From the sequence record OL770073.2: a DNA stretch of 64,000 nucleotides; one strand, 5' to 3'. The position numbers were made by a program, and so were the translations under genes. Below are positions 1-64,000 of this stretch, one piece after another. Source of the stretch: Escherichia phage vB_EcoM-RPN226. Within the stretch, counting starts at the first letter, position 1. Every line of letters begins with the position of its first letter. A model generated the notes under the pieces. It was not told the DNA's origin. It worked only from the letters and a program-made list of their open reading frames with translations, and searched no databases.

Positions 1-33
1 AAACGGTATATATAATGGCATCAACTCGATAAC

Positions 34-249
34 ATGAGATTGATTATGAGAACTGAGGTTGTGGTGTTTACACTCCATGAGTCTGGAAAGTCATTCATTG
101 AAATTGCTCGTGAATTGAACTTACAGGCGAAAGAAGTGGCTGTATTATGGGCTCGAGCTATGACTGCTAAGAATAAATTTGAGACTCGAGAAAAAGTTGT
201 CTATAGAAAAAGACATATTAATAAAAAGGTGAAAAATGGAACAGTATGA
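34..249 (+). CDS. hypothetical small protein, possible helix-turn-helix DNA-binding (T4 24.3-like position)
   Basis: 71-aa ORF upstream of rnlB, same strand; IEIARELNLQAKEVAVLWARAM segment resembles an HTH; position matches T4 24.2/24.3 region. Confidence 0.4.
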   Translation: MRLIMRTEVVVFTLHESGKSFIEIARELNLQAKEVAVLWARAMTAKNKFETREKVVYRKRHINKKVKNGTV

Positions 250-514
250 TCTTTATGAAAATGAATCTTTTGCTAATCAATTACGTGAAAAAGCACTTAA
301 AAGTAAACAGTTTAAACTAGAGTGTTTTATTAAAGATTTTTCGGAACTTGCTAATAAAGCAGCTGAACAAGGTAAAACATATTTTAGTTATTATTGTACT
401 GCTCGCGATAAATTGATTACTGAAGAAATTGGTAATTGGCTGAGAAAAGAAGGATTTAGCTTTAAAGTCAATAGTGATCAGCGTGATGGTGATTGGTTAG
501 AAATTACATTTTGA
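236..514 (+). CDS. hypothetical protein (T4 24.2-like position)
   Basis: 92-aa ORF overlapping the previous stop and ending 10 nt before rnlB; no recognisable motif. Confidence 0.4.
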   Translation: MEQYDLYENESFANQLREKALKSKQFKLECFIKDFSELANKAAEQGKTYFSYYCTARDKLITEEIGNWLRKEGFSFKVNSDQRDGDWLEITF

Positions 515-523
515 GGATTAATT

Positions 524-1528
524 ATGTTTAAAAAGTATAGCAGTCTTGAAAATCATTACAACTCTAAATTTATTGAAAAACTTTATAGTTTAGGATTGAC
601 TGGCGGCGAATGGGTAGCTCGTGAAAAGATTCATGGCACAAATTTCTCACTGATTATTGAACGCGATAAAGCAACTTGTGCTAAACGTACTGGACCTATT
701 CTTCCTGCTGAAGATTTCTTTGGGTATGAAATTATTCTAAAGAATTACGCTGACTCCATTAAAGCAGTACAAGATATTATGGAAACTTCAGCAGTTGTAT
801 CTTATCAAGTCTTCGGTGAATTCGCTGGACCTGGCATTCAGAAGAATGTCGATTATGGCGATAAAGATTTTTATGTATTTGACATTATTGTTACTACCGA
901 AAGTGGTGATGTGACTTATGTCGATGATTATATGATGGAATCATTCTGTAATACATTTAAATTTAAAATGGCTCCACTTTTGGGTCGTGGTAAATTTGAA
1001 GAACTTATTAAATTGCCAAATGATTTAGATTCTGTCGTCCAGGATTATAATTTTACAGTAGACCATGCTGGATTAGTTGATGCAAATAAATGCGTTTGGA
1101 ATGCTGAAGCAAAAGGCGAAGTATTTACCGCTGAAGGTTATGTATTGAAACCTTGTTATCCTTCTTGGATGCCTAATGGCAATCGTGTAGCTATTAAATG
1201 CAAGAACTCTAAATTTAGCGAAAAGAAAAAGTCTGATAAGCCTATTAAAGCTAAAGTTGAACTGTCAGAAGCTGATAATAAATTGCTGGTAATTTTAGCT
1301 TGCTACGTTACACTGAACCGAGTAAATAACGTTATTTCTAAAATTGGCGAAATTGGTCCAAAAGATTTTGGAAAGGTGATGGGACTAACTGTTCAAGATA
1401 TTTTGGAAGAAACTTCTCGTGAAGGTATTACTTTAACTCAAGCGGATAATCCTTCCTTGATTAAGAAGGAATTAGTTAAAATGGTACAAGATGTACTTCG
1501 TCCGGCTTGGATTGAATTGGTAAGTTAA
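524..1528 (+). CDS. rnlB: RNA ligase 2 (Rnl2, nick-sealing RNA ligase)
   Basis: 334-aa protein [12 protein letters not shown]...; ligase motif I lysine in EKIHGTN; near-identical to remembered T4 Rnl2 (gene 24.1). Confidence 0.9.
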
Positions 1529-1530
1529 AT

Positions 1531-1560
1531 AAAAAGGGACCTTTCGGTCCCTTTGTTTTA
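1531..1560. terminator. bidirectional rho-independent terminator between rnlB and gene 24
   Basis: hairpin AGGGACC-TTTC-GGTCCCT flanked by T-runs on both strands. Confidence 0.7.
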
Positions 1561-2841
1561 TTCATCAACGATAATTTTTGGTAATTTAACACCTAATAAA
1601 ACAGACAAATCTGAACGACCCGCCATTTTATCCATGTCTCCACCATCAATTATTCTTGCTTCTTTTTCATCTTTTGCTACAGTGTAAGGATTTGCAGATA
1701 AAGCATATCTAACCAATAAACCGATAGATGGTTGTAAGCTTTCTGGATCAACCACAACTTTAAATGCACCTACATGTTCAGGGTCATCTAAGTCGAGACC
1801 TTCTGTATACGGAGCATAGAAAATTGATCCGACAATTTCTTTTTCACCAATATTTTCTACTACGCCAACGATTACATAATCTAATGGGCTGTTAGTATCG
1901 CAATAAAGCGGTAAACCATTAGCTAAGAACCCATAGGCATTTTGTGAAAGATATTTATCATCTTCTGGTTTATGTTTTAACCAACCTGATGCAGCAAGAA
2001 TCGCAGCGGCACGAGCTGAAGCAACACAGAACGTTGCAGTATAAGTTGATTCTTTTTGGATATGCGAAACCATTTCACATACCATTCGGTATAATGAACG
2101 ACCAGCTTCAGGTGCAGATGCATAACTCAAATCGATGAATCCACTATCAGTAATTCCTGTAACTTTATAGCGTTTTGACACTGTAATCAAAGACTGCAGA
2201 ATATCTTTATTGATTTCATCTGCCATTTCAGTTGCAAGCAAATCTTCCAAGAAATTAGGAGCATCGAATCCATTTGCTTCTAAATCTTGCGCTAATTCAA
2301 CTGTGATGCCAGTTTTAAGTTTACGAGATTTAACCGCGGTTTGCCATTTATTAATCTGGAATCTAGCATCCGCAATTTCACTATCAGAGCTTTCAAATTT
2401 GCTTGTTGACGCTGCGTCAGAAAATAGACGAACCTTTAAAAGAACAATTGCAATCTGAAGAGCTAGCTCTAAGTCACTTTCTTGAATATCTGCAAATGGT
2501 GTATCTTCTAACACTTTATAGACGATATTATTATATTTGAATAAATCGCCTTTATTGAGAGTTAATTTAGACTCTTCTGTTAATTCTGTGATTTGTTCTC
2601 GGTCTACGTATCCAGCTTCGCCAGCATAAGTAGCACCAGTTTTAAATGTAAATTCGTTATCTGGGTTAAGGTATTTGATACCGTAAAAAGCAGCAACAGG
2701 TTGATTAGTTCTTTGCGTTGCTACAATGTCAGAATATATTAATTTAGTGGTAGCGCGAGTCAAAGCAACGAGATTTGGGCGACCGATTGAGTTGCTATTC
2801 GTTGTGGTTGATTCGCGCAGAAGTTCGTTGATTTTAGCCAT
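1558..2841 (-). CDS. 24: head vertex protein gp24
   Basis: 427 aa, gp23-like fold paralog, sits next to gene 23 as in T4; late promoter TATAAATA upstream on minus strand. Confidence 0.9.
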   Translation of the reverse strand: MAKINELLRESTTTNSNSIGRPNLVALTRATTKLIYSDIVATQRTNQPVAAFYGIKYLNPDNEFTFKTGATYAGEAGYVDREQITELTEESKLTLNKGDLFKYNNIVYKVLEDTPFADIQESDLELALQIAIVLLKVRLFSDAASTSKFESSDSEIADARFQINKWQTAVKSRKLKTGITVELAQDLEANGFDAPNFLEDLLATEMADEINKDILQSLITVSKRYKVTGITDSGFIDLSYASAPEAGRSLYRMVCEMVSHIQKESTYTATFCVASARAAAILAASGWLKHKPEDDKYLSQNAYGFLANGLPLYCDTNSPLDYVIVGVVENIGEKEIVGSIFYAPYTEGLDLDDPEHVGAFKVVVDPESLQPSIGLLVRYALSANPYTVAKDEKEARIIDGGDMDKMAGRSDLSVLLGVKLPKIIVDE

Positions 2842-2868
2842 TGCGCTTTCCTTTTGGTTTATATGATT

Positions 2869-2876
2869 TATTTATA
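2869..2876 (-). promoter_or_regulatory. late promoter (TATAAATA) for gene 24
   Basis: TATTTATA on plus strand 28 nt upstream of gene 24 start; second copy at 2899-2906. Confidence 0.6.
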
Positions 2877-2915
2877 CTTTTCACGTGATGTGATAAAATA
2901 TTTATAGGAGGATTT

Positions 2916-4427
2916 ATGTCTATTGATATTTATAAAGATAAAAATGGCAAGCTGAACAAGAACTGGAAAATGATACACGCTAAACACCCTGAAATCATTG
3001 ATAGTATTGAGTTGCCATATGATGACCCTAAAACAAAAATCGTTTTAGCGATAAACGGAATGACAGAACTTAGCCGCTGTAAAAACTGTGGTGTTGAGAT
3101 GGATATCTCGAAGCTTGGCTCAGATTATTGCTCTAGAAAGTGTTCAGCTAACTCATCTGAAGTTAAGAGGAAAAAGCTTGATAGCATTAATCTTGAAGAA
3201 CGCGGCAAAAAAATTTCTGAATCTCTTAAAGGTAAATCCACTGCAAAATCTTGGAATACTCGTAAGAAAAAGTATGGTGAAAAAGGATTTAGCCAAACTG
3301 GGATAGAAGCTATCAAAAATAACGGAGTTAATTCTAGCGAAAAACGAATTAATACAATGATTACCCGTTATGGAGTTAAAAACCCGTTTCAACTGGAAAG
3401 CGTGATTGAAACTATATCCAAGGTTCAAACAGAGAATAACACCGCACGAAACCATTTACCCGGTTGGCTGTATGATAAGAATAAATTTAAACAAGTTTAT
3501 TCTAAATCTGGAATTAGAGGAATAATCAAAAAATCTGGCTGCGGTGCAAATTTAGCATATGTTTTATCACGTGAATATCAGCTCCGAGATATGAAAACTA
3601 CTTCGGCCGAAACAGAGATTCTGAGTTTTATTAATGAACTCGGGTTTGAAGCAGAGAAGACGCGCCAAGTGATAGCACCTTTTGAGCTGGATATCTATGT
3701 CCCAGAGAAGAAGCTTGCTATTGAGTTCAACGGTCTTTACTGGCACAGTTCAGGCTCAAAGGAACAGGACATTATTAAGAATAACCATCTCAAAAAGACT
3801 GAGATGTGTGAAGCACAAGGAATTCATCTGCTGCATATCTTCGAGAATGAATGGGTAGATGATACTAAACGCGAGATATGGAAATCGGTTATTAGAAATA
3901 AACTTGGTAAATCTGAACGCATCTATGCGCGTAAATGTAAGGTACATCCGGTTGATTCTAGAGCTGCTAAAGAGTTTTGTGAGTATAACCATTTACAGGG
4001 TCATGTCCCATTCCAGAATGCCCTGGGTTTATTCTATAACGATGAATTAGTACAGTTGGTCACATTTGGCAGAGGCCGCTATCAAGGTAAAACCGAATTA
4101 CTTCGTATGTGCACAAAACGTGGATACAGCGTAGTAGGTGGTGCTTCAAAACTTCTCAAGGATAAGAAATTTATTTCTTATGCTAACCGTAGATGGTCTA
4201 TGGGTAATGTGTATCAACAGATCGGTATGAAACAGATTGGTGTTACTCCGCCGTGTGACTATTATTTTGATAAAGGCCGTCTGTATCACAGGTCAAGTTA
4301 TATGAAACACTTATTAAAAGACAAGCTCAAAGTTTTTGATGAAAATCTTAGCGCGATAGAAAACTGTTATAACAACAAAATAAGAAGAATTTGGGATTGT
4401 GGTAATATAGTTTATGAATCCCAATAA
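2916..4427 (+). CDS. putative homing-endonuclease-like protein with Vsr/PD-(D/E)xK-type nuclease core and N-terminal Cys cluster
   Basis: 503-aa ORF antisense to the late cluster between genes 23 and 24; strong RBS taggagga; CKNCG...CSRKC zinc-finger-like cluster; FELDIYVPEKKLAIEFNGLYWHS resembles Vsr/DUF559 motif; no GIY-YIG motif. Confidence 0.55.
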   Translation: MSIDIYKDKNGKLNKNWKMIHAKHPEIIDSIELPYDDPKTKIVLAINGMTELSRCKNCGVEMDISKLGSDYCSRKCSANSSEVKRKKLDSINLEERGKKISESLKGKSTAKSWNTRKKKYGEKGFSQTGIEAIKNNGVNSSEKRINTMITRYGVKNPFQLESVIETISKVQTENNTARNHLPGWLYDKNKFKQVYSKSGIRGIIKKSGCGANLAYVLSREYQLRDMKTTSAETEILSFINELGFEAEKTRQVIAPFELDIYVPEKKLAIEFNGLYWHSSGSKEQDIIKNNHLKKTEMCEAQGIHLLHIFENEWVDDTKREIWKSVIRNKLGKSERIYARKCKVHPVDSRAAKEFCEYNHLQGHVPFQNALGLFYNDELVQLVTFGRGRYQGKTELLRMCTKRGYSVVGGASKLLKDKKFISYANRRWSMGNVYQQIGMKQIGVTPPCDYYFDKGRLYHRSSYMKHLLKDKLKVFDENLSAIENCYNNKIRRIWDCGNIVYESQ

Positions 4428-4435
4428 ACGAAAAA

Positions 4436-4467
4436 AAGGGAACCCGAAGGTTCCCTTTTTATTTTCT
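4436..4467. terminator. bidirectional terminator between 503-aa gene and gene 23
   Basis: hairpin GGGAACC-CGAA-GGTTCCC with A-run before and T-run after. Confidence 0.7.
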
Positions 4468-4477
4468 AAATTAAATC

Positions 4478-6043
4478 TTAGATACCTTTCACGTATACAC
4501 GGCGGAAGTAAGCATTTTTACCAAGGCTATTCAGAATAGAAGGCATACCGCTCTGGATGCGAGAAGCCGGAGCCTGAGCAGCGGATTCTGCAAATGGGTT
4601 GATACCGATACCGTAACGAGTTTTGAAACCCATAACAGGCTGGAAATTTTTCGGATCAGAACCACGCAGCGGAGTCAGAGCTACATATGGAGCATAGTAA
4701 ATACCAGCATCCATTTCGTTCGGACCTTTATAACCTACAGTGAAATAATCCTGTTTAGCATACTGGTCGATATATACACGGTATTTACCACCCAGAACAC
4801 CAGCAAATACTGACTTGGTAGTATCAGTGTTAAAGCCGGTAGCCAGACCCTGTGCAGCATAAGAAATGCCAGTATCAACTGAAGCCAGAACGTTAACTAC
4901 GTTACGGGAAGCGATAATGAAGTTACCTTCACCACGACCGGTCTGACGAGCAATTTCAACTGCTTCTTTGTCAATCTGGAACAACAGAGCTTTAAAGGAT
5001 TCACCCGCCCAGCGAGCACCACGAATATCAATCGGATCCTGGAAGTCAAATACACCAGCTTTAGAACCCGGAGTCAGGGTCATACCAGATTTACCAACCT
5101 GAGCTGAGTAGTTAATCCAATCAACAACTTCACGGTTGATTTCCAGCATGATTTCGGTAGCCAGAATACCAGACAGTTCAGCATCAGCATCCATACCGTG
5201 AACAGCGCGGAGGTCTTGTGCTAATTCGATAGAGTAAGCAGCTTTCAGCTGACGAGATTTAGCTTCGATAACTTGTTTATCGATACGGAAGCCCATTTCA
5301 TTCCATGGGTTATCGGTAGAACCGTTGAAACTTTCCTGGAGTTCAGCGATAGAAGTAGCCATACCTTCAGCGATTTCTACCAGTGCACCAGCTTCCATTT
5401 GTTTCTTAATTTCAGCATCTAATTTAGCTGCGTCAGTTGCACTTGAACTAATTGTTACTTGAGCAGAAGCTTGCAGATACACAGTACCAGTGTCCTGGAA
5501 GAAGTGAGTATAGATATCACCTGCTGTGGTTTGTGTGCTAGCAGCCAGAGCTGCGAATTTCTTAGCAGCACCCTGACCAGAGAACATTGCATCTGGACCA
5601 TACATTGGGTGGAATGCTTCTTTAGCACCAGAAGCGACCGGGTCTTTACCATATACTGCGCGCAGTGCGAATACCTGGCCAGTCGGGCTGTTCATCGGCT
5701 GAACACCGCAAATATCGAAAGCAATCAGGTTAGGAATAGCACGACGTACCATACCCATAACAGCTGGGCCAATCTGAGTTACTGCGCCAGAAGTCTGACC
5801 TGCAGCGATGTTGGTAGCATTGTAACCGTGGTCACCGCCGATTTCAGCTTCTGTTAAGAAAGAACCAAATGCCTGAGCAATTTTTTCGTCTTTGTACTCT
5901 GGAGCTGTCTGGAAATCTTTTTCCTGGTTTTCAAAGATTTTAGCGATAATCGCTTGTTTGCTATTAGCAATTTCCGGTAAACCTTCACCTTCCAGTAATG
6001 GCTTCCATTTGTTCAAAAGTTCAGCTTTAGTTTTGATAGTCAT
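4478..6043 (-). CDS. 23: major capsid protein gp23
   Basis: 521 aa, MTIKTKAELLNKWKPLLEGEG... matches remembered T4 gp23 almost residue for residue. Confidence 0.95.
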   Translation of the reverse strand: MTIKTKAELLNKWKPLLEGEGLPEIANSKQAIIAKIFENQEKDFQTAPEYKDEKIAQAFGSFLTEAEIGGDHGYNATNIAAGQTSGAVTQIGPAVMGMVRRAIPNLIAFDICGVQPMNSPTGQVFALRAVYGKDPVASGAKEAFHPMYGPDAMFSGQGAAKKFAALAASTQTTAGDIYTHFFQDTGTVYLQASAQVTISSSATDAAKLDAEIKKQMEAGALVEIAEGMATSIAELQESFNGSTDNPWNEMGFRIDKQVIEAKSRQLKAAYSIELAQDLRAVHGMDADAELSGILATEIMLEINREVVDWINYSAQVGKSGMTLTPGSKAGVFDFQDPIDIRGARWAGESFKALLFQIDKEAVEIARQTGRGEGNFIIASRNVVNVLASVDTGISYAAQGLATGFNTDTTKSVFAGVLGGKYRVYIDQYAKQDYFTVGYKGPNEMDAGIYYAPYVALTPLRGSDPKNFQPVMGFKTRYGIGINPFAESAAQAPASRIQSGMPSILNSLGKNAYFRRVYVKGI

Positions 6044-6061
6044 TTGTGTTAACCTTTAAAA

Positions 6062-6871
6062 TTAGAAACGAGATGCGACTTTCGCATATACACTTACAAT
6101 ATCTTCTGCACCAGGTGCAGCTTTATCTTCTACAGCTTCAGTGACGAAATTCAGTCCGGCTGCTTCAGTATCAGGAGTATTTATACCCTCAGTAATAGTG
6201 CTTTCATCTTTATTAGACTTCTTCACCATTTCTACGATGGCACTCAATTTATTTGAGAATTCATCTGAATAATCCATACCTTCGACCAGAGCAGAGACTT
6301 TTTCTTTTTGAGACTCAGTCAGATCTTTAGTACTTTCGCTCAATGCCACTTCACGCTGCACATAATTGATATATGCGTCACGCTTATTGAGTTCTTCGAA
6401 CAGACGAGCTGATTCTTCTTTATGTTCTTGCAGCTCTTCTTCCATTTCAGCCACAACATCAACTGATTCTTCTGGAACAACAACGTTGTGTTCAACAAAG
6501 AGCTCTTTTAATCCACCAAGCATGGATTCAAACAGTTCGGCTTTGATGCCTTTATCAACTGCTAATTTATTTTCAGCGAGCCATTCTTTCGCAAGATGGT
6601 CAATGAATTTAGAAGCTTGCTCAGCGATTTTCTTCTCAGCTTTTTCTTCGGCTTCTTCTTTATTTTTTTCTACTTCTTCTTCTGCTTTTTCAGCAATTTT
6701 AGCGATATGAGATTCAGCTAATTTAACGGCGTGCTGCTTGACGGTAGCTTCGAATACAGTGCCGAAAGTTTCTTTTGCTTCCGGAGAAATATTAACTGAT
6801 TCGAAAATACTATCAAGAGCAACGGAAGCATCAATTTTTTGCGCTTCAGCAATCAGTTGTTCTTTAAGCAT
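6062..6871 (-). CDS. 22: prohead scaffolding core protein gp22
   Basis: 269 aa, highly acidic and coiled-coil rich, position between 21 and 23. Confidence 0.85.
   Translation of the reverse strand: MLKEQLIAEAQKIDASVALDSIFESVNISPEAKETFGTVFEATVKQHAVKLAESHIAKIAEKAEEEVEKNKEEAEEKAEKKIAEQASKFIDHLAKEWLAENKLAVDKGIKAELFESMLGGLKELFVEHNVVVPEESVDVVAEMEEELQEHKEESARLFEELNKRDAYINYVQREVALSESTKDLTESQKEKVSALVEGMDYSDEFSNKLSAIVEMVKKSNKDESTITEGINTPDTEAAGLNFVTEAVEDKAAPGAEDIVSVYAKVASRF
6178..6185 (-). promoter_or_regulatory. late promoter (TATAAATA) for gene 23, inside gene 22
   Basis: TATTTATA on plus strand about 135 nt upstream of gene 23 ATG. Confidence 0.55.
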
Positions 6872-6898
6872 TTTGTAGTCCTGTTGTTTAGATAATAA

Positions 6899-6906
6899 TA
6901 TTTATA
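6899..6906 (-). promoter_or_regulatory. late promoter (TATAAATA) for gene 22
   Basis: TATTTATA on plus strand 28 nt upstream of gene 22 start. Confidence 0.55.
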
Positions 6907-7540
6907 ACGCTTTTTTCATGGCCTCTGCAAGAGCCATATAGGCGTCATCGGCACTTGTATCGGCTTCCGCCGTCTGTGATTCGGTAATTTCCTTAGGAGT
7001 TACCCATGCATCTGGAGCACTTGGACCCCATACTGCATCAACACCTACAGTTAATTTGAATCCTTCGTTTACGATACGATAACCTTTATTTGTGTCAGTC
7101 AATGAACCTAATCCACGAGAAGAAACTCCTGGAATCCATCCGGCACGAATATTAGCTGCTAATTTATCTCCAGGACCGTGGTCACCTTCAATAACACGAG
7201 CTCGTCCGTATACGTCATTTCCTTTCCACCACATATCTTCTATAATGATAGCGGCTTGCATCGGGTCAACATTAGCGCGTGGAGGATGATTTAATTCTCC
7301 GAGAGCTTGTTTAGTTAAAACTTGCTCATTAATATAGTCTTTTACCGCTTTTTCTAATATGCGTTTTGGATAAAGACGTTTATTTCTATTGACGACTTCT
7401 GCTTGCATGAATATTCCTTCGATGTATAAACCCGGTTTTAAACCTAAGTCTTTTCCATCGTGGGATTCAAGCATTGGCACACCATCAATAATTTCGCCAG
7501 GTTGACCCCAAGTTTCAATTAGTAATTGGGGTTCATTCAT
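6902..7540 (-). CDS. 21: prohead core protease gp21
   Basis: 212 aa, position and length match T4 gp21. Confidence 0.85.
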   Translation of the reverse strand: MNEPQLLIETWGQPGEIIDGVPMLESHDGKDLGLKPGLYIEGIFMQAEVVNRNKRLYPKRILEKAVKDYINEQVLTKQALGELNHPPRANVDPMQAAIIIEDMWWKGNDVYGRARVIEGDHGPGDKLAANIRAGWIPGVSSRGLGSLTDTNKGYRIVNEGFKLTVGVDAVWGPSAPDAWVTPKEITESQTAEADTSADDAYMALAEAMKKAL

Positions 7541-7965
7541 TAGCTTAATCCTAATGCTTTACGGCGTTTAAGAGCTTTTTTACGCTTACGCTGAGCACGA
7601 GATTGACCTGCTGGATTGGCAATCTTCGTTTTGGTAGCTTTGCGAGCAATTTGTCTACGTTTTGCTTTAGACAGCCCAGTGGTTTGAAATGCATTGCGTT
7701 CGCGTGTTTTGCGATCTTTAGTACGTGTAATTTCACCACGAGCTGAAACGTGCTTAACAATGAATTCATTTAACGGCATGTTTTCATTAATAGAAGCTAA
7801 TGCAACTGCTAAATCAGTTTCATCATCAAGCATATTCTCGACAATTGTATTTATATCGTCTTTATTTAAAGCAGAAGACAATTCGTCAAAGCGACCCTGT
7901 GCTTCAGGAATAAGTGCTTCGACATTCTCGAGAACTAATTCATGAGTTTCAGGGATCAGAAGCAT
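7540..7965 (-). CDS. 68: prohead core protein gp68
   Basis: 141 aa, basic C-terminus, overlapping start/stop with neighbours as in T4. Confidence 0.75.
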
Positions 7966-8206
7966 TATTCATCATCCTCGTCTTCGTCATCTTCGTCAGA
8001 GTCTTTGTCTTTTTTGTCGTCTTTATCATCACCATCTTCGTCATCATCCTCGTCTTCAGGTTCTTCACCTTCGATTAAGAAATTACGAGCGATAGCGATT
8101 TTTTCTTCTTTAATTAAATCAATCGTTCTTGCAGCCATGGCTTCAGCAAATAATTTACGAGCGGCTACGAGGTCGTTTGATTTAATAGCTTCAATTAAAC
8201 CTTCCA

Positions 8207-8207
<1 letters not shown>
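7965..8207 (-). CDS. 67: prohead core protein gp67
   Basis: 80 aa with poly-acidic D/E-rich C-terminal tail, position between 20 and 68. Confidence 0.75.
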
Positions 8208-9832
<1,625 letters not shown>

Positions 9833-9864
9833 TTAAGCAGGATGGGGATTTCTCCCCATTCATT

Positions 9865-10356
9865 TTATTCCCAATAATCGAGAGCGAGAGTTACTTCAAA
9901 GGTTTGGATTTCATTGTTTGAATCCCAATCTAATTGAAGTTCACCCACGTTAGTAGGCCACAGACCTTTAATTTCGACTTCTTTTGTTACAGTTTTAGCG
10001 TCACGAGCATATTGGCGAACAACAGCGCTCTTTTTATACTCTGCTGGTTTTCCACCAGTAATTTCGTTCCCTTGCCCAGCAGCAATGCTTTGCCAATCAA
10101 CAAACTTCTGGCGAGCATCATGTGCCTCATCGTTCATTACTGTAACAGTCCAGTCATCGAATGTACGATCGCCTGCTACGTTAATTTTACGGTTCATGAA
10201 TCCGACTGGAATTTTTTCTACAATACCAGCTGGTAAAGCAGTGGCTTTACATTGAAACGTAAAATTTTGTCCAAGATAAGAAATTTCTACTTGGAATAAG
10301 TTAGGTCGAGCAAAATCACCAGATTCAAACGCTCGTGTTACATCATCTACAAACAT
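9865..10356 (-). CDS. 19: tail tube protein gp19
   Basis: 163 aa, length and position match T4 gp19; two TATAAATA late promoters upstream. Confidence 0.9.
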   Translation of the reverse strand: MFVDDVTRAFESGDFARPNLFQVEISYLGQNFTFQCKATALPAGIVEKIPVGFMNRKINVAGDRTFDDWTVTVMNDEAHDARQKFVDWQSIAAGQGNEITGGKPAEYKKSAVVRQYARDAKTVTKEVEIKGLWPTNVGELQLDWDSNNEIQTFEVTLALDYWE

Positions 10357-10370
10357 ATTAGCCTCTGTAG

Positions 10371-10378
10371 TATTTATA
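10371..10378 (-). promoter_or_regulatory. late promoter (TATAAATA) for gene 19
   Basis: TATTTATA 15 nt upstream of gene 19 start. Confidence 0.6.
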
Positions 10379-10429
10379 TCCCTATGTTTAACCTAGGGCA
10401 TATAGAATTAAAGAATTAAGGATATAGTG

Positions 10430-10437
10430 TATTTATA
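10430..10437 (-). promoter_or_regulatory. second late promoter (TATAAATA) upstream of gene 19
   Basis: TATTTATA immediately downstream (minus sense) of hairpin 10439-10456. Confidence 0.5.
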
Positions 10438-10438
10438 T

Positions 10439-10456
10439 GGCCTGCCGAAACAGGCC
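10439..10456 (-). terminator. hairpin after HNH gene, before gene 19 late promoters
   Basis: GGCCTG-CCGAAA-CAGGCC stem-loop; no strong U-run. Confidence 0.4.
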
Positions 10457-10463
10457 TTTAGAA

Positions 10464-11069
10464 TCATTCTAGTAAATCCCAAAGATCTACGCTATTTCTT
10501 TTTGACTTTTCTCGGTTAGATTCCCAAGTGATTATTTCTAAATTTTTTACGCTTGCTATAATTTCCGGCGGAATTAAATTATCAAATCCATATTTGATAG
10601 ATACCTTGTGATCAAGTTGGTAAGCACCTTCTACGCCGCACAATCCTATTTTATCAGCATTCGGCCATTTTGACCAAATTTTTCTTATTTTAGCTGACTT
10701 AGTTATAGAATGAACTCTACTAGCATATAATGCAAACTCTTTTCTTTTACCAGTCCATCGAGGATGTTTATCGCCTCTTTGCCATGGTCTGCTTATTCCA
10801 GATTGAACTTCCGAATTTTTAATAGCAACTTGTTTAATGCTACATTTTCTACATGCATGTGTGGGTGTTCTATTTAAAAGCTGAATGCTTCTACTAAATT
10901 TAATACCACACAAATCACATTTAGCGTCAACTATTTTATTACTATTCTTTGGCATTAATTCTATTGGAACAGATATTGTATCATGATATGATACTTTATA
11001 TCCCAGAATTGTCGACCACATTTTTGAATGATTTCTTGGTTTTATTGTAACAAACTTAGAAATAATCAC
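10464..11069 (-). CDS. HNH homing endonuclease (mob-like) inserted between genes 18 and 19
   Basis: HNH motif YQLDHKVSIKYGFDNL...NLEIITWESNREK; Cys pairs CDLCG/CRKC; longest ORF starts at 11108 inside the gene-18 terminator hairpin, so a GTG at 11067-11069 after GAGG is the more plausible start (start uncertain). Confidence 0.7.
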   Translation of the reverse strand: MIISKFVTIKPRNHSKMWSTILGYKVSYHDTISVPIELMPKNSNKIVDAKCDLCGIKFSRSIQLLNRTPTHACRKCSIKQVAIKNSEVQSGISRPWQRGDKHPRWTGKRKEFALYASRVHSITKSAKIRKIWSKWPNADKIGLCGVEGAYQLDHKVSIKYGFDNLIPPEIIASVKNLEIITWESNREKSKRNSVDLWDLLE

Positions 11070-11086
11070 TTGTTTCCTCGAGAATA

Positions 11087-11100
11087 GGGGCCGAAGCCCC
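11087..11100 (-). terminator. hairpin immediately after gene 18 stop
   Basis: minus-sense GGGGC-TTCG-GCCCC stem with UUCG tetraloop. Confidence 0.5.
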
Positions 11101-11108
11101 ACAATCAA

Positions 11109-13088
11109 TTAACCTGCAAGACCAGTTAACTCATCGAAATCTGCACCAGTAGCAGTTGCGACGAAATTAAGTTGGATATAATTTATACTACGAGCCGGTT
11201 GAATGTAGAATGTTGCAACAAACTCATTTCTATCAATTACTGACGGAGTGTTATTTGTTGTATCGCAAACTACACGATATTCATAAATTCCACCGAGAGC
11301 TTTAATTCCCTGCAAGTACTGGGAAGTTTCTGTGCGGAACGATGAACGAGTAAACGCGTTGTTTAATTCGAACAAACGATATTTTGAACTACGTCCGATA
11401 TTCGTTTTTAACATATTAAACAGACGACGAACGTTAATACGATCAAATGGAGAAGGAACAGAAGTAGCTGTTTTATCACCATACAATACGTAACCATCAC
11501 CACCTGTACCGGTTACCGGGTTGATAGCTTCTTGATATAAACGGTCGCGCTGCGCCTGGCGAGTTTCAATAGCAAGTTTAATAACGTTAAGAATCTGGCC
11601 ACGATTATAACCAGCTGGAGACATCCAAGTCTGAGAAACGTTATCAGTTCTTGCACACAAACCAGCAATATCAGCTGCTAATGGAACCCAACGATTCACA
11701 TCATTATATTTGTCATACTGATACTTGTAGTTACCATCGATTGCTGCATAGGTTGAACTGATATTAAAGTTGTTATCAGTGTATGAACCTGCTGCAGTTC
11801 TCCAATTGACTAAGTTATCAACAGCACGAGTTACAGGAATTCCAACTACAGTTTCACGCGGTGGTGAGCACAGTACTAAGCAATCTTGGCGAGCATCACC
11901 AATTGAAACGACGTGTTTTTGGACAGTAGATGCTGTTTCTAAAGATTCGCCGGCGCAAGAACCCGCAATAAACAACTGAACGTCAACAGATTCACGGTCA
12001 GCAAAGAAGTCCCAAGCTTCCATCAAATCTCCTGCTGTCACTTCAGCATTTGATGATAATCCACCAGACAGAGTTAAAATTCCAGAGAAGCCTTCTGGCC
12101 AGTTTTGCGCAGTTGCAAAAATATATTCTGAACCACCTTTTGCGAAAAAGTCATCAATATAGATGTTACTATCGTAAATATCTTTTTCACCACGCTTTGT
12201 TGAAAGAACAACGCTTTGAACAATAGCATCATTGCGACGAACTATAATAGCGTATTGTGAATCAGTTTGTGGTCCATATCCAAACACTGCCTTGGCAGTA
12301 GATGCGCGGGTTCCGCCGCCTGGATAAATTGGAAGTAATGCAGAAGCCCCTTTTGCGTAGTCAGCTTTAGATACGATTTCAATTTCGATTTTATCGCCCA
12401 ACTCGCCTGGATAAAGAGCTACTACTCCTGGAATTCCATATTTTTCGAGATTTGCTTGAAAGTCAACAGCTGTCATAGCAGCTTCGGCATTTTCAATTTC
12501 AGCTAATAAAATACCAGAATCAGTAATAATTTTTCCAAGAGTTATTACTGCAGCTAAACCAGAGGAAGACGAAGAAATTTCCGCGGTCCAGTTAGAACCT
12601 AATGCTGGATATTCGCCTACTTCTTTCGCTTTAGCGATAATTTTTGCGGTAGGAATATTAATTTTCTTAATTTTTCCATCAGCATCTACTTCGGTAACTT
12701 TACATTCTGTTTCAATGTCTTCTGAAACATACTTAACCGTGATTTTATCTCCAACCGCGTAGTTACTACCTGGGGTAGAAATAGTGTATTCAATATTACC
12801 GGCAATCGGAGATGAGTTTTTAGCGGTATCTCTATCGACAGCACGCACAACTCGCAAATCATTTCCGTATTGTAAGAAATTCATTGCAGACATAAAATAG
12901 TCAGCAGTTTCAGCTGTAGGTTGACCAAAAGTATTAACTAAATCTACTTCGTTTGTAACCTGTTTAATTTGAAAAGCAGGACCCCACTGGAATTTACCGG
13001 CCAAAGCTGCTGTACCAGTAGAGTTATTAACCACGGTGCTTTGAACCGTAGTTTCTTTGAGCTCAATGCCCGGAGATAATAAAGTCAT
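11109..13088 (-). CDS. 18: tail sheath protein gp18
   Basis: 659 aa, matches T4 gp18 length and order. Confidence 0.95.
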   Translation of the reverse strand: MTLLSPGIELKETTVQSTVVNNSTGTAALAGKFQWGPAFQIKQVTNEVDLVNTFGQPTAETADYFMSAMNFLQYGNDLRVVRAVDRDTAKNSSPIAGNIEYTISTPGSNYAVGDKITVKYVSEDIETECKVTEVDADGKIKKINIPTAKIIAKAKEVGEYPALGSNWTAEISSSSSGLAAVITLGKIITDSGILLAEIENAEAAMTAVDFQANLEKYGIPGVVALYPGELGDKIEIEIVSKADYAKGASALLPIYPGGGTRASTAKAVFGYGPQTDSQYAIIVRRNDAIVQSVVLSTKRGEKDIYDSNIYIDDFFAKGGSEYIFATAQNWPEGFSGILTLSGGLSSNAEVTAGDLMEAWDFFADRESVDVQLFIAGSCAGESLETASTVQKHVVSIGDARQDCLVLCSPPRETVVGIPVTRAVDNLVNWRTAAGSYTDNNFNISSTYAAIDGNYKYQYDKYNDVNRWVPLAADIAGLCARTDNVSQTWMSPAGYNRGQILNVIKLAIETRQAQRDRLYQEAINPVTGTGGDGYVLYGDKTATSVPSPFDRINVRRLFNMLKTNIGRSSKYRLFELNNAFTRSSFRTETSQYLQGIKALGGIYEYRVVCDTTNNTPSVIDRNEFVATFYIQPARSINYIQLNFVATATGADFDELTGLAG

Positions 13089-13116
13089 TTTTAATCCTCT
13101 TTAATATGCTTTAATA

Positions 13117-16257
<3,141 letters not shown>

Positions 16258-16298
16258 GATTTCTCCTAATCTGGGCTTTAATTAGTTTATAATATTTA

Positions 16299-18809
<2,511 letters not shown>

Positions 18810-18822
18810 TTAAAAATCCTTT

Positions 18823-18838
18823 GGGGCCTTGCGGCCCC
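18823..18838 (-). terminator. hairpin between wac and gene 13
   Basis: GGGGCC-TTGC-GGCCCC stem-loop followed by T-rich run on minus strand. Confidence 0.5.
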
Positions 18839-18841
18839 ATG

Positions 18842-20299
18842 TTATGCTGGTGATAAAAAGGTAGAAAGTAGTACCCATTCGCCGTCTTTACGAACGTAAG
18901 CTTGGCCATCTTTTGGAGCTTCAGGAATATAACCTGCTTCCTGTAAAGTCTGAACATCCCCCTGTAATGAAGATACATTACTTTTAATACTATGCATTTC
19001 TTGATTAATAGAAGAAATGTTAGTTTCATTAGCTTTTATTGAATTAGTTAATCCGCGCTCTTCTACTGTTGAACCATTTGGATTTGTGCCGCTTACTAGT
19101 TTATTTAGTGCAACAACTTGGCCTTTAATTCCAGTAGTGTTATTACCAATTTCAACTTGTAAGTTTTGAACATCATTGTTCAGTCTATTAACTGAAGTTT
19201 CAACAGTTGAAACCCTATTTAAAAGAGACCCAGGAGGAGAAGGCTGACCTCCACTAGAATCAGTTCCAACGATTTGGTTTAGCCATGAAACGTTTGCTCG
19301 TAGTCCAGATGAAGTGTTTTCACCAACAATTCCATTTAAAAACTCAATTGATGTTGTATTATCTTTAATTTGACCTTTAATACTAGAAGGAATATCATCT
19401 GAGCCAATTGACGTTTCAATGACAGTCAATCGTTGTTTAATACCTCCGCTTTTATTTAGTTCATCATTTAAAGCTGAAACTTCTCGTGTATTAGTGTTAA
19501 CATCTGTGATTATTGAAGTATTTCCTGGATATCCAATAGAAGTTTTGATAGATTTAATTTCGGAACTAAGATTAATCTGCGATTGATCTAAATTATGAAC
19601 ACGTGAATATATGCTTTCACTGAATGAAGATGGTCTTTGTCCAAGCTCTTGTCTAAGATTTCCGACTTCAATTGTCAGTGAACCTACATCAGATTCAATA
19701 AATTTTTCTTCCAAATCACTTAGACGTATTCCTTGGGAAGTTATAGCATCTGTATTATTAATGATGCGGTGCTTCATACCCGTGCTGCTATTTCCTACAA
19801 CAGGAAGACCATTAATATCTTGCCCAGCATATTGTCCTAATTCCCTTTTAATCCATAACAAATCATTTCTAATCGTTCTATAAACTGAATTTGCTTGCGA
19901 ATTAAATGGACCAATATCAGAAAGAATATTATCAACCGTAGTATTTGTGCCATTTAATATATCAGTATGTTCATTCGTGAGTGTCTTTAAATTTGATATA
20001 TCATTTTTATTAACACTGATCTGTGATAGCGCTTCTATATCTCCTGATACATCTAAAATGTCTTGAATGGTTTTAATATCTTCCTGAGATGTTTCAATGG
20101 CAGTTTTAAGAATTCCTACATTTTCGTCGAGAACCTCGACATTTTTAAACACAGAAACAGTTGGTCTATTCATTGACCCATCGTTTCCATACTTAGTACT
20201 AGCTCCTAATATTTCTTCACCATTTTTAATCCATGAAATACGTTCCTGACCTTCGCCAGGAACGCTATCAACAAAAGGTAACTCTTTTAATTCAATCAT
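18842..20299 (-). CDS. wac: fibritin (whisker antigen control)
   Basis: 485 aa, long coiled-coil repeats and C-terminal foldon-like [27 protein letters not shown]. Confidence 0.85.
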
Positions 20300-20308
20300 T
20301 TGTAATCC

Positions 20309-21859
20309 TTAGTAATGAATTTTAATAATATAGTTTAATGATATATTCCATGGTCTAGTTTCATAACCAATTAATCCTTCACGATTAAGTGTACCAAGGG
20401 CATCTCTCGGTCCACCCAATTCAAATCCATCATTAGTGAAGTATGAAGCATTATCCCAGTCGGCATATTTTCTAGTTCCAAGATATCCTTGATAAACGGA
20501 CGCACCAAATGGAGCTTCATGTCTTTGGTATTCTCCCCAACCACCAGCATGTTTATGGTATGACATTTGTTGTGCCTGAACGCCACCAACATGCATTCCG
20601 TCGCATCCTACACCAAGTCTATCCTTCCCATAGCCATCTTGTCCTCGTTGATTTAAAATATGACCGCCCGTGCCAGCTCCTCTGACGAAAAGACCTCGCA
20701 TATCAGGAATGCCAGGGTTATTCCAATCACCACCAAATCTTGTTCCAACTGTGTTTCTATAATCAGGATATTGATCTCCTGACACTGTTCCACCATGGCA
20801 CATAATCCAACCCGGAGGTGCTGAATCTCCCGCAAACATCATAATAGTTCCAACTGGAACCCTTTCTGACGCATATCTTTCAGTGGCAACAGGTTGATCG
20901 CCATTTTTCCACATTCCGCCGCGCGACCAAATTCCGTTTGCTGTAAGATGGTCTAAATTTAAAGAACCATTAATAGTTTGTCCACCACGAGTATTAATTA
21001 CATCTGCGTTCCATGCTAATGCACCAGAGCTATCACCTTCAGGGGCAATACCGGCTTGCGTCGTTAATTTTACCACCCCACGCATAGAACCAGTAGCTCC
21101 TCGACCATTTAGTGTTTCACCTGTTACTGCAACATCTCCTAAATTACTGTTAATTTCCGATTGTGTTCCTAAACGTATAACACCCTTATATTCTTGTGTT
21201 GCAACAGAATTCATAAAGGTATACGGAGAAATTGCATATCCTTCGCGGAGAGTTCCTTGACGAGTTTGCGCAACAGTAGATAATTGAACTACACCTCTCA
21301 CAGATTCTGATGCAGTATCTTCGGAAGGAGCTATTTGTGAAATTAATTTTATTGCAAGTTTTTGCGTTTTTAATGGAGTCATTGCCGTAGTATCATCAAC
21401 TCCAGCTAAAGCTGCAGGTGTAGATGATATTTTAATAACCCCGTTTGATGACTCAGACGAATATCTATTTTGGAACACATCGTCAGTATGGTATTTCAGT
21501 TTTTGCGGCGTTATTGATGAATTATTATCTGAGCCTTCTAATGTTTCTTCATTTGTTGAATAGCGCGTTAAACCATACTTAGTTTCAGTAGCATTTGGAT
21601 ACAATAATCTTGTTGCTAATGTAGCTGGTGTAACGATTTTAGAATTATTAGTTCCATCTAAAACCTCTTGCTCTGACGCAATCATTGCTATTCCTTTAAC
21701 TTCCATAGTTGCATCAGGAATACCATTTATGCCGATATTACTTATTTTTGATAATGCAGACTGCACTGTCGTGACAGTGTCAGGAAAATTCGATCCAATA
21801 GGATCGAATTTAACATATTTTGATTCATTTGATACGTGCTGATATGTATTGTTACTCAT
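20309..21859 (-). CDS. 12: short tail fiber gp12
   Basis: 516 aa, position after gene 11, Ser/Thr/Gly-rich fibre-like composition. Confidence 0.85.
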
Positions 21860-22515
21860 GCTATTCTCTCAAAATAATAAAATACTGTAGGTTGTGTGTG
21901 ACTATCTAGCGTGACAGTTTGCGCACCTAATAATTGCCAAGTTCCGTATCCAGGTTTAGAAGGAGAAATTATTTCCTGTTTGAAAGTAATTCCTTTATCA
22001 GAGTATTGTTCTAAGATATGTTCTTGGTTATCTAAATACTTAACTTGTATTTTATTTCCTATGGTAGGATGGTCTTCAAATGAATCAATTGCAATAAATT
22101 TTGCAACCATTTCCTGTAGAGCTGTTCTAACGGCACTGGTAAATTCGATTGAAGTCATTCCGTTGGTAGCTTTAACAGGAATGCCAAACATGTTAACAAT
22201 AACTGGGTCACCCGGTTTGGCTGAAGTATCAGTAACAGTTCCTTCAAATGACCAATAGTCTGTTTGCTGCACGCCAGTAGGAGATACGCCGCTTATATTA
22301 ACTAATACAGCTCCAACTTGTTGCTCTGCCATATTTCTAACATCATTGATAGCAGATTCTACATTTGGGTCATAAAAACCCTTTGCTATTTGTGAAATTG
22401 TTACAGCGCCTACTGGCTGATTATTCATAACCGAAATATCATTTTTCTTAGTTCTAAAACCAAGAAAATCTGCTAAGCGGGAAATAACTCCCGCTTTATT
22501 ATTAAGTAAACTCAT
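21856..22515 (-). CDS. 11: baseplate wedge protein gp11
   Basis: start at [10 protein letters not shown] gives 219 aa as in T4; ATG overlaps gene 10 stop. Confidence 0.85.
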
Positions 22516-24320
22516 TATGCAATCCTTATCCAACGGTATACAGTAATAGACGGTTGAATATTACTAATATTAGCAGGAGGAGTATGTGAAGAGTTTGTTG
22601 TTGCGTAATCTTCACGGTATTTTGTATATATAGGACCAGTTTCATCTGGGTCATATTGGCAACCTCCAATAATAACCGATCCATTTTCGTCTTCAATTAA
22701 AACTCTTTCGTCGGTTTTAGTTGCAGGAAGATTTGCGTTTTCAAGCGTTACTGATGTTGTTCCAACCGTTCCACCGGCAGTATGTGAAGGATTTCCACTA
22801 GAATCTAAATCATTATTGTTTAAAGCAAAGTTTGGATCCGTAACATCATCATTCCATCCTACTAAAACTTGTCCTTTACCAAATAATTTCCATGAACCAA
22901 ATCCCATATAAGTCACCGGATTATTTGGATTTATAGCATTTTCATAAATTGAACCTACAGGATAAATGCTATCGAAAATAGATGATATTGAATTATACGT
23001 TCTAGTATAAGAATCAACTTTTTCAACATTTGGCCAACCGATTTTATCGAAATCTGTTAAGGCCACATCACCAGTAACTTCAGTAGATGATCCTTTGCTA
23101 ACATAGCGGTCATCAGTCAATTCAATAATGTCATCTTTTTCTAAAAGAGTTCCTAAATCGTTATTGAACCATGTTATAACGATAATGTCACCTGATTCAA
23201 ATTTTCTATCAAATAAAAGACTGGTAGGTTTTCCATCTTCATATTCTATAGAATAATCTGTGTTTGATTCTTTCCATTCGCCACCAAGAGATATACATCC
23301 TTCTTGTGTATCTGAACTAGCGCCTTCACACAAAAACAGAGGATATCCAGCTGTTCCAGCCTGCTGCTGTAAAATTCCATTAAAACGAACCTCAAGAGAG
23401 TTAGGATTAATGGGTTCACCAGGAATTAATCCAAATGCAGAAAATGGAATTGATTTCATCGCCGATAAATCAGTAACATAAATGCTTCCTTCTAAAGAAG
23501 TCTTTGATGTTAGTTTTGAATCTAGTACTTTTATTTGGCGTCTAGTATATGAACTTCTCCATTGTGATACACCATCCATAAATGTTTCAATTTGAACAGT
23601 GTCACCAATATTACAAGGCTGTCTTAATCGAATATTAAATCCATCAAGAGGAACTAATTCGCCTTCATTTTCGCCCGGAGAGCCAAAGTCACTGTTTTCG
23701 CTAAATACATCACCGTAATACAATTCGTTACCACGATGTTTTACTCTGATGTTATTGACATTATAACTAGTTCCATTAAAAACATCTAAAAAGTCTGTTT
23801 GCCCTTGAACTTCGACTAAAAATTCTTTACGAGCTACATTACTAATGTCTGAACTAATAATTTTATCAATTTGCTTATTTTTGACATACTCCCAGCGTCC
23901 TGGAGCGCAATAAACGAGCTCTAAATCACTAAATTGAATATTAATTTCAACTGACGATGACGACCCTTTAATTGTATCTCCGGAAGCAGCTACTAAAGTA
24001 ACTGGATTGATGTTCCATGTAGCGAATACGTCTCTAGCTCTAATTACCTTGTTGTAATCATTAACAGTTCCTTTAGGAAGTTGTAGAGTTACTCTTCCAG
24101 ACGAAGTATTAATGGCATATGATTTTCCCCATTCTGCCGTTAGTGTTTGTCCAGATGAAGCATTATAAGTTTTCCAGGCACCGGCTGAATATGGAACATC
24201 TCCATCACCAAGTTCATAATAAAGTTCATCAAAGTTTTCATTTATTTTTATACCACCTTTACGCAGGTAGTCACCGGTACCATCATCAACAACATTACCG
24301 ATATTAATATTTTGTTTCAT
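22515..24320 (-). CDS. 10: baseplate wedge protein gp10
   Basis: 601 aa, order and length as T4. Confidence 0.85.
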
Positions 24321-25186
24321 TATTGAGCCACCCCGATTTTCTGCGTAGCGATAACTTTAACTGCTGCTCTCATACCGACAGTTGAAGAACTTATAGTCGC
24401 CGTTACATAATTTTCTTTAATACTAAATGCAATATTAGCGATTTCGTCTTCTTCGGTTTCATTCCCAACCCGCATGACAGCATATTCAGAAGAAATGACC
24501 GTTGAATTAACAGTATCTACAAGAATATTTATTTCTGCCGTTTTAATTTTTCTTCCATCTACCGATTGACACGTAACTAGTAATTTAGCCATATTGTATT
24601 CAGTACGATGAAATAATGGAATGTCAACTGATCCGGATGTAGAAATATTCCATGTACCTTCAGCCGGTGATTCCTTTTGGCCAAACATACTTTCAATAGA
24701 ATAATTCCAAACTGACGTAGAATTATCAGATGAAATACAACGTAAAGTAACTTTACTATATGGGCTAGTTACTACCAAATTACCTGAAACACCTTTAATT
24801 GAATCAATCGCTTGAATCGTTAAAGGATTGGTAACTGATATAGATCCATTTGAGTTAATAAATTCAACGCAATCACCAAGTTCGCCTCTTTCAATGATAA
24901 CTTTAACACCTACAGCAGAGGTATCAATATCGTGTCTAGTACCAACTTTCACCGGAGTTGCGTACTCTGTGATAGAATGCTTTTGATAATATCCAGTAGC
25001 ATGGATAATTTGGCCGTCAGCACCAGTACCATTTGCTACTGCCATTTTACGCTGATCGCCAAACGCGTTATAAATTGCATTAAAATCACTATTAATTTTA
25101 TTACCACCGTCGAATAAGATATCACCAGTAGAAGCGTTACCAATTTCGCCGGTATCAATCAATTTCTTTGGTTCTTGAATGAACAT
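24320..25186 (-). CDS. 9: baseplate wedge protein gp9 (long tail fiber socket)
   Basis: 288 aa, order and length as T4; late promoter at 25211-25218. Confidence 0.85.
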   Translation of the reverse strand: MFIQEPKKLIDTGEIGNASTGDILFDGGNKINSDFNAIYNAFGDQRKMAVANGTGADGQIIHATGYYQKHSITEYATPVKVGTRHDIDTSAVGVKVIIERGELGDCVEFINSNGSISVTNPLTIQAIDSIKGVSGNLVVTSPYSKVTLRCISSDNSTSVWNYSIESMFGQKESPAEGTWNISTSGSVDIPLFHRTEYNMAKLLVTCQSVDGRKIKTAEINILVDTVNSTVISSEYAVMRVGNETEEDEIANIAFSIKENYVTATISSSTVGMRAAVKVIATQKIGVAQ

Positions 25187-25210
25187 AGCGGTTTCCTTAT
25201 GAGTTTATAG

Positions 25211-25218
25211 TATTTATA
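25211..25218 (-). promoter_or_regulatory. late promoter (TATAAATA) for gene 9
   Basis: TATTTATA between palindromic hairpin and gene 9 start. Confidence 0.6.
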
Positions 25219-25226
25219 AAGAAAAA

Positions 25227-25244
25227 GGGAGCCCATGGGCTCCC
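25227..25244 (-). terminator. palindromic hairpin terminator after gene 8
   Basis: perfect palindrome GGGAGCCCATGGGCTCCC followed (minus sense) by TTTTTC and the gene 9 late promoter. Confidence 0.6.
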
Positions 25245-25249
25245 TTAAT

Positions 25250-26254
25250 TTAAAATGTAAACAGAATATTGATTTCTTCCGTTTGATCCATTGCCATAAT
25301 AATAGGTGGCCTATTTTCCATATAAATCATTTCGCCCGAATGCCTCATTAAATCTTCCGGATCATAATAATCCTTTTCAGCTTTAACGTTTGGGTCATTT
25401 GGATGAGCTTTAGCTTCAAGAGGATTCGTGATTATTGATATTTGCCTAAATCCTTTATTTCCCGGCAGTGCAGCTTCAGGAAAATAAACTGAATCTAAAT
25501 ATGCTTTAAAACGGATAGTATTTGCCTTAACACGGTAAATTAATCCAAAATCATCTTGCTGCCATGTGAGATTATCTTCATACCCCCATCTAGTCGGATC
25601 TTCTTTTAATTCCTCAGGCCAAGGAACCACGATATATTCATTCGTGCATCTGTTTATAGATACATCAGGCGGAATCTCAAAAAGATATTCCCATACATAC
25701 CCGTCTCCAGGTTCGATTGTTCCTTCCGCGTCTCCTCGACCTTCAGGAGGAGTCATTGACCTAACAGAAGGAGTCCATTTTCCACCTAGCTTAAGGCATT
25801 CATCCTTATTAGTTAAAGACTCAATTGAGCACATTCCAGTATCAGGAACATCTAAACAACGATATACTAACCAGCCTGCGCCTGATTCGGTAGCGTTGTA
25901 AGGAGCTGAGTTACACACTACAATATCGTTAATTCTAAATGTGTATGGATCCGGATATCTAGTATCTCCCCAATCTCGACGAGGAATAACTGCATCAAGC
26001 ATAGATGGAAGAACCTTCACGGTTCCCATCATATGAGTCCACATGTCAGTTACACCTAACACAGAATCGGTGGGATGAGGTGGGGCAAATCCCACCTCAT
26101 TTTCGTTTGATGACCACGGTTCTGATCTTCCAAATGTAATAAAGATAGTGTTTTTATCCGGACCACTTCCAATTGAATTATAAAAATTCAACATTTTTTC
26201 TGTTCTAAATTTTGAAGTAACTATCGCACGATAGATAACACTTGAATCATTCAT
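25250..26254 (-). CDS. 8: baseplate wedge protein gp8
   Basis: 334 aa, order and length as T4. Confidence 0.85.
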   Translation of the reverse strand: MNDSSVIYRAIVTSKFRTEKMLNFYNSIGSGPDKNTIFITFGRSEPWSSNENEVGFAPPHPTDSVLGVTDMWTHMMGTVKVLPSMLDAVIPRRDWGDTRYPDPYTFRINDIVVCNSAPYNATESGAGWLVYRCLDVPDTGMCSIESLTNKDECLKLGGKWTPSVRSMTPPEGRGDAEGTIEPGDGYVWEYLFEIPPDVSINRCTNEYIVVPWPEELKEDPTRWGYEDNLTWQQDDFGLIYRVKANTIRFKAYLDSVYFPEAALPGNKGFRQISIITNPLEAKAHPNDPNVKAEKDYYDPEDLMRHSGEMIYMENRPPIIMAMDQTEEINILFTF

Positions 26255-29200
26255 CTATTTTAACCTGTGTTGGATTTTCAGGGTCTCTTGGATTTCCTAT
26301 ATTATCTTTTAGACGTTTATTAACTAAATCTCTAAATTGCGCAAATGTTGTTCCAGATGCATCAAATAGAGGACTCATTAATTTACGTCGTTCAGATGGC
26401 AATTGACCTTGAAATATTGAATTGTTATTTTCAGCATTATAGTCATCAGGAAGAGGATATTCTACGCCAGCCATTGGGCCAGGCTCGTAAATTGCTTCGC
26501 CTGTTACTGAATCATGTTCGATTTCACCGGTTGGAGTTAATTTAGCTACTCTATCAGCATATTCAGTAGGCAATCCAGAATCCCATTTATAGTTTTTGTA
26601 TTTATTAATTATAGTCTCTGTATGTTTAAGAGTTAAACCAACATTAATAAACATTGTTAAAAGAGTAATTGCTATAAATCCAAATCCTACTGGATGAACA
26701 AAACGAATAACGTCAGATTTCCAACGGGAAGAAGGCAAATTGGATTTAATTTTCATTACATAATATGATCGACTTCTATTAATATAGTCTATATTATTTT
26801 GAAGCAAATCCTTCCCTTTAACTCCACGAATAATTTCGCCTTCAAAACTAGGAAGTCTTTCTGCTTTAACTTCTTGACCGGCAATCAATCTTCCCAAAAG
26901 ATTATGAATAGTTACGGTCCATTGCAATTTACCGTTAGAATAACTTCTTTCTATATAAGTAACATTACATCTTCCTGTAGCTGTATAAATTGTTTGTCCT
27001 ACTAAGTCTTCAGTCAAAGAATCAGATTGAACGATTATATCATATTCAGTACCAGCCCCAGATTCAATTTCAATTTCAACTTCTTCATTATAAAGAACTT
27101 TAAAAAGAAATTTGTACGATGCTTCAATTCCTTTAGTGGAATAAAAATCATAGCTGCGTGATTCGAAAAATCTTGCAACAGCATCGCGTTTGTCAGCATT
27201 CAAATAAATGTTTCTTTTATATATCTCTGACCACAAATATTCCCATGCATGCTCTTCTCGTGGATATTTGTTACGAATTAAATTTCGTAAATTGTTATAC
27301 TGAGTTCCATATCCATCAGAAAGATATTGAATATATGCTTCGCAAAATGCCTCAAAATTCGAATCCTGTAACAAATAAGAATCAGGCATCATTGTGCCAA
27401 TCAATGGTCTTAAATCAGGGTCAGCTAATCCACGCTCTTCTTCGGGCGACCAAGGAGTTTCATGCTCTTGGTTTTGTAAAAATGCTTTTAAAAATACTTC
27501 AGTTGGTTTCCAAATAATTTCTACGGTATCTCTAACACGATAGTTAAAATCATAGTAAGAAATTATTTCACCAGAGGCTTTATAGAAAAGCATCCCAGAT
27601 GCATATTTTTTAAATCCAGTGAATTTAACATTTGGCATTACTATAGTACAATCGCCATCATCCCAGTATTCATGAACTAATCTATCTGGTGATGTTTCAG
27701 GAATATTTTCTATAACTTTAGTGTATTTTAAATCAGCATAAACTACTACAACCCTATCAGAGTTGTTTATCCAACAACGTGTGTTAGATTTTTTAGACCA
27801 GTTAAAGAATGGTTCTGCATAGTATTTCATCGGCTGAGGAGTAAAAGTTTCCCAATCAGACTTTTCATCTGCTATAAATGCCATCATATGATAATGCTTA
27901 TCAGCTAGCCATTCACGAGGAAATTCATATTTAACAGCACCGATTAACTGATATTTCGCTGCAGTTTCAGGGTCATTAACAATGTTATCACTTAAAAATT
28001 TAAAATTACTCGAAGACAGAGAAACTAATTTACCATCAGTTGACATATTCGCATATCCAGGTTGAATACGTCTTCTTTCTTCTTCAGTGTTGCCAAAAAC
28101 TCTTTTCCATGTTTTCGTGGCATGATTTAAAACATATATTCCTTTATCGGCAGAATCAATTATTTTTGATGTTCTAGGATTAGCATTTAATGTTTCAACT
28201 TCTCCAACAATAAGAGCAAAAACTTTATCACCAATAGAATCCATTTTATAACATACTGCTTTAGGATTTCCAGTTATAGTCATCGTATCAGGTTCAAATA
28301 GCCTTTCCGAATATGTTGGAGATAATGGGTCAGAATCTATAGGTGCATTACTCGTTTTTATGTATCTAACTTTGTCTCTGGCGACAACGTAAATGTAATC
28401 ATCGGTGCAAGTAATAGCTTCTGCAATGCGGTATACATTAGCTGGCAAAGTCGCGTAAGTGGCAAAAATTTCTACATCAAATCCTAGATGTAATTGGTCG
28501 CCAAGTTTAGCAAATGTTATATCCTGCGAACTAAATCTGACATCATCAGCTGACCATCTAACATCAGTAGATTTGCGGCCATAGAAAATCTTGTCGTATC
28601 CTAGAACGTATGTTGTGTTTGCAGATTGGTAATATACTGTCTTAGATAAAGGATATCCTACGCGGTCATTGAAGAGTTTTACAGCTTTCCAAGTTTGTCC
28701 TTTATCATTAGATACTTTAACTACAGGTTGATAACGCTCAAAAAGATATAGAATCCCTTCTGATTCCATCAAATAAACTCGGTTAATATCCTTACATACT
28801 TGCTGAATAGAACCTTGTATTTCATGATACTCATTTTCACCAATAATAAAATTACTTATTGATGAAACATCAACATATGATGGGCTGAATTGAAACGATT
28901 CGTTCATCAATGCAGCCATTATAGTGTCATTGTTAAAATTGACATAGTCAGAATTATTAAGAGTAAATTTTTCCTGAATGAATTTATTAGCTAATTGCAT
29001 TTCAATCATGTTTTGAAATGTATAAGCGTTTGTAGCAAAAGTTTCAAACTCTTCAGTATAAATCCAATCAGACTGCTCAAAATCCTGCGCAGCTGTAGCT
29101 ACTCTAATAATGTACGATGTCAATGGATTAGCGTTATCAAAAAAGAAGCTGTTATTTGCAGTATATCCTAAGTTAATCCATCTGTATTGATTACTCGGGA

Positions 29201-29345
29201 GATTTTCCCCCGAGTTTGTTTTTGTCTCAGCGATTTCTACAAAATAGTAGAAATTAGCACCAACGTCATCCCAGCGTACTTGCACCTGATTTGCGGATAA
29301 CTTGGAAATTCTGAGACTAGTGACTGAAGGTGCTTTTACTGTCAT
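26247..29345 (-). CDS. 7: baseplate wedge protein gp7
   Basis: 1032 aa, order and length as T4. Confidence 0.9.
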   Translation of the reverse strand: MTVKAPSVTSLRISKLSANQVQVRWDDVGANFYYFVEIAETKTNSGENLPSNQYRWINLGYTANNSFFFDNANPLTSYIIRVATAAQDFEQSDWIYTEEFETFATNAYTFQNMIEMQLANKFIQEKFTLNNSDYVNFNNDTIMAALMNESFQFSPSYVDVSSISNFIIGENEYHEIQGSIQQVCKDINRVYLMESEGILYLFERYQPVVKVSNDKGQTWKAVKLFNDRVGYPLSKTVYYQSANTTYVLGYDKIFYGRKSTDVRWSADDVRFSSQDITFAKLGDQLHLGFDVEIFATYATLPANVYRIAEAITCTDDYIYVVARDKVRYIKTSNAPIDSDPLSPTYSERLFEPDTMTITGNPKAVCYKMDSIGDKVFALIVGEVETLNANPRTSKIIDSADKGIYVLNHATKTWKRVFGNTEEERRRIQPGYANMSTDGKLVSLSSSNFKFLSDNIVNDPETAAKYQLIGAVKYEFPREWLADKHYHMMAFIADEKSDWETFTPQPMKYYAEPFFNWSKKSNTRCWINNSDRVVVVYADLKYTKVIENIPETSPDRLVHEYWDDGDCTIVMPNVKFTGFKKYASGMLFYKASGEIISYYDFNYRVRDTVEIIWKPTEVFLKAFLQNQEHETPWSPEEERGLADPDLRPLIGTMMPDSYLLQDSNFEAFCEAYIQYLSDGYGTQYNNLRNLIRNKYPREEHAWEYLWSEIYKRNIYLNADKRDAVARFFESRSYDFYSTKGIEASYKFLFKVLYNEEVEIEIESGAGTEYDIIVQSDSLTEDLVGQTIYTATGRCNVTYIERSYSNGKLQWTVTIHNLLGRLIAGQEVKAERLPSFEGEIIRGVKGKDLLQNNIDYINRSRSYYVMKIKSNLPSSRWKSDVIRFVHPVGFGFIAITLLTMFINVGLTLKHTETIINKYKNYKWDSGLPTEYADRVAKLTPTGEIEHDSVTGEAIYEPGPMAGVEYPLPDDYNAENNNSIFQGQLPSERRKLMSPLFDASGTTFAQFRDLVNKRLKDNIGNPRDPENPTQVKIDE

Positions 29346-31324
29346 TGTGATATAGGCTCCAAATCGATAGTTAAGTATTGTGGACGTAAATCATTTTCAA
29401 ATACAATCAGTGAACCATCGCGTGTGAAAATAACATCGTCTATTGGATCAGAATATAGCTCAATAGTCTGAACCTCAAATTTATCGGATGTTAAATTAAT
29501 TTTAGCGATATTCCAATAAATCATGTCAGCTGGATAATTTATTTCACCGATAACGTAGTATTTGTCGCGTCCATCGGAACTTGCTAATTTATTAAAATCA
29601 TTGCCTGTATATGGCTGAATGTTTTCATTTTCTGTAACATCGCCAGAAGCAAATGGACCAATAATAACTTTACCAATTCCTTTAGAATCTCGGTCTGTTG
29701 ATACTATGCGAACGTCATATAATACATCTTCTTCTAAACCAGTATCAGGATTTACAACCTTTCGTCCAGAATTAAATGAAAACGTATTAGATTCCATAGA
29801 ACGATCTTTTATTTGATTATTGTATTTAATACCTGCTTCAGGCGTTTTATAGAAGTTTTGTACTTCACGAACAATTTGAATTGTCGCTGATGAACCAATG
29901 ATAGAATGATCTGCATCATCTACATATGTCAACATCTTAGATTTAGCGAAAGATGAGTTAAAAATTTCTACGTCTTCGGTATAATAACGATCAATTTTAT
30001 CAATTATTTGACCTTCGAGCCACTGTTCGGATTCTTGCAGCTTATTTAAAGCATATGTGACTTTTAAATTAGTCTTAATAAAAAGATAATTAGGAGAAAT
30101 AATTGATGGCGTAATAGGAGCTAAATTATAGTCTTTGAGATAATTTTTAATATCTTCGCGCTGTACAGTAGTTAAATACAACCCTGATTTAGGTTTAGCC
30201 GCAATAAATGCATAACCAGGTTTAGTAGAATCAGTGAAAGTCTGAACTGCTTGAATAATAGAACCAAATCTCTCTGAGACGAATGTATCATAGTCAGTTG
30301 CAGTTACGCAGCGTTGCTGGGTTTCGCGTTTAATAGTACCCAATTCGCGAATACGTTCAATATCTTCTGGATCGCCGCCGCCATCTGCCCCAACAAAATC
30401 TGGGTCATCGTTTGGATTTTCATTAATGTTGATGACAGTTATATTTGTTAATGTATCTGCATATGAAAATCCGACTGCGCCATTCGCATCTGCGCCGTTA
30501 GTACTGATGTACTCAATAACAATCGTAGAGTTCTGAGTAGGTTTAAGACCCCCAATATAATTAGCAGTCAATGCTCCTTCTGCCGCATTAACAGAAATCT
30601 CACCTTCACCAAAATAAAACTCAGTATTTCCATCAATAGTTTCACGCATGTAGTAAATTGTTGATGTAGAACCAGCATGAACCATTGACTTTCTTGTCCA
30701 GTTAATCCATTCTGCTCCATCAACGTACAGTTTAACTTGGTTTCTATCTATATTTTTGTCATAAATGATAATAGGTGTTAATTTATCATAAATGATTTCA
30801 GTTCTTACTATACGTCCCTGGGCTAATTTTAAACGCGGAAAATACTGGTTATTTTTATCGCGAATAGCAATAACATCTTCGGTAGATACAAAGTTATAAG
30901 GATTAACTGAAGTATCTTTTGCATATGCTAAAAAGCGAGTACCACGAGGAATAGTAATGTAATTTCTATTCAATGCATCTGTACAAGTTAGCATAATTTC
31001 AGTTTGAGCAGCTGATTTTGAAGTAGGTAAATATCCATTATCTTGTGCCGCTTGAACTACTGAACTACGTAAGTTAGCAGTACGCATAAAACTTTCATAC
31101 ACGGCAGCATTACCAAACTGCTGAATGTATAATGTATTATAAGCCAAAAGGTCGCACAGAACGTTTAATCTTGAGCCTTCAAAATCATAATCCAAAAATT
31201 CATTTTGGCCATTAAGCCATTCAATGAGGTTTTGTTTTATTTCAGCAAATGTACCCCCGACGAATATCTCGGGAATAGCATTTGCTGTTCTTGTTAATTG
31301 ATAATTTACAGGGGTATTTGCCAT
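29342..31324 (-). CDS. 6: baseplate wedge protein gp6
   Basis: 660 aa, order and length as T4. Confidence 0.9.
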   Translation of the reverse strand: MANTPVNYQLTRTANAIPEIFVGGTFAEIKQNLIEWLNGQNEFLDYDFEGSRLNVLCDLLAYNTLYIQQFGNAAVYESFMRTANLRSSVVQAAQDNGYLPTSKSAAQTEIMLTCTDALNRNYITIPRGTRFLAYAKDTSVNPYNFVSTEDVIAIRDKNNQYFPRLKLAQGRIVRTEIIYDKLTPIIIYDKNIDRNQVKLYVDGAEWINWTRKSMVHAGSTSTIYYMRETIDGNTEFYFGEGEISVNAAEGALTANYIGGLKPTQNSTIVIEYISTNGADANGAVGFSYADTLTNITVININENPNDDPDFVGADGGGDPEDIERIRELGTIKRETQQRCVTATDYDTFVSERFGSIIQAVQTFTDSTKPGYAFIAAKPKSGLYLTTVQREDIKNYLKDYNLAPITPSIISPNYLFIKTNLKVTYALNKLQESEQWLEGQIIDKIDRYYTEDVEIFNSSFAKSKMLTYVDDADHSIIGSSATIQIVREVQNFYKTPEAGIKYNNQIKDRSMESNTFSFNSGRKVVNPDTGLEEDVLYDVRIVSTDRDSKGIGKVIIGPFASGDVTENENIQPYTGNDFNKLASSDGRDKYYVIGEINYPADMIYWNIAKINLTSDKFEVQTIELYSDPIDDVIFTRDGSLIVFENDLRPQYLTIDLEPISQ

Positions 31325-31332
31325 TTTAAATC

Positions 31333-31626
31333 CTATTTAATGAATACTTTAGATGATGCCTGAGCCACAGTATCACCGCATGATATTGGATCAGCCATTT
31401 GAACAGCTTTCTTTCCAGTGACATATACCTTAGAAGTTCTAGGTTGTGTCACTCCGCCATGTGTTTCATATGGCTTTTTAATTTCTGTATGTTCTGTAAT
31501 TGGATCACCTGCTACGAGAACAGCAATTCCTCCAGTGAATACTTTACTTTGTGTAGCATTCACAACCGTTGGAGGCCATGCTTCATGGCCGGCAGTAACA
31601 CACTTATCATAACTTAATCCTGACAT
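31333..31626 (-). CDS. 5.4: PAAR-repeat tail spike tip protein gp5.4
   Basis: 97 aa, small beta-rich protein with Cys/His pairs, position between 5.1 and 6. Confidence 0.8.
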
Positions 31627-32163
31627 TTATGGCCTCTCATACACGTAGCTTCTCAATTTATTAGCCCAACGACTCCAATTTCCAACTATAGTTTTTGTAT
31701 AATTTTTAACAAGAGTTTTTCTTATTGGAGCTGGAGGATTCGTTGGTTCAGTAGTATCAGAAGATGACCTAGAATTACTGCCAGAACCTCCAGATTCACC
31801 TTGTTCTTGATAGTCATATATTAATGTTACTTCGTAAGTGAATGTCTTCTGGAGGTTTTGAGGAGCTTTCCATAGATATAACTGAGTATTAGAATCAGTT
31901 GGAAGGTCTTCCCATGAAGCAGCAGTTTTAAATTCATTATCTAAACGATATTTCAACACATCATTTCCAAATCCAAACACAGATTCATACGTTCCATATA
32001 AACGATTTTCTTCTACTAAAATCCCAGGAGTTTCTTCGTAACTAGTTATATTTATAGATACTAACGTTTCACCTGTTTCTAATTGAGCGGTAAAGGTGAC
32101 GTCGATAGAAGAACCTTCCATGGATTCTCCTAAATCAGCGCTCATTGGAAGTATATTAGCCAA
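31627..32163 (-). CDS. 5.1: hypothetical protein (T4 5.1-like position)
   Basis: 178 aa, position between gene 5 region and 5.4. Confidence 0.55.
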
Positions 32164-33022
32164 TTGTTGAATTCTCTAATGATGTAAATTTATAATCACA
32201 TTTTTTCAACGCTTTTAAAATTGCGTTATAACTTACATCCGGGAGGTCGTGTTCAATTGCTTTTTCTCTAAACCATTTGTATTTCTGTGGATGTGGTTTT
32301 CCCAAATCCTCCCAAAGTTTTTTGACTTTTTCTATACTAATCCAAGGTTCAACTGATCTTAGTTTTTTATTTCTAGCATCTAATCTCGATTTTCTTATCA
32401 AAGGATCATTCCATGATTGTTTCGTTCCTTCTATTTTTCCTGGATGATTGATTAATTTGTTTCTATATTCATCAGATTTCCATAAAGATTTAACGGTATT
32501 AGAAATACGAATTTTTAATGTTGGATCATTTTCAAAAGCAGTTTTCATCGCATTACTCATTTTCTTTCGATATTCTGGCGATGCGCATCTTTCTTTGTTT
32601 ATTTTAGATATTTTCTCTGAAAATTCTTTAGTTGACGTTGATTTAGCTAATGCCTTCAATTGAGCTTTCCTATATTCAGGATTAGACCACATTCTCTTCA
32701 AATCTTCGGATGAAAAACCATCACCGCCGGATTTTATATTGGTACATAGAATATCAGATGATTTATATTTCGAAATCCAATATCTTTCTCTTGAATTGAG
32801 GATTTCATAAGTAGAAACAAATTCAATTATTTCAAAATCTATTTTATAACCAGGTTTATTACGTATCTTTTTAATATAATCACCGGAACCTCTATACTTA
32901 TCATTTTCTAAATCAAAATATCTAGATTCATGTTTACCAATATAAACCCGTACTAATCCTTTCGGATTAGTAACGGTTGTTTTATATATGTATCTAAATT
33001 GAACTGTGTTAGATTTTTTCAT
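32156..33022 (-). CDS. segC: GIY-YIG homing endonuclease (segC-like) between genes 5 and 5.1
   Basis: N-terminal GIY-YIG motifs FRYIYKTTV...VRVYIGKH...RERYWISKYKS; basic C-terminal DNA-binding region; late promoter overlapping gene 5 stop. Confidence 0.75.
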   Translation of the reverse strand: MKKSNTVQFRYIYKTTVTNPKGLVRVYIGKHESRYFDLENDKYRGSGDYIKKIRNKPGYKIDFEIIEFVSTYEILNSRERYWISKYKSSDILCTNIKSGGDGFSSEDLKRMWSNPEYRKAQLKALAKSTSTKEFSEKISKINKERCASPEYRKKMSNAMKTAFENDPTLKIRISNTVKSLWKSDEYRNKLINHPGKIEGTKQSWNDPLIRKSRLDARNKKLRSVEPWISIEKVKKLWEDLGKPHPQKYKWFREKAIEHDLPDVSYNAILKALKKCDYKFTSLENSTIG

Positions 33023-33038
33023 AATTCACCTCTGGAAT

Positions 33039-33046
33039 TATTTATA
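33039..33046 (-). promoter_or_regulatory. late promoter (TATAAATA) for segC-like gene, overlapping gene 5 stop
   Basis: TATTTATA on plus strand 17 nt upstream of the GIY-YIG ORF start, followed by SD GAGGTG. Confidence 0.55.
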
Positions 33047-34772
33047 AACCTACGTCTATACGGCTACCATCAATTGTGTATTGACCAGATGAAATAGAAC
33101 TCATAGATGCCATTTTTTCTGTCCAATCTCCACCAACGTCCCAATCAACTGTCCCAGCAACTTTCCAAGAAAGATTTCCATTTACTGTATTAGTCTGATT
33201 TCCTTCAACTAAAGTGGTAGCATCCCCTTTAACTGTAATGTCAGCATTACCTTCAACTACAATAGTAACATTACCTTTGACTAGGATAGTTCCATTACCT
33301 TCAACTGTCTTAGTTTCATCGCCACGTACAAATATTGTATTGCTTCCATCTATTTGATGGAGACGATTATCCATGTTGTAATAAATTTCTGATCCACCGA
33401 CGTTAGTCTTTTTATCGCCAGCTACCAAAAAATTACCATCAGCATTTGTTATATCATACAAATTATCAACAGTTTTTCTTGTTCTTCTTCCTGATGGTGA
33501 TACTTCCTCATATGTTCCAGTTGGATGAACTAATCTGTATCGTTCTTGTCCCGGGGTATCGTCAAATTCCTGAATATGACCGCTTTCAGTTTCCATTGTG
33601 TGAACATACGGATATTCACCTTTATATGAAGAAACAGGTTCTTTGAATAAAATTCTTGAATCATTCGGAATAGGAGGGTCAGCCGGGTCAGAAGACTTTG
33701 CTACAGTAGCAGCCATTGCCGACAAAGACCTAGCTGGTGTTTTCACTTCAATACCATATGATTCCAAATTACCGGTAAGAATAATCATGGTAACACGGGA
33801 TGCACGGCCTTTTGTTTGTTGATACCACAATGAATCACGACCAGCTTTATATGCTTTTTCCCAATCTCCGGCTAACATAGCAGTTAACATTGTGTTAAAT
33901 TTAGCTACACCGCCAACGCCCATCTGAAATGCCATATTTTCTAACGCCATTTGACGAGAACGATTAACTGCCTGCCAAACTGGGCCAACTTTAGAATGTG
34001 ATTTAATGTCACGTTGCATATCAGCTAAATCACGTTCAAATAAAGTTACCGCTTCTTCCATTGTAATAGAACCTGGATTTCCGGTAATTTCACGACCAAC
34101 TTGTTTTGATAAAACTTTATTAATTTGGGCCATATCACGAACTGGCTGCTTCATGATAAGATGACCAATACCAATTGTCGGATATCCTTCGGTATCCCAA
34201 TAAACTTTTAGTCTTAATCCTTCATCGCGGCGAAGCATTTCAGCCATTGACATATTTGGATTATCATCAATTGGAATCTCTGATAGTGGTCTATCATCAG
34301 GATTTATCGCAGTGTCTAAATTACTATCTTGGATAATATTAGAAGACGAATCATATCCTACTTCTCCGCCTTGGTTTAATACGTTAGTATCATTTCCTAG
34401 ACGTCTAGGATACTGTCCAGTCGGGTCAGAAAATCCTTCAAGTCTATTAGGCTTTTCGCGAACTATTCCACCATACGTGCCAAGGACAATTCCGTTAGTT
34501 TTCCATTTGTCTAAAAAATGACCATAAACTCTAGTTCCTTCTACCGGACCAGTAACGGAGCCTCCAATTCCAGACATTGCTGCAGAAGTTATAGGTTGAA
34601 TAACTGACATCCATGGTAATTTATCAGTTGGAATACCCATTACATCACCTTGCGCTCTTTGAGGTGGATGCAGACCAACCACACGAACACGAACACGACC
34701 TAATTTTAATGGGTCCATTCTATCTTCAACAACACCAACAAACCAATTAAGGTTATTACTTATCATTTCCAT
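33042..34772 (-). CDS. 5: baseplate hub / tail-associated lysozyme gp5
   Basis: 576 aa; central lysozyme-like domain; C-terminal beta-helix repeats VEGNxxxxVxGxxT. Confidence 0.9.
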   Translation of the reverse strand: MEMISNNLNWFVGVVEDRMDPLKLGRVRVRVVGLHPPQRAQGDVMGIPTDKLPWMSVIQPITSAAMSGIGGSVTGPVEGTRVYGHFLDKWKTNGIVLGTYGGIVREKPNRLEGFSDPTGQYPRRLGNDTNVLNQGGEVGYDSSSNIIQDSNLDTAINPDDRPLSEIPIDDNPNMSMAEMLRRDEGLRLKVYWDTEGYPTIGIGHLIMKQPVRDMAQINKVLSKQVGREITGNPGSITMEEAVTLFERDLADMQRDIKSHSKVGPVWQAVNRSRQMALENMAFQMGVGGVAKFNTMLTAMLAGDWEKAYKAGRDSLWYQQTKGRASRVTMIILTGNLESYGIEVKTPARSLSAMAATVAKSSDPADPPIPNDSRILFKEPVSSYKGEYPYVHTMETESGHIQEFDDTPGQERYRLVHPTGTYEEVSPSGRRTRKTVDNLYDITNADGNFLVAGDKKTNVGGSEIYYNMDNRLHQIDGSNTIFVRGDETKTVEGNGTILVKGNVTIVVEGNADITVKGDATTLVEGNQTNTVNGNLSWKVAGTVDWDVGGDWTEKMASMSSISSGQYTIDGSRIDVGL

Positions 34773-35346
34773 AAGATTTCTCCATTATACGTATAAGGTC
34801 GTTCATAAATGAATTGATGTCTGATTTTGCTATTATTTTTATTTGACGAAGTTTTTCATTTTCAAGAACAGCAGCTTCATACGTATCGACCGCAGCAAGT
34901 GCTCCTTCATATTGAGGATATTTTCTAGCTTTATCGCCTTTGTCATACCAAACATATGGATTATCATCGTATGATATTAAATTATAAAATTTTTCACCGT
35001 TCTCATTCACATGATATACTATTTGGTCTCCACCTACATTTTTGTATTTTTGTATAGATGCTTGATAAGCAGCTTCTTGTGAAGTAATCCATCCATAATA
35101 CGGATCATAATTATCATTACACATCAATAAAACCCAATACAACTGTGGATTTCCATATATAGCATTTGCTAATTCTTCCGGGCGTGGTGAACCTTTAATA
35201 TAATAAGTACGTAAACGGTATCCCGCAAGAGCGCGTTTGAAATAGTCTTTATAGTTTCTAAAAATATCTGTCATAGGAATAGTCGGCGCGTTTTTATTCA
35301 CCGTTTTGGCCGCATATTCAATCGGATCAAAAAATGTAAAGAGCAT
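34756..35346 (-). CDS. 53: baseplate wedge protein gp53
   Basis: 196 aa, overlaps gene 5 start, late promoter upstream. Confidence 0.85.
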   Translation of the reverse strand: MLFTFFDPIEYAAKTVNKNAPTIPMTDIFRNYKDYFKRALAGYRLRTYYIKGSPRPEELANAIYGNPQLYWVLLMCNDNYDPYYGWITSQEAAYQASIQKYKNVGGDQIVYHVNENGEKFYNLISYDDNPYVWYDKGDKARKYPQYEGALAAVDTYEAAVLENEKLRQIKIIAKSDINSFMNDLIRIMEKSYGNDK

Positions 35347-35359
35347 GGGCCCTCCTGTT

Positions 35360-35367
35360 TATAAATA
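35360..35367 (+). promoter_or_regulatory. late promoter (TATAAATA) for gene 4
   Basis: TATAAATA on plus strand 27 nt upstream of gene 4 ATG; back-to-back with the gene 53 late promoter. Confidence 0.55.
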
Positions 35368-35374
35368 TATTATC

Positions 35375-35382
35375 TATTTATA
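35375..35382 (-). promoter_or_regulatory. late promoter (TATAAATA) for gene 53
   Basis: TATTTATA on plus strand about 30 nt upstream of gene 53 start. Confidence 0.55.
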
Positions 35383-35393
35383 AGGAGAATCCA

Positions 35394-35846
35394 ATGGCAT
35401 ATTCTGGAAAATGGGTTCCTAAAAATATATCAAAATATAGAGGTGACCCTAAAAAAATTACGTATAGATCAAATTGGGAAAAATTCTTTTTTGAATGGTT
35501 AGATAAAAATCCAGAAATTATTGCATGGGGTAGTGAAACAGCAGTAATTCCTTATTTTTGTAATGCAGAAGGGAAAAAACGTAGATACTTCATGGATATT
35601 TGGATGAAAGATTCTTCTGGACAAGAATTTTTTATTGAAATAAAACCTAAAAAAGAAACACAACCACCAGTTAAACCGGCACATCTAACAACTGCAGCGA
35701 AGAAAAGATTTATGAATGAAATTTATACATATTCCGTTAATACTGATAAATGGAAAGCAGCGCAATCTTTAGCTGAAAAGCGTGGAATAAAATTTAGAAT
35801 TCTAACAGAAGATGGATTAAGAGCTCTTGGCTTTAAGGGGGCATAA
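35394..35846 (+). CDS. 4: head completion protein gp4
   Basis: 150 aa, divergent from gene 53, TATAAATA late promoter at 35360-35367. Confidence 0.85.
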
Positions 35847-36670
35847 TGGCTATTTTTCAAATAATTAATGAAAGCACTCCCCAAGTTCCAAAGGTTAAGC
35901 AATCATTAAACGAAAAGAAATGGATTCAGATAGGTCTTGAATACAAAAAGGCCAAAGCAAAAGGAATGACAGGAAAGCAATTTGCCGAAGAAAGAGGAAT
36001 CAAATACTCTACGTTTACTTCGGCAATGTCAAAATATGCTTCAGGAATTAAAACGGCTGAAAAGATTCAAAAGCTTGAATCAAAACCAATGAATAAACTC
36101 AATAAGCAAGAAAGACAACTGCTTATGATAAATTCATTCAGGCAAACATTGCGTGATAAAATTCGTAATGAAGGTGCAGCAATTAATAATAAAACCAGAA
36201 AGTGGTTTGCTGAAACTATTAAGCAAGTAAAAGGACATAAAGTTGTTCGCCCGCAGCCGGGACGAATATATGCTTTTGCTTATGATGCTAAACACAAAGA
36301 AACTCTTCCTTATTGGGATAAATTTCCTTTGATAATTTACCTCGGTTTAGGTAAACATAATTTAATGTACGGATTGAACTTGCACTATATTCCACCTAAA
36401 GCTCGTCAACAGTTTCTAGAAGAGCTTTTAAAGCAATATTCAAATACACCTACTATTACTAATAAAACGAAATTAAAAATTGATTGGAGTCAAGTGAAAG
36501 GATTTAGGGGTGCAGACCAAATGATTAAGGCATATATACCTGGTAATATTATGGGTAGCCTTGTTGAAATCGCCCCGAAAGACTGGGCGAACGTTGTGTT
36601 AATGCCACTCCAAAGCTTCTACTCCAAAGGAAAACGTTTCTCTGCAAACAAAGTCTGGTCAAATATCTAA
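35846..36670 (+). CDS. 2: DNA end protector protein gp2
   Basis: 274 aa, position and length as T4 gp2. Confidence 0.85.
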
Positions 36671-36776
36671 TTCTATTATCTTCCATTCTTTTCTATTGTT
36701 TGTTCTAAATGGAATTGAATGGAAGAGACCTAAAACCATTATACCACCAACAGTTATAAAGCATTATGAGGAATAT

Positions 36777-37307
36777 ATGTCGCAAGCTCTGCAACAAATT
36801 TTTAACCAAGCCAATACAACTAACTTTGTAGTATCAATACCACACAGTAATACTACATCTGCTTTTACTTTAAACGCTCAGTCAGTTCCTATTCCAGGAA
36901 TTAGAATACCTGTTACTGATACCGTGACTGGACCGTTTGGACTAGGCCGAGCACAACGCCCAGGAGTTACATTTGAGTACGATCCACTCATCGTGAGATT
37001 TATAGTTGATGAAGAGCTTAAGTCGTGGATAGGAATGTATGAATGGATGCTAGGAACTAGTAACTATCTTACAGGCGAAAATACTGCCCAAAAAACAGGT
37101 CCTGAATACATTACGCTTTACATTTTAGATAATAGTAAAACTGAAATCGTGATGTCAATAAATTTTTATAAGCCTTGGGTTTCTGACCTGTCTGAAGTAG
37201 AATTTAGCTACACGGAAGATTCAGACCCAGCCTTAGTATGCACAGCAACGATTCCTTATACGTATTTTCAAGTAGAAAAAGATGGTAAAATTATAGCAGA
37301 AGTTTAA
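36777..37307 (+). CDS. 3: tail completion / sheath stabiliser gp3
   Basis: longest ORF starts 36696; ATG at 36777 after GAGGAA gives 176 aa as in T4. Confidence 0.8.
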   Translation: MSQALQQIFNQANTTNFVVSIPHSNTTSAFTLNAQSVPIPGIRIPVTDTVTGPFGLGRAQRPGVTFEYDPLIVRFIVDEELKSWIGMYEWMLGTSNYLTGENTAQKTGPEYITLYILDNSKTEIVMSINFYKPWVSDLSEVEFSYTEDSDPALVCTATIPYTYFQVEKDGKIIAEV

Positions 37308-37331
37308 TGCTTAAGTTTCATGTGTTATAAT
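37305..37331 (+). promoter_or_regulatory. MotA-dependent middle promoter for gene 1
   Basis: MotA box TTAATGCTTAA (TGCTTAA 37308-37314) followed by TATAAT at 37326-37331. Confidence 0.55.
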
Positions 37332-37356
37332 CTTAACTAAATTTGAGGAGAAACAT

Positions 37357-38069
37357 ATGAAACTAATCTTTTTAAGTGGTGTAAAGCGTAGTGGAAAAGA
37401 TACTACCGCAGATTTTATCATGAATAATTATTCTGCAGTTAAATATCAACTTGCTGGTCCTATTAAGGATGCATTGGCTTATGCATGGGGTGTATTTGCA
37501 GCAAACACTGACTATCCTTGTTTAACTCGTAAAGAGTTTGAAGGAATTGACTATGATCGTGAAACTAATTTAAATCTGACTAAATTAGAAGTAATTACGA
37601 TTATGGAACAAGCATTTTGCTATCTTAATAGTAAAAGCCCAATTAAAGGTGTGTTTGTTTTTGATGACGCAGTTAATTTCGTAGCATTTAACAAGATTGC
37701 TGACGTTATAAATAATATTGAAGATCAATGGTCAGTCCGTCGTCTGATGCAAGCCCTAGGTACGGATTTGATTGTTAATAACTTCGACCGCATGTATTGG
37801 GTAAAATTATTTGCTTTAGATTATCTTGATAAATTTAACTCAGGTTATGATTATTATATCGTTCCTGATACTCGTCAAGATCATGAAATGGATGCGGCTA
37901 GGGCGATGGGTGCTACAGTAATTCATGTAGTTCGTCCTGGTCAAAAATCCAATGATACTCATATTACAGAAGCTGGATTGCCAATTCGTGATGGCGATTT
38001 AGTAATTACAAACGATGGTTCTCTTGAAGAACTTTTTTCTAAAATTAAAAATACACTAAAGGTACTATA

Positions 38070-38070
<1 letters not shown>
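37357..38070 (+). CDS. 1: deoxynucleoside monophosphate kinase gp1
   Basis: 237 aa, P-loop GVKRSGKDT; MotA-box middle promoter upstream. Confidence 0.9.
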
Positions 38071-38767
<697 letters not shown>

Positions 38768-38779
38768 TTTCACAAAGTT

Positions 38780-38810
38780 GTTTACACGTTGATGAGGTAG
38801 TGATACTATT
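38780..38810 (+). promoter_or_regulatory. early promoter (GTTTAC -35, GATACTAT -10) for IPI-like gene
   Basis: GTTTAC at 38780-38785; -10 flanked by inverted repeat GATGAGGTA/TACCTCATC. Confidence 0.6.
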
Positions 38811-38839
38811 ACCTCATCAAAATTAATTAGGAAAATAAA

Positions 38840-39112
38840 ATGAAAACTTTCAAAGAATTTATCAATGAAGCTGCTTTTAACGAAAAAGTAAAAATTAGCA
38901 AAGCTGTCAAGACTATGATTGATAACATCAATTACCTATATGGTATTGATTTAACTGACTATGTAACAGTTGGTAACAAACGTAACTATTTCGTGTTTGA
39001 CATCTCTGAACTTGACCAGAATCAAATTAACAACATTGAGCGTTTTGCTAATGATAAGGGTCTTCGACACGAGCCTGGTGGCTATAAAAAATACGCAATT
39101 TATTTAAAATGA
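38840..39112 (+). CDS. ipI: internal protein I-like (capsid-targeted, candidate anti-restriction protein)
   Basis: 90 aa, N-terminal capsid targeting sequence MKTFKEFINEA with gp21-type cleavage sites after Glu; own early promoter at 38780. Confidence 0.65.
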   Translation: MKTFKEFINEAAFNEKVKISKAVKTMIDNINYLYGIDLTDYVTVGNKRNYFVFDISELDQNQINNIERFANDKGLRHEPGGYKKYAIYLK

Positions 39113-39145
39113 GTTTACTTTTAGATGGGGTAGTGATACTATTAC
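39113..39145 (+). promoter_or_regulatory. early promoter (near-duplicate of the 38780 promoter)
   Basis: GTTTAC at 39113-39118; shares GGTAGTGATACTATTACC with the 38780 promoter. Confidence 0.6.
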
Positions 39146-39170
39146 CCTATCAACTACAGAGGAGAATAAA

Positions 39171-39353
39171 ATGAAACGTTGTGAATTAATTCGAAATGTT
39201 GCTATTGCAATTTCTGCTTCCGCTTTTAGTTTTTCAATGTTTGTTGGATTTATATGCGGATTATTAACTACAGCAGAAAATGTGTTTTCACTTGTAGTAG
39301 CATTTTTAATTGGTTTAATCGCTATCGTTATGGATAAAATTTCTAAAGGTTAA
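39171..39353 (+). CDS. small hydrophobic membrane protein
   Basis: 60 aa with two predicted TM helices, early promoter at 39113, RBS gaggag. Confidence 0.45.
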   Translation: MKRCELIRNVAIAISASAFSFSMFVGFICGLLTTAENVFSLVVAFLIGLIAIVMDKISKG

Positions 39354-39355
39354 TA

Positions 39356-39643
39356 ATGATTCTTTATGCGAAAGTATCGTCCGTTGAAAATGGATATAAA
39401 TATGATCAAGATGCGGCTAAAGCCTTGATTGATGATTATGGCATTTTAACATGTTTTGAAGTTGAAAAGGTTTACATTGACCGTTCATCTTCTCAAGTTA
39501 AATTAGTAAAGGAAGACCGTAAATTTAATACAGTAAATTTTGATTTCTTTATTGAAACAGAAAAAGGTCCTCTTGAATATGATATTTTCAAGAATCCTTT
39601 GGGTCTTGAATGCATCGTAAATATGTATTATCATAAATGGTAA
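39356..39643 (+). CDS. hypothetical protein
   Basis: 95-aa ORF translationally coupled to previous (TAATAATG). Confidence 0.45.
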   Translation: MILYAKVSSVENGYKYDQDAAKALIDDYGILTCFEVEKVYIDRSSSQVKLVKEDRKFNTVNFDFFIETEKGPLEYDIFKNPLGLECIVNMYYHKW

Positions 39644-39671
39644 ATATGCTTTAAGAATTATTTGTTATTAT
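39644..39671 (+). promoter_or_regulatory. candidate MotA-dependent middle promoter for tRNA cluster
   Basis: ATGCTTTAA (TGCTTTA 39647-39653) followed by TATTAT at 39666-39671. Confidence 0.45.
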
Positions 39672-39740
39672 TAACTCATATCGCACTGATTAATACCCTC
39701 TATCATCAAGGGTTCTTGCTTGAGAGCCTTTGTTAATAAT

Positions 39741-39813
39741 TGGGAATTAGCCAAGTTGGTAAGGCATAGCACTTTGACTGCTAGATGCAAAGGTTCGAGT
39801 CCTTTATTCCCAG
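39741..39813 (+). tRNA. tRNA-Gln (anticodon TTG)
   Basis: acceptor stem TGGGAAT/ATTCCCA, T-arm GGTTCGAGTCC, anticodon loop CTTTGAC read by hand. Confidence 0.8.
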
Positions 39814-39814
39814 C

Positions 39815-39901
39815 GCGAGAATGGTCAAATTGGTAAAGGCACAGCACTTAAAATGCTGCGGAATGATTTCCTTGTGGGTTCGAGTCCCACTTCTCGTACC
39901 A
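39815..39901 (+). tRNA. tRNA-Leu (anticodon TAA)
   Basis: acceptor GCGAGAA/TTCTCGT, long variable arm, T-arm GGTTCGAGTCC, encoded CCA; forms a dimer unit with tRNA-Gln. Confidence 0.8.
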
Positions 39902-39907
39902 AAGTTT

Positions 39908-39979
<72 letters not shown>

Positions 39980-39992
39980 AAATTTAATTTAC

Positions 39993-40065
39993 TCCGTGTA
40001 GCTCAGTTTGGTAGAGCGTCTGCTTTGGGAGCAGAATGTCGCAGGTTCAAATCCTGCCGCGGAGA
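39993..40065 (+). tRNA. tRNA-Pro (anticodon TGG)
   Basis: D-arm TAGCTCAGTTTGGTAGAGC, anticodon loop TTTGGGA, T-arm GGTTCAAATCC. Confidence 0.8.
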
Positions 40066-40067
40066 CT

Positions 40068-40154
40068 GGAGGCGTGGCAGAGTGGTTTAATGCACCGGTC
40101 TTGAAAACCGGCAGTCGCTCCGGCGACTCATAGGTTCAAATCCTATCGCCTCCG
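40068..40154 (+). tRNA. tRNA-Ser (anticodon TGA)
   Basis: acceptor GGAGGCG/CGCCTCC, long variable arm, anticodon loop CTTGAAA, T-arm GGTTCAAATCC. Confidence 0.8.
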
Positions 40155-40161
40155 TAATTTC

Positions 40162-40234
40162 GCTGATTTAGCTCAGTAGGTAGAGCAACTCACTTGTAAT
40201 GAGGATGTCGGCGGTTCGATTCCGTCAATCAGCA
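40162..40234 (+). tRNA. tRNA-Thr (anticodon TGT)
   Basis: acceptor GCTGATT/AATCAGC, D-arm TAGCTCAGTAGGTAGAGC, anticodon loop CTTGTAA, T-arm GGTTCGATTCC. Confidence 0.8.
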
Positions 40235-40240
40235 TATCAA

Positions 40241-40312
40241 GGCCCTGTAGCTGGAAGGTTCAAGCAAGCGACTCATAATCGCCAGATGGTGGTTCAATTC
40301 CACCCAGGGCCA
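40241..40312 (+). tRNA. tRNA with CAT anticodon (Ile by T4 analogy, would be called Met by anticodon alone)
   Basis: acceptor GGCCCTG/CAGGGCC, anticodon loop CTCATAA, T-arm GGTTCAATTCC. Confidence 0.7.
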
Positions 40313-40319
40313 TATTTTG

Positions 40320-40360
40320 GGAACATAAATACTCTTAGAAATAGGAGATATTTATGTTCC
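40320..40360 (+). promoter_or_regulatory. 12-bp perfect hairpin sequestering segB start codon; SD in loop
   Basis: GGAACATAAATA (40320-40331) pairs with TATTTATGTTCC (40349-40360); ATG 40354-40356 in 3' arm; loop carries AGGAGA; 5' arm contains CATAAATA, a near-late-promoter. Confidence 0.6.
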
Positions 40361-41019
40361 ATTACACTTATAAAATAACAAATAAAATTAATAATAAAAT
40401 CTATATAGGCGCTCATTCTACCGAAAATTTAGATGATGGATATATGGGTTCTGGTAAATTATTAAAAAGAGCCCAAGACAAGTATGGTATAGAAAATTTC
40501 TCTAAAGAAATATTAGAGTTCTTTGACGATAAAACCTCTATGTTTGAGTCAGAAAAGAATATTGTGACTGAAGAGTTTTTAAAGCGCCCTGATGTTTATA
40601 ATTTGAAATTAGGTGGTGAAGGTGGTTGGGACCATTTAAACACTAAAGAATATTTGGATAAAAAGAAAGAAGCTTCCTTAAAAGGGGCTGCTGCTTTTAA
40701 AACCAGATTTGAGAACGACCCAGACCTTAAAGAAAAATATCGTAAAATGGGTTCAGAAAGGTTTAAACAGCTTTGGGATAATCCTAAGTATAGAGAGAAA
40801 TTTTTAAATACTAAATCTTTCTTGGGTAAGACCCATACTCCTGAAACTATTAATAAAATGAAAGAATCTCACGCCAAAAATAAACACCAACAAGGCGAAA
40901 AGAATTCCCAATTTGGTATGATGTGGATTCATTCATTAGATGAAAAAGTTTCTAAACGTATTAAGAAAACTGACCCAATTCCAGAAGGATGGTTTAAAGG
41001 TCGAAAAATGAAATTTTAA
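40354..41019 (+). CDS. segB: GIY-YIG homing endonuclease SegB-like, embedded in tRNA cluster
   Basis: 221 aa, GIY-YIG motifs YTYKITN...KIYIGAH; start codon sits in the 3' arm of a 12-bp perfect hairpin. Confidence 0.8.
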   Translation: MFHYTYKITNKINNKIYIGAHSTENLDDGYMGSGKLLKRAQDKYGIENFSKEILEFFDDKTSMFESEKNIVTEEFLKRPDVYNLKLGGEGGWDHLNTKEYLDKKKEASLKGAAAFKTRFENDPDLKEKYRKMGSERFKQLWDNPKYREKFLNTKSFLGKTHTPETINKMKESHAKNKHQQGEKNSQFGMMWIHSLDEKVSKRIKKTDPIPEGWFKGRKMKF

Positions 41020-41022
41020 TTA

Positions 41023-41099
<77 letters not shown>

Positions 41100-41415
41100 G
41101 ACAAGAAACCGGGTCGCTACCGGTAAGTCGTCGGACTGATGTTCCCTGAGTAAGGAATTGTGTTAATAAATCTTTATGATTTGTTGATGCCCTCTTACAT
41201 CACAGCAGAAACGGCGCTCAGAATTATCGATTCGAGGAAATATCTTTGCCGTAAGCCGAGTAGCGTTTTTGACGGAACGTTCGGATATGGTCGAGATATG
41301 GCCTTTTAAAAATATTGAGTAGCGTCAACTACTTAATAACCGGGTTCGAATCCCGGCGTTTCGTACAAACACTTGCCTTAGCAGGTGGAACCCCGACAAG
41401 GTTGCCGCAAGGCTT
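41100..41415 (+). ncRNA. small stable RNA region (T4 species 1/2, rnaC/rnaD-like, tRNA-like 3' element)
   Basis: about 320 nt non-coding between tRNA-Arg and a rho-independent terminator; contains tRNA-like T-arm CCGGGTTCGAATCCCGG; boundaries uncertain. Confidence 0.4.
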
Positions 41416-41443
41416 AGCCCCAGCCGAAAGGTTGGGGCTTTTT
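41416..41443 (+). terminator. rho-independent terminator after stable-RNA region
   Basis: AGCCCCAGCC-GAAA-GGTTGGGGCT hairpin plus TTTT. Confidence 0.7.
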
Positions 41444-41445
41444 AG

Positions 41446-41453
41446 TATAAATA
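41446..41453 (+). promoter_or_regulatory. late promoter (TATAAATA) for CTS-protein gene at 41493
   Basis: TATAAATA directly after terminator 41416-41443. Confidence 0.5.
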
Positions 41454-41492
41454 TAGTAGTGTATTAAATCACGAATTAAAACAGGAAATAAG

Positions 41493-41966
41493 ATGAAATC
41501 ATATGCTCAATTTTTAAATGAAGTGGCGTTAAATGAAGCATCCGCTTCAGATGTTCGCGCTGTAGCAACTGCTGCTATTAAAGCTGGTAAATATTCTTAT
41601 AAAGATGCTTCTGATGAATCCCGGTACAAGTTCTACGACGATATGAGAGCTGAAGGCTTTGTGGGTAACTATGTTACCACCGCCTGGAAAAGCCTGGTTG
41701 CTACTGGTGCGGCTTTCGAAAAACCTTCCGGTAAACCTGCTCCTAAAGCAGATCCTAAAGCTGCACAAGAAAAAAATATTGTTAAAGGAATTATCGCTAA
41801 ATATGAAGCTATCCTTAAAGAGCTTTTAGTAATCAAAACCGAAGGCCAAAAGTTAGCCCGTGCTTATAGTTTCAAAGACAACCCACATGCTCATGACCTA
41901 GAGTATGTTGAAGACATCCAAAAAATTATTAAAGACCGCATTTGGTCTGCTAAACAAATCAAATAA
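41493..41966 (+). CDS. capsid-targeted internal-protein-like protein
   Basis: 157 aa, N-terminal CTS MKSYAQFLNEVALNEA, flanked by two copies of the same terminator hairpin and preceded by TATAAATA. Confidence 0.55.
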   Translation: MKSYAQFLNEVALNEASASDVRAVATAAIKAGKYSYKDASDESRYKFYDDMRAEGFVGNYVTTAWKSLVATGAAFEKPSGKPAPKADPKAAQEKNIVKGIIAKYEAILKELLVIKTEGQKLARAYSFKDNPHAHDLEYVEDIQKIIKDRIWSAKQIK

Positions 41967-41972
41967 CATTTT

Positions 41973-42000
41973 AGCCCCGACCGAAAGGTTGGGGCTTTTT
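41973..42000 (+). terminator. rho-independent terminator after CTS-protein gene (near-duplicate of 41416 terminator)
   Basis: AGCCCCGACC-GAAA-GGTTGGGGCT hairpin plus TTTTT. Confidence 0.7.
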
Positions 42001-42121
42001 GATATCTAGGCCTTTCTGGACCTCTCTAGGCATCATTTAGTTTATACCCTTTATAATATATTATCCTATCCTTTAATTGCCCATCCCTGCCCTAGAATTC
42101 CCTAAAACTTTTTAAAAATTT

Positions 42122-42177
42122 TTTCACAAAACGGTTTACATCCCCGTTCTTCCATGGTACTATACAACTATCAACTA
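42122..42177 (+). repeat. dispersed early-promoter module repeat, copy 1 of 3
   Basis: TTTTCACAAAAC..GTTTACA..GGTACTATACAACTATCAACT also at 54913-54968 and 56375-56408. Confidence 0.6.
42134..42166 (+). promoter_or_regulatory. early promoter module
   Basis: TTTTCACAAAAC upstream element, GTTTAC at 42134-42139, GGTACTATACAACTATCAACT -10 region. Confidence 0.6.
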
Positions 42178-42207
42178 CTGATACAGAAAAACAACTTGGA
42201 GAATGAA

Positions 42208-42471
42208 ATGGATAATTACGGCGAACTGTTCAACTTCTTTATGAAATGCGTTTCAGAAGATTTCGGTCGTACAGTGAATGATATTAAAGTTATCGGTCCT
42301 GATCATCCGATGTTTGAAACTTACGCAGTAATGGGTAATGAAGATGGTCAGTGGTATACTGTAAAGGTTGTGATTAACATGTTCACTGCTGAAGGTTATG
42401 TTAAACTGTCTTCTAAAGTTTACCATGATAACGACGAAATCGCAGAAGAATATTTTAATAATATGAAATAA
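42208..42471 (+). CDS. hypothetical protein
   Basis: ATG at 42208 after GGAG, downstream of early promoter at 42134; longest ORF start 42154 lies inside the promoter. Confidence 0.45.
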   Translation: MDNYGELFNFFMKCVSEDFGRTVNDIKVIGPDHPMFETYAVMGNEDGQWYTVKVVINMFTAEGYVKLSSKVYHDNDEIAEEYFNNMK

Positions 42472-42526
42472 GTTTACATAGGCTCATGATTGAGATATTA
42501 TGAGCCTATAATTTGAGGAAACTGTT

Positions 42527-43057
42527 ATGTCTCTTTATACCGAACTGAATGAAACTTCCGAAAAATCTTTTGATGGTATCTTATCAATAATGCAAAAGCA
42601 GGTATTAGAACAGCTTAGTGAAGCCGCAAGCAACGGACATAAGGCTTGTCGAATCCCAAGCCCACATCGTCGCCTGTATGAACGCCCTCTTATTAATTGG
42701 CTAGAAAGCGAAGGTCTTACAGTTAAGATTTGTCCTGCCAAATTTGATGTCCCACGTATTCTTAATATTTACTGGGATAAACCGATTGAGAAACCGATTG
42801 AGAAAAGTGAACCTTGGGTTGTCAATGTAAAAACATATGATAATGGATGCTCACTTGAGGTGTCTGCTGTAATTAAAGGCACTCACGGTGAAAAATCGTG
42901 GGGTTGGCCTGGCAAAGATAAAGAAATCGTGTTAAGTGTAAAAGCTACTAGTATTAGTACTCCTATAGCTAAAAGCATTATCGCCGCCGCTGTTGAAGAA
43001 GCTGAACGAATTTGTAAAATTAAAAATAGTTTACATCTCTTAAATAGCATGATATAA
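42527..43057 (+). CDS. hypothetical protein
   Basis: 176-aa ORF with RBS gaggaa; internal KPIEKPIEK duplication. Confidence 0.45.
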   Translation: MSLYTELNETSEKSFDGILSIMQKQVLEQLSEAASNGHKACRIPSPHRRLYERPLINWLESEGLTVKICPAKFDVPRILNIYWDKPIEKPIEKSEPWVVNVKTYDNGCSLEVSAVIKGTHGEKSWGWPGKDKEIVLSVKATSISTPIAKSIIAAAVEEAERICKIKNSLHLLNSMI

Positions 43058-43100
43058 TTCTTCCACAGATTTTAATTTTTAATCAACCTAAGGAAATACT

Positions 43101-43694
43101 ATGAACACACTGAAGAAAATTGTTGAGTTTATTCGCACTAAACTTGGTTCTGCTATGGCTAAAAATCTATCTGTTGAAGAACAGTATACTGCTGCAGCAG
43201 CAAAACTTCTTGATAAAATTAAAGACCTAAAAACTGCTTCTGTTAAATCTATTAATGAAGAAAAACGTATTCGTGAACTTGTTATCGAAAAGAATCGACA
43301 AGCCGAATCAAAAGAGCGTGAAATTCGCAAACTTCTTTCCGAAGGTCAAGATGTAACAATGCATGCTAAGCTCGGTTTACTATATCGTCGAACAGCTGAG
43401 CAGTTGACTACTAAAGCTGATGGTTATGCTGAAATGCGAATTGAAATCGCCAAGAAAGTAGTTGAGTTAGATGATGCTCGTCAAGAACTTGCAGTTAAAT
43501 TGGAATATATCCGTGAAACTCGTGCGGCAAATGCCCTTGGAATTAGTACTGCCGATGATGTAGTTGAAATTGCAGCACTGACTAAGGTTGATATTGAAGA
43601 TACCCTTGCTCGAGTTGAAACCTTTAATGGTAATATTTCCGGGGTTGAAACTACCTCTGCCGATGTTCAGGAATACATTAATTCTCTGAAATAA
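43101..43694 (+). CDS. coiled-coil protein (possible PspA/IM30-like)
   Basis: 197 aa almost entirely heptad-like helical sequence; RBS aaggaaa; followed by hairpin terminator. Confidence 0.4.
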
Positions 43695-43700
43695 TGATAA

Positions 43701-43714
43701 GGGGCTTCGGCCCC
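43701..43714 (+). terminator. hairpin after coiled-coil protein gene
   Basis: GGGGC-TTCG-GCCCC; same 14-nt hairpin as downstream of gene 18; weak U-run. Confidence 0.45.
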
Positions 43715-43735
43715 TATTACTTGGAGTAAATAGGA

Positions 43736-44344
43736 ATGAAAATGCAAAGTGATTTCAATTCAATGTTTGAAGAGTTCCAAAGACATGTTGATGTTCCAGA
43801 CCAATTACTAAATGCTCTTAAACGTATGGCAAAAGGACGTAATTACTATTGGGGGTCTTCATATGAAACTGATGAAAGTCTTTCTGGAAGATTTTCTAGA
43901 GGTAAAAAGTCTTTAATACGTCCTGGAATACTTATTAACAGTATTGAATCAATTCATTCATTGACGTGTGATTTTGATGTTGAATTTACTGATTTCATTT
44001 CTCCTGAATGGACAGTTTGTTATTTAAACGACGATTTTGATTATCTCGGTGTTTATAGTTTAAGTGACGCATGGTTTAAACGTAACTTACAAAAGTCAAA
44101 TTTATTCTATATTGATACTACAGTAAAATTTCAGGGAAAGAAATATTTCTTTACTCTTATAGTTGATTCTGAAACGAAGCATGAAAATAAACGTATTCTT
44201 AGTAAAAGGAATATCTTGAATATTGTTGATGATCTTTTTGATAAATTCGTGGAAAATCCTAATTTTGAAAGCGATTTATTATTAGAAAAATTTGTTAAGG
44301 AATGTAGAGAATATGTCAAAGCCATCACTATACCTTCCAAGTAA
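43736..44344 (+). CDS. hypothetical protein
   Basis: 202-aa ORF with RBS ggagtaaatagga. Confidence 0.45.
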   Translation: MKMQSDFNSMFEEFQRHVDVPDQLLNALKRMAKGRNYYWGSSYETDESLSGRFSRGKKSLIRPGILINSIESIHSLTCDFDVEFTDFISPEWTVCYLNDDFDYLGVYSLSDAWFKRNLQKSNLFYIDTTVKFQGKKYFFTLIVDSETKHENKRILSKRNILNIVDDLFDKFVENPNFESDLLLEKFVKECREYVKAITIPSK

Positions 44345-44705
44345 ACCTGTGAAGTATGAATTAAAGCGCCAGCTAATTCCTACCGATGTATTAATGGGTC
44401 CTGTGGTAGCTGTATCATTTGTAATTCTATTGATTGCTGGAATGGTTATAGACGTTATGACAGATATTGAATCTGACGTAATATTTGGAGCAACGTTAAT
44501 TCTTCCATTAGCAGTTCCATTTTTATTGGTACCTGTAAATTGGGTAGGATATTGGTATCAAGGAAGGCATTATCGTAAACGTGTACGTGAATGGAAAGCT
44601 CAGTGTAAAAAGATTAAAAAGGAACACCAGCTTAAACTAAATATGTATGAATTTAATGAAATTATGAAATTTGTTAAGGAATCACGATGCAAAAGCCAAA
44701 ACTAA
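44313..44705 (+). CDS. small membrane protein
   Basis: two predicted TM helices; start chosen at MSKPSLY, uncertain. Confidence 0.4.
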   Translation: MSKPSLYLPSKPVKYELKRQLIPTDVLMGPVVAVSFVILLIAGMVIDVMTDIESDVIFGATLILPLAVPFLLVPVNWVGYWYQGRHYRKRVREWKAQCKKIKKEHQLKLNMYEFNEIMKFVKESRCKSQN

Positions 44706-45049
44706 ATAAAGTCAAATATTCTTTTTCTGAGTCATTTTTAATTTTTGCTGTGGCGTTGGCTGCAGCTCTTGCGGGTAGTCTTTTTGGATTGTTAATTGAC
44801 TGTCTTATTTTAAACATCGACGGCACAGTAAATATAACAGAAGTTTGGAGTGAACTTCGTTTTACTATAGCGATTTCATTATTTTCATTCTTTGGCACCA
44901 TGCTATTTTTTCATTATGATAATTTTAAAATAAATTGGCAAAGAAAAAAGGATTACAAAATACAATTAAAAGAATATAATAGCTACATGTCTTATATTGA
45001 AAATGAATCAATGAAAGAGTTTGTGATTGATTGCAGGAAATTAAAATGA
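44687..45049 (+). CDS. small membrane protein
   Basis: 120 aa with hydrophobic helices, overlaps neighbours. Confidence 0.4.
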   Translation: MQKPKLNKVKYSFSESFLIFAVALAAALAGSLFGLLIDCLILNIDGTVNITEVWSELRFTIAISLFSFFGTMLFFHYDNFKINWQRKKDYKIQLKEYNSYMSYIENESMKEFVIDCRKLK

Positions 45050-45486
45050 AAACATTATCAGCTGGTATTATCTTTATGACAGAAGATAAAGATTTATTTA
45101 TGGGTCGGGTTACTGGTTCTCGTAAGCCTGGAATGATGGCACATCGCTGGGATATTCCAAAGGGCCATGTAGAAAATTCTGATTTAAGCGCATTAGATGC
45201 AGCACGAAGAGAATGTTTAGAAGAGACTGGTTTTAACAATTATAATCCAGGCCTTCTAGAAGACCTAGGTGTATTTAAATATTCTAGTAATAAAGACTTA
45301 CAGTTATTTTATTATACGATTCCAGTAGAGCATGAGATGTTTAGAAATTGCCATTGCGAGTCTTATTTTGAAAATAAAGATGGTGTTATGATTCCAGAGA
45401 TGGATGCTTTTGCTCTTATTCCTCGTACCCAGTGGCAATATGTGATGGGTCCTTCACTTTATCGAATAATGAACAGCCTCTTTTAA
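45031..45486 (+). CDS. nudE: Nudix hydrolase NudE
   Basis: 151 aa with Nudix box GHVENSDLSALDAARRECLEETGF; directly upstream of e. Confidence 0.85.
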   Translation: MQEIKMKTLSAGIIFMTEDKDLFMGRVTGSRKPGMMAHRWDIPKGHVENSDLSALDAARRECLEETGFNNYNPGLLEDLGVFKYSSNKDLQLFYYTIPVEHEMFRNCHCESYFENKDGVMIPEMDAFALIPRTQWQYVMGPSLYRIMNSLF

Positions 45487-46289
<803 letters not shown>

Positions 46290-46290
46290 T

Positions 46291-46320
46291 GTTTACTTCC
46301 TCCAAGGACTTTGATACTAT
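46291..46320 (+). promoter_or_regulatory. early promoter upstream of denV remnant
   Basis: GTTTAC at 46291-46296 and GATACTAT at 46313-46320. Confidence 0.55.
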
Positions 46321-46347
46321 ACATTCATCAACTACTTGGAGGAAATT

Positions 46348-46422
46348 ATGACTCGTATCAATTTAACAACTTCAGAATTATTTCTGGTGGTAAGGCTTAA
46401 ACAGTTTACGCTTAAGTATTAA
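46348..46422 (+). pseudogene. denV: denV (endonuclease V) remnant: first codons only
   Basis: early promoter plus RBS GGAGG plus ATG encoding MTRINLT (T4 DenV N-terminus), then divergence and a stop after 24 codons. Confidence 0.5.
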
Positions 46423-46433
46423 TATGATATAAT
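46403..46433 (+). promoter_or_regulatory. candidate early promoter for IPIII-like gene
   Basis: GTTTAC at 46403-46408 and TATAAT at 46428-46433 (19-nt spacer, weaker). Confidence 0.4.
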
Positions 46434-46463
46434 TACTCTATCAAAACAAACAAGGAAACAAAA

Positions 46464-47060
46464 ATGAAAACGTATCAAGAATTTATCGCCGAAGCTTCTG
46501 TAGGAAAGGTCCAAGGCATTAATAAAGATGAGTGGACTTACCGAGGAAACGGCTTTGACAACCCAGGAAACGGCTTTGACCCTAAAACAGCCCCTATTGA
46601 ACGGTATTTAGCTACAAAGGCTTCCGACTTTAAAGCTTTCGCCTGGAAAGGACTTCGCTGGCGTACCGACCTAAATATTGAAGTTGACGGACTTAAATTT
46701 GCTCATATTGAAGATGTTGTTGCTAGTAACTTGGACGCAGCTTTTGTTAAAGCTGACTTTGACCTTCGTCGCTGGAATTTAAAACTGTTCTCTAAACAGA
46801 AAGGTCCTGTGTTTGTGCCTAAAGCTGGTAAATGGGTTATTGATAATAAATTAGCTAAGGCTGTCAACTACGCTGGTCTTGAATTCGCCAAGCACAAATC
46901 ATCATGGAAAGGTCTTGATGCAATGGCTTTCCGTAAAGAATTTGCCGATGTTATGGCTAAAGGCGGCTTTAAGGCAGAAATAGACACCTCTAAAGGTATG
47001 TTTAAGGACGCTAATGTTCAGTACGCTTATGCCGTTGCTAATGCAGCCCGTGGTAATTAA
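46464..47060 (+). CDS. ipIII: internal protein (IPIII-like, capsid-targeted)
   Basis: 198 aa, CTS MKTYQEFIAEA. Confidence 0.65.
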   Translation: MKTYQEFIAEASVGKVQGINKDEWTYRGNGFDNPGNGFDPKTAPIERYLATKASDFKAFAWKGLRWRTDLNIEVDGLKFAHIEDVVASNLDAAFVKADFDLRRWNLKLFSKQKGPVFVPKAGKWVIDNKLAKAVNYAGLEFAKHKSSWKGLDAMAFRKEFADVMAKGGFKAEIDTSKGMFKDANVQYAYAVANAARGN

Positions 47061-47237
47061 TAAGGCCTATACTTAGGCCTATTTACATTCAAATAACATG
47101 GGAACAACCTGGACCTCATGATTCTATGAGGGATTCCCGCCAACCTGTAATAAGGTCGAGCCCAAGTGCGGTAATGGGTAAATACAGAAATGGACAATTC
47201 ACGCGCCATGGAATGGCCCAAATTTAGAGAGAATAAA

Positions 47238-47777
47238 ATGAGAACATTTTTAACTGGTCCTTATCTATCCCTGATGAATGCTTTTACACACCATTCTGAT
47301 GCTAGAGTAGAAGAAATTTGTAAGAACGGTTATGCCCCACCATTTGAAGACGTACTCAAGCAGTACTGTACACTTCGTTTAGACGGCGGCAGACAATCAG
47401 GTAAATCGACTGCAGTAACTAATTTTGCTGTTAATTGGCTGCACGACGGTGGAACAGTTATTGTTCTTTCTAATACTTCAGCTTATGCTAAAATTTCTGC
47501 TGGCAACATTAAAAAAGAATTTTCTCGTTATTCTAGCGATGATATTAGATTCCGTTTATTTACTGATTCTGTCCGTAGTTTTATTGGCAATGAAGGTTCT
47601 AAATTCCGCGGATTAACGCTTTCTCGTATTCTGTATATAATTGACGAGCCTATTAAAGCTCCTGATATGGATAAGATTTACAATGTCCATATTAAAGCAA
47701 TACAGCACTGCTGCAAAAGCAAATATTGCATCGGCGGTATTGCTCGTCCTCAATTTTTTGTGATTGGAATGCAATGA
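47238..47777 (+). CDS. small P-loop NTPase-like protein
   Basis: Walker A-like GGRQSGKST and Walker B-like ILYIIDEP; start at ATG 47238 after AGAGAGA. Confidence 0.45.
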   Translation: MRTFLTGPYLSLMNAFTHHSDARVEEICKNGYAPPFEDVLKQYCTLRLDGGRQSGKSTAVTNFAVNWLHDGGTVIVLSNTSAYAKISAGNIKKEFSRYSSDDIRFRLFTDSVRSFIGNEGSKFRGLTLSRILYIIDEPIKAPDMDKIYNVHIKAIQHCCKSKYCIGGIARPQFFVIGMQ

Positions 47778-48082
47778 TGACCACTATTGAAGTTTTTGAG
47801 TATTGTTATAACAGCCCAGTATGCAATAAAAGGGCTGTTGTAGAAAATTACGAGATTTACCATTTTAAACCTAAACGATATCGTTTGACTAAAGGTCCGT
47901 TTGCAGGGCAGCAGGTTCTTTGTACTGCTCCTAATGCAAGATTAATGAATAAAATTCCATATTTTACCATGGAATTTATTGATGGGCCTTTTAAAGGACT
48001 AATCACACAGAGTTTAATGGCATATGATTCTGAGCCATTTTTAATTAAAGAGCAATCTTGGATAAATTTATTTTCTAATTGA
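47774..48082 (+). CDS. hypothetical protein
   Basis: ATGATGA overlap with previous gene; Cys-rich N-terminus. Confidence 0.4.
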
Positions 48083-48090
48083 GAGGTTAT

Positions 48091-48453
48091 ATGAAAGCAT
48101 ATCAAATTCTTGAAGGCACGCATAAAGGTACTATTTATTTTGAAGACGGTATTCAAGCACGAATTATTGTCTCTAAAACCTTTAAAGAGGACTCTTTTGT
48201 AGACCCAGAAATTTTCTATGGTTTGCATGCCCGTGAAATTGAAATTGAGCAACAGCCTACAGTTAAAATTGAAGGTGGTCAACACCTGAACGTTAACGTT
48301 CTGCGCCGTGAAACTCTGGAAGATGCAGTTAAGCATCCAGAAAAATATCCGCAGCTGACCATCCGTGTATCCGGTTATGCAGTTCGCTTTAACTCTCTGA
48401 CTCCGGAACAGCAGCGCGACGTTATCGCTCGTACCTTTACCGAGAGTTTGTAA
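48091..48453 (+). CDS. autonomous glycyl radical cofactor GrcA/YfiD-like protein (T4 Y06I-like)
   Basis: C-terminal 60 aa including glycyl-radical motif RVSGYAV matches E. coli GrcA as I remember it; start ATG 48091 after GAGAGG. Confidence 0.85.
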
Positions 48454-48674
48454 TGGCAAAGATAATTATTGAAGGTTCTGAAGATGTGCTAAATGCTTTC
48501 GCCGAGTGGTTTAGTAATTCAGGCGAACAGCAATTTAATGAAGCGTGGAACATGGGTGATATTAGTGGAATTTATCCTACGACAGAAATTTCTGTTCAGG
48601 GATATGGCATTCATGAACCTATTCATTTAGTTGAATATGATTTGGGTACTGGTGAGGAAGTAAAATATGATTGA
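48453..48674 (+). CDS. hypothetical protein
   Basis: 73 aa, TAATG coupling to upstream gene. Confidence 0.4.
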   Translation: MAKIIIEGSEDVLNAFAEWFSNSGEQQFNEAWNMGDISGIYPTTEISVQGYGIHEPIHLVEYDLGTGEEVKYD

Positions 48675-48933
48675 AGATATTAAGGGTTATAAGCCACATA
48701 CTGAAGAGAAAATCGGTAAAGTGAATGCTATCAAAGATGCTGAAGTTCGTTTAGGACTTATTTTTGATGCTTTATATGACGAATTCTGGGAAGTGCTAAA
48801 TAATTGCGAAGACTATGAATTCGCGAAGAATTATGCTGAAAGCATCGATCAGTTAACTATTGCTAAAACGAAGCTCAAAGAAGCCAGTATGTGGGCTTGT
48901 CGCGCAGTGTTTCAACCAGAGGAAAAATATTAA
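48667..48933 (+). CDS. hypothetical protein; positional candidate for vs.4 (Acb2-like cyclic-oligonucleotide sponge)
   Basis: 88-aa acidic helical protein; fifth small ORF between the IP locus and regB, the position vs.4 holds in T4; assignment positional only. Confidence 0.4.
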
Positions 48934-49211
48934 TGGCTCAATTAAGCGCAGGGTTTGGTTATGAGTATTATACTGCCCCTCGTCGTGTATCTGTTGCTCC
49001 TAAGAAAATTCAAAGTCTTGATGACTTCCAGGAAGTAGTCCGTAAAGCTTTCCAGGACTATGCACGTTATCTTAAAGAAGATTCGCAGGACTGTCTCGAA
49101 GAAGATGAAATTGCTTACTATGAGCAGCGTCTTGAACAGCTTAAAAACCTACATGAGGTTCGTGCAGAAGTTACAAAGTCTATGAATAAATTGATTAGAT
49201 TTAAAGAATAA
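48933..49211 (+). CDS. hypothetical protein
   Basis: start MAQLSAGF overlapping previous stop (TAATG). Confidence 0.4.
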
Positions 49212-49213
49212 CT

Positions 49214-49253
49214 GTTTACTTTTCCTCTTGACTGTGGTATAATTTTTCTATCA
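49214..49253 (+). promoter_or_regulatory. early promoter for regB
   Basis: GTTTAC 49214-49219, TGgTATAAT with TATAAT at 49248-49253. Confidence 0.65.
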
Positions 49254-49270
49254 GTTAAGAGGAGAATAAC

Positions 49271-49732
49271 ATGACTATCAACACAGAAGTTTTTATCCGT
49301 CGAAATAAACTCCGTCGTCACTTTGAGTCGGAGTTTCGTCAAATTAACAATGAGATTCGTGAGGCATCAAAAGCAGCAGGGGTCTCATCGTTTCATCTAA
49401 AATATTCTCAGCATCTTCTTGATCGTGCAATTCAACGGGAGATCGATGAGACATATGTTTTTGAATTATTCCATAAAATAAAAGACCATGTTTTAGAAGT
49501 TAATGAATTCCTGAGTATGCCTCCGCGTCCTGACATTGACGAGGATTTTATTGATGGGGTTGAATATCGTCCTGGGCGTTTAGAAATCACAGATGGAAAT
49601 CTTTGGCTTGGATTTACAGTTTGTAAACCTAATGCGAAGTTCAAAGACCCGTCACTTCAATGTAGGATGGCCATTATCAACAGTCGTCGTTTACCAGGAA
49701 AGGCTTCTAAAGCAGTAATTAAAACTCAATGA
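49271..49732 (+). CDS. regB: endoribonuclease RegB
   Basis: 153 aa, matches T4 RegB length and position; early promoter with TATAAT at 49248. Confidence 0.8.
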   Translation: MTINTEVFIRRNKLRRHFESEFRQINNEIREASKAAGVSSFHLKYSQHLLDRAIQREIDETYVFELFHKIKDHVLEVNEFLSMPPRPDIDEDFIDGVEYRPGRLEITDGNLWLGFTVCKPNAKFKDPSLQCRMAIINSRRLPGKASKAVIKTQ

Positions 49733-49739
49733 GGTAAGC

Positions 49740-50285
49740 ATGAGAAAAGCACTACTCGCTGGTCTATTGGCCATTTCAATGATGGCACATAGCTCCGAGC
49801 ATACTTTCAGTAATGTCCAACTCGATAACATGCGTTACGCGTATCAATTCGGGGAACAATTTTCTAAGGATGGAAAATATAAAACACACAAAAATATCCA
49901 CAAGAGCGGATTAGGTCATATAATGGCTGCTATTTTATGGCAAGAAAGCTCTGCCGGAGTTAATTTAAAATCTAAGCCAAAGCATCATGCCTACGGAATG
50001 TTCCAAAATTATTTGCCGACCATGCGTGCAAGAGTTAAGGAACTTGGTTATAATATGACCGATGCCGAAATAAAAAGAATGTTGAATAAACGGTCCAATT
50101 CAGCTTCCTGGGCGTACATTGAACTTTCTTATTGGTTAAATATACATAAGGGTGATATAAGAAAGGCAATATCCTCTTATAATTCGGGATGGAATGTTAA
50201 AGCAGGTTCTAAATATGCTTCTGAAGTCCTAGAAAAGGCTAATTACCTTAAAAATAATAAACTTTTGGAAATAGTAAATGACTAA
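49740..50285 (+). CDS. secreted lytic transglycosylase-like protein
   Basis: N-terminal signal peptide; SLT-like motifs WQESS, GMFQ, SYNSG. Confidence 0.5.
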   Translation: MRKALLAGLLAISMMAHSSEHTFSNVQLDNMRYAYQFGEQFSKDGKYKTHKNIHKSGLGHIMAAILWQESSAGVNLKSKPKHHAYGMFQNYLPTMRARVKELGYNMTDAEIKRMLNKRSNSASWAYIELSYWLNIHKGDIRKAISSYNSGWNVKAGSKYASEVLEKANYLKNNKLLEIVND

Positions 50286-50625
50286 AATTTTGGTTTTATG
50301 CATAGGATTAATTTCATTTTCTGCTTCTGCGTCAGCAGATGCATCATATACTGAAATTAGAGAATATGTAAACCGTACTGCCGCGGATTATTGTGGGAAA
50401 AATAAAGCATGCCAAGCTGAATTTGCGCAGAAATTAATATATGCATATAAAGACGGGGAAAGAGATAAATTAAGCAGATACAAAAATGATACTTTATTAA
50501 AACGATATGCTAAAAAGTGGAATACCTTAGAATGTTCAGTTGCGGAGGAGAAAGATAAAGCCGCTTGTCATTCAATGGTTGACCGTTTGGTAGATTCTTA
50601 TAATCGAGGATTGAGTACTAAATGA
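50278..50625 (+). CDS. secreted/periplasmic small protein
   Basis: 115 aa, signal peptide MTKILVLCIGLISFSASASA, four Cys. Confidence 0.45.
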   Translation: MTKILVLCIGLISFSASASADASYTEIREYVNRTAADYCGKNKACQAEFAQKLIYAYKDGERDKLSRYKNDTLLKRYAKKWNTLECSVAEEKDKAACHSMVDRLVDSYNRGLSTK

Positions 50626-51089
50626 TTGTAAAATATATCAAGGGCGATATTGTCGCCCTGTTTTCTAAAGGTAATAATATTGCTCATGGGTGTAATTGTT
50701 TTCATACAATGGGCGCCGGTGTGGCAGGACAATTAGCAAAGGCTTATCCAAAAATTCTGGAAGCTGATAAACTACAGACTGAATGGGGTGATGTAACTAA
50801 ACTTGGTTCTTATTCAGTCTATGAAAAATACTTTAGGACCCATAAAGCTTATTGCTTTAATCTTTATACACAGTTTGAGCCGGGACCTAATTTTGAGTAC
50901 TTTGCTTTAATGAATTGTATAATAGAATTAAATGAATTCGGAAAGAATAAAATAACAAAGCCTGTAATTTATATGCCAAGAATTGGTGCAGGTATCGGTG
51001 GCGGAAACTGGGATGTAATCGAAGAGATTTTAGATACGTATTCCACTAAACTAGAAATTGTGATTGTTGATTGGGAACCATTATTATGA
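50622..51089 (+). CDS. macro-domain-like protein (possible ADP-ribose derivative processing)
   Basis: motif AHGCNCFHTMGAGVAGQLAKAYP and later PRIGAGIGGGNW, reminiscent of Poa1-type macro domains. Confidence 0.45.
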   Translation: MIVKYIKGDIVALFSKGNNIAHGCNCFHTMGAGVAGQLAKAYPKILEADKLQTEWGDVTKLGSYSVYEKYFRTHKAYCFNLYTQFEPGPNFEYFALMNCIIELNEFGKNKITKPVIYMPRIGAGIGGGNWDVIEEILDTYSTKLEIVIVDWEPLL

Positions 51090-51298
51090 ATATACATTAT
51101 CCACATCCATACGACCCAAAGAATAAGGCAGTAATTATTCGTCAATGGGAACGCATTTGCCGTACTAAATGTCCAATTAATAGTCCGCATGATGTAGATA
51201 AAGACTACATTGGAACATTCGTCGAATATACCTTTATTGATAAGAAAGGTCGTAAACAGCATGTAGAAGAATACTGCTTAAAGGTGACATGGTTATGA
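51086..51298 (+). CDS. hypothetical protein
   Basis: start MNIHYPH overlapping previous stop. Confidence 0.4.
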   Translation: MNIHYPHPYDPKNKAVIIRQWERICRTKCPINSPHDVDKDYIGTFVEYTFIDKKGRKQHVEEYCLKVTWL

Positions 51299-51480
51299 GT
51301 TTAAGTAAAGAACAAAAAGACAAACTCTTTTCTCTTATCCATGGAGTTATGGATAAAAATAGTGAATTGGAAAAAGTTTGTGATGAATGCGGTCCTTTTA
51401 GCGCAAACGAGTACGAAGAACTTTCTAAAGAATTCGATAATAAAGAACAAGAACTCATTGATTATATAAATTCCTTATGA
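51289..51480 (+). CDS. hypothetical protein
   Basis: 63-aa ORF in operon context. Confidence 0.35.
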   Translation: MVMSLSKEQKDKLFSLIHGVMDKNSELEKVCDECGPFSANEYEELSKEFDNKEQELIDYINSL

Positions 51481-51665
51481 TTACTCGCGAACAAAAGAAC
51501 GAAATATTATTTTTAGTTAGTGAAATTATTAGTTTAGAAAAGGATTTGTCTTTTGAATTATCTTCTGATTATGGAGATGACGAAACATATTACGAATTAG
51601 TAAAATCTATCGATAAAGCTGAAAATGATTTAAAAACATATTTAGAAAATTTAACTAAGGGCTAA
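51477..51665 (+). CDS. hypothetical protein
   Basis: 62-aa ORF in operon context, similar length and composition to the preceding ORF. Confidence 0.35.
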   Translation: MITREQKNEILFLVSEIISLEKDLSFELSSDYGDDETYYELVKSIDKAENDLKTYLENLTKG

Positions 51666-51666
51666 G

Positions 51667-52248
51667 ATGGCGAGTTTAATTTTTACTTATGCAGCAATGA
51701 ATGCTGGAAAATCTGCTTCTCTTTTGACTGCTGCGCATAATTATAAAGAACGTGGAATGAGTGTATTAGTTCTTAAGCCTGCTATTGATACTCGCGATTC
51801 TGTCTGTGAAGTCGTTTCTCGCATTGGAATTAAGCAGGAAGCGAATATTATTACAGATGATATGGATATTTTTGAGTTCTATAAATGGGCTGAAGCACAA
51901 AAAGATATTCATTGCGTATTTGTAGATGAAGCACAGTTTTTAAAAACTGAACAGGTGCATCAATTAAGCCGAATTGTCGATACATATAATGTTCCTGTTA
52001 TGGCTTATGGTCTAAGGACTGATTTCGCTGGAAAATTATTTGAAGGTTCTAAAGAACTTTTGGCGATTGCAGATAAACTTATTGAACTAAAAGCAGTTTG
52101 TCATTGCGGTAAAAAAGCGATTATGACAGCTCGATTAATGGAAGATGGAACACCAGTTAAAGAAGGTAATCAAATCTGTATTGGTGATGAAATTTATGTT
52201 TCTTTGTGCAGAAAACATTGGAATGAATTAACTAAAAAGCTCGGTTAG
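51667..52248 (+). CDS. tk: thymidine kinase
   Basis: 193 aa, P-loop AMNAGKSAS, C-terminal Cys cluster; matches T4 Tk. Confidence 0.9.
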   Translation: MASLIFTYAAMNAGKSASLLTAAHNYKERGMSVLVLKPAIDTRDSVCEVVSRIGIKQEANIITDDMDIFEFYKWAEAQKDIHCVFVDEAQFLKTEQVHQLSRIVDTYNVPVMAYGLRTDFAGKLFEGSKELLAIADKLIELKAVCHCGKKAIMTARLMEDGTPVKEGNQICIGDEIYVSLCRKHWNELTKKLG

Positions 52249-52290
52249 TGCAAAAGTTATAAATAGGTTTATCTAACTAAAGGGGTATAT

Positions 52291-52503
52291 ATGCTACAAT
52301 TAACTGAAAAGCAACTTCGCAATCTTACTGTTCTTCAATTAGATGAAATTCGTAGGGAAGTTGGAAATATCATTTCAGCTTTGCGTCGAGAAGTATCACT
52401 CAACCAATCTCCGGCAGACTATACTAGATTGCGAAATTTTGAAAAATACCTTGATAAAGTTAAGGCCGTGCATCGGCACAAAGTAAATACAGGACAAAAA
52501 TGA
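52291..52503 (+). CDS. hypothetical protein (rI.-1-like position)
   Basis: 70-aa ORF with RBS aaagggg. Confidence 0.4.
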
Positions 52504-52515
52504 TAGGAGGCCTTT

Positions 52516-52809
52516 ATGGCCTTAAAAGCAACGGCACTATTTGCCATGCTAGGATTAGCGTTTGCTTTATCTCCACCGATTGAAGCGAATGTCGATCCTC
52601 ATTTTGATAAATTTATGGAATCTGGTATTAGACATGTTTATATGCTTTTTGAAAATAAAAGCGTAGAATCATCTGAACAGTTCTATAGTTTTATGCGAAC
52701 GACCTATAAAAATGACCCGTGCTCTTCAGATTTTGAATGTATAGAGCGAGGCGCGGAGATGGCACAATCATACGCTAGAATTATGAACATTAAATTGGAG
52801 ATTGAATGA
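52516..52809 (+). CDS. rI: lysis inhibition regulator RI
   Basis: 97 aa with N-terminal signal-anchor; matches remembered T4 RI. Confidence 0.7.
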   Translation: MALKATALFAMLGLAFALSPPIEANVDPHFDKFMESGIRHVYMLFENKSVESSEQFYSFMRTTYKNDPCSSDFECIERGAEMAQSYARIMNIKLEIE

Positions 52810-53192
52810 AATTCAGCGACTTTTCACAAAGTGGAAAACCTTCAAAGGCAGATGAATACTTAGGTTTATTAATGGCTGCACAAGCTTATTTTCATTCTGC
52901 GCATTTTGAAACTAAAAGTTATGCTAGACACAAAGCATACGATTTTATTTTCTCTGAGTTGCCAGATTTGATTGATAAATTTGGTGAGCAATATTTGGGG
53001 TATTCTGGTAGAAAATACACACCTTCTATTCCAGATGCCAGTAAACTTCCTACCGACACAATTAAAATGATTGATCGCATACTAGACCAATCTAACAGCA
53101 TTTACAAAGAAATGCCTCCAGCCATTCAAAGCACGATAGATGATATTACTGGAATGTTTTATCAAAGTAAATATCTTCTTTCTCTCGAATAA
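52806..53192 (+). CDS. hypothetical protein (rI.1-like position)
   Basis: 128 aa, ATGA overlap with rI, followed by terminator. Confidence 0.45.
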
Positions 53193-53196
53193 CATT

Positions 53197-53220
53197 AGTC
53201 TCCTTCGGGAGACTTTTTTC
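53197..53220 (+). terminator. rho-independent terminator after rI.1-like gene
   Basis: AGTCTCC-TTCG-GGAGACT hairpin followed by TTTTTTC. Confidence 0.7.
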
Positions 53221-53229
53221 ATTTTACCG

Positions 53230-53262
53230 GTTTACTTTCCACTTGAGCTGTGATACTATACA
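53230..53262 (+). promoter_or_regulatory. early promoter
   Basis: GTTTAC 53230-53235, GATACTATACAACC -10 region. Confidence 0.6.
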
Positions 53263-53287
53263 ACCATCAGATAAAGAGGAGAACATC

Positions 53288-53476
53288 ATGAAAATTGAAG
53301 CACTTAATAAAGAAGGAAATATCTACGTCATCATTAATGGTGATTTTTTCGTCGACATGGATGAAGTTACCAGTGAAGAACTTGTAGAACTTCTTAAGAA
53401 ACGTTATGATATGTGTGATGAAGCTGCAACTCATATGGCGTGTGCAATATTCTCTCTTTCATATGTGGTGGAATAA
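53288..53476 (+). CDS. hypothetical protein
   Basis: start ATG 53288 after AAAGAGGAGAA, downstream of early promoter. Confidence 0.4.
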
Positions 53477-53679
53477 TGATTAGTATCGAACAAGCAGATA
53501 AAATTAAAGAATTGGTAGCTTTAATTCGCAAAGCAGATGAGGAACTTAGTGACTTTGCTTGGTTTTCGTCAGGCATTGCAAATAAAGGCGCTGAAGAACT
53601 TGAAGCTAAAGTTGATAATGCTGTAGAAGCTTTAGATATGTTTCTTGATGAAATTATCGATCACAATACGAGAGTTTAA
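53476..53679 (+). CDS. hypothetical protein
   Basis: start MISIEQADK overlapping previous stop. Confidence 0.4.
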   Translation: MISIEQADKIKELVALIRKADEELSDFAWFSSGIANKGAEELEAKVDNAVEALDMFLDEIIDHNTRV

Positions 53680-53681
53680 GT

Positions 53682-53882
53682 ATGCTGACACACGAACAGT
53701 TTGAAAAAATCATTAAATTAGCACGTGATGTTGAAATAGATTCATATCAATTAGCAGTTGAGCATTGTGAAGGATATTCATATGAAGGTATAGCAGCAGC
53801 TAAAAGAGATTTGGATGAATCTAAAGCTAAGTTAGTTCAATATCTTGAAATGATTAGGTGGAATAATGAAAACTGTAGTTAA
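53682..53882 (+). CDS. hypothetical protein
   Basis: 66-aa ORF, similar helical composition to previous small ORF. Confidence 0.4.
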   Translation: MLTHEQFEKIIKLARDVEIDSYQLAVEHCEGYSYEGIAAAKRDLDESKAKLVQYLEMIRWNNENCS

Positions 53883-54876
53883 GTCTTATTTTGGTAGTCA
53901 TCTTTATGGAACTTCTACTCCAGAATCTGATGTAGATTTTAAAGAAATCTTTGTTCCTCCTGCTCGTGATATTCTTATTGGAAATGTTAAAGAGCATATG
54001 AGCAAAAACACTAACAACACATCATCTAAAAACACTAAAGATGATATTGACCATGAACTATACAGTCTTAAGTATTTCTTTAAATTAGCAGCAGATGGTG
54101 AAACCGTAGCATTGGATATGCTCCACACTCCACCTGAACTGGTAGTTAAATCTGATTTGCCTGATGTATGGAAGTTTATTCAAGACAATCGTTCTCGTTT
54201 TTATACGACTAACATGAAATCCTATTTAGGATATGTCCGCAAGCAAGCTTCTAAATACGGTGTCAAGGGTTCTCGTTTGGCCGCATTACGTGATGTATTG
54301 AAAGTAGTTAATCAAATCCCTGACCAGTGGGTCGACTATCAAGAAGGAATCCCTGATAGACTTCGTCGCACTAAAGTTGAAGATATTAAGCATCGTCTTC
54401 CAGAAAACGAGTTCTGCGAATGGGTATTCTATAATCATGAGAAAACAGGCCCGCAAACGTTCTATACTGTGTTGAGTCGTAAATATCAGACTACACTTTC
54501 TCTTATTGAGCTTAAGCAGTCTTTGAATAAACTTGATGCTGAATATGGTGAACGTGCTCGTAAAGCTGAAGCGAATGAGGGTATTGACTGGAAAGCTCTG
54601 AGTCATGCTTGTCGTGGTGGACTCCAACTATTGGAAATTTACAAAACCGGTGACTTAGTTTATCCACTTCAAGACGCTCCATTTATTCTCGACGTGAAGC
54701 TGGGTAAGCATCCATTTAAAACTGTTCAAGAGTTTTTGGAAGATGTGGTCGATCAAGTAGAAGCAGCATCCATTGAAGCTTCTAAGAACGGTATGCAACA
54801 AAAAGTAGACATGGGTTTCTGGGATGACTTCCTTGAGAGGGTTTATCTTGAAAACCATCGAAGTTATTATAAATGA
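53866..54876 (+). CDS. Pol-beta-superfamily nucleotidyltransferase-like protein
   Basis: N-terminal signature GSHLYGTSTPESDVDFKEIFV (GS, spacer, DxD); 336 aa; followed by strong terminator. Confidence 0.55.
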   Translation: MKTVVKSYFGSHLYGTSTPESDVDFKEIFVPPARDILIGNVKEHMSKNTNNTSSKNTKDDIDHELYSLKYFFKLAADGETVALDMLHTPPELVVKSDLPDVWKFIQDNRSRFYTTNMKSYLGYVRKQASKYGVKGSRLAALRDVLKVVNQIPDQWVDYQEGIPDRLRRTKVEDIKHRLPENEFCEWVFYNHEKTGPQTFYTVLSRKYQTTLSLIELKQSLNKLDAEYGERARKAEANEGIDWKALSHACRGGLQLLEIYKTGDLVYPLQDAPFILDVKLGKHPFKTVQEFLEDVVDQVEAASIEASKNGMQQKVDMGFWDDFLERVYLENHRSYYK

Positions 54877-54878
54877 TA

Positions 54879-54907
54879 GGGAGCCTTCGGGCTCCCTTTT
54901 TTATTTC
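54879..54907 (+). terminator. rho-independent terminator after nucleotidyltransferase gene
   Basis: GGGAGCC-TTCG-GGCTCCC hairpin followed by TTTTTTATTT. Confidence 0.75.
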
Positions 54908-54926
54908 AAAAATTTTTCACAAAACT

Positions 54927-54965
54927 GTTTACAAGCATAAAGCTTTATGGTACTATACAACTATC
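54927..54965 (+). promoter_or_regulatory. early promoter module for AAA+ ATPase gene
   Basis: TTTTCACAAAAC upstream element, GTTTAC 54927-54932, GGTACTATACAACTATCAACT. Confidence 0.6.
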
Positions 54966-54990
54966 AACTGATACGGATTTGGAGAATAAA

Positions 54991-55959
54991 ATGAAAACTG
55001 TAACTATCAATAAGGGTATCTACTTCGGTAAAGAAATCTCTGGAACTTTTGAGCTCTTAGGCGAATGGTTCCCAGATAATGCTCCGGTAGATGCACAAGG
55101 AGATGGTAAAGTTTTTGTTGAAATTGACGGTAAACGTCGCGGTGTTTGGGTTTACAAATCAGATATTTCATATGATGGTGTAAAAGTTGAAGAAGTTAAA
55201 GAATCGTATGAAGATATGAAAACCCGCATTAATAAAAGATTTAACGTTATGGGAATGATGACGAACGGTATTATTAATGGAAATATTCGTTCATTAATTA
55301 TCTCTGGCGCAGCAGGTATTGGTAAAACGTATTCTTTAGATAAAGCTTTAAATAAAGCAAATGATATTGGATACATTGAATATAAAAGCATTAATGGTAA
55401 AATCTCTGGTATTGGTCTTTATGAGCAGCTTTGGAATAATCGTGAAGAGAATTCTGTCCTTTTGATTGATGATGTGGATGTTTTCTCTGATATGGATATT
55501 CTTAATCTTCTAAAAGCCGCTCTGGACACCGGAGAGACCCGTAAAGTCTGCTGGAGCACTGCGTCTTCTTACTTAGAAGAAAAAGGCATTGAGCGTGAGT
55601 TTGAATTTAAAGGAACGATTGTTTTTATCACAAACGTTGACATTGACCGCGAATTAGACCGTGGTACTAAACTTGCTCCACACTTACAAGCATTAGTGTC
55701 CCGCTCAGTTTATTTGGATTTGGGTGTTCATACTAATGAAGAAATTATGGTCAGGGTTGAAGATGTTATTCTTTCAACTGACATGATGCAAAAGCGCGGT
55801 CTTTCTGATGAAGAAACTTATAAAGCATTATCATGGATGAAAGTTAATGTTAATCGTTTACGCAATGTTTCACTGCGTACTGCTCTTTATCTTGCTGACT
55901 TTATTATGACCGACAAAAACGGTTGGGAAGAAATTGCTGAGGTTACTCTTCTGAAATAA
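54991..55959 (+). CDS. AAA+ ATPase
   Basis: Walker A GAAGIGKT, Walker B VLLIDDVD; start ATG 54991 after GGAG. Confidence 0.6.
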   Translation: MKTVTINKGIYFGKEISGTFELLGEWFPDNAPVDAQGDGKVFVEIDGKRRGVWVYKSDISYDGVKVEEVKESYEDMKTRINKRFNVMGMMTNGIINGNIRSLIISGAAGIGKTYSLDKALNKANDIGYIEYKSINGKISGIGLYEQLWNNREENSVLLIDDVDVFSDMDILNLLKAALDTGETRKVCWSTASSYLEEKGIEREFEFKGTIVFITNVDIDRELDRGTKLAPHLQALVSRSVYLDLGVHTNEEIMVRVEDVILSTDMMQKRGLSDEETYKALSWMKVNVNRLRNVSLRTALYLADFIMTDKNGWEEIAEVTLLK

Positions 55960-56060
55960 TTCATAAGAGGACTTCTATGACAAAAAGGCAGTTCAGAAAT
56001 AGATTATATGGACTGCCATTTAAAAGATGACTAGAATTAAACTGGTGAATGGAGGTAGTG

Positions 56061-56363
56061 ATGTTATACTCAAAGGCTCGTGAAATTTACGAAACTAAGA
56101 TTAAAGAAGCAGTATTTCAATTCGCAACGACAATGCGATGGACAAATGACTGGGAGTATTCAAAAAATCATAAGAAGCCCATGGTGACAAGAAAGGCTCA
56201 TATGTTAGTGTTAATAGACCGTGAGCAGATTAAAGCCCGAGAAGCCCTCCAGAATCATAAAAAGGCTGCCTTTGAATGGTTTATGGATAACACTGCTCCT
56301 GAGACTAAGAAAGCAGTAAGCGCATGGTTCAGTGGAAAAAATTGTGAAAGAAGTTTCTTTTAG
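56061..56363 (+). CDS. hypothetical protein
   Basis: start after GGAGGTAGTG. Confidence 0.4.
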   Translation: MLYSKAREIYETKIKEAVFQFATTMRWTNDWEYSKNHKKPMVTRKAHMLVLIDREQIKAREALQNHKKAAFEWFMDNTAPETKKAVSAWFSGKNCERSFF

Positions 56364-56365
56364 TG

Positions 56366-56405
56366 GTTTACAAGACTGTTCCTCTGTGGTACTATACAAC
56401 TATCA
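56366..56405 (+). promoter_or_regulatory. early promoter module
   Basis: GTTTAC 56366-56371, GGTACTATACAACTATCAACT. Confidence 0.6.
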
Positions 56406-56423
56406 ACTATGGAGGAACACAAA

Positions 56424-56951
56424 ATGAATGCTAAAGATATTTTCAACTTGGTAAATTACAACGATGGTAAATTTAAATCTGAAGCACAAAGCAAGTTCTT
56501 TAATGACATCTCAATCGGAGGTGAAATCACAGTTGATGGAGGACAAATTTACAAATCCCGTTGGAATTGGATCGTTATTATTGATGAGATTGGTATTGTC
56601 GAAATTTACAAAAATACGAATAAAAATCGTACATTACACTGGTCTCGTGATACTAACGAACAGTACAAAAAGGATAAAGCATCTAAATTATCTCGTGTAA
56701 CTCAAGAAGATATTGAGTTCATCAAGAAAGATATTTTAATGTATGATAACTTAATTGCTGAAGAGCAAGCTGTTATTGATAAATTTGATGAGATTAAAGC
56801 TTCTCGTGAAATTCCTGATTTTATGAAAGAATCAGTAAATGAACGATACACTCTCATTTCAGAGCGTATTGAAACTTACAAAAAGCAAAGAGCTGAACGC
56901 CAAAATACTCTTCGGAAGTTTGAAGAACGGTTAAAGACGGTACTCGCATAA
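56424..56951 (+). CDS. hypothetical protein with C-terminal coiled coil
   Basis: start ATG 56424 after GGAGGAA, downstream of early promoter. Confidence 0.45.
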   Translation: MNAKDIFNLVNYNDGKFKSEAQSKFFNDISIGGEITVDGGQIYKSRWNWIVIIDEIGIVEIYKNTNKNRTLHWSRDTNEQYKKDKASKLSRVTQEDIEFIKKDILMYDNLIAEEQAVIDKFDEIKASREIPDFMKESVNERYTLISERIETYKKQRAERQNTLRKFEERLKTVLA

Positions 56952-57006
56952 CCGCTTTATACCAAGGATGGTATAATGGTTCTAAGCCCTTTTAATTGAG
57001 ATTATT

Positions 57007-57414
57007 ATGAAACAGTTGATAATTAAAAGATTGAATTTATTGATATGTTGTTTATGTGTAGTAGTTGCATACGGTTATTACGCAATTAATGATTATATGC
57101 ATTATAAAGATTATGATGTTACTGTAGTTAATACCATTACAGGAACACAAGGAAAAGGGTCTAGTTTATCGTTTATTGCCGTATATGAACTTAAAGACGG
57201 TTATAGATTTAGTGAATATATTTCCCCAGAGATGTATTCTTCAATAGAAAAAGGTGATAATATTACTGTAAGTTTACGTCCTTTCGACGTAAAACAGACA
57301 CTGTTTGATAATATTGTTTGGTTCTTTGGGATGGTATTAGTTCAATCCGTGTGTGGCGCTTATGTAGTCTGTTCAATCATATTCTGTGTATTTAGTAAAA
57401 TTGAAATTGAGTGA
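57007..57414 (+). CDS. membrane protein
   Basis: N-terminal and C-terminal hydrophobic helices. Confidence 0.4.
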   Translation: MKQLIIKRLNLLICCLCVVVAYGYYAINDYMHYKDYDVTVVNTITGTQGKGSSLSFIAVYELKDGYRFSEYISPEMYSSIEKGDNITVSLRPFDVKQTLFDNIVWFFGMVLVQSVCGAYVVCSIIFCVFSKIEIE

Positions 57415-57421
57415 GGAAAAT

Positions 57422-58312
57422 ATGTCAGTAGTAATTAATAATGTTAATGCAGTAATTAAATCTTTAGTTAATAAAAAAATGATGAATGAATGGACTGTAT
57501 TTCGCCGTGGAGAGCCAGATAAATTTTTTCATAGATTTAACTCAACTCTGAATTTGAATGTTATTGACAGAGATGTTCATGCCGAAATTTTAGATAAGTT
57601 TAAAGTTGATATTGGATTTGGATTAGAAAAACATCTACAGCGAACAAATGGGTCTGGAATGAGTTTATCTAATCGCATTATGAAAGCCCTTAATAAAATT
57701 GGAGCATTGTCTCGTATTAACGCGAGTGAAATCCTTCGTAATTACAATAAAGGATATGACCTTTATGGTCGACTAATGCCGAAGTTATCATTTGACCAAA
57801 TGATTGCGGATTTGTGGGAAAATCAACGCCGATTATTAGCATTAGGCGCTCGATTAGCTAAAGGTCTAGATAAACAAATGATTTTTAAGACCAATAATAC
57901 AGAAGACCTTAAATGCTTTAAATTTAGTATTCGTGGCGATGATTATTACATCAGAGCCCACTCTACAGATTATGTTAATATGGGGCATCATCTCTGTTTA
58001 GCTTTTGAAGTTTTAAAAGAAGCTGGAACACTAGAATATTCATCTGGTGCTAAATGCCCTATTGGTTCAAGTTGTATTTTAATTTATCGACCGGATGAAT
58101 CCAGTTCAACTAAATTGCCTACAAAACCTGTGCTAGTTCGTAGTAACGAAAAACATTCTGAACAAATTGATTATTTTAATAAGCAGATTGAAGAGCTGAA
58201 TATTTCTATTCAACAATATGATGATGAAATTTTCAGACTATCTGAATTGAGTAGTAAAGCTAAATCTGAGCGTGAAAAGTTAATTAAAATTGTTGATTTA
58301 CTTAAATCTTAA
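57422..58312 (+). CDS. hypothetical protein with C-terminal coiled coil
   Basis: start MSVVINN after GAGTGAGGAAAA; C-terminal heptad segment. Confidence 0.45.
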   Translation: MSVVINNVNAVIKSLVNKKMMNEWTVFRRGEPDKFFHRFNSTLNLNVIDRDVHAEILDKFKVDIGFGLEKHLQRTNGSGMSLSNRIMKALNKIGALSRINASEILRNYNKGYDLYGRLMPKLSFDQMIADLWENQRRLLALGARLAKGLDKQMIFKTNNTEDLKCFKFSIRGDDYYIRAHSTDYVNMGHHLCLAFEVLKEAGTLEYSSGAKCPIGSSCILIYRPDESSSTKLPTKPVLVRSNEKHSEQIDYFNKQIEELNISIQQYDDEIFRLSELSSKAKSEREKLIKIVDLLKS

Positions 58313-58320
58313 GGAACACC

Positions 58321-59349
58321 ATGAAAACTCGTTCTCAAATTGAAGATATGGTTCGTAATGCCAGTTATACTCGTGATGTTATGACATTTTTGTGTGAAAA
58401 TAATTTAGACCCTGATAAAGTTAATCGTGTTATTCATCACTTTAAGTATACGAATAGCAGTGAATGGTTACGTCATTTTAGTAAAGCGGGGTATATTACA
58501 CAAATGACTGCTCGTGAGCAACTCACCGATTTCTGTAAAACCATTGATTATAAAAATCCTCTATTTGTTCAAGGCGTTGGTCAAAGTAAGGTCGATTTAT
58601 CATCTGGATTTTTCAATCCAAATCATTATCGTATTGAATGGAGATTTATTGCTCTGTTCCGTAGACAATTAAAGCAAATTTTGTCGACGGCTAGTCGATT
58701 AAAAGGTTCTGACATTAACTTAAAGAACCTGAAATTTGATGGTTATACTCTTCAGATGGAAGTAAGACCATTAAAAGAAAATAATAGAACTGCACGAATT
58801 AGCTTTAAACCTAATACAAAAAATTCTCTTTCAATTTGCGAATGCCTTAAATCACAGTTGACAGAAGCATTTAAGTATATGGATGTTGTTGCCGCTGTTC
58901 AGTCTAAGATTTTACCTCGTTTTGAGCGAAATTGGGAACATACAACAACGTATGAACTTGATATGATCGTTTCATTTAAATACGATTTTTTGAGAAAGGA
59001 CGAAGTCACGCAAGAGAAAAAGCAGGAAGTGCAAGATAACTTAAATTTAAATTTATCCAATTACTCATCAAACGATCCTAAATTTTGGATGTATAGCTCA
59101 AGCAATATAGATGCATGTAAACTTAATAAAGTGAGTTTTCTTCCTACTGAAAATTCAAATTTTAAACCTGTAGAAAAATGGCACGCTGACGCGATTGAGA
59201 AGTCTCTTAAGGCAGTAGATGATGAACTCGTTAAAGCGACCAATGAAGTGCTAGAAGCTGAAAAGGTGTTAGAACAAGCTCAGTCAAGGGTTAAAAATCT
59301 GACAAAGCAACGTTCTAAACTGAACAATGCACTAAATGCACTGAACTAG
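58321..59349 (+). CDS. hypothetical protein with C-terminal coiled coil
   Basis: 342 aa, RBS taaggaacacc, C-terminal coiled coil. Confidence 0.45.
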   Translation: MKTRSQIEDMVRNASYTRDVMTFLCENNLDPDKVNRVIHHFKYTNSSEWLRHFSKAGYITQMTAREQLTDFCKTIDYKNPLFVQGVGQSKVDLSSGFFNPNHYRIEWRFIALFRRQLKQILSTASRLKGSDINLKNLKFDGYTLQMEVRPLKENNRTARISFKPNTKNSLSICECLKSQLTEAFKYMDVVAAVQSKILPRFERNWEHTTTYELDMIVSFKYDFLRKDEVTQEKKQEVQDNLNLNLSNYSSNDPKFWMYSSSNIDACKLNKVSFLPTENSNFKPVEKWHADAIEKSLKAVDDELVKATNEVLEAEKVLEQAQSRVKNLTKQRSKLNNALNALN

Positions 59350-59378
59350 TTTACTTTGCCACAAGGATGTGGTATAAT
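59349..59378 (+). promoter_or_regulatory. early promoter
   Basis: GTTTAC 59349-59354, TGgTATAAT with TATAAT at 59373-59378. Confidence 0.65.
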
Positions 59379-59406
59379 GTTCTTACTTTCTACTGAGGAG
59401 ATTAAT

Positions 59407-60333
59407 ATGACTCGTAAACATTATATTGATTATTTTGACAGTCTTATTACTAAACACCACAATTATCAGATCGGACACAGAGCAGTAATTAATAATATTC
59501 TTCGTGATTTCCTTCAATATGTTGGCCAGGAAAATCATATCTGTAAAGATACTCAAAACGCTTATTCTCATTCGTTAGGCAATTTGCTTGAATGGTTTAA
59601 ACGTTCTCGTATGTTATCTTCTACTGTAGCTCGCGATAACATTAAAAACTTTATGAAGCCGAGATTCATTAAAACTGCGACATCTATAACCGATTTGGTT
59701 GAATTTACTATTATTAACGATGTTAAAAAGACCCATTTAGCTGATTGGTTATCTACCATTCCTGAAACTAAATTTGCTGATAAATTCGCTTGTCAATTCA
59801 ATGACCAAGTGAATATGCTTTTTAAGCATGCTCGTAAACTATTTACCGCGGGCGATGACCGTACAAATACAGTTCATGTTAAGGACTGGGTTATTGCTGA
59901 TGAAGTAACACACAAACCAGGTGGTTCATCAGTATTAATTAATATCCAGGTTCCTTATTATTACTCACGTAATCTCGGCACCATGACAGCTAGAGAAATT
60001 AATAAGCATAACAAAACTATTCGTTCGTTGTCTTATAAACTCTGCACGATGGTGGAGATGATGGACGTAGTGGAAATGTATGATGAAACCGAAGATAATG
60101 ATTCAATGCTGTACAGTTCACGCATTCTAATTAAACTGAAGAACCCTAATACGTATAAGCCAGTTGTAAAAGAACCTAAAGTAGAAAAGGTTGATAACTT
60201 GAGCGAAGAACGTGAATATCTCAATGCTCGTTTGATTGAAGTTGAAGCCCAAATTGCAGAACACACCAAATTGTTAAAAGCTCTTAATGCAAAAGCAAAT
60301 GGTTTACGTAATGCTATTGAGGTACTGAAATGA
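59407..60333 (+). CDS. hypothetical protein with C-terminal coiled coil
   Basis: start ATG 59407 after GAGGAG, downstream of TATAAT early promoter. Confidence 0.45.
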   Translation: MTRKHYIDYFDSLITKHHNYQIGHRAVINNILRDFLQYVGQENHICKDTQNAYSHSLGNLLEWFKRSRMLSSTVARDNIKNFMKPRFIKTATSITDLVEFTIINDVKKTHLADWLSTIPETKFADKFACQFNDQVNMLFKHARKLFTAGDDRTNTVHVKDWVIADEVTHKPGGSSVLINIQVPYYYSRNLGTMTAREINKHNKTIRSLSYKLCTMVEMMDVVEMYDETEDNDSMLYSSRILIKLKNPNTYKPVVKEPKVEKVDNLSEEREYLNARLIEVEAQIAEHTKLLKALNAKANGLRNAIEVLK

Positions 60334-60626
60334 AAAAGCGCTTATTAGAAGATATTGCCGAAGCTTCAGATTTTCCTGAATGGACTCCATGCGCTGGGTT
60401 TGATAAAGGGCTGCTAGTTACCGACGATTTAGACTTTAAACCTCCAGCATGGGATGCCATTATGGCTATGGTTAGTCGTCGTGAGCAATCTTCTAAGAAT
60501 GTTCCAAACTGTCCAAAGTGTGGTACTGAACAGGTACAATTAGTTCATTGGCAGACTAGTAATCTTCGTTATAAATGTCGTCATTGTAAACACCGATTTG
60601 ACCGAGAAGAAAATGACCAAGCGTAA
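60330..60626 (+). CDS. zinc-ribbon protein
   Basis: CPKCG...CRHCKHRF four-Cys zinc ribbon; ATGA overlap with upstream gene. Confidence 0.45.
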
Positions 60627-60855
60627 AGAATATATGGAGACTGCTGAAAAGGCAGTCCGTGAATTAGCAATAGCTTATTATAATGAACATGGTAAATTTC
60701 CTGATAGATACAGCGTGCTTAAATCAGCTTTAACTCGTTCATATAAAAATATGCTATCAGAAGTAAGTGATATTATATACAAACATAAAGAACAAACAGG
60801 TCAAAGTCTTGATTACGACGAGACTTTTAAACAAGTACTAGGAATTAAGGAATAA
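60613..60855 (+). CDS. hypothetical protein
   Basis: start chosen at ATG 60613 after GAGAAG. Confidence 0.35.
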
Positions 60856-60856
60856 T

Positions 60857-61120
60857 ATGTTTAAAGTATATGGTTATGATAGCAACATCCATAAATGTGT
60901 GTATTGCGATAATGCAAAACGTCTCTTGACTGTGAAGAAACAGCCGTTTGAATTTATCAACATTATGCCAGAAAAAGGTGTTTTTGATGATGAGAAAATC
61001 GCTGAGCTTCTGACTAAACTAGGTCGTGATACTCAAATTGGATTGACGATGCCTCAGGTATTTGCTCCTGATGGAAGTCATATTGGTGGATTTGACCAAT
61101 TGCGGGAATACTTTAAATGA
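60857..61120 (+). CDS. nrdC: thioredoxin/glutaredoxin NrdC
   Basis: 87 aa with CVYC active site; matches T4 thioredoxin. Confidence 0.9.
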   Translation: MFKVYGYDSNIHKCVYCDNAKRLLTVKKQPFEFINIMPEKGVFDDEKIAELLTKLGRDTQIGLTMPQVFAPDGSHIGGFDQLREYFK

Positions 61121-61332
61121 TGTTCGAAGGAACTGATTATATCCATGACTACCGCGGAAGCGCGGTATATGTAGGTGATGAAGTCGCAGTTTATTACGGG
61201 TATGGAACTTTGATGACAGCAAAGGTTATTCAAATTAAAAATGGCCGCGCTAAACTCGAAGTTTATTATTCTAACGGTGAAAGGTCTATTTCTAAATGGA
61301 AATATGGCGATTGCATGGTCAAACTGGGGTAA
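61117..61332 (+). CDS. hypothetical protein
   Basis: 71-aa ORF, ATGA overlap with nrdC. Confidence 0.35.
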   Translation: MMFEGTDYIHDYRGSAVYVGDEVAVYYGYGTLMTAKVIQIKNGRAKLEVYYSNGERSISKWKYGDCMVKLG

Positions 61333-61334
61333 AT

Positions 61335-61505
61335 ATGATTTACGATATTAGTGTATCAAGAACTCCGTCAATGGTTACTATTCCTGCCGAAGAATTAGAT
61401 CGTCTTCAGAAAATTGAAGAGCTTCTTTGGGAAATTGAATCTGATTTGCCATCAGGATTAGAATCCTGGATTGATTATGAAGAACTTAATAAATTGCGAA
61501 ATTAA
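61335..61505 (+). CDS. hypothetical protein
   Basis: start at MIYDISVS after previous stop. Confidence 0.3.
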   Translation: MIYDISVSRTPSMVTIPAEELDRLQKIEELLWEIESDLPSGLESWIDYEELNKLRN

Positions 61506-61515
61506 TTGGTGAAAA

Positions 61516-61836
61516 ATGAATATTGAAAATAAATTAGATGTTGATGCAGTTCTGAGTGAAATCATCGAAGACCATGATGCATTTTCAGAAAATTATGATT
61601 TCGATTTTTCGGATTATCTTAAACCTGTCGAAATAGAAGATTGGGTACAAGATGGCAAATGCCAATATCGGCAGTGTGTTTATTTTAGTCCAAAACATAA
61701 CGTTCATGTGTCTGTAAATGAATCTCGCTCAGGTTCTTACCATTCTGACTGGTATTATGCAGTTCCGACTGTTGAACTAGTCGAGCCCCGTGAACGTGTA
61801 GTAACTCAGACAATACGAGAATGGATTACGCTATAA
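61516..61836 (+). CDS. hypothetical protein
   Basis: 106-aa acidic ORF. Confidence 0.4.
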   Translation: MNIENKLDVDAVLSEIIEDHDAFSENYDFDFSDYLKPVEIEDWVQDGKCQYRQCVYFSPKHNVHVSVNESRSGSYHSDWYYAVPTVELVEPRERVVTQTIREWITL

Positions 61837-61941
61837 AACCCTGGTGGGCGGCTAGATGGGAAACTGTAGAGCCAGAGCCGGAAGAACCGGTTTACACTGA
61901 TGAAGAAACAGTATATAATGAACCAACGATAAATGACTTAA

Positions 61942-62406
61942 TTGATATGGAGATGGGACATGATTACAGTAGATAAGTGGTTTAGAATTAATCGTGCTGA
62001 TAAAGGGCTGTGTAATTATTGGCCGGAACTTAGTGCAGGTACTGTCTTTAAAGTTCGTGAACTTGCAAAAGAATGCGAAGATGATATAGAACCTGATACT
62101 GGAATTATTGAAATTGAACTTTCTGATGGAAAGATTATTAACATCTACGATAAGCCAATTACGTATTGGTGCTTGTGGAATACTGAATCAGTAGAAAATG
62201 GCGAGATTGAAGAAGTTGTAGAACGAGTTGATCAAGCTATTCATAAACCTAAAGCCGCTTTTCAAGGTGAACGCATTTCATATGCATTAGCTAAATTAGC
62301 TGCGCAAGAAAATAACGATGGTTATGAAGGAAATTTGATGCAAGCTGCGGCAGAATATATTGAATGGCTTGAAACTCAAATTTCTTTTTCTGACCGAGCG
62401 TTTTAA
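61942..62406 (+). CDS. pin: hypothetical protein, positional candidate for Lon protease inhibitor PinA
   Basis: 154-aa ORF directly upstream of gene 49 where pin sits in T4; start uncertain. Confidence 0.45.
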   Translation: MIWRWDMITVDKWFRINRADKGLCNYWPELSAGTVFKVRELAKECEDDIEPDTGIIEIELSDGKIINIYDKPITYWCLWNTESVENGEIEEVVERVDQAIHKPKAAFQGERISYALAKLAAQENNDGYEGNLMQAAAEYIEWLETQISFSDRAF

Positions 62407-62425
62407 TACTTGAAAATAATAAATA

Positions 62426-62455
62426 CCCTTATCTATTCAAGGTAAGGGTTTTATT
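62426..62455 (+). terminator. candidate terminator/attenuator between pin-like gene and gene 49
   Basis: CCCTTA-11 nt loop-TAAGGG stem followed by TTTTATT. Confidence 0.4.
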
Positions 62456-62929
62456 ATGTTATTGACTGGCAAATTGTACAAAGAAGAAAAACAAAAATTT
62501 TATAATGCACAAAACGGTAAATGCTTAATTTGCCAACGAGAACTAAATCCTGATGTTCAAGCTAATCACCTTGACCATGACCATGAATTAAATGGACCGA
62601 AAGCTGGAAAGGTACGTGGATTGCTATGTAATCTCTGTAATGCTGCAGAAGGTCAAATGAAGCATAAATTCAATCGTTCTGGCTTAAAGGGACAAGGTGT
62701 TGATTATCTTGAATGGCTAGAAAATTTACTTACTTATTTAAAATCCGATTACACCCAAAATAATATTCACCCTAACTTCGTTGGAGATAAATCAAAGGAA
62801 TTTTCTCGTTTAGGAAAAGAGGAAATGATGGCTGAGATGCTTCAAAGAGGATTTGAATATAATGAATCTGACACTAAAACACAATTAATAGCTTCATTTA
62901 AGAAGCAGCTTAGAAAGAGTTTAAAATGA
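62456..62929 (+). CDS. 49: endonuclease VII (Holliday junction resolvase)
   Basis: 157 aa, zinc-binding CLICQ...CNLCN and HLDHDH motif; matches T4 gp49. Confidence 0.9.
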   Translation: MLLTGKLYKEEKQKFYNAQNGKCLICQRELNPDVQANHLDHDHELNGPKAGKVRGLLCNLCNAAEGQMKHKFNRSGLKGQGVDYLEWLENLLTYLKSDYTQNNIHPNFVGDKSKEFSRLGKEEMMAEMLQRGFEYNESDTKTQLIASFKKQLRKSLK

Positions 62930-63469
62930 CAATTGAAAAAGAAATTGAAGGATTGATTCATAAAACTAATAAAGACCTTTTAAACGAGAATGCTAATAAA
63001 GATTCTCGTGTTTTTCCAACTCAACGGGACCTTATGGCTGGTATTGTGTCTAAACACATTGCCAAAAATATGGTCCCGTCTTTTATTATGAAAGCGCATG
63101 AAAGCGGAATTATTCATTTCCATGATATTGATTATTCCCCTGCTCTTCCATTTACTAATTGCTGTTTAGTAGATTTAAAAGGAATGCTTGAGAACGGATT
63201 TAAGCTCGGTAATGCACAGATTGAAACTCCTAAATCAATCGGTGTTGCTACTGCAATTATGGCACAAATTACTGCACAGGTTGCTTCCCATCAATATGGC
63301 GGAACGACTTTTGCGAATGTAGATAAAGTACTTTCTCCTTATGTTAAACGCACCTATGCAAAACATATTGAGGACGCAGAAAAATGGCAAATCGCTGATG
63401 CGTTGAATTATGCCCAATCTAAAACAGAAAAAGATGTATACGATGCATTCCAAGCTTATGAGTTAACGT
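62926..63469 (+). CDS. nrdD: anaerobic ribonucleotide reductase NrdD, exon 1 (interrupted by group I intron)
   Basis: ATGA overlap with gene 49; reading frame continues into intron sequence; exon/intron junction position approximate. Confidence 0.75.
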
Positions 63470-63667
63470 AAGTCAAGCTCATGTAAAATCTGCCTAAAAC
63501 GGGAAACTCTCACTGAGACAATCCGTTGCTAAATCAGCAGTAGCTGTAAATGCCCAACGACTATCCCTGATGAATGTAAGGGAGTAGGGTCAAGCGACCC
63601 GAAACGGCAGACAACTCTAAGAGTTGAAGATATAGTCTGAACTGCATGGTGACATGTAGCTGTTTAT

Positions 63668-63691
63668 CCTCGTATAAATATGAATACGAGG
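63668..63691 (+). promoter_or_regulatory. hairpin containing late promoter and Shine-Dalgarno of I-TevII
   Basis: 7-bp stem CCTCGTA/TACGAGG; TATAAATA at 63673-63680 in 5' arm/loop; GAGG SD in 3' arm; ATG at 63699. Confidence 0.6.
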
Positions 63692-63698
63692 TGAAACG

Positions 63699-64000
63699 AT
63701 GAAATGGAAATTAAGAAAAAGCTTAAAAATTGCCAATTCTGTAGCATTTACCTATATGGTAAGATTTCCTGATAAGTCTTTTTATATAGGTTTTAAAAAA
63801 TTCAAAACTATATATGGTAAAGATACAAATTGGAAAGAATACAATTCGTCATCTAAGCTTGTTAAAGAAAAGCTTAAAGATTATAAAGCTAAGTGGATAA
63901 TTCTTCAAGTTTTTGATTCTTATGAATCGGCCCTTAAACATGAAGAAATGCTTATTAGGAAATATTTTAATAACGAATTTATTCTTAATAAATCTATAGG
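63699..64000 (+). CDS. intron-encoded GIY-YIG homing endonuclease I-TevII (partial, 3' end outside window)
   Basis: MKWKLRKSLKIANSVAFTYMVRFPDKSFYIGFKK... GIY-YIG motifs; preceded by TATAAATA and hairpin-embedded SD. Confidence 0.85.
   Translation, partial: MKWKLRKSLKIANSVAFTYMVRFPDKSFYIGFKKFKTIYGKDTNWKEYNSSSKLVKEKLKDYKAKWIILQVFDSYESALKHEEMLIRKYFNNEFILNKSI

Follow-up and report, generated by a model that had tools for sequence, protein, structure and literature searches.

The intergenic region between capsid genes 24 and 23 of Escherichia phage vB_EcoM-RPN226 carries a gene, gp158, whose product we read, with a probability of roughly 80%, as a free-standing homing endonuclease from a family described previously, the Hef/EDxHD (Vsr-like) one. 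The one under-studied feature of this protein is a well-conserved C-terminal domain that resembles Mom, a DNA-modifying enzyme of phage Mu. The gene (2916..4427, plus strand; 503 amino acids plus stop codon) was taken from the open reading frame (ORF) list for the window, by which we mean the entire stretch of 64,000 nucleotides analyzed here. It lies antisense between gene 24 (1558..2841, minus strand) and gene 23 (4478..6043, minus strand), and a Shine-Dalgarno sequence, AGGAGG (2906..2911, plus strand), was read directly from the sequence, with the ATG 4 nt downstream. An earlier note on this DNA had described a 503-aa antisense ORF with a strong ribosome-binding site, which is what we find; the interval it gave for the gene, 2842-4477, is the entire intergenic interval. 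The sequence record lists the product as “hypothetical protein RPN226_gp158” (100% identical to the ORF product), and none of the titles listed for RPN226 concerns gp158. The ORF is far above chance and has homologues in the thousands, and no paralogues were found elsewhere in the window.

Family membership and domain architecture

The family PHROG 3339, labeled “homing endonuclease,” covers gp158 over its full length (2e-142), and a tblastn comparison with U5 hef (AY262133) gives 43.5% identity over gp158 residues 72-503 (E 3e-98). Hef-like genes in the 23/24 slot of T4-like phages of Yersinia, Providencia, Pseudomonas, and Acinetobacter encode proteins 45-63% identical over the full length; the nearest relative of all, L004, is 74% identical. 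In all seven annotated full-length relatives that were checked, which come from different genera, and in one metagenomic contig, the gene lies between 24 and 23 and runs antisense to them. Since gp158 belongs to the Hef family and its same-slot orthologues are annotated in RefSeq as “homing endonuclease,” the protein is not the atypical one that the earlier note took it for. A single-protein query of IMG/VR returned no close relatives, and an alignment-based scan of the same resource returned 576 distant ones. Hef-type enzymes were placed in the Vsr-like EDxHD family of homing endonucleases by Taylor et al. (2011; PMC3239194), “hef-like” is a class of homing endonuclease gene (HEG) in Petrov (2010; PMC2993671), and a review (PMC2988022) describes nrdB cleavage by the U5 Hef endonuclease. 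DNA cleavage by gp158 is predicted from its 43% homology to U5 Hef.

The AF2 model of gp158 is of high confidence (pLDDT 91.6). Near the N-terminus, conservation and weak profile matches define a Cys4 zinc finger of FCS/TRASH-like type (C55-x2-C58-x13-C72-x3-C76; 3078..3143, plus strand); the matches are to an FCS zinc finger (2L8E) and the L24e zinc ribbon, and the four cysteines are kept in 64-66 of 69 relatives, which bears out the cysteine cluster reported earlier. The basic repeat region reported alongside it is likewise present: repeats of the form KxxxTxxxxYG span residues ~81-225 (3156..3590, plus strand), are wholly helical in the model, and correspond to DUF7487, which is matched by 36 of the 69 relatives (best 1e-37). 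This region is presumed to be the DNA-recognition module. It has the lowest conservation in the family (0.29), and relatives at other loci have different N-termini, e.g., DUF723 or DUF4379. The nuclease and Mom-like domains together form a cassette with a conservation of 0.63 across the 69 relatives, vs. 0.3 for the N-terminus, and a conserved cassette behind a variable N-terminus is the modularity typical of homing endonucleases. No Pfam NUMOD match was found in gp158 at E<=1, the N-terminus consisting of the Cys4 finger and the DUF7487 repeats; a NUMOD3-like stretch, “EERGKKISESLKGK,” was noticed by eye only.

A fold search detected a Vsr-like (EDxHD) nuclease fold at residues ~226-332 (3591..3911, plus strand). 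The core (ELDIYVPE...AIEFNGLYWHS), which had been proposed to be Vsr/PD-(D/E)xK-like, matches the catalytic domain of I-Bth0305I by sequence (3R3P; E 7e-4 to 2e-3), nor has any member of the family been shown to serve a non-nuclease function. Candidate active-site residues are E232, D259, N272, and H277, which align with E170, D196, N208, and H213 of 3R3P; D259 and H277 are present in 69 of 69 relatives and E232 in 62, while N272, at the position denoted x in the motif name, is Asn in 44 and Asp in 25. H291, K294, T295, and H307 are invariant as well. The fifth EDxHD residue is not cleanly aligned, as D222 of I-Bth0305I falls opposite the non-conserved N289, near which are D285 (44 Asp and 7 Glu among 69) and the invariant H291. 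The absence of GIY-YIG and HNH motifs was confirmed in that neither gave a Pfam match at E<=1, and the “HNH endonuclease” attached to phrog_559 is an annotation label only.

The Vsr fold, together with the name “G:T-mismatch repair DNA endonuclease” that JGI gives to relatives P0020 and P0117, might suggest a Vsr-type mismatch-repair nickase, and there are weak matches to Pfam Vsr (PF03852, E 0.078) and to the NCBIfam model TIGR00632 (E 0.001). These reach 13.3 bits against a cut-off of 27 and 19.4 bits against one of 97.85, respectively. Moreover, an architecture of zinc finger, repeats, and Mom-like domain does not resemble that of Vsr, sequence comparison puts a homing enzyme, I-Bth0305I, nearest among solved structures, and the gene is a polymorphic intergenic phage insert. 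We put the chance of a mismatch-repair nickase close to nil, and the failed thresholds, taken with the homing-type genomic behavior, lead us to reject both Vsr repair and generic restriction enzyme as descriptions of gp158. The “hypothetical protein” of RPN226 can accordingly be renamed a Hef-like (EDxHD/Vsr-like) homing endonuclease, and relatives that carry the automatic names “HNH endonuclease” or “G:T mismatch repair endonuclease” are misleadingly labeled.

The 24/23 slot and its signals

The slot is polymorphic among Tequatrovirus genomes, in which it is empty or holds segD, a 64-aa ORF, or the gp158 gene. None of 1070 matching phage records covers the insert, and no second Tequatrovirus with a copy in the 23/24 slot was found among them; vB_EcoM_P8 and RB14 are examples of insert-free Tequatrovirus phages. 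The left boundary is sharp: homology to insert-free phages stops at 2877, and foreign sequence begins at 2878. On the other side, comparison with the closest relatives delimits a tract at the 3′ end of gene 23 (4478..4658, minus strand) that is a candidate for co-conversion or target immunity. Its 181 nt contain 12-13 clustered differences, all of them synonymous, with RPN226-specific changes at 4490, 4493, and 4514; gene 24 has 1-2 differences over its own first 181 nt (Fisher p 2e-4 to 2e-3). Phage records match the gene 23 tract at 96.4% identity at most, and 78 records have at least 99% on the gene 24 side. The absence of the insert from relatives, its sharp boundaries, and the asymmetric synonymous differences in gene 23 all fit recent homing with co-conversion. 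Ordinary mosaicism could also account for the tract, given that gene 23 has another variable patch (aa 136-238). No donor with the same tract polymorphisms was found; L004 was considered and set aside, as its adjoining gene 23 is only ~67% identical and does not share them.

T4 has segD, encoding 220 amino acids, in the identical slot and orientation, and the earlier note was right both about this being the site of a T4 seg gene and about the new protein being more than twice the size. Its suggestion of a different nuclease class is supported by the Vsr-like core and by the lack of similarity to SegD (blastp gave nothing below E 0.67). A segD remnant beneath the insert was sought and none was present, only a 33-nt terminator hairpin being common with the T4 intergenic region. 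The 24/23 slot is therefore a hotspot that unrelated endonuclease classes, the GIY-YIG SegD and the Hef type, have invaded independently. Because phages of several genera have this one Hef lineage there, a good candidate for their common homing target is the conserved end of the major capsid gene, 23.

We propose the following mechanism, set in a mixed infection with a relative that does not have the gene. The zinc finger and basic helical repeats of the variable N-terminus would recognize the 23/24 junction or a site close to it, most likely in the end of gene 23, and the Vsr-like domain would cut there, probably as a dimer (cf. I-Bth0305I). Recombination-dependent repair by the phage would then copy the endonuclease gene, along with adjacent RPN226 markers, into the broken genome.

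Two bidirectional terminators had been thought to flank the gene, and one of them stands. At the 3′ side, an intrinsic terminator with a 12-bp stem (4433..4460) is common to the HEG on the plus strand and gene 23 on the minus strand, and folding gives -17 to -18 kcal/mol on either strand. It predates the insert, since it is also found in insert-free phages and T4. At the 5′ side, a consensus scan and folding of both strands revealed no terminator-like hairpin in the intergenic segment 2842-2915, which contains instead the gene 24 late promoter and a sigma70-like element with an extended -10. The late promoter (TATAAATA; 2869..2876, minus strand) was identified by comparison with insert-free phages and by motif scan, which also placed two more TATAAATA motifs at the 5′ end of the insert (2899-2906 and 2927-2934, minus strand), directed at gene 24. 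The motif occurs 22 times in the 64 kb, vs. 9.4 expected, with three occurrences within 66 bp at the gp158 5′ end; the two extra copies may serve as late promoters. The sigma70-like candidate (TTTATA-17-TAAAAT with a TG extended -10; 2871..2899, plus strand) comes from the consensus scan, and transcripts from it would begin at or just upstream of the Shine-Dalgarno sequence. We found no dedicated promoter for gp158 that was convincing and had a normal leader. The extended -10 element, TGnTAnAAT (2891-2899 here), ~7 nt 5′ of the Shine-Dalgarno sequence, is found again in genomes from other genera that carry the HEG, as well as ahead of segD in T4.

These signals bear on whether gp158 could be a decaying or domesticated remnant, one that came by homing, lost its cutting activity, and was retained for promoter and terminator signals used by genes 24 and 23. 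The two extra late-promoter motifs directed at gene 24 would suit such a history, as would two points made by Edgell et al. (2010): embedded promoters make T4 endonuclease genes more likely to be kept, and segD, in the same slot, is probably barely expressed. However, the gp158 ORF is full-length with a strong ribosome-binding site, all family-invariant residues are intact in both the nuclease and the Mom-like domain, and the gene 23 synonymous tract, with the lack of the insert in every other close relative, argues for a recent rather than an ancient arrival. We judge a remnant highly unlikely.

The Mom-like C-terminal domain

The C-terminal third of gp158, which the earlier note overlooked, has a Mom-type GNAT fold (residues ~333-503; 3912..4424, plus strand), identified by fold search and by comparing profiles with an alignment of the Mom family. 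Mom was not detected when PDB sequences were searched by plain sequence or profile, and single-sequence hhalign gave a probability of only 5.8%. Pfam Mom (PF25680) scores 18.7 bits against a cut-off of 27.1, over residues 342-391 only, and is matched by 20 of the 69 relatives at E<=0.01. The domain is nevertheless conserved to the same degree as the nuclease (0.62 vs. 0.64) and contains 16 of the 26 invariant columns, among them H359, E394, R397, G408, S411, R426, and Y433; a family viewed as a simple homing nuclease thus has a second domain under equal conservation. The module is present in >14,000 cluster representatives, almost always as a C-terminal fusion.

Residues required for Mom activity are H58, Y59, R111, S124, D149, R151, and Y159 (PMC13219725), of which R111 is specific to Mom rather than general to GNATs (PMC7261163). 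H359, R397, R426, and Y433, which align with Mom H58, R111, R151, and Y159, are invariant in 69 of 69 relatives. Opposite Y59 is L360, opposite D149 is N424 (Asn in 59 relatives, Asp in 10), and S124 falls in an alignment gap beside the invariant G408-G409-A410-S411. The conservation of this domain, including Mom’s essential arginines, exceeds the needs of a purely structural role. In the proposed mechanism it would be part of the catalytic cassette, its most conservative role being dimerization and/or gripping of the DNA.

Two further readings would give it an enzymatic function. The Hef-type family (>10,000 sequence clusters) may be bifunctional: the invariant Mom-type residues would then point to a C-terminal DNA (amino)acyltransferase that is active, perhaps using tRNA as Mu Mom does, and marks adenines at or near the target; this is a tentative proposal that we consider rather unlikely. 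If it were true, the marks might protect the carrier allele or the repaired product from being cut again, and the protein would be a cut-and-mark selfish element in one polypeptide.

The other reading, which we hold to be distinctly improbable, is a single-chain weapon resembling a restriction-modification (RM) system, in which the Mom-like domain transfers acyl or aminoacyl groups to the phage’s own adenines (cf. Mu Mom and its use of Gly-tRNA) while the nuclease attacks unmodified host or co-infecting phage DNA, and which is kept for its competitive benefit. The equal conservation of the two domains, the invariant residues opposite H58, R111, R151, and Y159, and the near-constant C-terminal fusion all speak for it. 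T-even DNA is already protected by glucosyl-hmC, which counts against an RM-like role. So do the replacement of Y59 by Leu and, in most members, of D149 by Asn, the ambiguous equivalent of S124, and the sub-threshold Pfam Mom score. One precise slot, presence/absence polymorphism, and variable N-terminal recognition are how a site-specific homing gene behaves, and not a general restriction system. U5 Hef, moreover, is reported to be site-specific and to cut close to its own locus (PMC2988022). In favor of the RM-like reading, the very same one has been proposed for jumbo-phage REase-Mom fusions (Iyer et al., 2021; PMC7824862). Now that Mom has been recognized as a DNA modifier that depends on tRNA, what its counterpart does in the homing endonuclease is open to direct testing.

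Comparison with known systems

U5 Hef and the Hef-like genes of the 23/24 slot (phiR1-RT g177, Acj133p179, KARL-1 gp099) are homologous to gp158 over the nuclease and Mom-like domains and, like it, are free-standing and intergenic between conserved genes. The 23/24 orthologues have the slot, the orientation, and the downstream hairpin in common with gp158, whereas the neighbors of U5 hef are nrdA and nrdB, and its N-terminus differs, with similarity only from residue 72. T4 SegD shares the slot, the antisense orientation, and the downstream terminator hairpin, but is of the GIY-YIG class, 220 rather than 503 aa in length, and without sequence similarity.

The prototype of the EDxHD family, I-Bth0305I (PDB 3R3P), has the aligned E, D, N, and H, as gp158 does, and a modular N-terminal DNA-binding region, as is presumed for gp158, but is intron-encoded and 266 aa long, with NUMOD/HTH modules and without a Mom-like domain (PMC3239194). 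E. coli Vsr differs from gp158 in architecture and biology, and gp158 falls under the Vsr equivalog threshold. Phage Mu Mom, a Gly-tRNA-dependent DNA adenine modifier (PDB 8BV8), has the Mom-type GNAT fold of the gp158 C-terminus, in which residues aligned with H58, E108, R111, R151, and Y159 are kept. In contrast to Mu Mom, the gp158 domain is fused behind a nuclease, has Leu for Y59 and mostly Asn in the family for D149, has an invariant VVGGAS loop in place of the S124 region, and scores below the Pfam Mom threshold. The jumbo-phage REase-Mom fusions (Iyer et al., 2021) likewise combine a restriction-fold nuclease with a Mom-family GNAT domain; they have been interpreted as RM-like, whereas gp158 resembles, in its genomic setting, a site-specific homing element.

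The antisense gene and its family

The 503-codon open reading frame (ORF) encoding gp158 occupies 2916..4427 on the plus strand in the ORF list, between two minus-strand genes: gene 24 at 1558..2841, for the capsid vertex protein, and gene 23 at 4478..6043, for the major capsid protein; rnlB lies farther left in the window, beyond gene 24. The earlier note was largely correct in describing a large antisense ORF of 503 aa here with a strong ribosome-binding site; a Shine-Dalgarno sequence (SD), AGGAGG, stands at 2906-2911 on the plus strand, 4 bases ahead of the ATG. Its coordinates 2842-4477 describe the intergenic interval and not the extent of the gene. It also proposed two bidirectional terminators, and the one on the 3' side holds: the terminator scan places a hairpin with a 12-bp stem at 4433-4460 on both strands (folding energy -17 to -18 kcal/mol on each), and its A-run on one side and T-run on the other make bidirectional termination possible. 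On the 5' side, neither the scan nor folding of 2842-2915 revealed a terminator-like hairpin.

For Escherichia phage vB_EcoM-RPN226 an identical protein is listed as “hypothetical protein RPN226_gp158”. Clustering at 90% identity leaves it a singleton, with the next relative 74% identical, and it has no paralogue within the 64-kb window. Residues 6-502 are covered by PHROG 3339 (“homing endonuclease”) at 2e-142, and the Hef protein of phage U5 (AY262133), described as a unique endonuclease that cleaves nrdB (Edgell et al. 2010, PMC2988022), shares 43.5% identity with residues 72-503 by tblastn (E 3e-98). Yersinia phages (phiR1-RT, TG1, fHe-Yen9-01, JC221), Providencia phage PSTCR6, Pseudomonas phage PspYZU05 and many Acinetobacter phages encode full-length relatives of 45-63% identity, annotated as “Hef-like homing endonuclease”, “homing endonuclease” or “putative nuclease/acetyltransferase”. 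All seven relatives inspected, as well as a metagenomic contig encoding the 74%-identical protein, carry the gene in antisense orientation in the gap that separates the capsid vertex gene from the major capsid gene. Given this common place and orientation, the slot orthologues form a site-specific lineage spanning several genera of Straboviridae.

Judged by sequence, gp158 is a predicted free-standing homing endonuclease of the Hef (EDxHD) type, a class already recognised in the literature: “bacteriophage Hef type homing endonucleases” are counted among the Vsr-like EDxHD family (Taylor et al. 2011, PMC3239194), and “hef-like” homing endonuclease genes have been tabulated, including a single copy in phage 133 (Petrov et al. 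2010, PMC2993671). Automatic annotations within the family vary (“G:T-mismatch repair DNA endonuclease (Vsr)”, “HNH endonuclease”, “nuclease/acetyltransferase”; JGI names of relatives P0020 and P0117, and phrog_559); the domain evidence does not support the first two labels.

Domain architecture and the Mom-like domain

An AlphaFold2 model built from a 69-sequence family alignment (mean pLDDT 91.6) accompanies the following division into parts. A Cys4 finger, C-x2-C-x13-C-x3-C (residues 55-76, present in 64-66 of the 69 relatives), has weak FCS/zinc-ribbon similarity and is followed by basic helical repeats, KxxxTxxxxYG (residues ~81-225), where Pfam DUF7487 matches 36 relatives. The Vsr-like nuclease spans residues ~226-332. 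Its only significant PDB sequence match is the catalytic domain of I-Bth0305I (3R3P; E 0.0017 with the single sequence, 7e-4 with a profile), which, together with the lack of SegD similarity, bears out the earlier suggestion of a Vsr/PD-(D/E)xK-type nuclease in place of a seg gene. In this alignment D259 corresponds to catalytic D196, H277 to H213, N272 to N208 and E232 to E170, while the fifth EDxHD residue does not align cleanly. D259, H277, H291, K294, T295 and H307 are invariant among the 69 relatives.

Conservation is low in the N-terminal parts (majority-residue frequency about 0.3), and relatives at other loci have them swapped for other modules, e.g., DUF723 or treble-clef fingers. The nuclease (0.64) and the C-terminal domain (0.62) form a constant cassette. 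A modular homing enzyme would be expected to combine a swappable recognition region with a fixed catalytic part in this way.

The C-terminal domain (residues ~333-503), overlooked in the earlier note, has a GNAT fold nearest to phage Mu Mom: the top Foldseek match is 8BV8 (E 7e-6), with generic acetyltransferases ranking lower, and profile-profile comparison against an alignment of 31 Mom family sequences yields a probability of 85% (E 5.8e-6). Because 16 of the 26 invariant columns fall here, the domain is more than a passive appendage. Mom H58, R111, R151 and Y159 correspond to H359, R397, R426 and Y433, each present in 69/69 relatives; Y59 corresponds to L360 (Leu in 66) and D149 to N424 (Asn in 59, Asp in 10). 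S124 falls in an alignment gap beside G408-G409-A410-S411, of which G408 and S411 occur in all 69. Mom activity needs R111, S124 and R151 (PMC13219725), and R111 is a feature of Mom relatives, not of GNATs in general (PMC7261163). As a query, the domain alone retrieved 14,543 cluster representatives (9,447 at E<=1e-10); among the best 150 it is nearly always C-terminal, in proteins of 270-830 aa. REase-Mom fusions in jumbo phages have been read as restriction-modification-like (Iyer et al. 2021, PMC7824862). We consider it rather unlikely that the Mom-like domain actively modifies DNA; if it did, Hef-type enzymes would be cut-and-mark elements.

The polymorphic slot and the end of gene 23

Flanking sequence aligns with more than 1000 records of T4-like phages (identity up to 98%), none of which covers the insert. 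vB_EcoM-RPN226, present in NCBI protein data, is seemingly missing from the August 2025 INPHARED collection, since no record there contains the insert. Most Tequatrovirus genomes, e.g., vB_EcoM_P8, have only 83 bp between genes 24 and 23. Homology to this insert-free allele ends at 2877/2878, directly beyond the gene 24 late promoter, and restarts near the shared terminator hairpin. T4 carries segD in the same slot; SegD has no sequence similarity to gp158. In a few phages the slot holds an unrelated 64-aa ORF. This fourth allele is antisense like gp158 and unrelated to gp158 or SegD; it occurs at 1444-1638 of the locus from Escherichia phage 310Ecol104PP and also in vB_EcoM-G28. The gp158 copy is the first seen in the 24/23 slot of a Tequatrovirus, and is notable only for this and for its clear insertion signature.

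Gene 23 ends in a 181-nt tract (4478-4658) that differs from three close relatives at 12-13 positions, all synonymous; its other 1385 nt differ at 21-34 (Fisher p 2e-4 to 2e-3), and the opening 181 nt of gene 24 at 1-2. No phage record exceeds 96.4% identity over the final 223 nt of gene 23, while 78 records reach at least 99% on the gene 24 side, and the window shows no difference from vB_EcoM_P8 between 4659 and 5137. Such an asymmetric synonymous tract adjoining the insert is suggestive of co-conversion from a foreign donor, of which it would be the expected trace, and suggests a gp158 cut site on the gene 23 side, where different genera share a conserved DNA sequence coding for GKNAYFRRV. 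Changes conferring target-site immunity would give the tract the same appearance. The mobility reading is suggestive, not proof: gene 23 also varies in a second patch (aa 136-238), and a search for a donor sharing the tract polymorphisms found none.

Near the 3' end of T4 gene 23 (equivalent to window 4502-4505) the sequence is TAC TTT AGA, where the window, vB_EcoM_P8, phiR1-RT, PSTCR6 and phage 133 have TAC TTC CGC. All three changes are silent and fall in two neighbouring codons, with arginine switched from CGC to AGA; they could be a SegD-related mark of immunity or co-conversion.

Candidate expression signals upstream of gp158

At 2871-2899 the plus strand has a sigma70-like TTTATA-17-TAAAAT element, extended by a TG upstream of the -10. 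Its extended -10-like part, TGnTAnAAT (TGATAAAAT / TGATATAAT, 2891-2899), is ~7 nt upstream of the SD and is repeated ahead of slot orthologues in most other genera checked (~3970-3985 in locus L001; the upstream regions of L086, L087 and L090) and of T4 segD (~1905-1925 in L002), for which a specific promoter was not identifiable according to a 2010 review (PMC2988022). Transcripts from this element would start at the SD or just before it.

Within 66 bp of the minus strand (2869-2934), the T4 late-promoter motif (TATAAATA) has three exact copies, all of which point toward gene 24. One is the native gene 24 promoter (2869-2876); the other two (2899-2906 and 2927-2934) are inside the insert and overlap the endonuclease SD and first codons. 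The motif occurs 22 times in the window (9.4 expected), and once or not at all in each of five orthologous upstream regions scanned by eye.

The gp158 SD can pair with the complement of the gene 24 SD (CCTTTT; MFE -8.9 kcal/mol for 2842-2915, plus strand). This predicted, weak pairing could form in longer read-through transcripts, and would resemble the translational control by sequestration of the ribosome-binding site described for other T4 endonuclease genes (PMC2988022).

Follow-up and report, generated by a model that had tools for sequence, protein, structure and literature searches.

ORF19.1, a candidate homing endonuclease gene of the free-standing HNH type at the sheath/tube junction of T-even-like bacteriophages

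The T-even bacteriophages are the reference system for free-standing homing endonucleases. In T4 these include MobA-E, of the HNH type, and SegA-G, of the GIY-YIG type, and their general properties have been described (PMC2988022, PMC2790892). The subject of this report is ORF19.1, a gene found between tail sheath gene 18 and tail tube gene 19 of Escherichia phage vB_EcoM-RPN226 in a 64,000-nucleotide stretch of DNA (record OL770073.2), referred to here as the window. Like the genes for the Mob and Seg enzymes, it is optional, lies intergenically between conserved genes and occurs sporadically among close relatives; as with those enzymes, its product appears modular, with a putative DNA-binding part joined to a catalytic cartridge, and variation is clustered in the neighboring conserved gene. 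It also departs from them. Unlike MobE, which matches PF01844, ORF19.1 has no Pfam HNH match, and unlike the T4 Mob proteins, in which the HNH domain is N-terminal, its predicted catalytic domain is C-terminal. The strand-strand-helix core predicted for this domain may resemble the metal finger of the small nicking endonucleases Gme HNH (PDB 4h9d) and GVE2 HNH (PDB 5h0o).

The closest described system is ORF19.1 of T6, which is the same gene: the proteins are 98% identical over 201 residues, and the 18/19 site and the proposed GTG start are the same. The T6 ORF was deposited in 1994 in a record that gives no function, and whose source we take to be Repoila et al. (1994, EMBO J). Within the searchable literature on ORF19.1, gp19.1 and the 18/19 junction, no functional, biochemical or genetic study was found, nor were cleavage, target or homing data for ORF19.1. 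Reviews of the T4 mobile elements and of the T4-related genomes (PMC2988022, PMC2993671) do not mention anything at the 18/19 junction. Petrov et al. (PMC2993671) count one “other HNH” for T6 and none for RB3; since RB3 carries a sister allele of the gene, ORF19.1 was probably left out of these counts.

GenBank labels for the gene are mostly “hypothetical protein”, while the record of the close Tequatrovirus relative Ptacy1496 reads “HNH endonuclease”, and distant homologues are labelled “HNH endonuclease” or “homing endonuclease”. Wrong labels (“putative head morphogenesis protein”, “holin” and “type II restriction endonuclease”) occur in MT968995 (WL-3), AP018814 / NC_054907 (T6), MW883059, OP168898 and PQ657792. 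In WL-3 the gene is entered under two features, one hypothetical and one “putative head morphogenesis protein”; a WL-3 protein of 59 aa with the latter name matches the C-terminal part of ORF19.1.

From comparative analysis and structure prediction we propose, with a probability of roughly 0.68, that ORF19.1 encodes a homing endonuclease of the HNH type and is a free-standing gene, lodged between genes 18 and 19, of a family specialised in the sheath/tube junction. A first-pass annotation of the window had already interpreted the ORF as an HNH endonuclease gene on an optional insert, and that interpretation is supported by presence/absence polymorphism, a conserved start, and an HNH-like motif together with the predicted fold.

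The part of the window around ORF19.1 is a Tequatrovirus late region, T4/T6-like and read on the minus strand, so that gene 18, ORF19.1, gene 19 and gene 20 follow one another in descending coordinates. In the phage collection, the best match of the first 25 kb of the window is Escherichia phage CJY920 (97.5% over 94%). The features that define the locus are:

11109-13088, minus strand: gene 18, tail sheath, with five tail-sheath Pfam domains
10465-11108, minus strand: the 644-nt insert, from the junction alignment of 23 Tequatrovirus loci and the T4 junction
10464-11108, minus strand: longest ORF between genes 18 and 19 (TTG start, 214 aa)
9865-10356, minus strand: gene 19, tail tube (PF06841)
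8207-9793, minus strand: gene 20, portal

T4 (NC_000866) has an intergenic region of 116 nt, without annotation, between the end of gene 18 (100515) and the start of gene 19 (100632); these coordinates and the junction sequence bear out the supposition of the first-pass annotation that genes 18 and 19 are directly joined in T4. A gp19-based scan of IMG/VR gave 15 loci and GenBank loci were added to the sample; the 23 loci aligned were the window, 16 GenBank records and six IMG/VR contigs. Their 18/19 intergenic lengths fall into three classes, of 116 nt (13 loci), 751-754 nt (six) and 763-764 nt (four). The insert stands in place of 8 nt, GCACCGTA on the plus strand, that lie in empty-site phages between the gene-18 stop and a hairpin shared by all. 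Its edges are precise, the flanks are otherwise collinear across the 23 loci, and no target-site or flank duplication was seen. Precise insertion between conserved genes, with neither duplication nor terminal repeats, is a feature of free-standing homing endonuclease genes.

The distribution of the gene was searched in a phage collection of 50,697 records, revealing two occupied forms of the junction and one empty form. The allele of the window, defined by the middle of the gene and here called T6-type, is carried as a single copy by 69 records, none below 95% identity, among them T6, PST, PP01 and ECML-134. A second allele, RB3-type, was first met in RB7 as an intact ORF without annotation, and is present in 48 records, including RB3, RB6, RB7, RB9, pSs-1 and HP3. 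The empty T4-type junction was found at 80% coverage or more in 533 records, about 380 of them at Tequatrovirus-level identity and about 150 from more distant genera such as the RB69 group. When occupied and empty sites were compared at a flank identity of at least 90%, ~23% of close relatives were occupied and about 77%, T4 among them, were empty. The site is thus polymorphic for presence and absence among close relatives (69 + 48 occupied against about 380 empty), and the universal presence in T4-like phages that would have contradicted an optional insert was not observed.

Among the RB3-type records is MG010123, entered as “Staphylococcus phage SAJK-IND”, a 32-kb sequence with the allele at 9098-9712; its score and identity are those of Shigella phage pSs-1, and it looks like a mislabelled T4-like contig.

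The gene order, 17 (terminase), 18, ORF19.1, 19 and 20 (portal), bears on another reading, that ORF19.1 is an HNH protein that assists packaging as a partner of terminase and portal, like HK97 gp74. T4 and most Tequatroviruses, however, package their DNA without ORF19.1, and genomes more than 95% identical differ in whether they have the gene; a required terminase partner of the HK97 gp74 type would be conserved within the lineage, and T4 and about 77% of Tequatrovirus-level records lack ORF19.1. T4-type packaging is, furthermore, headful and needs no cos-cutting helper. A packaging role is accordingly very improbable.

The two alleles are alike in site, hairpin, Shine-Dalgarno sequence, GTG start, first ~10 and last ~75 codons and in having an intact ORF; the RB3-type differs in length (205 aa), in protein sequence (~50% identity) and in its haplotype at a variable segment of gene 18 described below. 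At the DNA level, the 5' ~75 nt, comprising the hairpin, the Shine-Dalgarno sequence and the first ten codons, are about 95% identical, and the 3' ~230 nt (~75 codons) about 90% identical; between these ends lie ~390 nt, the zinc-ribbon region among them, over which the alleles do not align even though genes 18 and 19 are more than 95% identical. An unalignable middle between such flanks points to horizontal exchange, and the allele pair is, on this comparison, a mosaic produced by exchange between diverged family members; local divergence as the source of the difference was rejected on the same grounds. Polymorphic codons are predominantly synonymous in both alleles (22 synonymous against 6 non-synonymous in six T6-type sequences, 17 against 9 in four RB3-type sequences), a pattern indicating that ORF19.1 is under purifying selection and is maintained, not decaying.

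The signals for expression of the gene and the hairpins on either side of it are, in descending order:

13117-13124, minus strand: late-promoter motif TATAAATA upstream of gene 18, the sole such motif upstream of ORF19.1
11087-11100, minus strand: insert-specific hairpin GGGGC-UUCG-GCCCC, 8 nt past the gene-18 stop
11074-11079, minus strand: Shine-Dalgarno sequence GAGGAA, 4 nt 5' of the GTG (GAGGAAACAAGTG), kept in all occupied loci
10464-11069, minus strand: likeliest ORF19.1 coding sequence (GTG at 11069-11067, TGA stop at 10466-10464, 201 aa)
10439-10456, minus strand: downstream hairpin GGCCUGU-UUCG-GCAGGCC (z = -2.4), outside the insert
10430-10437, minus strand: T4 late-promoter motif TATAAATA for gene 19, downstream of ORF19.1
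10371-10378, minus strand: second copy of TATAAATA for gene 19, also downstream of ORF19.1

The longest ORF had been thought to begin inside the hairpin that follows gene 18, with the true start at an internal GTG or ATG. The first of these statements does not hold, as the TTG abuts the gene-18 stop and the ORF traverses the hairpin. The second is backed by three observations that converge on the GTG at 11069: GAGGAA, the GTG and an intact ORF (201 aa in the T6-type, 205 aa in the RB3-type) are present in 10 of 10 occupied loci examined; the 1994 T6 annotation proposes the identical start (“likely begin by GTG”); and the profile PHROG 5104 begins at the residue encoded by this GTG.

Hairpins do flank the insert on both sides, as had been noticed from the sequence. 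The upstream one has a predicted extended stem in which UUGA pairs with UCGA at the edge of the Shine-Dalgarno sequence, and the downstream one is common to T4 and all empty-site phages. Calling the upstream hairpin a gene-18 terminator was an assumption: no T-run follows either hairpin, and a terminator scan calls neither. Both hairpins carry a UUCG tetraloop, the insert bringing its own copy of the type of hairpin that follows gene 18 in T4.

Both TATAAATA motifs of gene 19 are also present in T4, and the fPS-90 record annotates a late promoter at the equivalent place. On the minus strand no TATAAATA was seen from 10438 to 13116. Given this lack of a late-promoter motif of its own, we infer that ORF19.1 is transcribed late, by read-through from the gene-18 promoter. 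Matches to sigma-70-like promoters near the gene were no more frequent than in shuffled sequence, and an Rfam scan of 9500-13300 returned nothing relevant. The folding energy of the 96-nt leader was no better than that of shuffles (z = -0.56), and for this reason no claim of Shine-Dalgarno sequestration or translational control is made.

Two regions of the 201-residue product could be assigned:

10842-10919, minus strand: putative N-terminal four-Cys zinc ribbon (C51, C54, C73, C76), from Cys conservation, sub-threshold Pfam matches and the AF2 model
10506-10622, minus strand: putative His-Me finger core (HNH-like, “HNN”), residues 150-188, YQLDH ... NLEIITWESNREK, with the H154 codon at 10608-10610

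The HNH motif first noticed by eye (...YQLDHKVSIKYGFDNLIPPEIIASVKNLEIITWESNREK...) is present in ORF19.1. The Cys pairs reported with it are also present, but they do not flank the motif; C51/C54 and C73/C76 form a separate N-terminal zinc ribbon, which we propose to be the DNA-binding module. In an alignment of 45 family members, C54, Y115, G145, Q151, D153, H154, S157, G161, N176, L177, W182, N185, R186 and K188 are invariant, while C51, C73 and C76 are conserved at 90% or more. Invariance of D153, H154, N176, L177, W182, N185, R186 and K188 argues that the HNH motif is no chance string. The spacings from D153-H154 to N176 and on to N185 are 22 and 9 residues, and in all 45 clusters the motif residues and their spacings agree with those of HNH/His-Me fingers (about 14-25 and 8-10 residues). 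In the structural model, D153-H154 lie at the end of a strand (150-154), N176-L177 at the start of a second strand (177-181) and N185 in a helix (182-188), the places taken in this superfamily by the Asp/His general-base pair, the structural Asn and the metal-ligand His or Asn.

Confident AlphaFold models were obtained, for the full-length protein with pLDDT 89 and pTM 0.49, that is, as two domains of uncertain mutual orientation, and for the C-terminal domain alone with pLDDT 89 and pTM 0.76. The best structural matches of the C-terminal model were the Gme and GVE2 HNH proteins named above, and a Foldseek search against the PDB gave none that was significant. ORF19.1 matched none of the curated HNH profiles (PF01844, PF13391, PF13392, PF13395, PF14279, NCBIfam), with no HNH family at E <= 0.1 in Pfam and no match in NCBIfam; 44 of the 45 family members likewise matched no Pfam HNH model, and one had a weak HNH_4 match (0.078). 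The Pfam scan otherwise yielded sub-threshold zinc-finger matches, including a DUF4379 treble-clef in 17 of 45 members and Zn_ribbon_8 in seven of 45, and a spurious Prim-Pol match. A profile search of PDB sequences returned zinc-finger noise only, and a weak match connected ORF19.1 to a PHROG family named “homing endonuclease” (7e-4). Assignment of ORF19.1 to the HNH-type (His-Me finger) proteins rests on motif and predicted fold.

Membership of the T4 Mob family was considered and rejected: hhalign gave probabilities of 0.1% against T4 MobE and 0.2% against a MobD-like ORF of the window (17071-17883), both of which match Pfam HNH models as ORF19.1 does not.

The motif ends in Asn where His would be usual, and the CxxC zinc pairs common in such domains are missing from the predicted catalytic domain. 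On a different account, the HNN motif would no longer cut, and the protein would be a relic or would only bind DNA, the gene being kept by linkage or a regulatory role. Several observations speak against it: across 45 clusters, with identities as low as 29%, none of D153, H154, N176 and N185 varies; 6473 representative proteins contain the domain; and all 10 ORFs are intact, with mostly synonymous variation. The Asn itself is found at the last position of active HNH enzymes, for example I-HmuI. We consider loss of catalysis quite unlikely.

The same protein family extends across the T4 superfamily. Full-length relatives, found by word-index and exhaustive HMM searches, form 47 clusters, all “hypothetical” and without precomputed Pfam domains. 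The family profile matched 6473 representative proteins at E <= 1e-3 and 1755 at E <= 1e-10, many of the 6473 matches covering the C-terminal ~100 residues only. A second word-index search with the C-terminal domain as query added nothing. Ten longer relatives were scanned with Pfam for a named nuclease family, and DUF7487 and weak matches were all that was found. The clusters of ten relatives, looked up by name, were all unnamed or “hypothetical”.

To define the genomic setting, 80 IMG/VR loci were fetched by the family profile, 33 of which match over essentially the full length. A sheath homologue lies immediately upstream in 32 of these 33, the exception being cut by the contig end, and a tube gene lies downstream in 30, even where the sheath is 37-50% identical to that of this phage. 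Sheath-adjacent homologues occur likewise in Gaprivervirus RZ (“gp19.1”), Aeromonas phage AS-zj and Acinetobacter phages. So constant a position behind the sheath gene could also stem from ancient vertical descent combined with recurrent losses.

Two loci depart from the common arrangement. In the distant Sinorhizobium phage phiM7, which is not a member of the Straboviridae, the homologue (3001-3573) directly follows the sheath gene, and next to it, in place of the tube gene, comes a gene for a “NosD-like domain” protein. In IMGVR_UViG_3300009563_000455 the family member (3231-3695) lies between sheath and tube on the opposite strand, unlike every other full-length relative examined.

Loci that match the C-terminal domain only are mostly in unrelated contexts, one of them adjoining a gene for a DnaB-like helicase. 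Of four such proteins scanned, three had sub-threshold N-terminal matches and one had none; the heads so detected are helix-turn-helix-like (sigma-70 region 4, resolvase HTH, Sleeping Beauty HTH) or DUF723. A catalytic cartridge joined to varied putative DNA-binding heads, beside conserved genes, is the pattern of phage homing endonucleases (PMC2988022).

The very long tie to one locus across the T4 superfamily is unusual for a purely selfish element, which should decay, and, together with the purifying selection on the ORF, it fits an active nuclease kept for a non-selfish purpose, be it the exclusion of rival phages or, once domesticated, action on host or parasite DNA. Petrov et al. (PMC2993671) point out that phage-phage exclusion owes something to homing enzymes. 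About 77% of close relatives, T4 included, nevertheless do without the gene, and no PADLOC defence model matched ORF19.1. Moreover, in the T4 Seg and Mob enzymes exclusion and homing are the same activity, so a function of this kind is not cleanly separable from homing. We judge a non-selfish purpose unlikely, although less so than a loss of catalysis, and return to the proposal that ORF19.1 is a homing endonuclease gene.

One segment of gene 18 stands out as a candidate target or co-conversion tract:

11157-11202, minus strand: polymorphism hot spot near the 3' end of gene 18, within its final ~100 nt (pi 0.17-0.18, peaking in 11149-11209)

The hot spot lies 50-90 nt inside gene 18, at codons about 16-30 from the stop. 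Computed on the small sample of 23 loci, with kinship ignored, its diversity is 0.17-0.18; the average over the final 1000 nt of gene 18 is 0.037, and the value drops to ~0 in the next 100 nt. Nothing of the kind was seen in these loci on the gene-19 side or in the 108 intergenic bases common to all. The changes are mostly synonymous, with one Thr/Gln difference. One haplotype is carried by six of six T6-type loci and another by four of four RB3-type loci, while several occur among empty genomes; position 11190 is a private fixed site of the T6-type and 11172 of the RB3-type. The hot spot is a candidate either for a gene-18 cleavage site with protective changes in carriers or for a short co-conversion tract. 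An equally simple alternative to a target in gene 18 is that the enzyme recognises the empty junction itself, which is identical in 13 of 13 empty loci and is broken up by the insert.

These features can be assembled into a model for the proposed homing endonuclease. Read-through from the late promoter of gene 18 would pass the UUCG hairpin into ORF19.1, and translation would start at the GTG behind the GAGGAA Shine-Dalgarno sequence. The 201-aa product would grip DNA via its N-terminal zinc-ribbon region, and its C-terminal D-H...N...N center would nick or cut it. In a mixed infection, the enzyme would cut a co-infecting T-even genome that has no such gene, either within the ~100 nt that end gene 18 or at the empty junction. 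When the break was repaired by recombination with the carrier genome, the recipient would acquire the gene along with a short stretch of flank.

A more far-reaching version can be offered only tentatively: the ORF19.1 family may be a distinct His-Me finger clade (HNN, without a catalytic CxxC) that tracks the 3' end of the sheath gene throughout the superfamily and is retargeted by swapping of the zinc-ribbon middle, the two alleles and the gene-18 haplotypes then being live endonuclease/target co-evolution. We think this version less likely than not.

If active, ORF19.1 would bring to the genetics of T2, T4 and T6 a nuclease family not yet characterised and, among the tail genes, a further site at which markers are locally excluded. 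The allele pair, with its swapped putative DNA-binding regions, would be natural material for retargeting studies, and a proper profile would be warranted for a large family whose members are now called “hypothetical” or wrongly carry the names holin and head morphogenesis protein. An inactive ORF19.1 would be no more than an optional ORF that is already well known. Most worth pursuing are the gene-18 hot spot, the mosaic pair of alleles and the large size of a protein family that has no model.

The window differs from T4 at several other places. The T4 segment from denV to ipII (T4 64938-65817) has no counterpart in the window, and tblastn found no denV anywhere in it; the T4 segment from mobD to mobD.2a (T4 56455-58156) has none either, the window positions reported for the two losses being 47077-47100 and 53856-53875. 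T4 segC and 5.3 are absent at their T4 position (window 31625-31630). Between genes 23 and 24, the T4 segD region is swapped for another segment of 1.6 kb (window 2853-4432), in which an ORF of 503 aa (2916-4427, plus strand) has a sub-threshold REase_MTES_1575 match (5e-6). An insert of ~900 nt relative to T4 (32156-33022, minus strand) separates genes 5 and 5.1; BLAST weakly relates its 288-aa product to T4 SegB (1e-4) and to the C-terminus of MobD (7e-5). Finally, the MobD-like ORF (17071-17883, minus strand, 270 aa) lies exactly between genes 13 and 14, which in T4 are directly joined (94551/94549). Its product matches the Pfam families HNH_4 and HNH and shares 47% identity with T4 MobD over the first 117 residues of the latter; the ORF is probably another free-standing HNH homing endonuclease gene.

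Follow-up and report, generated by a model that had tools for sequence, protein, structure and literature searches.

What is the gene that lies between genes 5 and 5.1 of Escherichia phage vB_EcoM-RPN226, and how could it have entered a site at which two genes overlap? We approached this question in a 64,000-nucleotide stretch of sequence record OL770073.2 (hereafter, the window), to which all coordinates refer. The window belongs to a T6-like Tequatrovirus, the region studied being 97-98% identical to T6, ACG-C40, PYPS2T and fPS-2. Its minus strand carries, in this order, genes 53 and 5, an ORF of 288 amino acids, and genes 5.1, 5.4, 6 and 7. The ORF, here called seg, extends from an ATG at 33022 to a TAA at 32158-32156 (32156-33022, minus strand), and a Shine-Dalgarno sequence GAGGTGA (33026-33032, minus) lies 3 nt ahead of its start codon. 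A preliminary description of this DNA had placed and described the ORF correctly. It had also spoken of a GIY-YIG endonuclease gene embedded in the baseplate-hub operon with late expression; seg is indeed a free-standing gene inside this late operon, between gene 5 (33042-34772, minus; 576 aa, baseplate hub/tail lysozyme) and gene 5.1 (31627-32163, minus). The records of T6 and vB_SsoM_113 label the gene 'seg-like' or 'Seg-like GIY-YIG'. In our literature search, no paper described an endonuclease gene at this position, which is mentioned only in such database annotations. Taken together, the analysis below makes it likely that seg encodes a free-standing GIY-YIG homing endonuclease, with SegF as its closest relative in T4, and that it resides on a 902-nt cassette at the 5/5.1 junction.

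The seg protein carries a GIY-YIG nuclease domain

Judged from its sequence, the seg product is a nuclease of the GIY-YIG fold and a member of the T4 Seg family. The nuclease domain (32717-32998, minus) comprises residues ~9-102 and includes YIY at 11-13, YIG at 27-29, E79 and N95. A large protein database contained 13 relatives, two of which (86% and 78% identical) resemble orthologues, while the others do not exceed 37% identity. In the alignment of the 13 homologues, Y11-I12-Y13, Y27-I28-G29, Y43-x-G45-S46-G47, E79 and N95 are invariant. A profile of this family matches the catalytic domain of I-TevI (1LN0) with an E-value of 1.7e-6 over residues 5-93. Here, the YIY and YIG motifs align to GIY and YVG of I-TevI, and E79 and N95 to the ErE and YNIA segments of 1LN0 (E75 and N90 of I-TevI). 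Alignment and profile thus agree on the GIY-YIG motifs that had been noted earlier. The spacer between the two motifs measures 13 residues because of an NPKGL-type insertion, which is common to SegF. Moreover, PHROG_314 ('homing endonuclease') matches the protein with an E-value of 1.2e-25. At E<0.1, eight of the 13 relatives match PF19835 (SegE_GIY-YIG), four match PF01541 and three match NUMOD3; the NUMOD3 motifs lie somewhere in three distant relatives and imply no equivalence to the linker region described below. Taken alone, the seg protein gave no match to PF01541 or PF19835 at E≤1 in Pfam, scored 19.7 bits against TIGR01453 (cut-off 56) and retrieved nothing in a sequence search of the PDB.

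An AlphaFold model (pLDDT 63) shows an N-terminal domain of β-β-α-β-α topology, then helical hairpins and finally a three-helix module; a Foldseek search with this full low-confidence model returned noise only. The region behind the nuclease domain (32351-32713, minus; residues ~104-224) is formed by about five tandem basic helical repeats of 17-23 residues of the type W/F/C-x-[SND]-[PD]-E-Y-R-x-K, presumably a DNA-binding linker. I-TevI, the endonuclease of the td intron, has the GIY-YIG fold in common with the seg protein, as well as the modular layout, in which an extended linker joins the nuclease at the N-terminus to a DNA-binding module at the C-terminus. In contrast to the free-standing seg, it is intron-encoded, and an equivalent of its Arg27 was not identified here: R27 of I-TevI falls into an insert of the profile alignment and aligns to no seg residue. 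An arginine at position 34 occurs only in the three close orthologues; the family keeps a K or H after YIG together with the Y-x-GSG motif.

The closest T4 relative is SegF

The preliminary description had called the gene segC-like. Among the nine GIY-YIG proteins of T4, SegF ranks first with 32% identity over 167 residues (E-value 1.3e-9), followed by SegB, SegA and SegD. SegC comes fifth; in pairwise BLASTP, the alignment to T4 SegC that the description had proposed reaches 30% identity over 96 residues (E-value 1e-3). SegF (formerly gene 69, between gene 56 and soc) and the seg protein both display the N-terminal signature (T/N)PKG...Y-x-GKHES...NDKY-x-GSG, which reads TPKGVFWYAGKHES...NDKYPGSG in SegF and NPKGLVRVYIGKHES...NDKYRGSG in the window. 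Both genes are free-standing and inserted beside a conserved gene. They differ in their insertion sites, and presumably in their targets, and the C-terminal repeats of SegF are unlike those of the seg protein. Furthermore, SegF has been described as a promoter-less cassette that overlaps its upstream gene by 11 bp (PMC2988022), whereas seg brings its own late-promoter octamer and ribosome-binding site and overlaps the downstream gene.

That seg might nevertheless be an orthologue or allele of T4 segC draws on the residence of both GIY-YIG genes in the interval between genes 5 and 6 and on the 30% identity over 96 residues, which covers the nuclease domain. The position of seg is, however, a different one. 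In T4 the order is 5, 5.1, segC, 5.3, 5.4 (PMC2988022), so that segC follows 5.1 and lies between 5.1 and 5.3. The window has no gene between 5.1 and 5.4, and T4 has none between 5 and 5.1. Phage LH2 carries seg and, after 5.1, also a segC-type gene of 196 residues, and since one genome holds both, the two are not alleles. The proteins also differ in length (288 aa in the window, 140 aa in T4 and 196 aa in LH2) and in their C-terminal regions, and SegC has been described as promoter-less (PMC2988022). Position, co-occurrence in LH2 and the fifth rank of SegC thus refute orthology, and we regard this reading as extremely improbable. Besides SegF, T4 mobE and Aeh1 mobE offer a comparison, as they are likewise free-standing homing endonuclease genes between two conserved genes, but of the HNH instead of the GIY-YIG type and at the nrdA/nrdB locus.

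The cassette recodes the end of gene 5

The whole insert (32165-33066, minus) comprises 902 nt in place of the 13 nt (ATCGAGGATTGAC) of empty T4-type sites, which makes occupied sites 889 nt longer. Empty sites (T4, T2 and P8) read ...ACAATTGATGG ATCGAGGATTGAC ATTGGCTAA TATACTTCC..., and occupied sites ...ACAATTGATGG TAGCCGTATAGACGTAGGTTTATAAATAATTCCAGAGGTGAATT ATG...seg...GAGAATTCAACA ATTGGCTAA TATACTTCC.... The left end of the cassette (33042-33066, minus) consists of the recoded last codons of gene 5 and a new stop, T AGC CGT ATA GAC GTA GGT TTA TAA, where T4 has GGA TCG AGG ATT GAC ATT GGC TAA. The changes are GGA to GGT, TCG to AGC, AGG to CGT, ATT to ATA, ATT to GTA and GGC to GGT, with TTA added. 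As a result, GSRIDIG* becomes GSRIDVGL*: gp5 of the window ends in ...DGSRIDVGL*, one residue longer than T4 gp5 (...DGSRIDIG*), and the new stop lies inside TATAAATA. The right end (GAGAATTCAACAATTGGCTAA; 32156-32176, minus) closes with 9 nt (ATTGGCTAA) that match the ancestral gene 5 terminus exactly, stop included. The final two codons and the stop of seg are now read from these nucleotides, as is the TTG start of 5.1.

The left end accumulates 12 changes in 22 nt. Aside from two window-specific SNPs, no genome compared differs over at least 54 nt upstream and 142 nt downstream, and within ±500 nt the recoded block and the insertion itself are the sole cassette-linked differences. Beside stretches so uniform, the 12 changes are not background divergence. 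The block GGT AGC CGT ... TTA TAA ATA also accompanies the gene in a Mosigvirus background (phage F2) and in L015, a third lineage represented by a contig from a read archive. In empty genomes from four genera, the serine codons are of the TCN type and the additional leucine is missing, and the recoded gene 5 end occurs only in genomes that hold the seg gene or its deletion footprint (see below). Ordinary lineage divergence was therefore rejected as its origin, as the block is sharply confined to 22 nt and travels with the cassette in three backgrounds. A scan of IMG/VR for the recoded end returned one true locus among 65 chance matches and no further lineages.

Gene 5.1 most likely starts at a TTG

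Whether seg overlaps its downstream neighbor depends on the start of gene 5.1. T4-type records annotate an ATG at 32121. A TTG at 32163 lies 14 codons further upstream, and these codons are conserved. From here, the protein begins with the conserved (M)ANILP..., or M[ASV][NQDS]I[LT]P... across relatives. The tblastn alignments of this longer 5.1 reach back to residue 1 in all 40 Straboviridae records that were sampled. Where the window has the TTG, an ATG stands in RB69, JS09, L015, Aeromonas phage 25, Klebsiella VPA32 and Vibrio VH7D, and the internal methionine is not conserved in the last three of these. Alignments from residue 1, equivalent ATG codons and an unconserved internal methionine together favor the upstream start. 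Judging from these comparisons, T4-type gp5.1 as annotated most likely lacks its first 14 codons, the true start being the TTG that overlaps the gene 5 stop. The end of seg and the start of 5.1 would then share the 8 nt TTGGCTAA; the earlier claim that the ORF runs into the start of the next gene holds only with this start.

In T4-type phages the gene 5 stop overlaps the TTG (A TTG GCT AA), and the insertion point of the cassette lies just ahead of this overlap. Seg thereby takes the place of gene 5 in it, and the start region of 5.1 stays intact.

A predicted late promoter travels with the cassette

The T4 late-promoter consensus TATAAATA is present at 33039-33046 (minus) and overlaps the gp5 stop (33044-33042), as the preliminary description had stated. 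Its distance of 17 nt agrees with the 16 nt that we count between octamer and ATG. This account had the location of the promoter right, and missed that promoter, gp5 stop and last gp5 codons are all borne by the cassette. The octamer is absent from empty sites, which makes the promoter part of the insert. Within the window, it occurs 22 times compared to 9.4 ± 3.1 times in shuffled sequences (0 of 100 reach 22). All 22 copies point in the direction of the local genes, and 13 of them lie 13-40 nt before an ORF start. One copy (45502-45509) is found 13 nt before an ORF beginning MNIFE, which we take to be the lysozyme gene e. From the established geometry of T4 late promoters, we predict a seg transcript start near A33033 and a leader of ~11 nt from the ribosome-binding site, as for the MNIFE ORF. 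Octamer, spacer and ribosome-binding site are conserved in three lineages (GGTTTATAAATAATTCCAGAGG, GGGTTATAAATAATTCAGAGG and GGTTTATAAATATTTCAGAGG), and the octamer does not vary among three alleles that are saturated at synonymous sites. The record of fPS-2 also annotates it as a predicted late promoter.

Use of this promoter is a prediction from these patterns, and the octamer might instead be idle, with seg expressed only by read-through of late transcripts from genes 53 and 5. Gene 5 is already transcribed late, TATAAATA being found 28 nt before gene 53 (35382-35375), and the interval from gene 5 to seg has no predicted terminator-like site on its coding strand. Five of the eight octamer bases belong to the last leucine codon and stop of gp5 (TTA-TAA), so coding could explain their persistence, and the footprint alleles have TATAAATT. 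Yet synonymous alternatives exist for leucine codon and stop, and the octamer ends in three bases (ATA) outside the coding sequence. Moreover, three alleles that disagree at most of the synonymous sites nearby have the same octamer and ribosome-binding site, the spacing matches that of the copy 13 nt before an ORF start, and independent annotators arrived at the same promoter. We therefore consider expression by read-through alone rather unlikely and favor a promoter that is used. Since gene 5 is itself a late gene, read-through would supply late seg transcripts too. Neither a sigma-70-like promoter nor a sense-strand terminator was found between gene 5 and seg.

I-TevI likewise has a late promoter just upstream of its ORF, beside a sequence related to its own homing site (PMC2988022). 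Unlike I-TevI, seg has no significant hairpin that would hide the ribosome-binding site. A candidate of this kind in the read-through RNA, pairing UUCAUCU of gene 5 with AGGUGAA, was rejected (z=-0.66; weakened in F2 and L015).

A conserved hairpin lies inside the seg reading frame

Codons 17-24 of seg (VTNPKGLV; 32951-32972, minus) can form a hairpin, UACUAAUCC-GAAA-GGAUUAGUA, and the 60-nt fold at this site reaches -21.2 kcal/mol (z=-5.6). F2 and L015 keep the hairpin by compensatory synonymous changes, with U-A replaced by C-G at two pairs, and its terminal pair is flipped in F2. At these codons, which lie between the GIY and YIG motifs, T4 segF has AGGACGCC-GAAA-GGCGUCUU and then UUUUGG. 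An intrinsic terminator has been described in the 5' end of segF, and T4 mobE, like segF, contains an internal 5' terminator hairpin (PMC2988022). The hairpins of segF and seg thus agree in place and GAAA loop, but that of seg has an AT-rich stem and a poor U-tract. It could plausibly act as an attenuator of seg. The antisense strand at this site also scores as terminator-like.

Presence, absence and loss at a single site

We found seg present or absent at one fixed site in collinear genomes: 482 phage records have an empty 5/5.1 junction (with ≥99% identity in 464), 29 plus 3 contain the cassette and four a footprint. The 29 records contain the left junction of the cassette, with 17 identical over 70 nt and the others 96-99% identical. 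In vB_SsoM_113 and LH2, which were inspected, the spacer lacks one C. A diverged allele occurs in three records (F2, its RefSeq copy and ZQ3), in a Mosigvirus background and with T4-type flanks; the 3' end of the F2-type allele is also found on a CEV1 contig. The deletion footprint is present in the genomes of ESh36, 215Ecol030PP, LF73P3 and LF73P1. Here, the two copies of an 8-bp direct repeat TTATAAAT (upstream copy at 33040-33047 and downstream copy at 32188-32195, both minus) recombined and the ORF was lost. These genomes keep the recoded gene 5 end and the start of 5.1.

The five Tequatrovirus seg alleles that we examined are all intact and differ by 0-4 amino acids. In a comparison of the window with F2, the ORF has a dN/dS of 0.09, and by this measure it is under purifying selection. 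The F2 allele is a mosaic relative to the window, with ~70% identity and saturation of the synonymous sites over nt 1-450 (pS 0.83), and 91-97% identity over nt 451-867. In three of the four carriers compared, divergence within the cassette is about a tenth of that in the flanks: in T6 with 3/867 versus 44/1000 differences (p=1.9e-9), in fPS-2 with 4/867 versus 45/1000 (p=5.8e-9) and in LH2 with p=4e-5. The fourth, vB_SsoM_113, gave no such contrast (20/867 versus 27/1000, p=0.66). In F2, the cassette is preceded by 44 nt of T4-type gene 5 sequence and followed by a T4-type ATTGGCTAAT, all embedded in Mosigvirus DNA. On sequence grounds, these T4-type flanks are a co-conversion signature of transfer across genera. 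Recent spread and cross-genus transfer of the cassette are thus evident from the genome comparisons.

An alternative is that seg is inactive or decaying and is kept for what it contains: the stop of gene 5, a late promoter for 5.1-5.4-6 and a frame over the 5.1 TTG. Its low frequency of ~6% and the want of an aligned counterpart to the I-TevI arginine fit this reading, and embedded host signals favor the retention of such genes (PMC2988022). A dN/dS of 0.09 over saturated synonymous sites, however, indicates selection on the protein. The intact state of all five Tequatrovirus alleles, the recent spread and the transfer between genera speak against decay as well. The four footprint genomes, furthermore, lost the ORF and yet retained the gene 5 end and 5.1 start. 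We consider decay improbable and regard the cassette as mobile, SegF-like and probably active. Its drive may nevertheless be weak: only ~6% of the sequenced relatives carry it although the presumed target is almost universal, and four genomes have lost the ORF.

Discussion

From the sequence relationships we infer how such a cassette could cleave its target, escape cleavage and be expressed. Late in infection, seg would be transcribed by read-through from the gene 53/5 late promoter and from its own predicted late promoter. DNA binding would fall to the helical repeats in the C-terminal part of the enzyme and to a possible helix-turn-helix module. Genomes without the cassette would be cleaved at the conserved 5/5.1 junction or close to it, with GATGG|ATCGAGGATTGACATTGGCTAA as a candidate site. 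In a mixed infection, the broken genome would be repaired with a cassette-bearing one as template and would thereby acquire the cassette along with short flanks. A split and recoded site would shield alleles that carry the cassette or its footprint. SegF and SegG cut hundreds of bp from their own insertion sites, and a target at the junction is for this reason not assured for seg, although the vicinity shows no further difference linked to the cassette.

A more far-reaching proposal, which we put forward as a speculation unlikely to hold, assigns the recoded gene 5 end two roles, as immunity determinant and, given its contact with the cassette's own late promoter, as an operator for autorepression in the style of I-TevI. 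The translational coupling of 5.1 would have passed from gene 5 to seg, and the hairpin would attenuate seg expression. If true, the cassette would be a self-contained insertion module for the overlap of two genes, in which the hairpin keeps nuclease levels low.

Insertion architecture, footprints, mosaic allele and shared hairpin are useful details and establish no new principle for T-even phages. Two annotations need correction, as the gene is not segC and T4-type gp5.1 most likely starts 14 codons earlier. Seg represents an uncharacterized lineage of the Seg family with a well-defined candidate target, the 5/5.1 junction, which is ≥99% identical in 464 genomes. At this site the stages in the life cycle of a homing gene are all visible: empty, occupied, mosaic across genera, and deleted with a recoded and presumably resistant site left behind. 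The locus thus offers a natural system for intron-less homing, for insertion between overlapping genes without breaking them, and for the limits that internal hairpins and late promoters set on nuclease expression.

Deletion footprints and a mosaic allele of seg

The ORF of seg, the SegF-like GIY-YIG endonuclease gene, has been precisely deleted in four genomes, namely ESh36, 215Ecol030PP, LF73P3 and LF73P1, where the deletion endpoints are 8-bp direct repeats, TTATAAAT. This footprint, which lies at 912-1035 of the Shigella phage ESh36 sequence (L005), retains the recoded end of gene 5 together with the final 37 nt of seg, and the late-promoter octamer of the footprint genomes reads TATAAATT. 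The footprint allele lacks the endonuclease and is presumably resistant.

A further seg allele resides in a Mosigvirus background, in phage F2 (L004, 1100-2040) and also in CEV1 (L014). Compared to the allele of the window, it is mosaic, with a 5' half that is ~70% identical and a 3' half that is 91-97% identical, and short T4-type tracts are found on both of its flanks. This pattern of identity and flanks indicates that the allele has crossed between genera and that alleles have recombined near nucleotide 450. In a comparison of eight genomes, two single-nucleotide differences in the flanks of the cassette (i.e., the insert carrying seg) are private to the window (32960 and 32023, offset by -63 and +142 nt relative to the ends of the cassette), and thus the window phage is identical to none of the eight.

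Signals within and around the cassette

The seg ORF contains a covarying hairpin with a GAAA loop (32951-32972), and T4 segF has a hairpin at the matching codons. An intrinsic terminator has been reported in the 5' coding region of T4 segF. On the antisense (plus) strand, the hairpin site of seg also scores as terminator-like.

The start of gene 5.1 is most likely the TTG at 32163 on the minus strand, 14 codons before the ATG of the T4-type annotation. The extended N-terminal region (32121-32163, minus strand) is conserved among genera of the Straboviridae, in which an ATG occupies the position of the TTG, and in T4-type phages this upstream start overlaps with the gene 5 stop.

A second TATAAATA octamer is located within the 5.1 coding sequence (32049-32056, minus strand), as is one in T4; it is possibly an internal late promoter for 5.4/6, or else a chance match. 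Two further copies, which are arranged back-to-back on opposite strands at 35360-35382, where a gap separates the minus-strand gene 53 from a plus-strand ORF that we take to be gene 4, form a divergent late-promoter pair.

Endonuclease genes in the gene 5-6 interval

In phage LH2, the segC-type gene is a single continuous ORF of 196 aa (L007, 2360-2950). The corresponding T4 region (L001, 7197-7792) is annotated as segC of 140 aa followed by 5.3 of 56 aa, together also 196 aa, and its sequence shows read-through of a TGA and then a change of frame. T4 segC/5.3 therefore appears to be the LH2 gene in split form. Aeromonas phage 25 carries a putative HNH homing endonuclease gene after 5.1 (L017, 601-660), and the gene 5-6 interval thus seems to be a place where endonuclease genes of different families have landed repeatedly.

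Follow-up and report, generated by a model that had tools for sequence, protein, structure and literature searches.

ip9, a candidate injected internal-protein gene carried in a promoter-hairpin cassette of a T4-like Escherichia phage

The ip locus between 57B and trna.4

The stretch of DNA considered here, to which we refer as the window, comprises 64,000 nucleotides of Escherichia phage vB_EcoM-RPN226 (OL770073.2) and is part of a Tequatrovirus genome. Its region 38300-39700 matches 834 phage records, nearly all of them T4-like, with Escherichia phage BYEP01 as the best match (99.4%). The gene order is that of T4 and comprises gene 1 (37357-38070), 57A (38070-38312), 57B (38312-38767, + strand), an open reading frame (ORF) of 90 codons plus stop (38840-39112, + strand), trna.4 (39171-39353, + strand) and trna.2 (39356-39643), followed by a group of eight tRNA genes that also includes a segB-like endonuclease.

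The two borders of this internal-protein (ip) locus are conserved. On the left, 57B holds the same position in the window as in T4 and RB32, and its product is identified as the anti-CBASS phosphodiesterase Acb1 (Pfam PF23474, E 6.6e-60), so that a known counter-defence gene adjoins the ip cassette array. On the right, trna.4 encodes a predicted membrane protein of 60 aa that contains two hydrophobic segments, matches RB32 tRNA.4 and PHROG 1692 and is labelled 'predicted membrane protein' in the T4 record as well. Two further features of the right-hand side concern the tRNA region itself. The gene trna.3 is absent (window 39351-39358); trna.4 stops one codon sooner than in T4 and RB32, and trna.2 (97% identical to that of T4) begins 3 nt later. 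This deletion is common to BYEP01 and LH2, but not to sutha. Within the tRNA cluster, tRNA-Met(CAT) and tRNA-Arg are separated by an ORF of 221 aa (40354-41019), which takes the slot of the segB homing endonuclease gene in T4 and RB32.

The 90-aa ORF directly follows 57B and starts with MKTFKEFINEA, in agreement with a preliminary description of this DNA. A Shine-Dalgarno sequence, AGGA, can be read directly at 38829-38832 (+ strand), 7 nt 5' of the ATG, and the first ten codons (38840-38869, + strand) specify MKTFKEFINE, a putative capsid-targeting sequence with a predicted site for the prohead protease gp21 in I-N-E, immediately before A11. The ORF is enclosed by two copies of a promoter-hairpin element on the + strand. 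Cassette 1 (38780-38820) consists of a -35 element GTTTAC (38780-38785) and an extended -10 element TGaTACTAT (38801-38809); its inverted-repeat arms (38789-38799 / 38810-38820) would form, in RNA, a longer stem (38789-38802 / 38807-38820), which leaves the Shine-Dalgarno sequence outside the hairpin. Cassette 2 (39113-39153), which is predicted to serve trna.4, has the same organization, with GTTTAC at 39113-39118, an extended -10 at 39134-39142 and an RNA stem at 39124-39135 / 39140-39151. It ends 18 nt upstream of the trna.4 start, and the placement of a second promoter copy before a small membrane-protein gene, as previously reported, is thereby corroborated. The Rfam scan assigned no family to either hairpin and matched only the eight tRNAs.

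The ip9 product and its N-terminal targeting sequence

Judged by its homologues, the ORF at 38840-39112 is ip9, a known variable internal-protein gene of T4-like phages. Its product is 88% identical over the full length to RB32 Ip9 (YP_803082) and 86-97% identical to named Ip9 proteins; for the T-even phages RB15, K3 and RB32 the identity is 86-88% across all 90 residues. It matches PHROG 7673 ("internal head protein") from end to end (E 5e-54, positions 1-90 of 90), and RB15 Ip9 (UniRef Q38376) belongs to the same family. This family is narrow, with 17 clusters in a database of 5.8 billion proteins and, at 50% identity, 14 representatives in a set of 1.84 billion. With the ip9 genes of RB15, K3 and RB32, the window gene has in common its locus, the targeting sequence and the flanking direct repeats. 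It differs from other alleles in combining MKTFKEFINE with the leader that is proximal to 57B, whereas most alleles combine MKTYQEFIxE with an internal leader; the beginning MKTFKEF, in place of the MKTYQEF of most Ip9 alleles, is the one seen in ipI, ip5 and ip7. Unlike in RB32-type arrays, ip9 is the sole ip gene in the array of the window. Both the gene and its architecture are already known (Repoila, 1994; Arbiol, 2010; RB32 annotation), the architecture since 1994 and again since 2010, and the assignment of ip9 adds nothing new on the latter.

The targeting signal of such proteins has been dissected by mutagenesis, which assigned targeting to residues 4 and 7 and processing to residues 8 and 10, the prohead protease gp21 cleaving after the Glu of L/I-x-E (PMC9026906). 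The targeting sequence of T4 IPIII and IPII, MKTYQEFIAE, and MKTFKEFINE of Ip9 agree at position 4 (aromatic), 7 (F), 8 (I) and 10 (E). In its length (about 10 residues), its aromatic residue 4 and its Phe7, the N-terminus of Ip9 accordingly has the form of a targeting sequence, and a gp21 motif, I8-N9-E10, precedes A11. In 16 Ip9 sequences, F7, I8 and E10 are invariant and position 4 is aromatic in all except one, which has His, while residue 9 and the codons vary. The location between 57B and trna.4 is likewise that of an ip gene, being held by ipI in T4 and by ip5, ip9 and ip7 in RB32. The predicted mature protein (residues 11-90; 80 aa, 9.3 kDa, pI 8.9) is close in length and charge to IPI* (76 residues, pI 9.0), and its AF2 model (pLDDT 88, pTM 0.76) has the order helix-strand-strand-helix-strand-strand. 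Neither family nor fold matches of Ip9 gave any hint of a biochemical activity.

Taken as a sequence-based prediction, Ip9 is a candidate injected internal protein. MKTFKEFINE would act as a capsid-targeting sequence that carries Ip9 into the prohead scaffolding core, where gp21 would cut after Glu10, between I-N-E and A; the resulting mildly basic alpha/beta domain of 80 residues would be ejected along with the DNA. By analogy to T4 Ip1, Ip2 and Ip3, each of which inhibits its own GmrSD enzyme and gives no protection against those of the others (PMC12373910), the ejected Ip9 would most likely neutralise one specific host defence. T4 Ip2 and Ip3, the inhibitors of GmrSD from ECOR21 and ECOR17, are injected proteins with a targeting sequence, that of IPIII/IPII being almost identical to that of Ip9; on the other hand, their mature sequences are unrelated to Ip9 and their genes are found in the other ip locus, beside gene e.

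Two other views of the protein have to be weighed against this proposal. The preliminary description regarded the product as IPI-like, and a diverged homologue of T4 IPI that inhibits the same GmrS/GmrD (CT596-type) enzyme would indeed explain the common slot between 57B and trna.4, the promoter-hairpin flanks, the similar size (90 versus 95 aa) and charge and the identity of the first seven residues. The likeness in size and position stands, but the homology fails at the level of sequence and of fold: BLASTP of T4 IPI against the window ORF aligns residues 1-9 and nothing more, with MKTFKEF as the shared stretch; the Ip9 profile does not find 2JUB (IPI*) among the PDB sequences, where an IPI query recovers its own structure at E 1e-44; 2JUB is absent from all three fold searches with Ip9, which did not return the IPI* fold of beta sheets flanked by N- and C-terminal helices; and the targeting sequences differ in length (10 residues in Ip9, 19 in IPI). 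Membership in the IPI family is therefore rejected, and we consider a shared ancestry with a shared enzyme target exceedingly improbable. Because only MKTFKEF is common to both proteins and 2JUB is missing from the fold searches, Ip9 is better described as a positional and functional analogue of IPI than as its homologue, probably with the same general mode of action. Alternatively, Ip9 might be an ordinary early cytoplasmic accessory protein outside the virion, with an N-terminus left over from recombination with adjacent ip genes. In favour of this, the promoter of ip9 is of the early type only: the late promoter TATAAATA does not occur directly upstream of the gene, and the nearest copy on the + strand lies at 37707, inside gene 1. 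The supply of Ip9 at prohead assembly would consequently have to come from early protein that persists or from transcripts that read through. Homologues of 72-74 aa from siphoviruses (Kagunavirus, Seuratvirus), which do not have the targeting sequence, point in the same direction. However, the targeting determinants are kept in all 16 T4-like Ip9 proteins in spite of the variation in residue 9 and in the codons, more distant members also bear MK[ST]F.E[FY][LV].E, and T4 ipI is arranged in the same way, with the same early promoter upstream, although IPI is known to be packaged and injected and to inhibit GmrS/GmrD. A purely cytoplasmic role for the T4-like protein is thus unlikely, and we retain Ip9 as a candidate virion protein; the literature library that was searched contains no report on its function or on virion proteomics, packaging, cleavage or injection.

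Three further ORFs with a targeting sequence were observed in the window. One of 157 aa (41493-41966; MKSYAQFLNE, PHROG 2280) is preceded by the late promoter TATAAATA at 41446-41453 and lies between two almost identical terminator hairpins (41416-41439 and 41973-41996). It is the counterpart of RB32ORF133c, annotated as 'flanked by 34 bp imperfect direct repeat', and looks like a second kind of repeat-flanked cassette. The other two make up the second ip locus (46008-47060), in which an ORF of 93 aa (46008-46289) is followed by an early-type promoter (46291-46320) and then by an ipIII homologue (46464-47060). As the 93-aa product is 48% identical to RB32 Ip5, it represents an Ip5-like paralogue in the other ip locus.

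Promoter-hairpin elements and the exchange of cassettes

The T4 early promoter consensus consists of a -35 element GTTTAC, a spacer of about 17-18 nt and a -10 element of the TAnnAT type that is preceded by TG. Both cassettes conform to it, and the TG-extended -10 is also called by the promoter scan. In the window, the pattern GTTTAC-N14-20-TGNTAYTAT has seven matches, all on the + strand, compared with 0.02 expected. T4 GenBank records annotate no promoter features for the ip region, so that the assignment rests on pattern and conservation; from these, ip9 is predicted to have its own T4-type early promoter, GTTTAC-N18-TGaTACTAT.

The two elements share an 18-nt core, GGTAGTGATACTATTACC, which occurs exactly twice in the 64 kb, at 38796-38813 and 39129-39146 and thus 333 nt apart (chance expectation 0.02 matches; two or more in 0 of 100 shuffles). 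The preliminary description had recognized both exact copies, at coordinates (38797-38814 and 39130-39147) that are one base too high. Around the core, the repeat spans 41 nt with 83% identity (38780-38820 / 39113-39153). The location of the -10 element inside an inverted repeat, also part of that description, is borne out by cassette 1, where arms of 11 nt are 100% complementary and the loop, GTGATACTAT, contains the TG-extended -10. Perfect 11-bp inverted repeats with a loop of at most 12 nt are found at 3 places in the window, versus about 0.5 in Markov simulations. The predicted RNA of cassette 1 has a 14-bp stem including G-U pairs (-18.1 kcal/mol, z = -4.0), that of cassette 2 a 12-bp stem, again including G-U pairs (-16.1 kcal/mol, z = -2.7). 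Among the seven promoter matches the hairpin is limited to these two ip-locus promoters, the other five folding at -1.8 to -3.2 kcal/mol. A scan of IMG/VR with the promoter pattern yielded 28 single chance matches, none of which had a hairpin or an ORF with a targeting sequence.

Elements of the same kind are widespread among relatives. T4 ipI is flanked by the same two, the upstream one being almost identical to cassette 1 of the window, and RB32 has four, which precede ip5, ip9, ip7 and trna.4 and of which the ip5 element is near-identical to cassette 1; in the RB32 annotation, Ip9 and Ip7 are already noted to be flanked by a '43 bp direct repeat'. Cassette 2 is of the same type as the trna.4 element of RB32, HMD-9, GiZh and LH2. 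Across eight Tequatrovirus phages, GTTTAC-N18-TGATA(C/T)TAT precedes every gene from 57B to trna.4, amounting to 21 elements, and a 49-nt element query matched 511 phage records. Since the same elements flank ipI and every cassette in the eight phages, cassette 2 is the ordinary trna.4 promoter, and by this comparison both copies belong to the regulatory equipment that each cassette of the locus normally has.

Further afield, the arrangement varies. In Gaprivervirus VR20 (locus L042, 2130-3673), the ip genes, ip9 among them, form a tight run with gaps of 8-9 nt that contain no promoter-hairpin elements, which indicates that the cassette architecture is not universal among Tevenvirinae. An element of Mosigvirus AV109 (L045, about 2020-2066) places the -10 in the hairpin loop with different arms, GGATGATGG / CATCATATC, and one of Karamvirus fGh-Ecl04 (L043, 2498-2548) has the same arms with a different -10 and is followed by a gene without a targeting sequence.

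The comparison of close relatives also points to an exchange of whole cassettes. Five orders were found between the borders, namely ipI (T4); ip9 alone (window, BYEP01, LH2 and sutha); ip9-ip7 (HMD-9); ip5-ip9-ip7 with or without a further 74-aa gene (RB32, VEc74); and ip5-ip6 (GiZh). The left and right arms of the hairpins fall into few types that are freely combined. Matched arms fold at -15 to -18 kcal/mol, whereas the Ip9-Ip7 junctions of RB32, HMD-9 and VEc74 join an Ip9-side left arm to a 57B-type right arm and fold at -4.4 to -7.3 kcal/mol, the outcome that is expected of a crossover inside the shared core. A junction of another kind is found in the window itself. Its leader agrees with the RB32 ip5 leader at 45 of 45 positions, a match that runs on through the first 17 coding bases, and ip9 codons 12-25 agree with RB32 ip9 at 42 of 42 positions, which places the junction within the targeting-sequence codons. 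At the sequence level, this joining of the 57B-proximal leader to an ip9 body directly supports cassette shuffling. Together with the conserved targeting codons, the elements would furnish every ip gene with 40-50 bp of homology on both sides, and homologous recombination between them, in co-infection or within one genome, would add, delete or swap ip cassettes. The arrangement 57B-ip9-trna.4 of the window could in this manner be derived from an ip5-ip9-ip7 array like that of RB32 or VEc74 by two exchanges, one in the targeting codons and one in the promoter core. A hybrid was also noticed in phage OLB35, whose 'ip7' product (P0017, 77 aa) has an Ip7-like body fused to the last ~33 residues of Ip9 (…NNIQRFANDKGLRHEPGGYKKYAIYLK), suggesting recombination or deletion inside ip coding regions too.

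Recombination cassettes of this general design have been defined as promoter-early stem-loops, or PeSLs (Arbiol, 2010; PMC2839356). That article credits Repoila (1994) with having seen PeSL-like sequences at both IP loci of T-even phages, and it describes the IP-locus elements as having T4 early promoters and weaker, AT-rich stems, which makes them analogues, not homologues, of PeSLs; they are possibly behind the shuffling and plasticity of IP genes (PMC2839356; PMC4122927). The window element fits this description. With the PeSLs of RB49, phi1 and other T4-like phages (Arbiol, 2010; Comeau, 2014), it shares a design in which repeated cassettes of promoter and stem-loop border the small accessory genes of hyperplastic regions and serve as sites of recombination; in the 21 elements of the eight phages, repeated copies flank the accessory cassettes, and arm assortment and chimeric junctions mark the points of recombination. 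PeSLs, however, combine a sigma70-consensus promoter with an adjacent GC-rich terminating stem-loop. The window elements instead have a T4 early promoter and an AT-rich stem without polyG/polyC tracts that encloses the -10, and they have no U-tract and no called terminator.

How the two copies arose and what the hairpin does can be judged from the same data. The preliminary description read the duplicated promoter as a sign of modular shuffling and proposed a comparison with related phages. Shuffling is supported by the arm assortment, the leader junction and the five cassette orders, but the notion of a local duplication did not survive that comparison. An exact 18-nt repeat at a distance of 333 nt would by itself be compatible with a recent duplication in this genome; for both copies, however, orthologues stand at the equivalent positions of T4, RB32, sutha, LH2 and others, and flanks and arm type are particular to each copy; the two are also only 83% identical outside the core and followed by different leaders, so that we give a local origin practically no credence. 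More room has to be left for the view that the hairpin functions mainly in RNA, as terminator, attenuator or 3'-end stabiliser in read-through from 57B, as in PeSLs, and that recombination is a by-product. The RNA hairpins are stable and lie exactly between cistrons, 5' of the ribosome-binding site, PeSL stem-loops have been shown to terminate transcription (PMC2839356), and pairing is retained by the arm variants of a Mosigvirus and a Karamvirus. Transcription from the promoter within the cassette should begin in the right arm, and its products would thus lack the left arm and the hairpin, whereas 57B read-through would carry it just 5' of the ribosome-binding site. Against an RNA role, the stem is not followed by a U-run, the hairpin is not among the calls of the terminator scan, and three phages retain chimeric elements in which little of the stem is left. 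Covariation does not exceed that of shuffles either: in eight aligned elements 75.0% of cells are paired, compared with 74.4% in shuffles, and one pair is changed on both sides, although the register of the alignment is correct, with 75% of cells paired versus 36-63% when it is slid. A principal function in RNA is therefore possible but rather doubtful. Our preferred reading, to which we assign a probability of roughly 0.85, is that the gene is ip9, one of the polymorphic internal-protein genes of the hyperplastic locus between 57B and the tRNA cluster, set among standard promoter-hairpin cassettes that are swapped by recombination.

The Ip9 domain beyond T4-like phages

The locus is a classic illustration of the way in which T4-like phages maintain a limited repertoire of injected counter-defence proteins whose members can be exchanged rapidly. 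As Ip1, Ip2 and Ip3 each block a different GmrSD, Ip9 and the other unassigned Ips are obvious candidate inhibitors of further defence variants, and their targets matter for predicting the host range of therapeutic T4-like phages.

A new, if small, point is the occurrence of Ip9 homologues outside this group, with no targeting signal in siphoviruses and, in one case, built into a large Ackermannviridae protein as a domain. With mature Ip9 as query, tblastn retrieved 182 phage records. The siphovirus homologues, of 72-74 aa and devoid of the targeting sequence, include those of Kagunavirus UTEC10 (51% identity; L004, 3004-3222) and Seuratvirus KS_A3 (L006, 2992-3216), which indicates that the domain can work without encapsidation. 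In the Ackermannviridae phage YX22 (L005, 316-3234), a protein of 972 aa (PHROG 3867) contains the domain at residues 897-954 and has an N-terminus, MSKLSFLQFMQE, that is similar to a capsid-targeting sequence. With distant members both carrying and lacking it, the targeting sequence gives the impression of a module added to a small phage domain of wider distribution.

One may go further and regard the mature Ip9 domain as a mobile anti-defence module, not confined to T4-like phages, from which the T-evens made an injected protein by recombining a cytoplasmic counter-defence protein behind the targeting sequence and promoter cassette. This extension is offered tentatively. If it holds, the target could be a defence that is common to the hosts of these phages. 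Several of the phage groups in question carry hypermodified DNA, and the target might then be a modification-dependent nuclease other than the GmrSD types that are blocked by Ip1-3. The domain versions without targeting sequence in other phage families would provide a simple route to the function via plasmid expression.

The genomic surroundings of the siphovirus genes differ from each other, the Kagunavirus gene being the first after a long intergenic gap and the Seuratvirus gene standing within a run of small ORFs. Their products are labelled "internal head protein" by annotation pipelines, probably a name carried over.

Follow-up and report, generated by a model that had tools for sequence, protein, structure and literature searches.

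In genes 49 and e of bacteriophage T4, the textbook cases of this arrangement, a late promoter is located inside a hairpin that sequesters the ribosome-binding site; gene soc is counted in the same class. A comparable situation is met in the td intron, where the gene of the GIY-YIG endonuclease I-TevI lies, like segB, inside an early/middle transcription unit; a hairpin hides the ribosome-binding site on long transcripts, and a late promoter yields an RNA that is devoid of the inhibitory strand. For T4 segB, the same 41 nucleotides that are the subject of this analysis were annotated in 1985 as "pot. stem-loop structure; pot. terminator" (X03016). Translational occlusion of segB by the stem-loop was proposed by Brok-Volchanskaya et al. 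in 2008 (PMC2330249), who also had the Shine-Dalgarno (SD) sequence paired, compared the hairpin with those of I-TevI, I-TevII, I-TevIII, and Aeh1 MobE, and reported that the neighborhood of the segB 5′ end has no mapped promoter, so that its translation "remains to be restrained". Edgell, Gibb, and Belfort (2010; PMC2988022) drew a predicted segB late promoter beside that of I-TevI (Fig 5; segB is also found in Fig 1), Uzan and Miller (2010) referred to the segB structure as "implicated", and a SegB paper of 2026 is silent on expression control. Hairpin, occlusion, and late-promoter proposal are, hence, already published for T4, where the gate is the accepted, still putative, explanation; the observation and the reading given below reproduce these proposals. 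The parallel to I-TevI that was drawn in the initial annotation of the present sequence is apt, but it is not new, since it is contained in the figure of Edgell and coworkers.

The window analyzed here, a stretch of 64,000 nucleotides of Escherichia phage vB_EcoM-RPN226 (OL770073.2), belongs to a T4-like coliphage (Tequatrovirus) that is distinct from T4 itself. Over the 1.7 kb around the hairpin, the identity to Escherichia phage vB_Eco_OMNI12 amounts to 99.2%, and this region is represented, with a coverage of at least 80%, in 111 phage records. On the plus strand, the classic T4 tRNA cluster was located by ARAGORN at positions 39741-40312, with genes for tRNA-Gln, -Leu, -Gly, -Pro, -Ser, -Thr, and -Ile(CAU). 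The last of these, tRNA-Ile2 with the anticodon CAU (40241-40312, plus strand; named tRNA-Met by ARAGORN), is the final gene ahead of the mobile segB cassette, the left edge of which is a single-stranded, AU-rich spacer, UAUUUUG (40313-40319, plus strand). The segB coding sequence (40354-41019, plus strand; stop codon TAA at 41017-41019) specifies 221 amino acids and is followed, 3 nt past the stop codon, by tRNA-Arg (41023-41099, plus strand). The location of segB between tRNA-Ile(CAU) and tRNA-Arg, as seen by ARAGORN, bears out the placement of the site inside the tRNA cluster. According to its matches to Pfam PF01541 (GIY-YIG; 25.7 bits at a cutoff of 22.6, with the domain in the N-terminal part) and to PHROG 314 "homing endonuclease" (E = 1e-48), the open reading frame encodes a SegB-type free-standing GIY-YIG homing endonuclease. 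The protein is an ortholog of T4 SegB, to which it shows 84% identity, a value that is due to the divergent middle of the gene.

Directly downstream of the spacer, two exact 12-nt arms, GGAACATAAATA (40320-40331) and its reverse complement TATTTATGTTCC (40349-40360), form the perfect 12-bp stem that had been described initially; each arm has a single occurrence in the window, and the expectation from shuffled sequences is 0.00 matches. The segB AUG (40354-40356) falls, as claimed, within the 3′ arm. The SD sequence, which had been assigned to the loop as AGGAGA, has to be placed differently. In the predicted fold, six extra pairs between C40332-A40337 and U40342-G40347 follow beyond a one-base bulge at A40348, in the minimum free energy (MFE) and the centroid structure alike; the SD sequence AGGAG (40343-40347) is base-paired in this upper stem, and the loop consists only of a GAAA tetraloop (40338-40341, plus strand), which matches the published description for T4. 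The 5′ arm (40320-40337, plus strand) is composed of the lower stem GGAACAUAAAUA (40320-40331) and the upper, anti-SD stem CUCUUA (40332-40337), and the 3′ arm (40342-40360, plus strand) of UAGGAG, the bulged A40348, and the lower stem UAUUUAUGUUCC. The hairpin amounts to 18 bp in total, with SD and AUG both predicted to be paired.

RNA structure prediction, which the initial annotation had named as a check, returns a stable hairpin with an energy of -21.4 kcal/mol, compared to -5.7 ± 2.0 kcal/mol in dinucleotide shuffles (z -7.7; none of 200 shuffles as stable). The same hairpin is obtained unchanged in a 220-nt fold including tRNA-Ile, and the mean pairing probability is 0.87 across positions -13 to +3 of the segB start. 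When the region from -45 to +20 was folded at all 92 SD-preceded ORF starts of the window (mean -8.3, sd 4.4), segB ranked first as the most structured start region, with gene 49 (endonuclease VII), gene 1 (dNMP kinase), and gene e (lysozyme) on ranks 2, 3, and 6, respectively. Closely spaced perfect inverted repeats of at least 12 nt occur three times in the 64 kb, the segB hairpin being one of them. An Rfam covariance-model search over 40313-40360 returned tRNA matches and sub-threshold noise alone, even at E ≤ 1. Because of its z value, its first rank among the 92 starts, and the small number of comparable inverted repeats, the hairpin is regarded as real, exceptionally stable, and far beyond chance.

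In the segB-less phage RB3, homology to the window stops at position 40312, that is, at the 3′ end of tRNA-Ile, and restarts at 41018, the right edge of the cassette; tRNA-Tyr and tRNA-Asn, the latter carrying the preferred cleavage site of SegB, are present in place of segB. One and the same UAUUUUG spacer with its hairpin is joined to differing tRNA-Ile alleles in T4 and PD112, in the window, and in p000v. From the boundaries in RB3 and the spacer shared behind different tRNA-Ile alleles it follows that the whole hairpin, the promoter-like arm included, moves with the endonuclease gene. The element is contained in 102 phage records with 94-100% identity over 90 nt, among them Mosigvirus p000v and Dhakavirus IME540. 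In the 12 sequences that were read, the stem varies at two places. Its closing pair is G-C in the window and three others, A-U in T4 and four others, and, as an intermediate, A.C in two, and U40335 is changed to C in phage G8, by which a G.U pair becomes G-C. The one compensatory closing pair may be taken as weak evidence for the structure. Conservation within the clade was considered as a sign of selection and rejected, since the 100 nt of coding sequence that follow the hairpin (95-100%) are kept at least as well as the hairpin itself; the sole divergent part is the middle of segB, with 70-80% identity to T4, RB33, and p000v.

The 5′ arm additionally carries CATAAATA (40324-40331, plus strand), a late-promoter-like box that corresponds to the T4 consensus TATAAATA in seven of eight positions, in accordance with the single mismatch claimed for it. 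The sole mismatch is C at -13. Since C(-13) pairs with the G of the AUG in the hairpin, the deviation from the consensus strengthens the stem. The T4 late box spans -13 to -6, with -13 as its least conserved, tolerant position; of the 50 T4 late sites listed, 32 match perfectly, nine carry an A at -13, and most of the others show a single deviation. In the structure of the gp55 open complex, protein pockets take up the bases at -12, -9, and -8, each of which is preserved in CATAAATA. If +1 is counted 13 nt downstream of the base that opens the box, the late transcription start would fall at 40337-40338 (plus strand), approximately at A40337, where the 5′ arm ends at the top of the stem. An RNA starting at 40337 would, if the putative promoter is used, be devoid of 40320-40336, that is, of the inhibitory strand. 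For the RNA 40337-40420 no stable structure is predicted (MFE -2.2 kcal/mol, centroid fully open), and the putative late leader would comprise 17 nt, in which 6 nt separate AGGAG from the AUG. The frequency of CATAAATA in the window shows no enrichment (three found versus 6.7 expected); two of the three copies are the two arms of the segB hairpin, and the third is located at 45095 on the minus strand. The invariance of CATAAATA in the T4-like clade is uninformative, because the box is complementary to UAUUUAUG in the other arm. If a box with C(-13) were confirmed to fire, the known tolerance of gp55 promoters would be widened.

Based on hairpin and box, we infer that the most likely mechanism for segB is a translational gate with an I-TevI-like late-promoter switch, of the same type as in T4 genes e and 49 and in I-TevI; this reading is held with reasonable, if not high, confidence. 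segB would be transcribed in the early and middle period as part of the tRNA transcription unit in which it resides. On such read-through RNA, the 18-bp hairpin (40320-40360) would pair SD and AUG, and ribosomes would be unable to initiate. The 5′ arm would double as a gp55-type late-promoter box (CATAAATA); once DNA replication begins, late RNA polymerase would start at about A40337, inside the hairpin. The resulting late RNA, lacking the 5′ arm and possessing an open leader of 17 nt, would be translated, and SegB would be made only late. As regards the I-TevI-like switch that had been claimed initially, the early translation block is retained, given the predicted pairing of SD and AUG and the timing of expression in T4 described below; the late-promoter half is plausible, and firing of CATAAATA in vivo is what we infer for it.

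In time-resolved omics data of T4 (PMC9697503), segB is classed as "early-RNA_late-Protein", as are e and ipI-III. Label-free quantification (LFQ) values of T4 SegB are zero at 0, 1, 3, 5, and 8 min; of three replicates, one is positive at 12 min and all are positive at 20 and 30 min (PMC9697503). By contrast, the products of trna.2 and trna.3, two ORFs that lie upstream and are transcribed together with segB, are seen as early as 3 min (PMC9697503). This pattern of early RNA and late protein is consistent with a translational block that is lifted late, and the translation-blocking half of the interpretation may be called well supported by the predicted stem and the timing of RNA and protein in T4. 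The text of a T4 dRNA-seq preprint (bioRxiv 10.1101/2024.04.04.588121; GSE255091) does not name segB.

The same data leave room for a serious rival, which goes back to the proposal of 2008. According to it, the hairpin would contain no working promoter and would act as a permanent throttle; all segB mRNA would include the full hairpin, and translation of a potentially toxic nuclease of relaxed specificity would be kept very low throughout. SegB abundance is low even late, at 20-30 min, with 2-5e7 LFQ compared to approximately 1e9 for Y03H, its neighbor in the supplementary table (PMC9697503), so that late detection could reflect slow build-up from leaky translation. The investigators who characterized SegB found no listed promoter nearby (PMC2330249), CATAAATA is not a consensus box, and restraint would make sense for an enzyme that cuts the tRNA genes of T4 itself in vitro. 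A lasting throttle would account for the hairpin and for the low protein level, but not for late boxes that are spread over the whole SegB family, nor for the placement of the predicted start, since +1 coincides, by the geometry, exactly with the stem top.

Distant relatives are informative on this question. In Acinetobacter phage AbTZA1, SegB is 54% identical in the alignment and its gene is also located between tRNA genes; a perfect TATAAATA is present in the 5′ strand of a hairpin that is unrelated in sequence and pairs SD and AUG. A search of IMG/VR with a single protein gave 4 loci, and an alignment of seven SegB proteins (A1) led to 158 further loci from IMG/VR and metagenomes, with 41-52% identity. 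Location of the start codons and removal of duplicates left 119 distinct start regions of the SegB family, for which 128 other ORF starts from these loci, each preceded by an SD, served as controls. A perfect TATAAATA at -60 to -14 precedes 46 of the 119 SegB-family starts and 5 of the 128 controls (Fisher p = 3e-12), and NATAAATA is present in 64/119 versus 14/128 (p = 2e-13), where the loci are phylogenetically non-independent and derive from uncultured phages, and where late-promoter specificity is assumed from membership in the T4 family. In the remaining 55 of 119 homologues, the stretch examined contains no NATAAATA box. Single mismatches in the box are concentrated at -13, with 19 cases (G 10, C 8, A 1) compared to 9 over the other seven positions together. 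All eight CATAAATA boxes of the family are found at -23 to -26, with offsets and contexts as for the TATAAATA boxes (gattttgCATAAATA versus gattttgTATAAATA), and C is interchangeable with T at -13 of orthologous box positions.

The box recurs in different structural surroundings. Hairpins of at least four types, distinct in sequence, hold the AUG in their 3′ arm, with the box lying within or next to the 5′ arm. Of the 64 genes with a box, 22 have an initiation region for which 40% or more of the pairing probability falls on bases that precede the predicted late start. For the largest type (type A, 10 sequences), RNAalifold gives the same 21-pair structure as the one defined in this analysis, with 98.6% of cells paired, compared to 24-49% when the partners are slid; 5 of the 21 pairs are changed on both sides, and none of 500 shuffles reaches the observed covariation. 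Within this type, TATAAATAGTA is the same throughout while the 3′ bases that it pairs with differ, an indication that the box is constrained by more than pairing. A combination of hairpin and late box is, from these comparisons, common in the SegB family, although not universal, because the homologues of Karamvirus and Jiaodavirus possess sigma-70-like TATAAT motifs instead of late boxes.

The enrichment of perfect boxes at the equivalent place, the exchange of C and T at -13 of orthologous boxes, and the invariant type-A box with its variable partners, together with the late promoter that was predicted by Edgell et al. (PMC2988022), all speak against a permanent throttle, which we consider possible but rather unlikely. 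Returning to the late-promoter switch, its recurrence throughout the family suggests that mobile endonuclease cassettes may carry their own late-expression switch. We lean, with only slight preference, towards the view that the gate would be an ancestral, cassette-borne module of a large family of tRNA-adjacent, SegB-like genes in environmental T4-like phages and would have been rebuilt in at least four sequence-distinct forms, where the box of the T4 form would be the exact complement of the spacer between SD and AUG, its C(-13) having been picked as the partner for the G in the AUG. If this is true, the cassette would arrive at each homing site with a timing device of its own and would, in addition, supply late transcription to the tRNAs downstream.

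A further explanation starts from the RNA rather than from its translation. Situated immediately 3′ of a tRNA, namely 7 nt after the CCA-less tRNA-Ile and next to a single-stranded, AU-rich spacer, the hairpin could mainly serve maturation of the polycistronic tRNA precursor, either with an endonuclease site in UAUUUUG or by protecting, once cleavage has taken place, the 5′ end of a segB-tRNA-Arg RNA, and any influence on translation would then be of secondary rank. Processing of segB RNA by RNase E has been discussed (PMC2988022), and 87 of the 119 homologues have a tRNA gene on the same strand at most 120 nt upstream, with a modal spacing of 41 nt, as in the window. The hairpin is, however, part of the endonuclease cassette, and phages lacking segB process the same tRNA-Ile without it; moreover, the stem is built precisely from SD and AUG, and many tRNA-adjacent homologues have a late box, yet differently placed stems. 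As the main purpose of the element, a role in processing or stability is therefore deemed improbable; it may hold as an additional function.

A terminator or attenuator between tRNA subclusters I and II, as implied by the label that X03016 gives to exactly these 41 nt, is very improbable. The reading as an intrinsic terminator was rejected, since the AU-rich stem is followed by CCAUUACAC, that is, not by a U-tract, and since a terminator scan did not report the segB hairpin and placed the real terminator of the cluster at 41416-41439; furthermore, tRNA-Arg and the species 1 and 2 RNAs downstream belong to the same primary transcript of 1.75 kb (PMC2330249). For annotation, the lesson would be that hairpins of this kind flag regulated starts rather than terminators. 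A chance or DNA-level inverted repeat devoid of RNA function, such as a cruciform or a recombination scar of cassette insertion, for which the AT-rich phage genome and the position of both arms at the left end of the cassette might be quoted, can practically be dismissed in view of the 0.00 expected matches, the z value of -7.7, the mere three such perfect repeats in 64 kb, the compensatory closing pair, and the covariation in homologous hairpins.

SegB is a nuclease of relaxed specificity that is able to cut the tRNA genes of its own phage and drives homing of the tRNA region; according to a report of 2026, it also drives amplification of anti-defence tRNA loci. Because of these roles in cutting, homing, and amplification, the timing and the amount of SegB are biologically important. 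What is added here to the gate already proposed for T4 is the corrected position of the SD sequence relative to the initial annotation, the mapping of the cassette, and the wide spread of the design in the SegB family, with support from covariation.

Summarizing the comparison with known systems, the leader hairpin of T4 segB (T4 71912-71952) is the same element as that of the window, with 39 of 41 nt identical, the same location between tRNA-Ile and segB, SD and AUG in the stem, and an unchanged CATAAATA. The stem is closed by G-C in the window and by A-U in T4, a compensatory double change by which codon 3 reads His in the window and Tyr in T4, and the upstream tRNA-Ile allele of the window is RB3-like and differs from that of T4. 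In the same genome, the leaders of gene e and gene 49 follow the same design as segB. Gene e (45523) has two TATAAATA boxes (45489 and 45502) in the 5′ strand of a stem that sequesters SD and AUG, and in gene 49 (62456) the 5′ arm contains AATAAATA; the stem of segB exceeds both in length and stability. Both e and 49 have host-benefit late functions, and their structures and late starts have been demonstrated experimentally. In the case of I-TevI, the late start has been mapped, deletion of the hairpin has been tested, and self-repression takes place via an operator, which distinguishes it from segB with its predicted start; besides, I-TevI resides in an intron and segB is free-standing in a tRNA cluster, with C at -13 of its box. 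The mobE gene of Aeromonas phage Aeh1 also encodes a free-standing homing endonuclease, with its ribosome-binding site in a hairpin that is tied to a late promoter; unlike segB, it belongs to the HNH family, is located between nrd genes, and uses the Aeh1-type late box CTAAATA, and the effect of its hairpin has been shown experimentally. New in comparison with these systems are the position of the segB hairpin within the mobile cassette and the finding that many distant segB relatives share the design of hairpin plus late box.

The start region of gene 49, encoding endonuclease VII (62416-62457, start codon at 62456), ranks second in structure in the window with a predicted folding energy of -18.2 kcal/mol. 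The 5' arm of its hairpin carries AATAAATA at 62418-62425, in which position -13 is an A, and the 3' arm includes the AU of the start AUG. This is the classic late-promoter and hairpin arrangement for gene 49, which provides an internal positive control. Gene 1, which codes for the dNMP kinase, presents a 13-bp stem (37314-37364; arms AGUUUCAUGUGUU and AACAUAUGAAACU) by which the AUG at 37357 is buried. On the loop side of this stem lies TGTTATAAT, which resembles an extended -10 sigma-70 promoter more than it does a late box; in T4, gene 1, like segB, has been assigned to the class "early RNA, late protein" (PMC9697503).

An imperfect inverted repeat is situated at 46288-46353 (75% over 24 nt), the 5' arm of which, CTTCCTCCAAG, is an anti-Shine-Dalgarno sequence with CTTGGAGGAAATTATG as its pairing partner. 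No open reading frame of at least 50 amino acids begins at the ATG at 46348, and the repeat may mark a small gene whose start is sequestered, directly downstream of gene e. At the end of the tRNA/rnaC unit, a strong terminator is found at 41416-41439, comprising 10 bp, seven of them G-C pairs, followed by a T-run; a consensus late box, TATAAATA, is located at 41446, 6 nt past this terminator (region 41416-41453).

On nucleotide comparison, the homing endonuclease gene segB is a mosaic. Over the first 100 nt it shares 95-100% identity with T4, RB33, and p000v; over the last 160 nt the values are 97-99% for T4 and RB33 and 79% for p000v. Identity is just 70-80% in the central 400 nt (40461-40860), where the linker and some of the DNA-binding region are encoded. 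This pattern suggests either recombination or fast evolution of the parts involved in target recognition. Only 3 nt separate the end of the segB stop codon from the start of tRNA-Arg (41017-41023); RNase P cleavage would therefore leave an mRNA with virtually no 3' UTR. Processing at this junction has been proposed to impair the segB mRNA (Brok-Volchanskaya et al. 2008, PMC2330249).

Homologues of SegB were compared in other phages, including IMG/VR and metagenome contigs (loci L021-L179). A tRNA is nearby in 113 of the 119 distinct SegB-like GIY-YIG genes, and in 87 of the 119 a same-strand tRNA ends 17-115 nt upstream of the ATG, the commonest spacing being 41 nt. Phage tRNA clusters are characteristically the home of such genes across environmental T4-like phages. 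Upstream of the homologue starts in Enterobacter phage fGh-Ecl04 (L016; 51% identity in the alignment) and Klebsiella phage 15882-6-1 (L017; 44%), no late box is found; in its place, around position 347, the sigma-70-like TGTATAAT or GATATAAT lies within small hairpins, which suggests a different timing solution in the Karamvirus and Jiaodavirus homologues.

The tRNA-Ile(CAU) adjoining segB (40241-40312) is of the RB3-like, not the T4-like, allele and contains GGTTCAATTCC followed by CCAG, which fits the core that has been published for SegB recognition (GGTTCRANTCC plus CCAR). Since no more than about 30 bp separate this match from the putative segB promoter, it could serve as a self-cleavage site or as an autoregulatory site like that of I-TevI.

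Follow-up and report, generated by a model that had tools for sequence, protein, structure and literature searches.

Bacteriophage T4 produces two small stable RNAs, RNA C (species 1 RNA) and RNA D (species 2 RNA), both known since the 1970s, and mutants of T4 that lack the tRNA region can still grow on laboratory hosts. Some phage-encoded tRNAs counter defences directed against tRNA, as those of T5 do with PARIS, retron and PrrC-type nucleases. The tmRNA has as its hallmark the G3·U70 pair, an alanine identity element, and TAR–TAR* and ColE1 RNA I/II are loop–loop kissing complexes.

The transcripts RNAC and RNAD of T4 have been assigned to the late RNAs and described as 'of yet unknown functions' (PMC9697503), rnaD being reported as a stable RNA of about 120 nt in a second source as well (PMC9697503, PMC3014915), and during evolution of a T4-like phage on the host ECOR34 a SNP arose convergently in the region of rnaD (PMC12685909). 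All three sources (PMC3014915, PMC9697503, PMC12685909) state that the function is unknown, in agreement with the initial annotation of the DNA studied here, and in the searchable literature we found no function, partner or phenotype for rnaC or rnaD. Here we compare with these systems a locus in a 64,000-nt stretch of the genome of Escherichia phage vB_EcoM-RPN226 (OL770073.2), referred to as the window, which is a segment of a T4-like phage genome with RB32/RB33 as its nearest relatives.

Results

Correspondence of the interval behind tRNA-Arg to T4 rnaD and rnaC

By ARAGORN and Rfam, seven tRNA genes were located at 39741–40312 of the window, i.e. those for Gln, Leu, Gly, Pro, Ser and Thr plus a CAU-anticodon tRNA that is named Ile in T4, and a 221-aa ORF (40354–41019) lies between this cluster and tRNA-Arg(UCU) (41023–41099, plus strand, CCA encoded; ARAGORN; Rfam RF00005, 69 bits), the upstream neighbour of the studied interval within the same transcription unit. 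The interval 41100–41415 spans exactly from the end of tRNA-Arg to the start of an intrinsic terminator (41416–41444, plus strand). The terminator, which a terminator scan identified and T4 possesses too, has the composition of a Rho-independent one, namely a hairpin at 41416–41439 with a 10-bp GC-rich stem and a GAAA loop, followed by UUUUU. ARAGORN, Rfam, the terminator scan and the ORF list together bore out the initial description of about 320 nt devoid of a credible ORF between tRNA-Arg and a strong terminator.

A megablast search with 41090–41450 against 50,697 phage records matched 759 of them, nearly all from T4-like phages of Escherichia, Shigella, Yersinia, Salmonella and relatives, with RB33 (KM607001) as the top match at 98% identity. 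Directly after tRNA-Arg, RB33 carries annotated rnaD ('species II RNA') and rnaC, and pairwise alignment projected its rnaD (L001:1512–1632) onto 41101–41221 and its rnaC (L001:1638–1776) onto 41227–41365 of the window, both on the plus strand. The same two genes are annotated in T4 (NC_000866), rnaD at 71053–71171 ('small, stable RNA; species 2 RNA') and rnaC at 70908–71046 ('species 1 RNA'), in the same order as in the window and located between tRNA-Arg and e.8, and T4 and the window are ~95% identical over the interval including the terminator. The 139-nt rnaC of the window, supported by annotation transfer from both phages, aligned gap-free with two mismatches to that of RB33 and one to that of T4, and it sits within the tRNA cluster, 3′ of rnaD and 5′ of the terminator; the 121-nt rnaD showed three mismatches to RB33, and T4 differs from it chiefly in the central hairpin. 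Because RB33 and T4 annotate rnaD and rnaC in the same order at orthologous positions, the interval almost certainly carries the genes for rnaD (species 2) and rnaC (species 1), the small stable RNAs of the T4 type, as had been proposed from its fit to the two RNAs of T4. The proposal that these two RNAs make up the interval held for all but its last 50 nt (41366–41415, plus strand), a 3′ trailer that neither annotated RNA includes and in which folding predicted small hairpins at 41370–41387, 41389–41403 and 41404–41413; trailer and terminator together folded better than shuffled sequences (z = −4.2).

The window shares with T4 the order after tRNA-Arg, the lengths (139 nt for rnaC; 121 versus 119 nt for rnaD) and the terminator. 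The differences are that the base after rnaD helix P1 is U in the window (GCGCUCAG) versus ACCA in T4, that the upstream tRNA-Arg is another allele, and that T4 is without the 157-aa ORF with a duplicated terminator that follows in the window. The stable transcript on whose existence the initial annotation had staked its reading is present in T4, where RNAC was validated by northern blot as a discrete RNA of about 140 nt (PMC9697503), and one of the two oligonucleotides used to construct the probe template in that work is identical to 41227–41284 of the window. Searching Rfam 15 over 41000–41500 with E-values up to 10, we found only tRNA-Arg to reach the gathering threshold and no rnaC or rnaD family; the matches at permissive thresholds were due to chance only.

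The interval has also been read as protein-coding, as in the 'hypothetical protein' annotations of many GenBank records, and short ORFs of the kind that many depositors annotated are indeed present, i.e. a 49-aa ORF with a GTG start (41160–41309), a 50-aa ORF with a TTG start (41315–41467) and minus-strand ORFs of 24–34 aa. However, all overlapping ORFs are thus just 24–50 aa with non-ATG starts, and T4 differs from the window by +1 and −2 indels at about 41141 and 41170, by which the 49-aa ORF would be frameshifted. The substitutions across phages are not codon-like, those in rnaC overwhelmingly compensating base pairs, and the central part of rnaD is swapped for unrelated hairpins in T2, OE5505, JS98 and PTK. 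We therefore rejected the coding reading on its short non-ATG ORFs and frame-breaking indels, and give it practically no credence. The labels over the interval in many GenBank records are 'hypothetical protein', 'tRNA-OTHER' or 'tRNA-Lys'.

A predicted tRNA-shaped fold of rnaC

The rnaC structure was derived with RNAalifold and an explicit pair count from an alignment of 19 distinct sequences, IMG/VR contigs included, that cover at least eight genera. Its members come from Tequatrovirus, Gaprivervirus (VR7), Kagamiyamavirus (EcS1), Moonvirus (KM16), Karamvirus (Pet-CM3-4, fGh-Ecl01 and Entb_43), Tegunavirus (fHe-Yen9-01) and Kanagawavirus (PEi20), and from the Klebsiella phages MY02 and Clarke_MM3. 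In this model rnaC is very probably a tRNA-shaped four-way junction, comprising an acceptor stem stacked on a T-arm, a long arm and a third arm, with a tRNA-like body predicted at 41228–41364 followed by an ACA tail at 41365–41367. The window rnaC folded markedly better than its shuffles (z = −4.6), and a covariance model (R1) built from the alignment scored it at 165.6 bits, with one copy in the window.

All elements of the fold lie on the plus strand. The 5′ strand of the acceptor stem (CGAUUCG, 41228–41234) pairs with CGUUUCG at 41357–41363 to give 7 bp that include tandem U·U mismatches, which turn into U–A and C–G in Yersinia phages, and the third pair is A–U in 9 sequences and G–C in 10; this stem is confirmed by the switch of its third pair from A–U to G–C. 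At the position of a D-arm stands the long arm (41235–41305), 71 nt in four helices opened by a 3-bp junction helix, with compensatory changes in 17 of its 24 pairs. It is followed by a single-stranded A-rich linker of 7–9 nt and by arm 3 (41313–41338), which takes the anticodon-arm position, consists of a 10-bp stem with a 6-nt loop CGUCAA (41323–41328), has compensatory changes in 7 of 10 pairs and measures 26 nt in all sequences. A one-base spacer (41339) leads to the T-arm (CCGGG-UUCGAAU-CCCGG, 41340–41356), in which two of the five pairs covary and the T-loop is conserved, and the molecule closes with the 3′ acceptor strand, an invariant discriminator U (41364) and the ACA tail (41357–41367 in all). 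The T-arm had already been noticed in the initial annotation; its sequence, CCGGGTTCGAATCCCGG, occurs once in the window even with two mismatches allowed and in none of 100 shuffles. Its presence was upheld, and its assignment can be refined in that it is part of rnaC, which is tRNA-like as a whole, whereas rnaD is not tRNA-like.

The pair count discriminated sharply in favour of this fold, since 92.8% of the cells in its 46 pairs are standard pairs versus 36–46% when the partners were slid by 1–3 columns. Changes on both sides were seen in 27 of the 46 pairs, and none of 500 shuffles matched any of the five measures. The long arm is 70–71 nt in all 19 sequences although its identity to the window falls to 34–39%, namely in PEi20, fGh-Ecl01 and the Klebsiella types.

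Two other pairings were tried and rejected. An internal acceptor formed by ACGGAACG (41272–41279) and CGUUUCGU (41357–41364) has eight perfect pairs in the window and is the source of a weak tRNA-Sec match, and it is broken in EcS1, KM16, Pet-CM3-4 and PEi20 by a G-to-A plus a U-to-C change; we discarded it because that U-to-C change compensates the 5′-terminal acceptor stem instead. A pairing between GAAACG at the 3′ end of rnaD and CGUUUC at the 3′ end of rnaC showed no covariation, CGUUCC being found in phages whose rnaD has AAAUACGG.

A probable loop–loop contact in rnaC

The apical loop of the long arm (loop 1, UUGACG, 41269–41274, plus strand) is the exact complement of the arm-3 loop CGUCAA at 41323–41328, and all six pairs can form in 19 of 19 sequences. 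The two loops have changed together twice, independently, to UUGGCG/CGCCAA in Klebsiella phages and to UUGAUG/CAUCAA in Yersinia phages. From this covariation a 6-bp kissing helix likely joins the long-arm and arm-3 loops, and the fixed arm lengths would fit a geometric constraint such as a closed loop–loop contact; the contact could also be made between two molecules instead of within one. It resembles TAR–TAR* and ColE1 RNA I/II in that two hairpin loops of 6–7 nt are fully Watson–Crick paired, but differs from them in that both predicted loops belong to one molecule and to the same junction, which would give a closed architecture.

Ends of rnaC and its likeness to tRNA and tmRNA

The 3′ end of rnaC reads G-U-N-C-A-A in all 19 sequences, N being A, U or C, so that the discriminator is followed by ACA in T4-type, by UCA in Yersinia and by CCA in Klebsiella phages, where U-CCA is encoded. 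The encoded tail seems to matter because C-A-A is invariant. At the 5′ side, the annotated end taken over by transfer (41227) is located one base before that predicted from the acceptor stem, and the base preceding the predicted end is U or A. The predicted extent, 41228–41367, amounts to 140 nt, the length that the original RNA sequencing reportedly gave for rnaC.

The covariance model of rnaC matched ordinary tRNAs end to end with 13–25 bits. ARAGORN and Rfam called no tRNA in 41100–41415, the only match being to tRNA-Sec at 17 bits (E = 1.3). Of the two RNAs only rnaC carries a tRNA acceptor stem and a T-arm with the T-loop consensus, and it lacks what defines a canonical tRNA, i.e. the cloverleaf with a 7-nt anticodon loop and recognition by tRNA models. 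With canonical tRNAs rnaC has in common the predicted four-way junction, the 7-bp acceptor stem, the 5-bp T-stem with its UUCGAAU loop, the discriminator base, the NCA/CCA tail and the location in a tRNA cluster, but it is 139 nt long, has a 71-nt arm in place of the D-arm and has junction linkers of 0, 7–9 and 1 nt versus 2, 1 and about 5 in tRNA. The tRNA-like domain of tmRNA is comparable in placing an acceptor/T-arm 'top half' on a large non-tRNA body with tertiary pairings, and in its tRNA-like processing if rnaC is processed as proposed below. Unlike tmRNA, rnaC is far smaller and has no tag ORF, pseudoknot series or G3·U70, its pair 3:70 being A–U or G–C in 19 of 19 sequences, and ARAGORN predicted no tmRNA.

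Distribution of rnaC

In a sensitive blastn search the rnaC portion by itself proved to be conserved far outside Tequatrovirus, and rnaC was found in about 800 phage records from at least eight T4-like genera, mostly wedged between tRNA genes. In EcS1 the order is Phe|rnaC|Trp and in Pet-CM3-4, fGh-Ecl01 and Entb_43 it is Trp|rnaC|Gly, with rnaC flush with the tRNA genes in each. The Dhakavirus JS98 is precisely missing rnaC and has kept rnaD, the trailer and the terminator. No lineage outside the T4-like phages of enterobacteria was returned by blastn with divergent rnaC queries, and by these searches the family appears to be confined to them. A cellular homologue was sought with a T-arm/acceptor pattern in 185,579 bacterial and archaeal genomes, and the two matches obtained were not confirmed by the covariance model.

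rnaD, a second conserved RNA

Matches to rnaD were found in 734 phage records. It occurs in Tequatrovirus, Dhakavirus (JS98), Mosigvirus (PTK) and Gaprivervirus, and relatives of 75–100 nt with the same core were detected in KM16, Pet-CM3-4, PEi20 and Klebsiella phages; the short form starts directly after the annotated tRNA CCA end in Pet-CM3-4 and after a CCA-like end in KM16. Folding of the window rnaD exceeded that of its shuffles (z = −2.9).

All rnaD elements are on the plus strand. The folds predict a 5′ hairpin (ACCGG and CCGGU around a GUCGCUA loop, 41108–41124), whose closing pair changes from A–U to G–C in three sequences and whose place is taken in relatives by a hairpin with another sequence. 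The AAG between this hairpin and helix P1 belongs to the conserved core. P1 is formed by GUCGUCG (41127–41133) and CGGCGC (41212–41217), a pairing taken from folds and alignment that is invariant except in PEi20, where the innermost pair turns from G–C to C–G; a variant of P1 proposed by RNAalifold (G–C and U–A with the tail) is valid inside Tequatrovirus only and was set aside. The adjoining helix P2 covaries by eye (CUG/CAG, GCCUG/CAGGC, UUG/CAA and UUUAAU/AUUAAA), and in the distal hairpin the stem covaries in 3–4 pairs with a freely replaced interior. A C-rich motif, GUUCCCUG (41141–41148), is present in 16 of 16 sequences (alignment A5), is mostly unpaired in the predicted folds, sits in an internal loop opposite AUCACAG and is retained in the short forms of other genera. 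The C-rich motif is duplicated in T2-type and short forms, the second copy in many relatives reading GUUCCCUC or GUUCCUCC.

Accordingly modelled, rnaD is a separate conserved RNA with a predicted 5′ hairpin, a long irregular hairpin closed by GUCGUCG/CGGCGC and seemingly exposed C-rich motifs, and its formal covariation support is, on these alignments, much weaker than that for rnaC. A reading of rnaD as a tRNA-like RNA ending in CCA was rejected, given that the GGCGC-ACCA of T4 is replaced elsewhere by ACCG, ACAG, UCAG, AAUC, CGAA or AGGA and that a T-arm is lacking.

Discussion

Proposed maturation and function

We propose that rnaD and rnaC are transcribed with the tRNA cluster in a transcript that would end at the terminator 41416–41444. 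RNase P would cut the 5′ end of rnaC, and both RNAs would mature through endonucleolytic cleavage behind the upstream CCA, trimming by 3′ exonucleases and repair of the CCA; their stability may come from ends held in tRNA-like helices. RNase P cleavage and tRNA-type trimming of rnaC are suggested because the acceptor/T-arm stack, the T-loop, the U or A at −1 and the position flush with tRNAs all fit, and on balance we consider it probable that host maturation enzymes process rnaC and rnaD in the tRNA manner.

Since it has no anticodon, rnaC cannot decode. It may instead imitate the 'top half' of a tRNA and thereby occupy or divert a protein that recognizes the acceptor/T-arm, for which the candidates are host defences or toxins directed against tRNA and enzymes that process or modify tRNA. 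This decoy function of an anticodon-less mimic is the one we favour, but it is offered tentatively and must be called doubtful; points against it are that JS98 manages without rnaC and that T4 with its tRNA region deleted is viable on laboratory hosts. The idea is limited to rnaC because rnaD has no T-arm and no conserved CCA outside T4. A more specific version, unlikely in our judgement, would have rnaC as a kissing-locked decoy or inhibitor of a host factor that reads the acceptor/T-arm, possibly a tRNA-targeting defence nuclease or a toxin modifying the tRNA 3′ end, and rnaD as a second accessory RNA affecting host range. As a decoy, rnaC would have an accessory and host-dependent role; host dependence is suggested by the convergent rnaD SNP in the ECOR34-adapted phage (PMC12685909). 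Both RNAs resemble the anti-defence phage tRNAs in being RNAs of the tRNA world that are encoded in tRNA clusters, that laboratory hosts do not make necessary and that are plausible as host-range determinants, but the anti-defence RNAs work as tRNAs and substitute for host tRNAs that have been cleaved, whereas rnaC could act only as a decoy or competitor. Taken as a whole, i.e. the identity of rnaD and rnaC, the rnaC fold and the mode of action put forward here, the package has in our estimate slightly less than an even chance of being right.

Alternative readings

The decoy reading has to be weighed against a view in which rnaC and rnaD ride passively in the tRNA operon or act on it in cis, accumulate only because they are well folded and have no function in trans, e.g. 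as structured spacers that guide or buffer the processing of neighbouring tRNAs or protect the 3′ end of the transcript. Both RNAs always lie within or at the end of tRNA clusters and flush with tRNA ends, their place in the cluster varies among genera, JS98 has kept rnaD, trailer and terminator without rnaC, and the searchable literature reports no phenotype, all of which a spacer would explain. Yet a spacer needs neither a compensated 6-bp loop–loop contact nor arms of fixed length at 34–39% identity, nor an invariant discriminator and tail or a canonical T-loop, and the core motifs of rnaD are invariant across genera. Moreover, the rnaC fold is kept beside different neighbours (Phe/Trp, Trp/Gly and rnaD/terminator), so rnaC is not tuned to a single one of them, and we regard this explanation as an unlikely one. 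The acceptor stem, the T-arm, the invariant discriminator and the 3′ NCA tail (CCA in Klebsiella phages) would be at home in an RNA that is aminoacylated and used in translation or aminoacyl transfer, as a tmRNA-like rescue RNA or an amino-acid donor. Such charging is very improbable, as rnaC has no G3·U70 pair, no conserved −1 base able to pair with the discriminator as in tRNA-His, no anticodon or tag reading frame and no ARAGORN tmRNA call, and its encoded tail in T4-type phages is ACA, not CCA. We know of no E. coli tRNA identity set that the combination of C1–G72 and U73 found in rnaC would match.

One or both RNAs might instead regulate in trans by base pairing, for which rnaD is the stronger candidate, its GUUCCCUG and GUUCCCUC/GUUCCUCC motifs pairing late in infection with the G-rich Shine–Dalgarno sequences of host or phage mRNAs. 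Its C-rich motif is invariant, mostly unpaired in independent folds and duplicated in T2-type and short forms, both RNAs are classed as late (PMC9697503), and the rnaD SNP arose convergently during host adaptation (PMC12685909). On the other hand, the conserved loops of rnaC would be consumed by their mutual pairing, and the C-rich motifs of rnaD might just as well bind a protein or belong to an internal loop of non-canonical structure, and we hold regulation by pairing to be distinctly unlikely. The probability left over beside the decoy and these alternatives goes to something else altogether.

Significance

As a genome feature the locus is a rediscovery, rnaC and rnaD being already annotated in T4 and RB33. 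We found no prior description of the rnaC fold in Rfam 15 or in the searchable literature, to which older subscription papers do not belong, and the model is not claimed as new. What is added is a covariation-backed structural model of rnaC and a wider definition of its family, by which the question of function becomes directly testable; combined in the comparative model are the tRNA-like top half, the kissing loop that covaries, arms of fixed length, occurrence in at least eight genera and, for rnaD, a family with conserved C-rich motifs. It also bears on genome annotation, in which rnaC and rnaD are frequently mistaken for hypothetical proteins or odd tRNAs. If the decoy reading of rnaC and the host-range role of rnaD were true, the orphan RNAs that T4 has had for longest would turn out to be counter-defence factors made of RNA.

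Genomic neighbourhood of rnaD and rnaC

The tRNA-Arg(UCU) of the window (41023-41099) is an allele far from that of T4, sharing with it only the anticodon loop and scattered positions; its D-loop, AAUUGUAUA, is without GG, and its T-loop, UUAGAAU, carries an A in place of the usual C56. Directly 3′ of this divergent gene, rnaD (41101-41221) and rnaC (41227-41365) were found to be ~95% identical to those of T4. Between tRNA-Ile(CAU) and tRNA-Arg lies a 221-aa ORF (40354-41019), which is the counterpart of segB, the GIY-YIG homing endonuclease named in the T4 and RB33 records. On the other side, a 157-aa ORF (41493-41966), present in the closest relatives RB32/RB33 and absent from T4, is flanked by two near-identical terminator hairpins (41416-41439 and 41973-41996); the arrangement resembles an insertion in which the terminator of rnaC was duplicated. 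Separately, the window carries near its end, at 63428-63659, a group I intron that matches Rfam RF00028 at 103 bits.

Related small RNAs in other phages

Only a few GenBank records name rnaC and rnaD; across others (H60, H134 and many more matched phage records) the labels vary among 'hypothetical protein', 'tRNA-OTHER', 'tRNA-Lys' or none. The tRNA clusters of other genera contain unannotated short rnaD-like RNAs of 75-100 nt, as in Pet-CM3-4 (L005:240-332), PEi20 (L008:~340-415), KM16 (L004:271-352) and MY02 (L025:105-182), and many of these carry two C-rich motifs, GUUCCCUG and GUUCCCUC, similar to the anti-Shine-Dalgarno sequence. Further unannotated, well-folding inter-tRNA spacers were observed in EcS1 (L003:53-182 and 334-436) and, 5′ of rnaC, in three other rnaC-bearing loci of related phages (L034, L035 and L037), and these may be additional small RNAs. 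JS98 (L006:1197-1400) lacks precisely rnaC while retaining rnaD together with the 3′ trailer and terminator, so that rnaC is dispensable in at least one genus.
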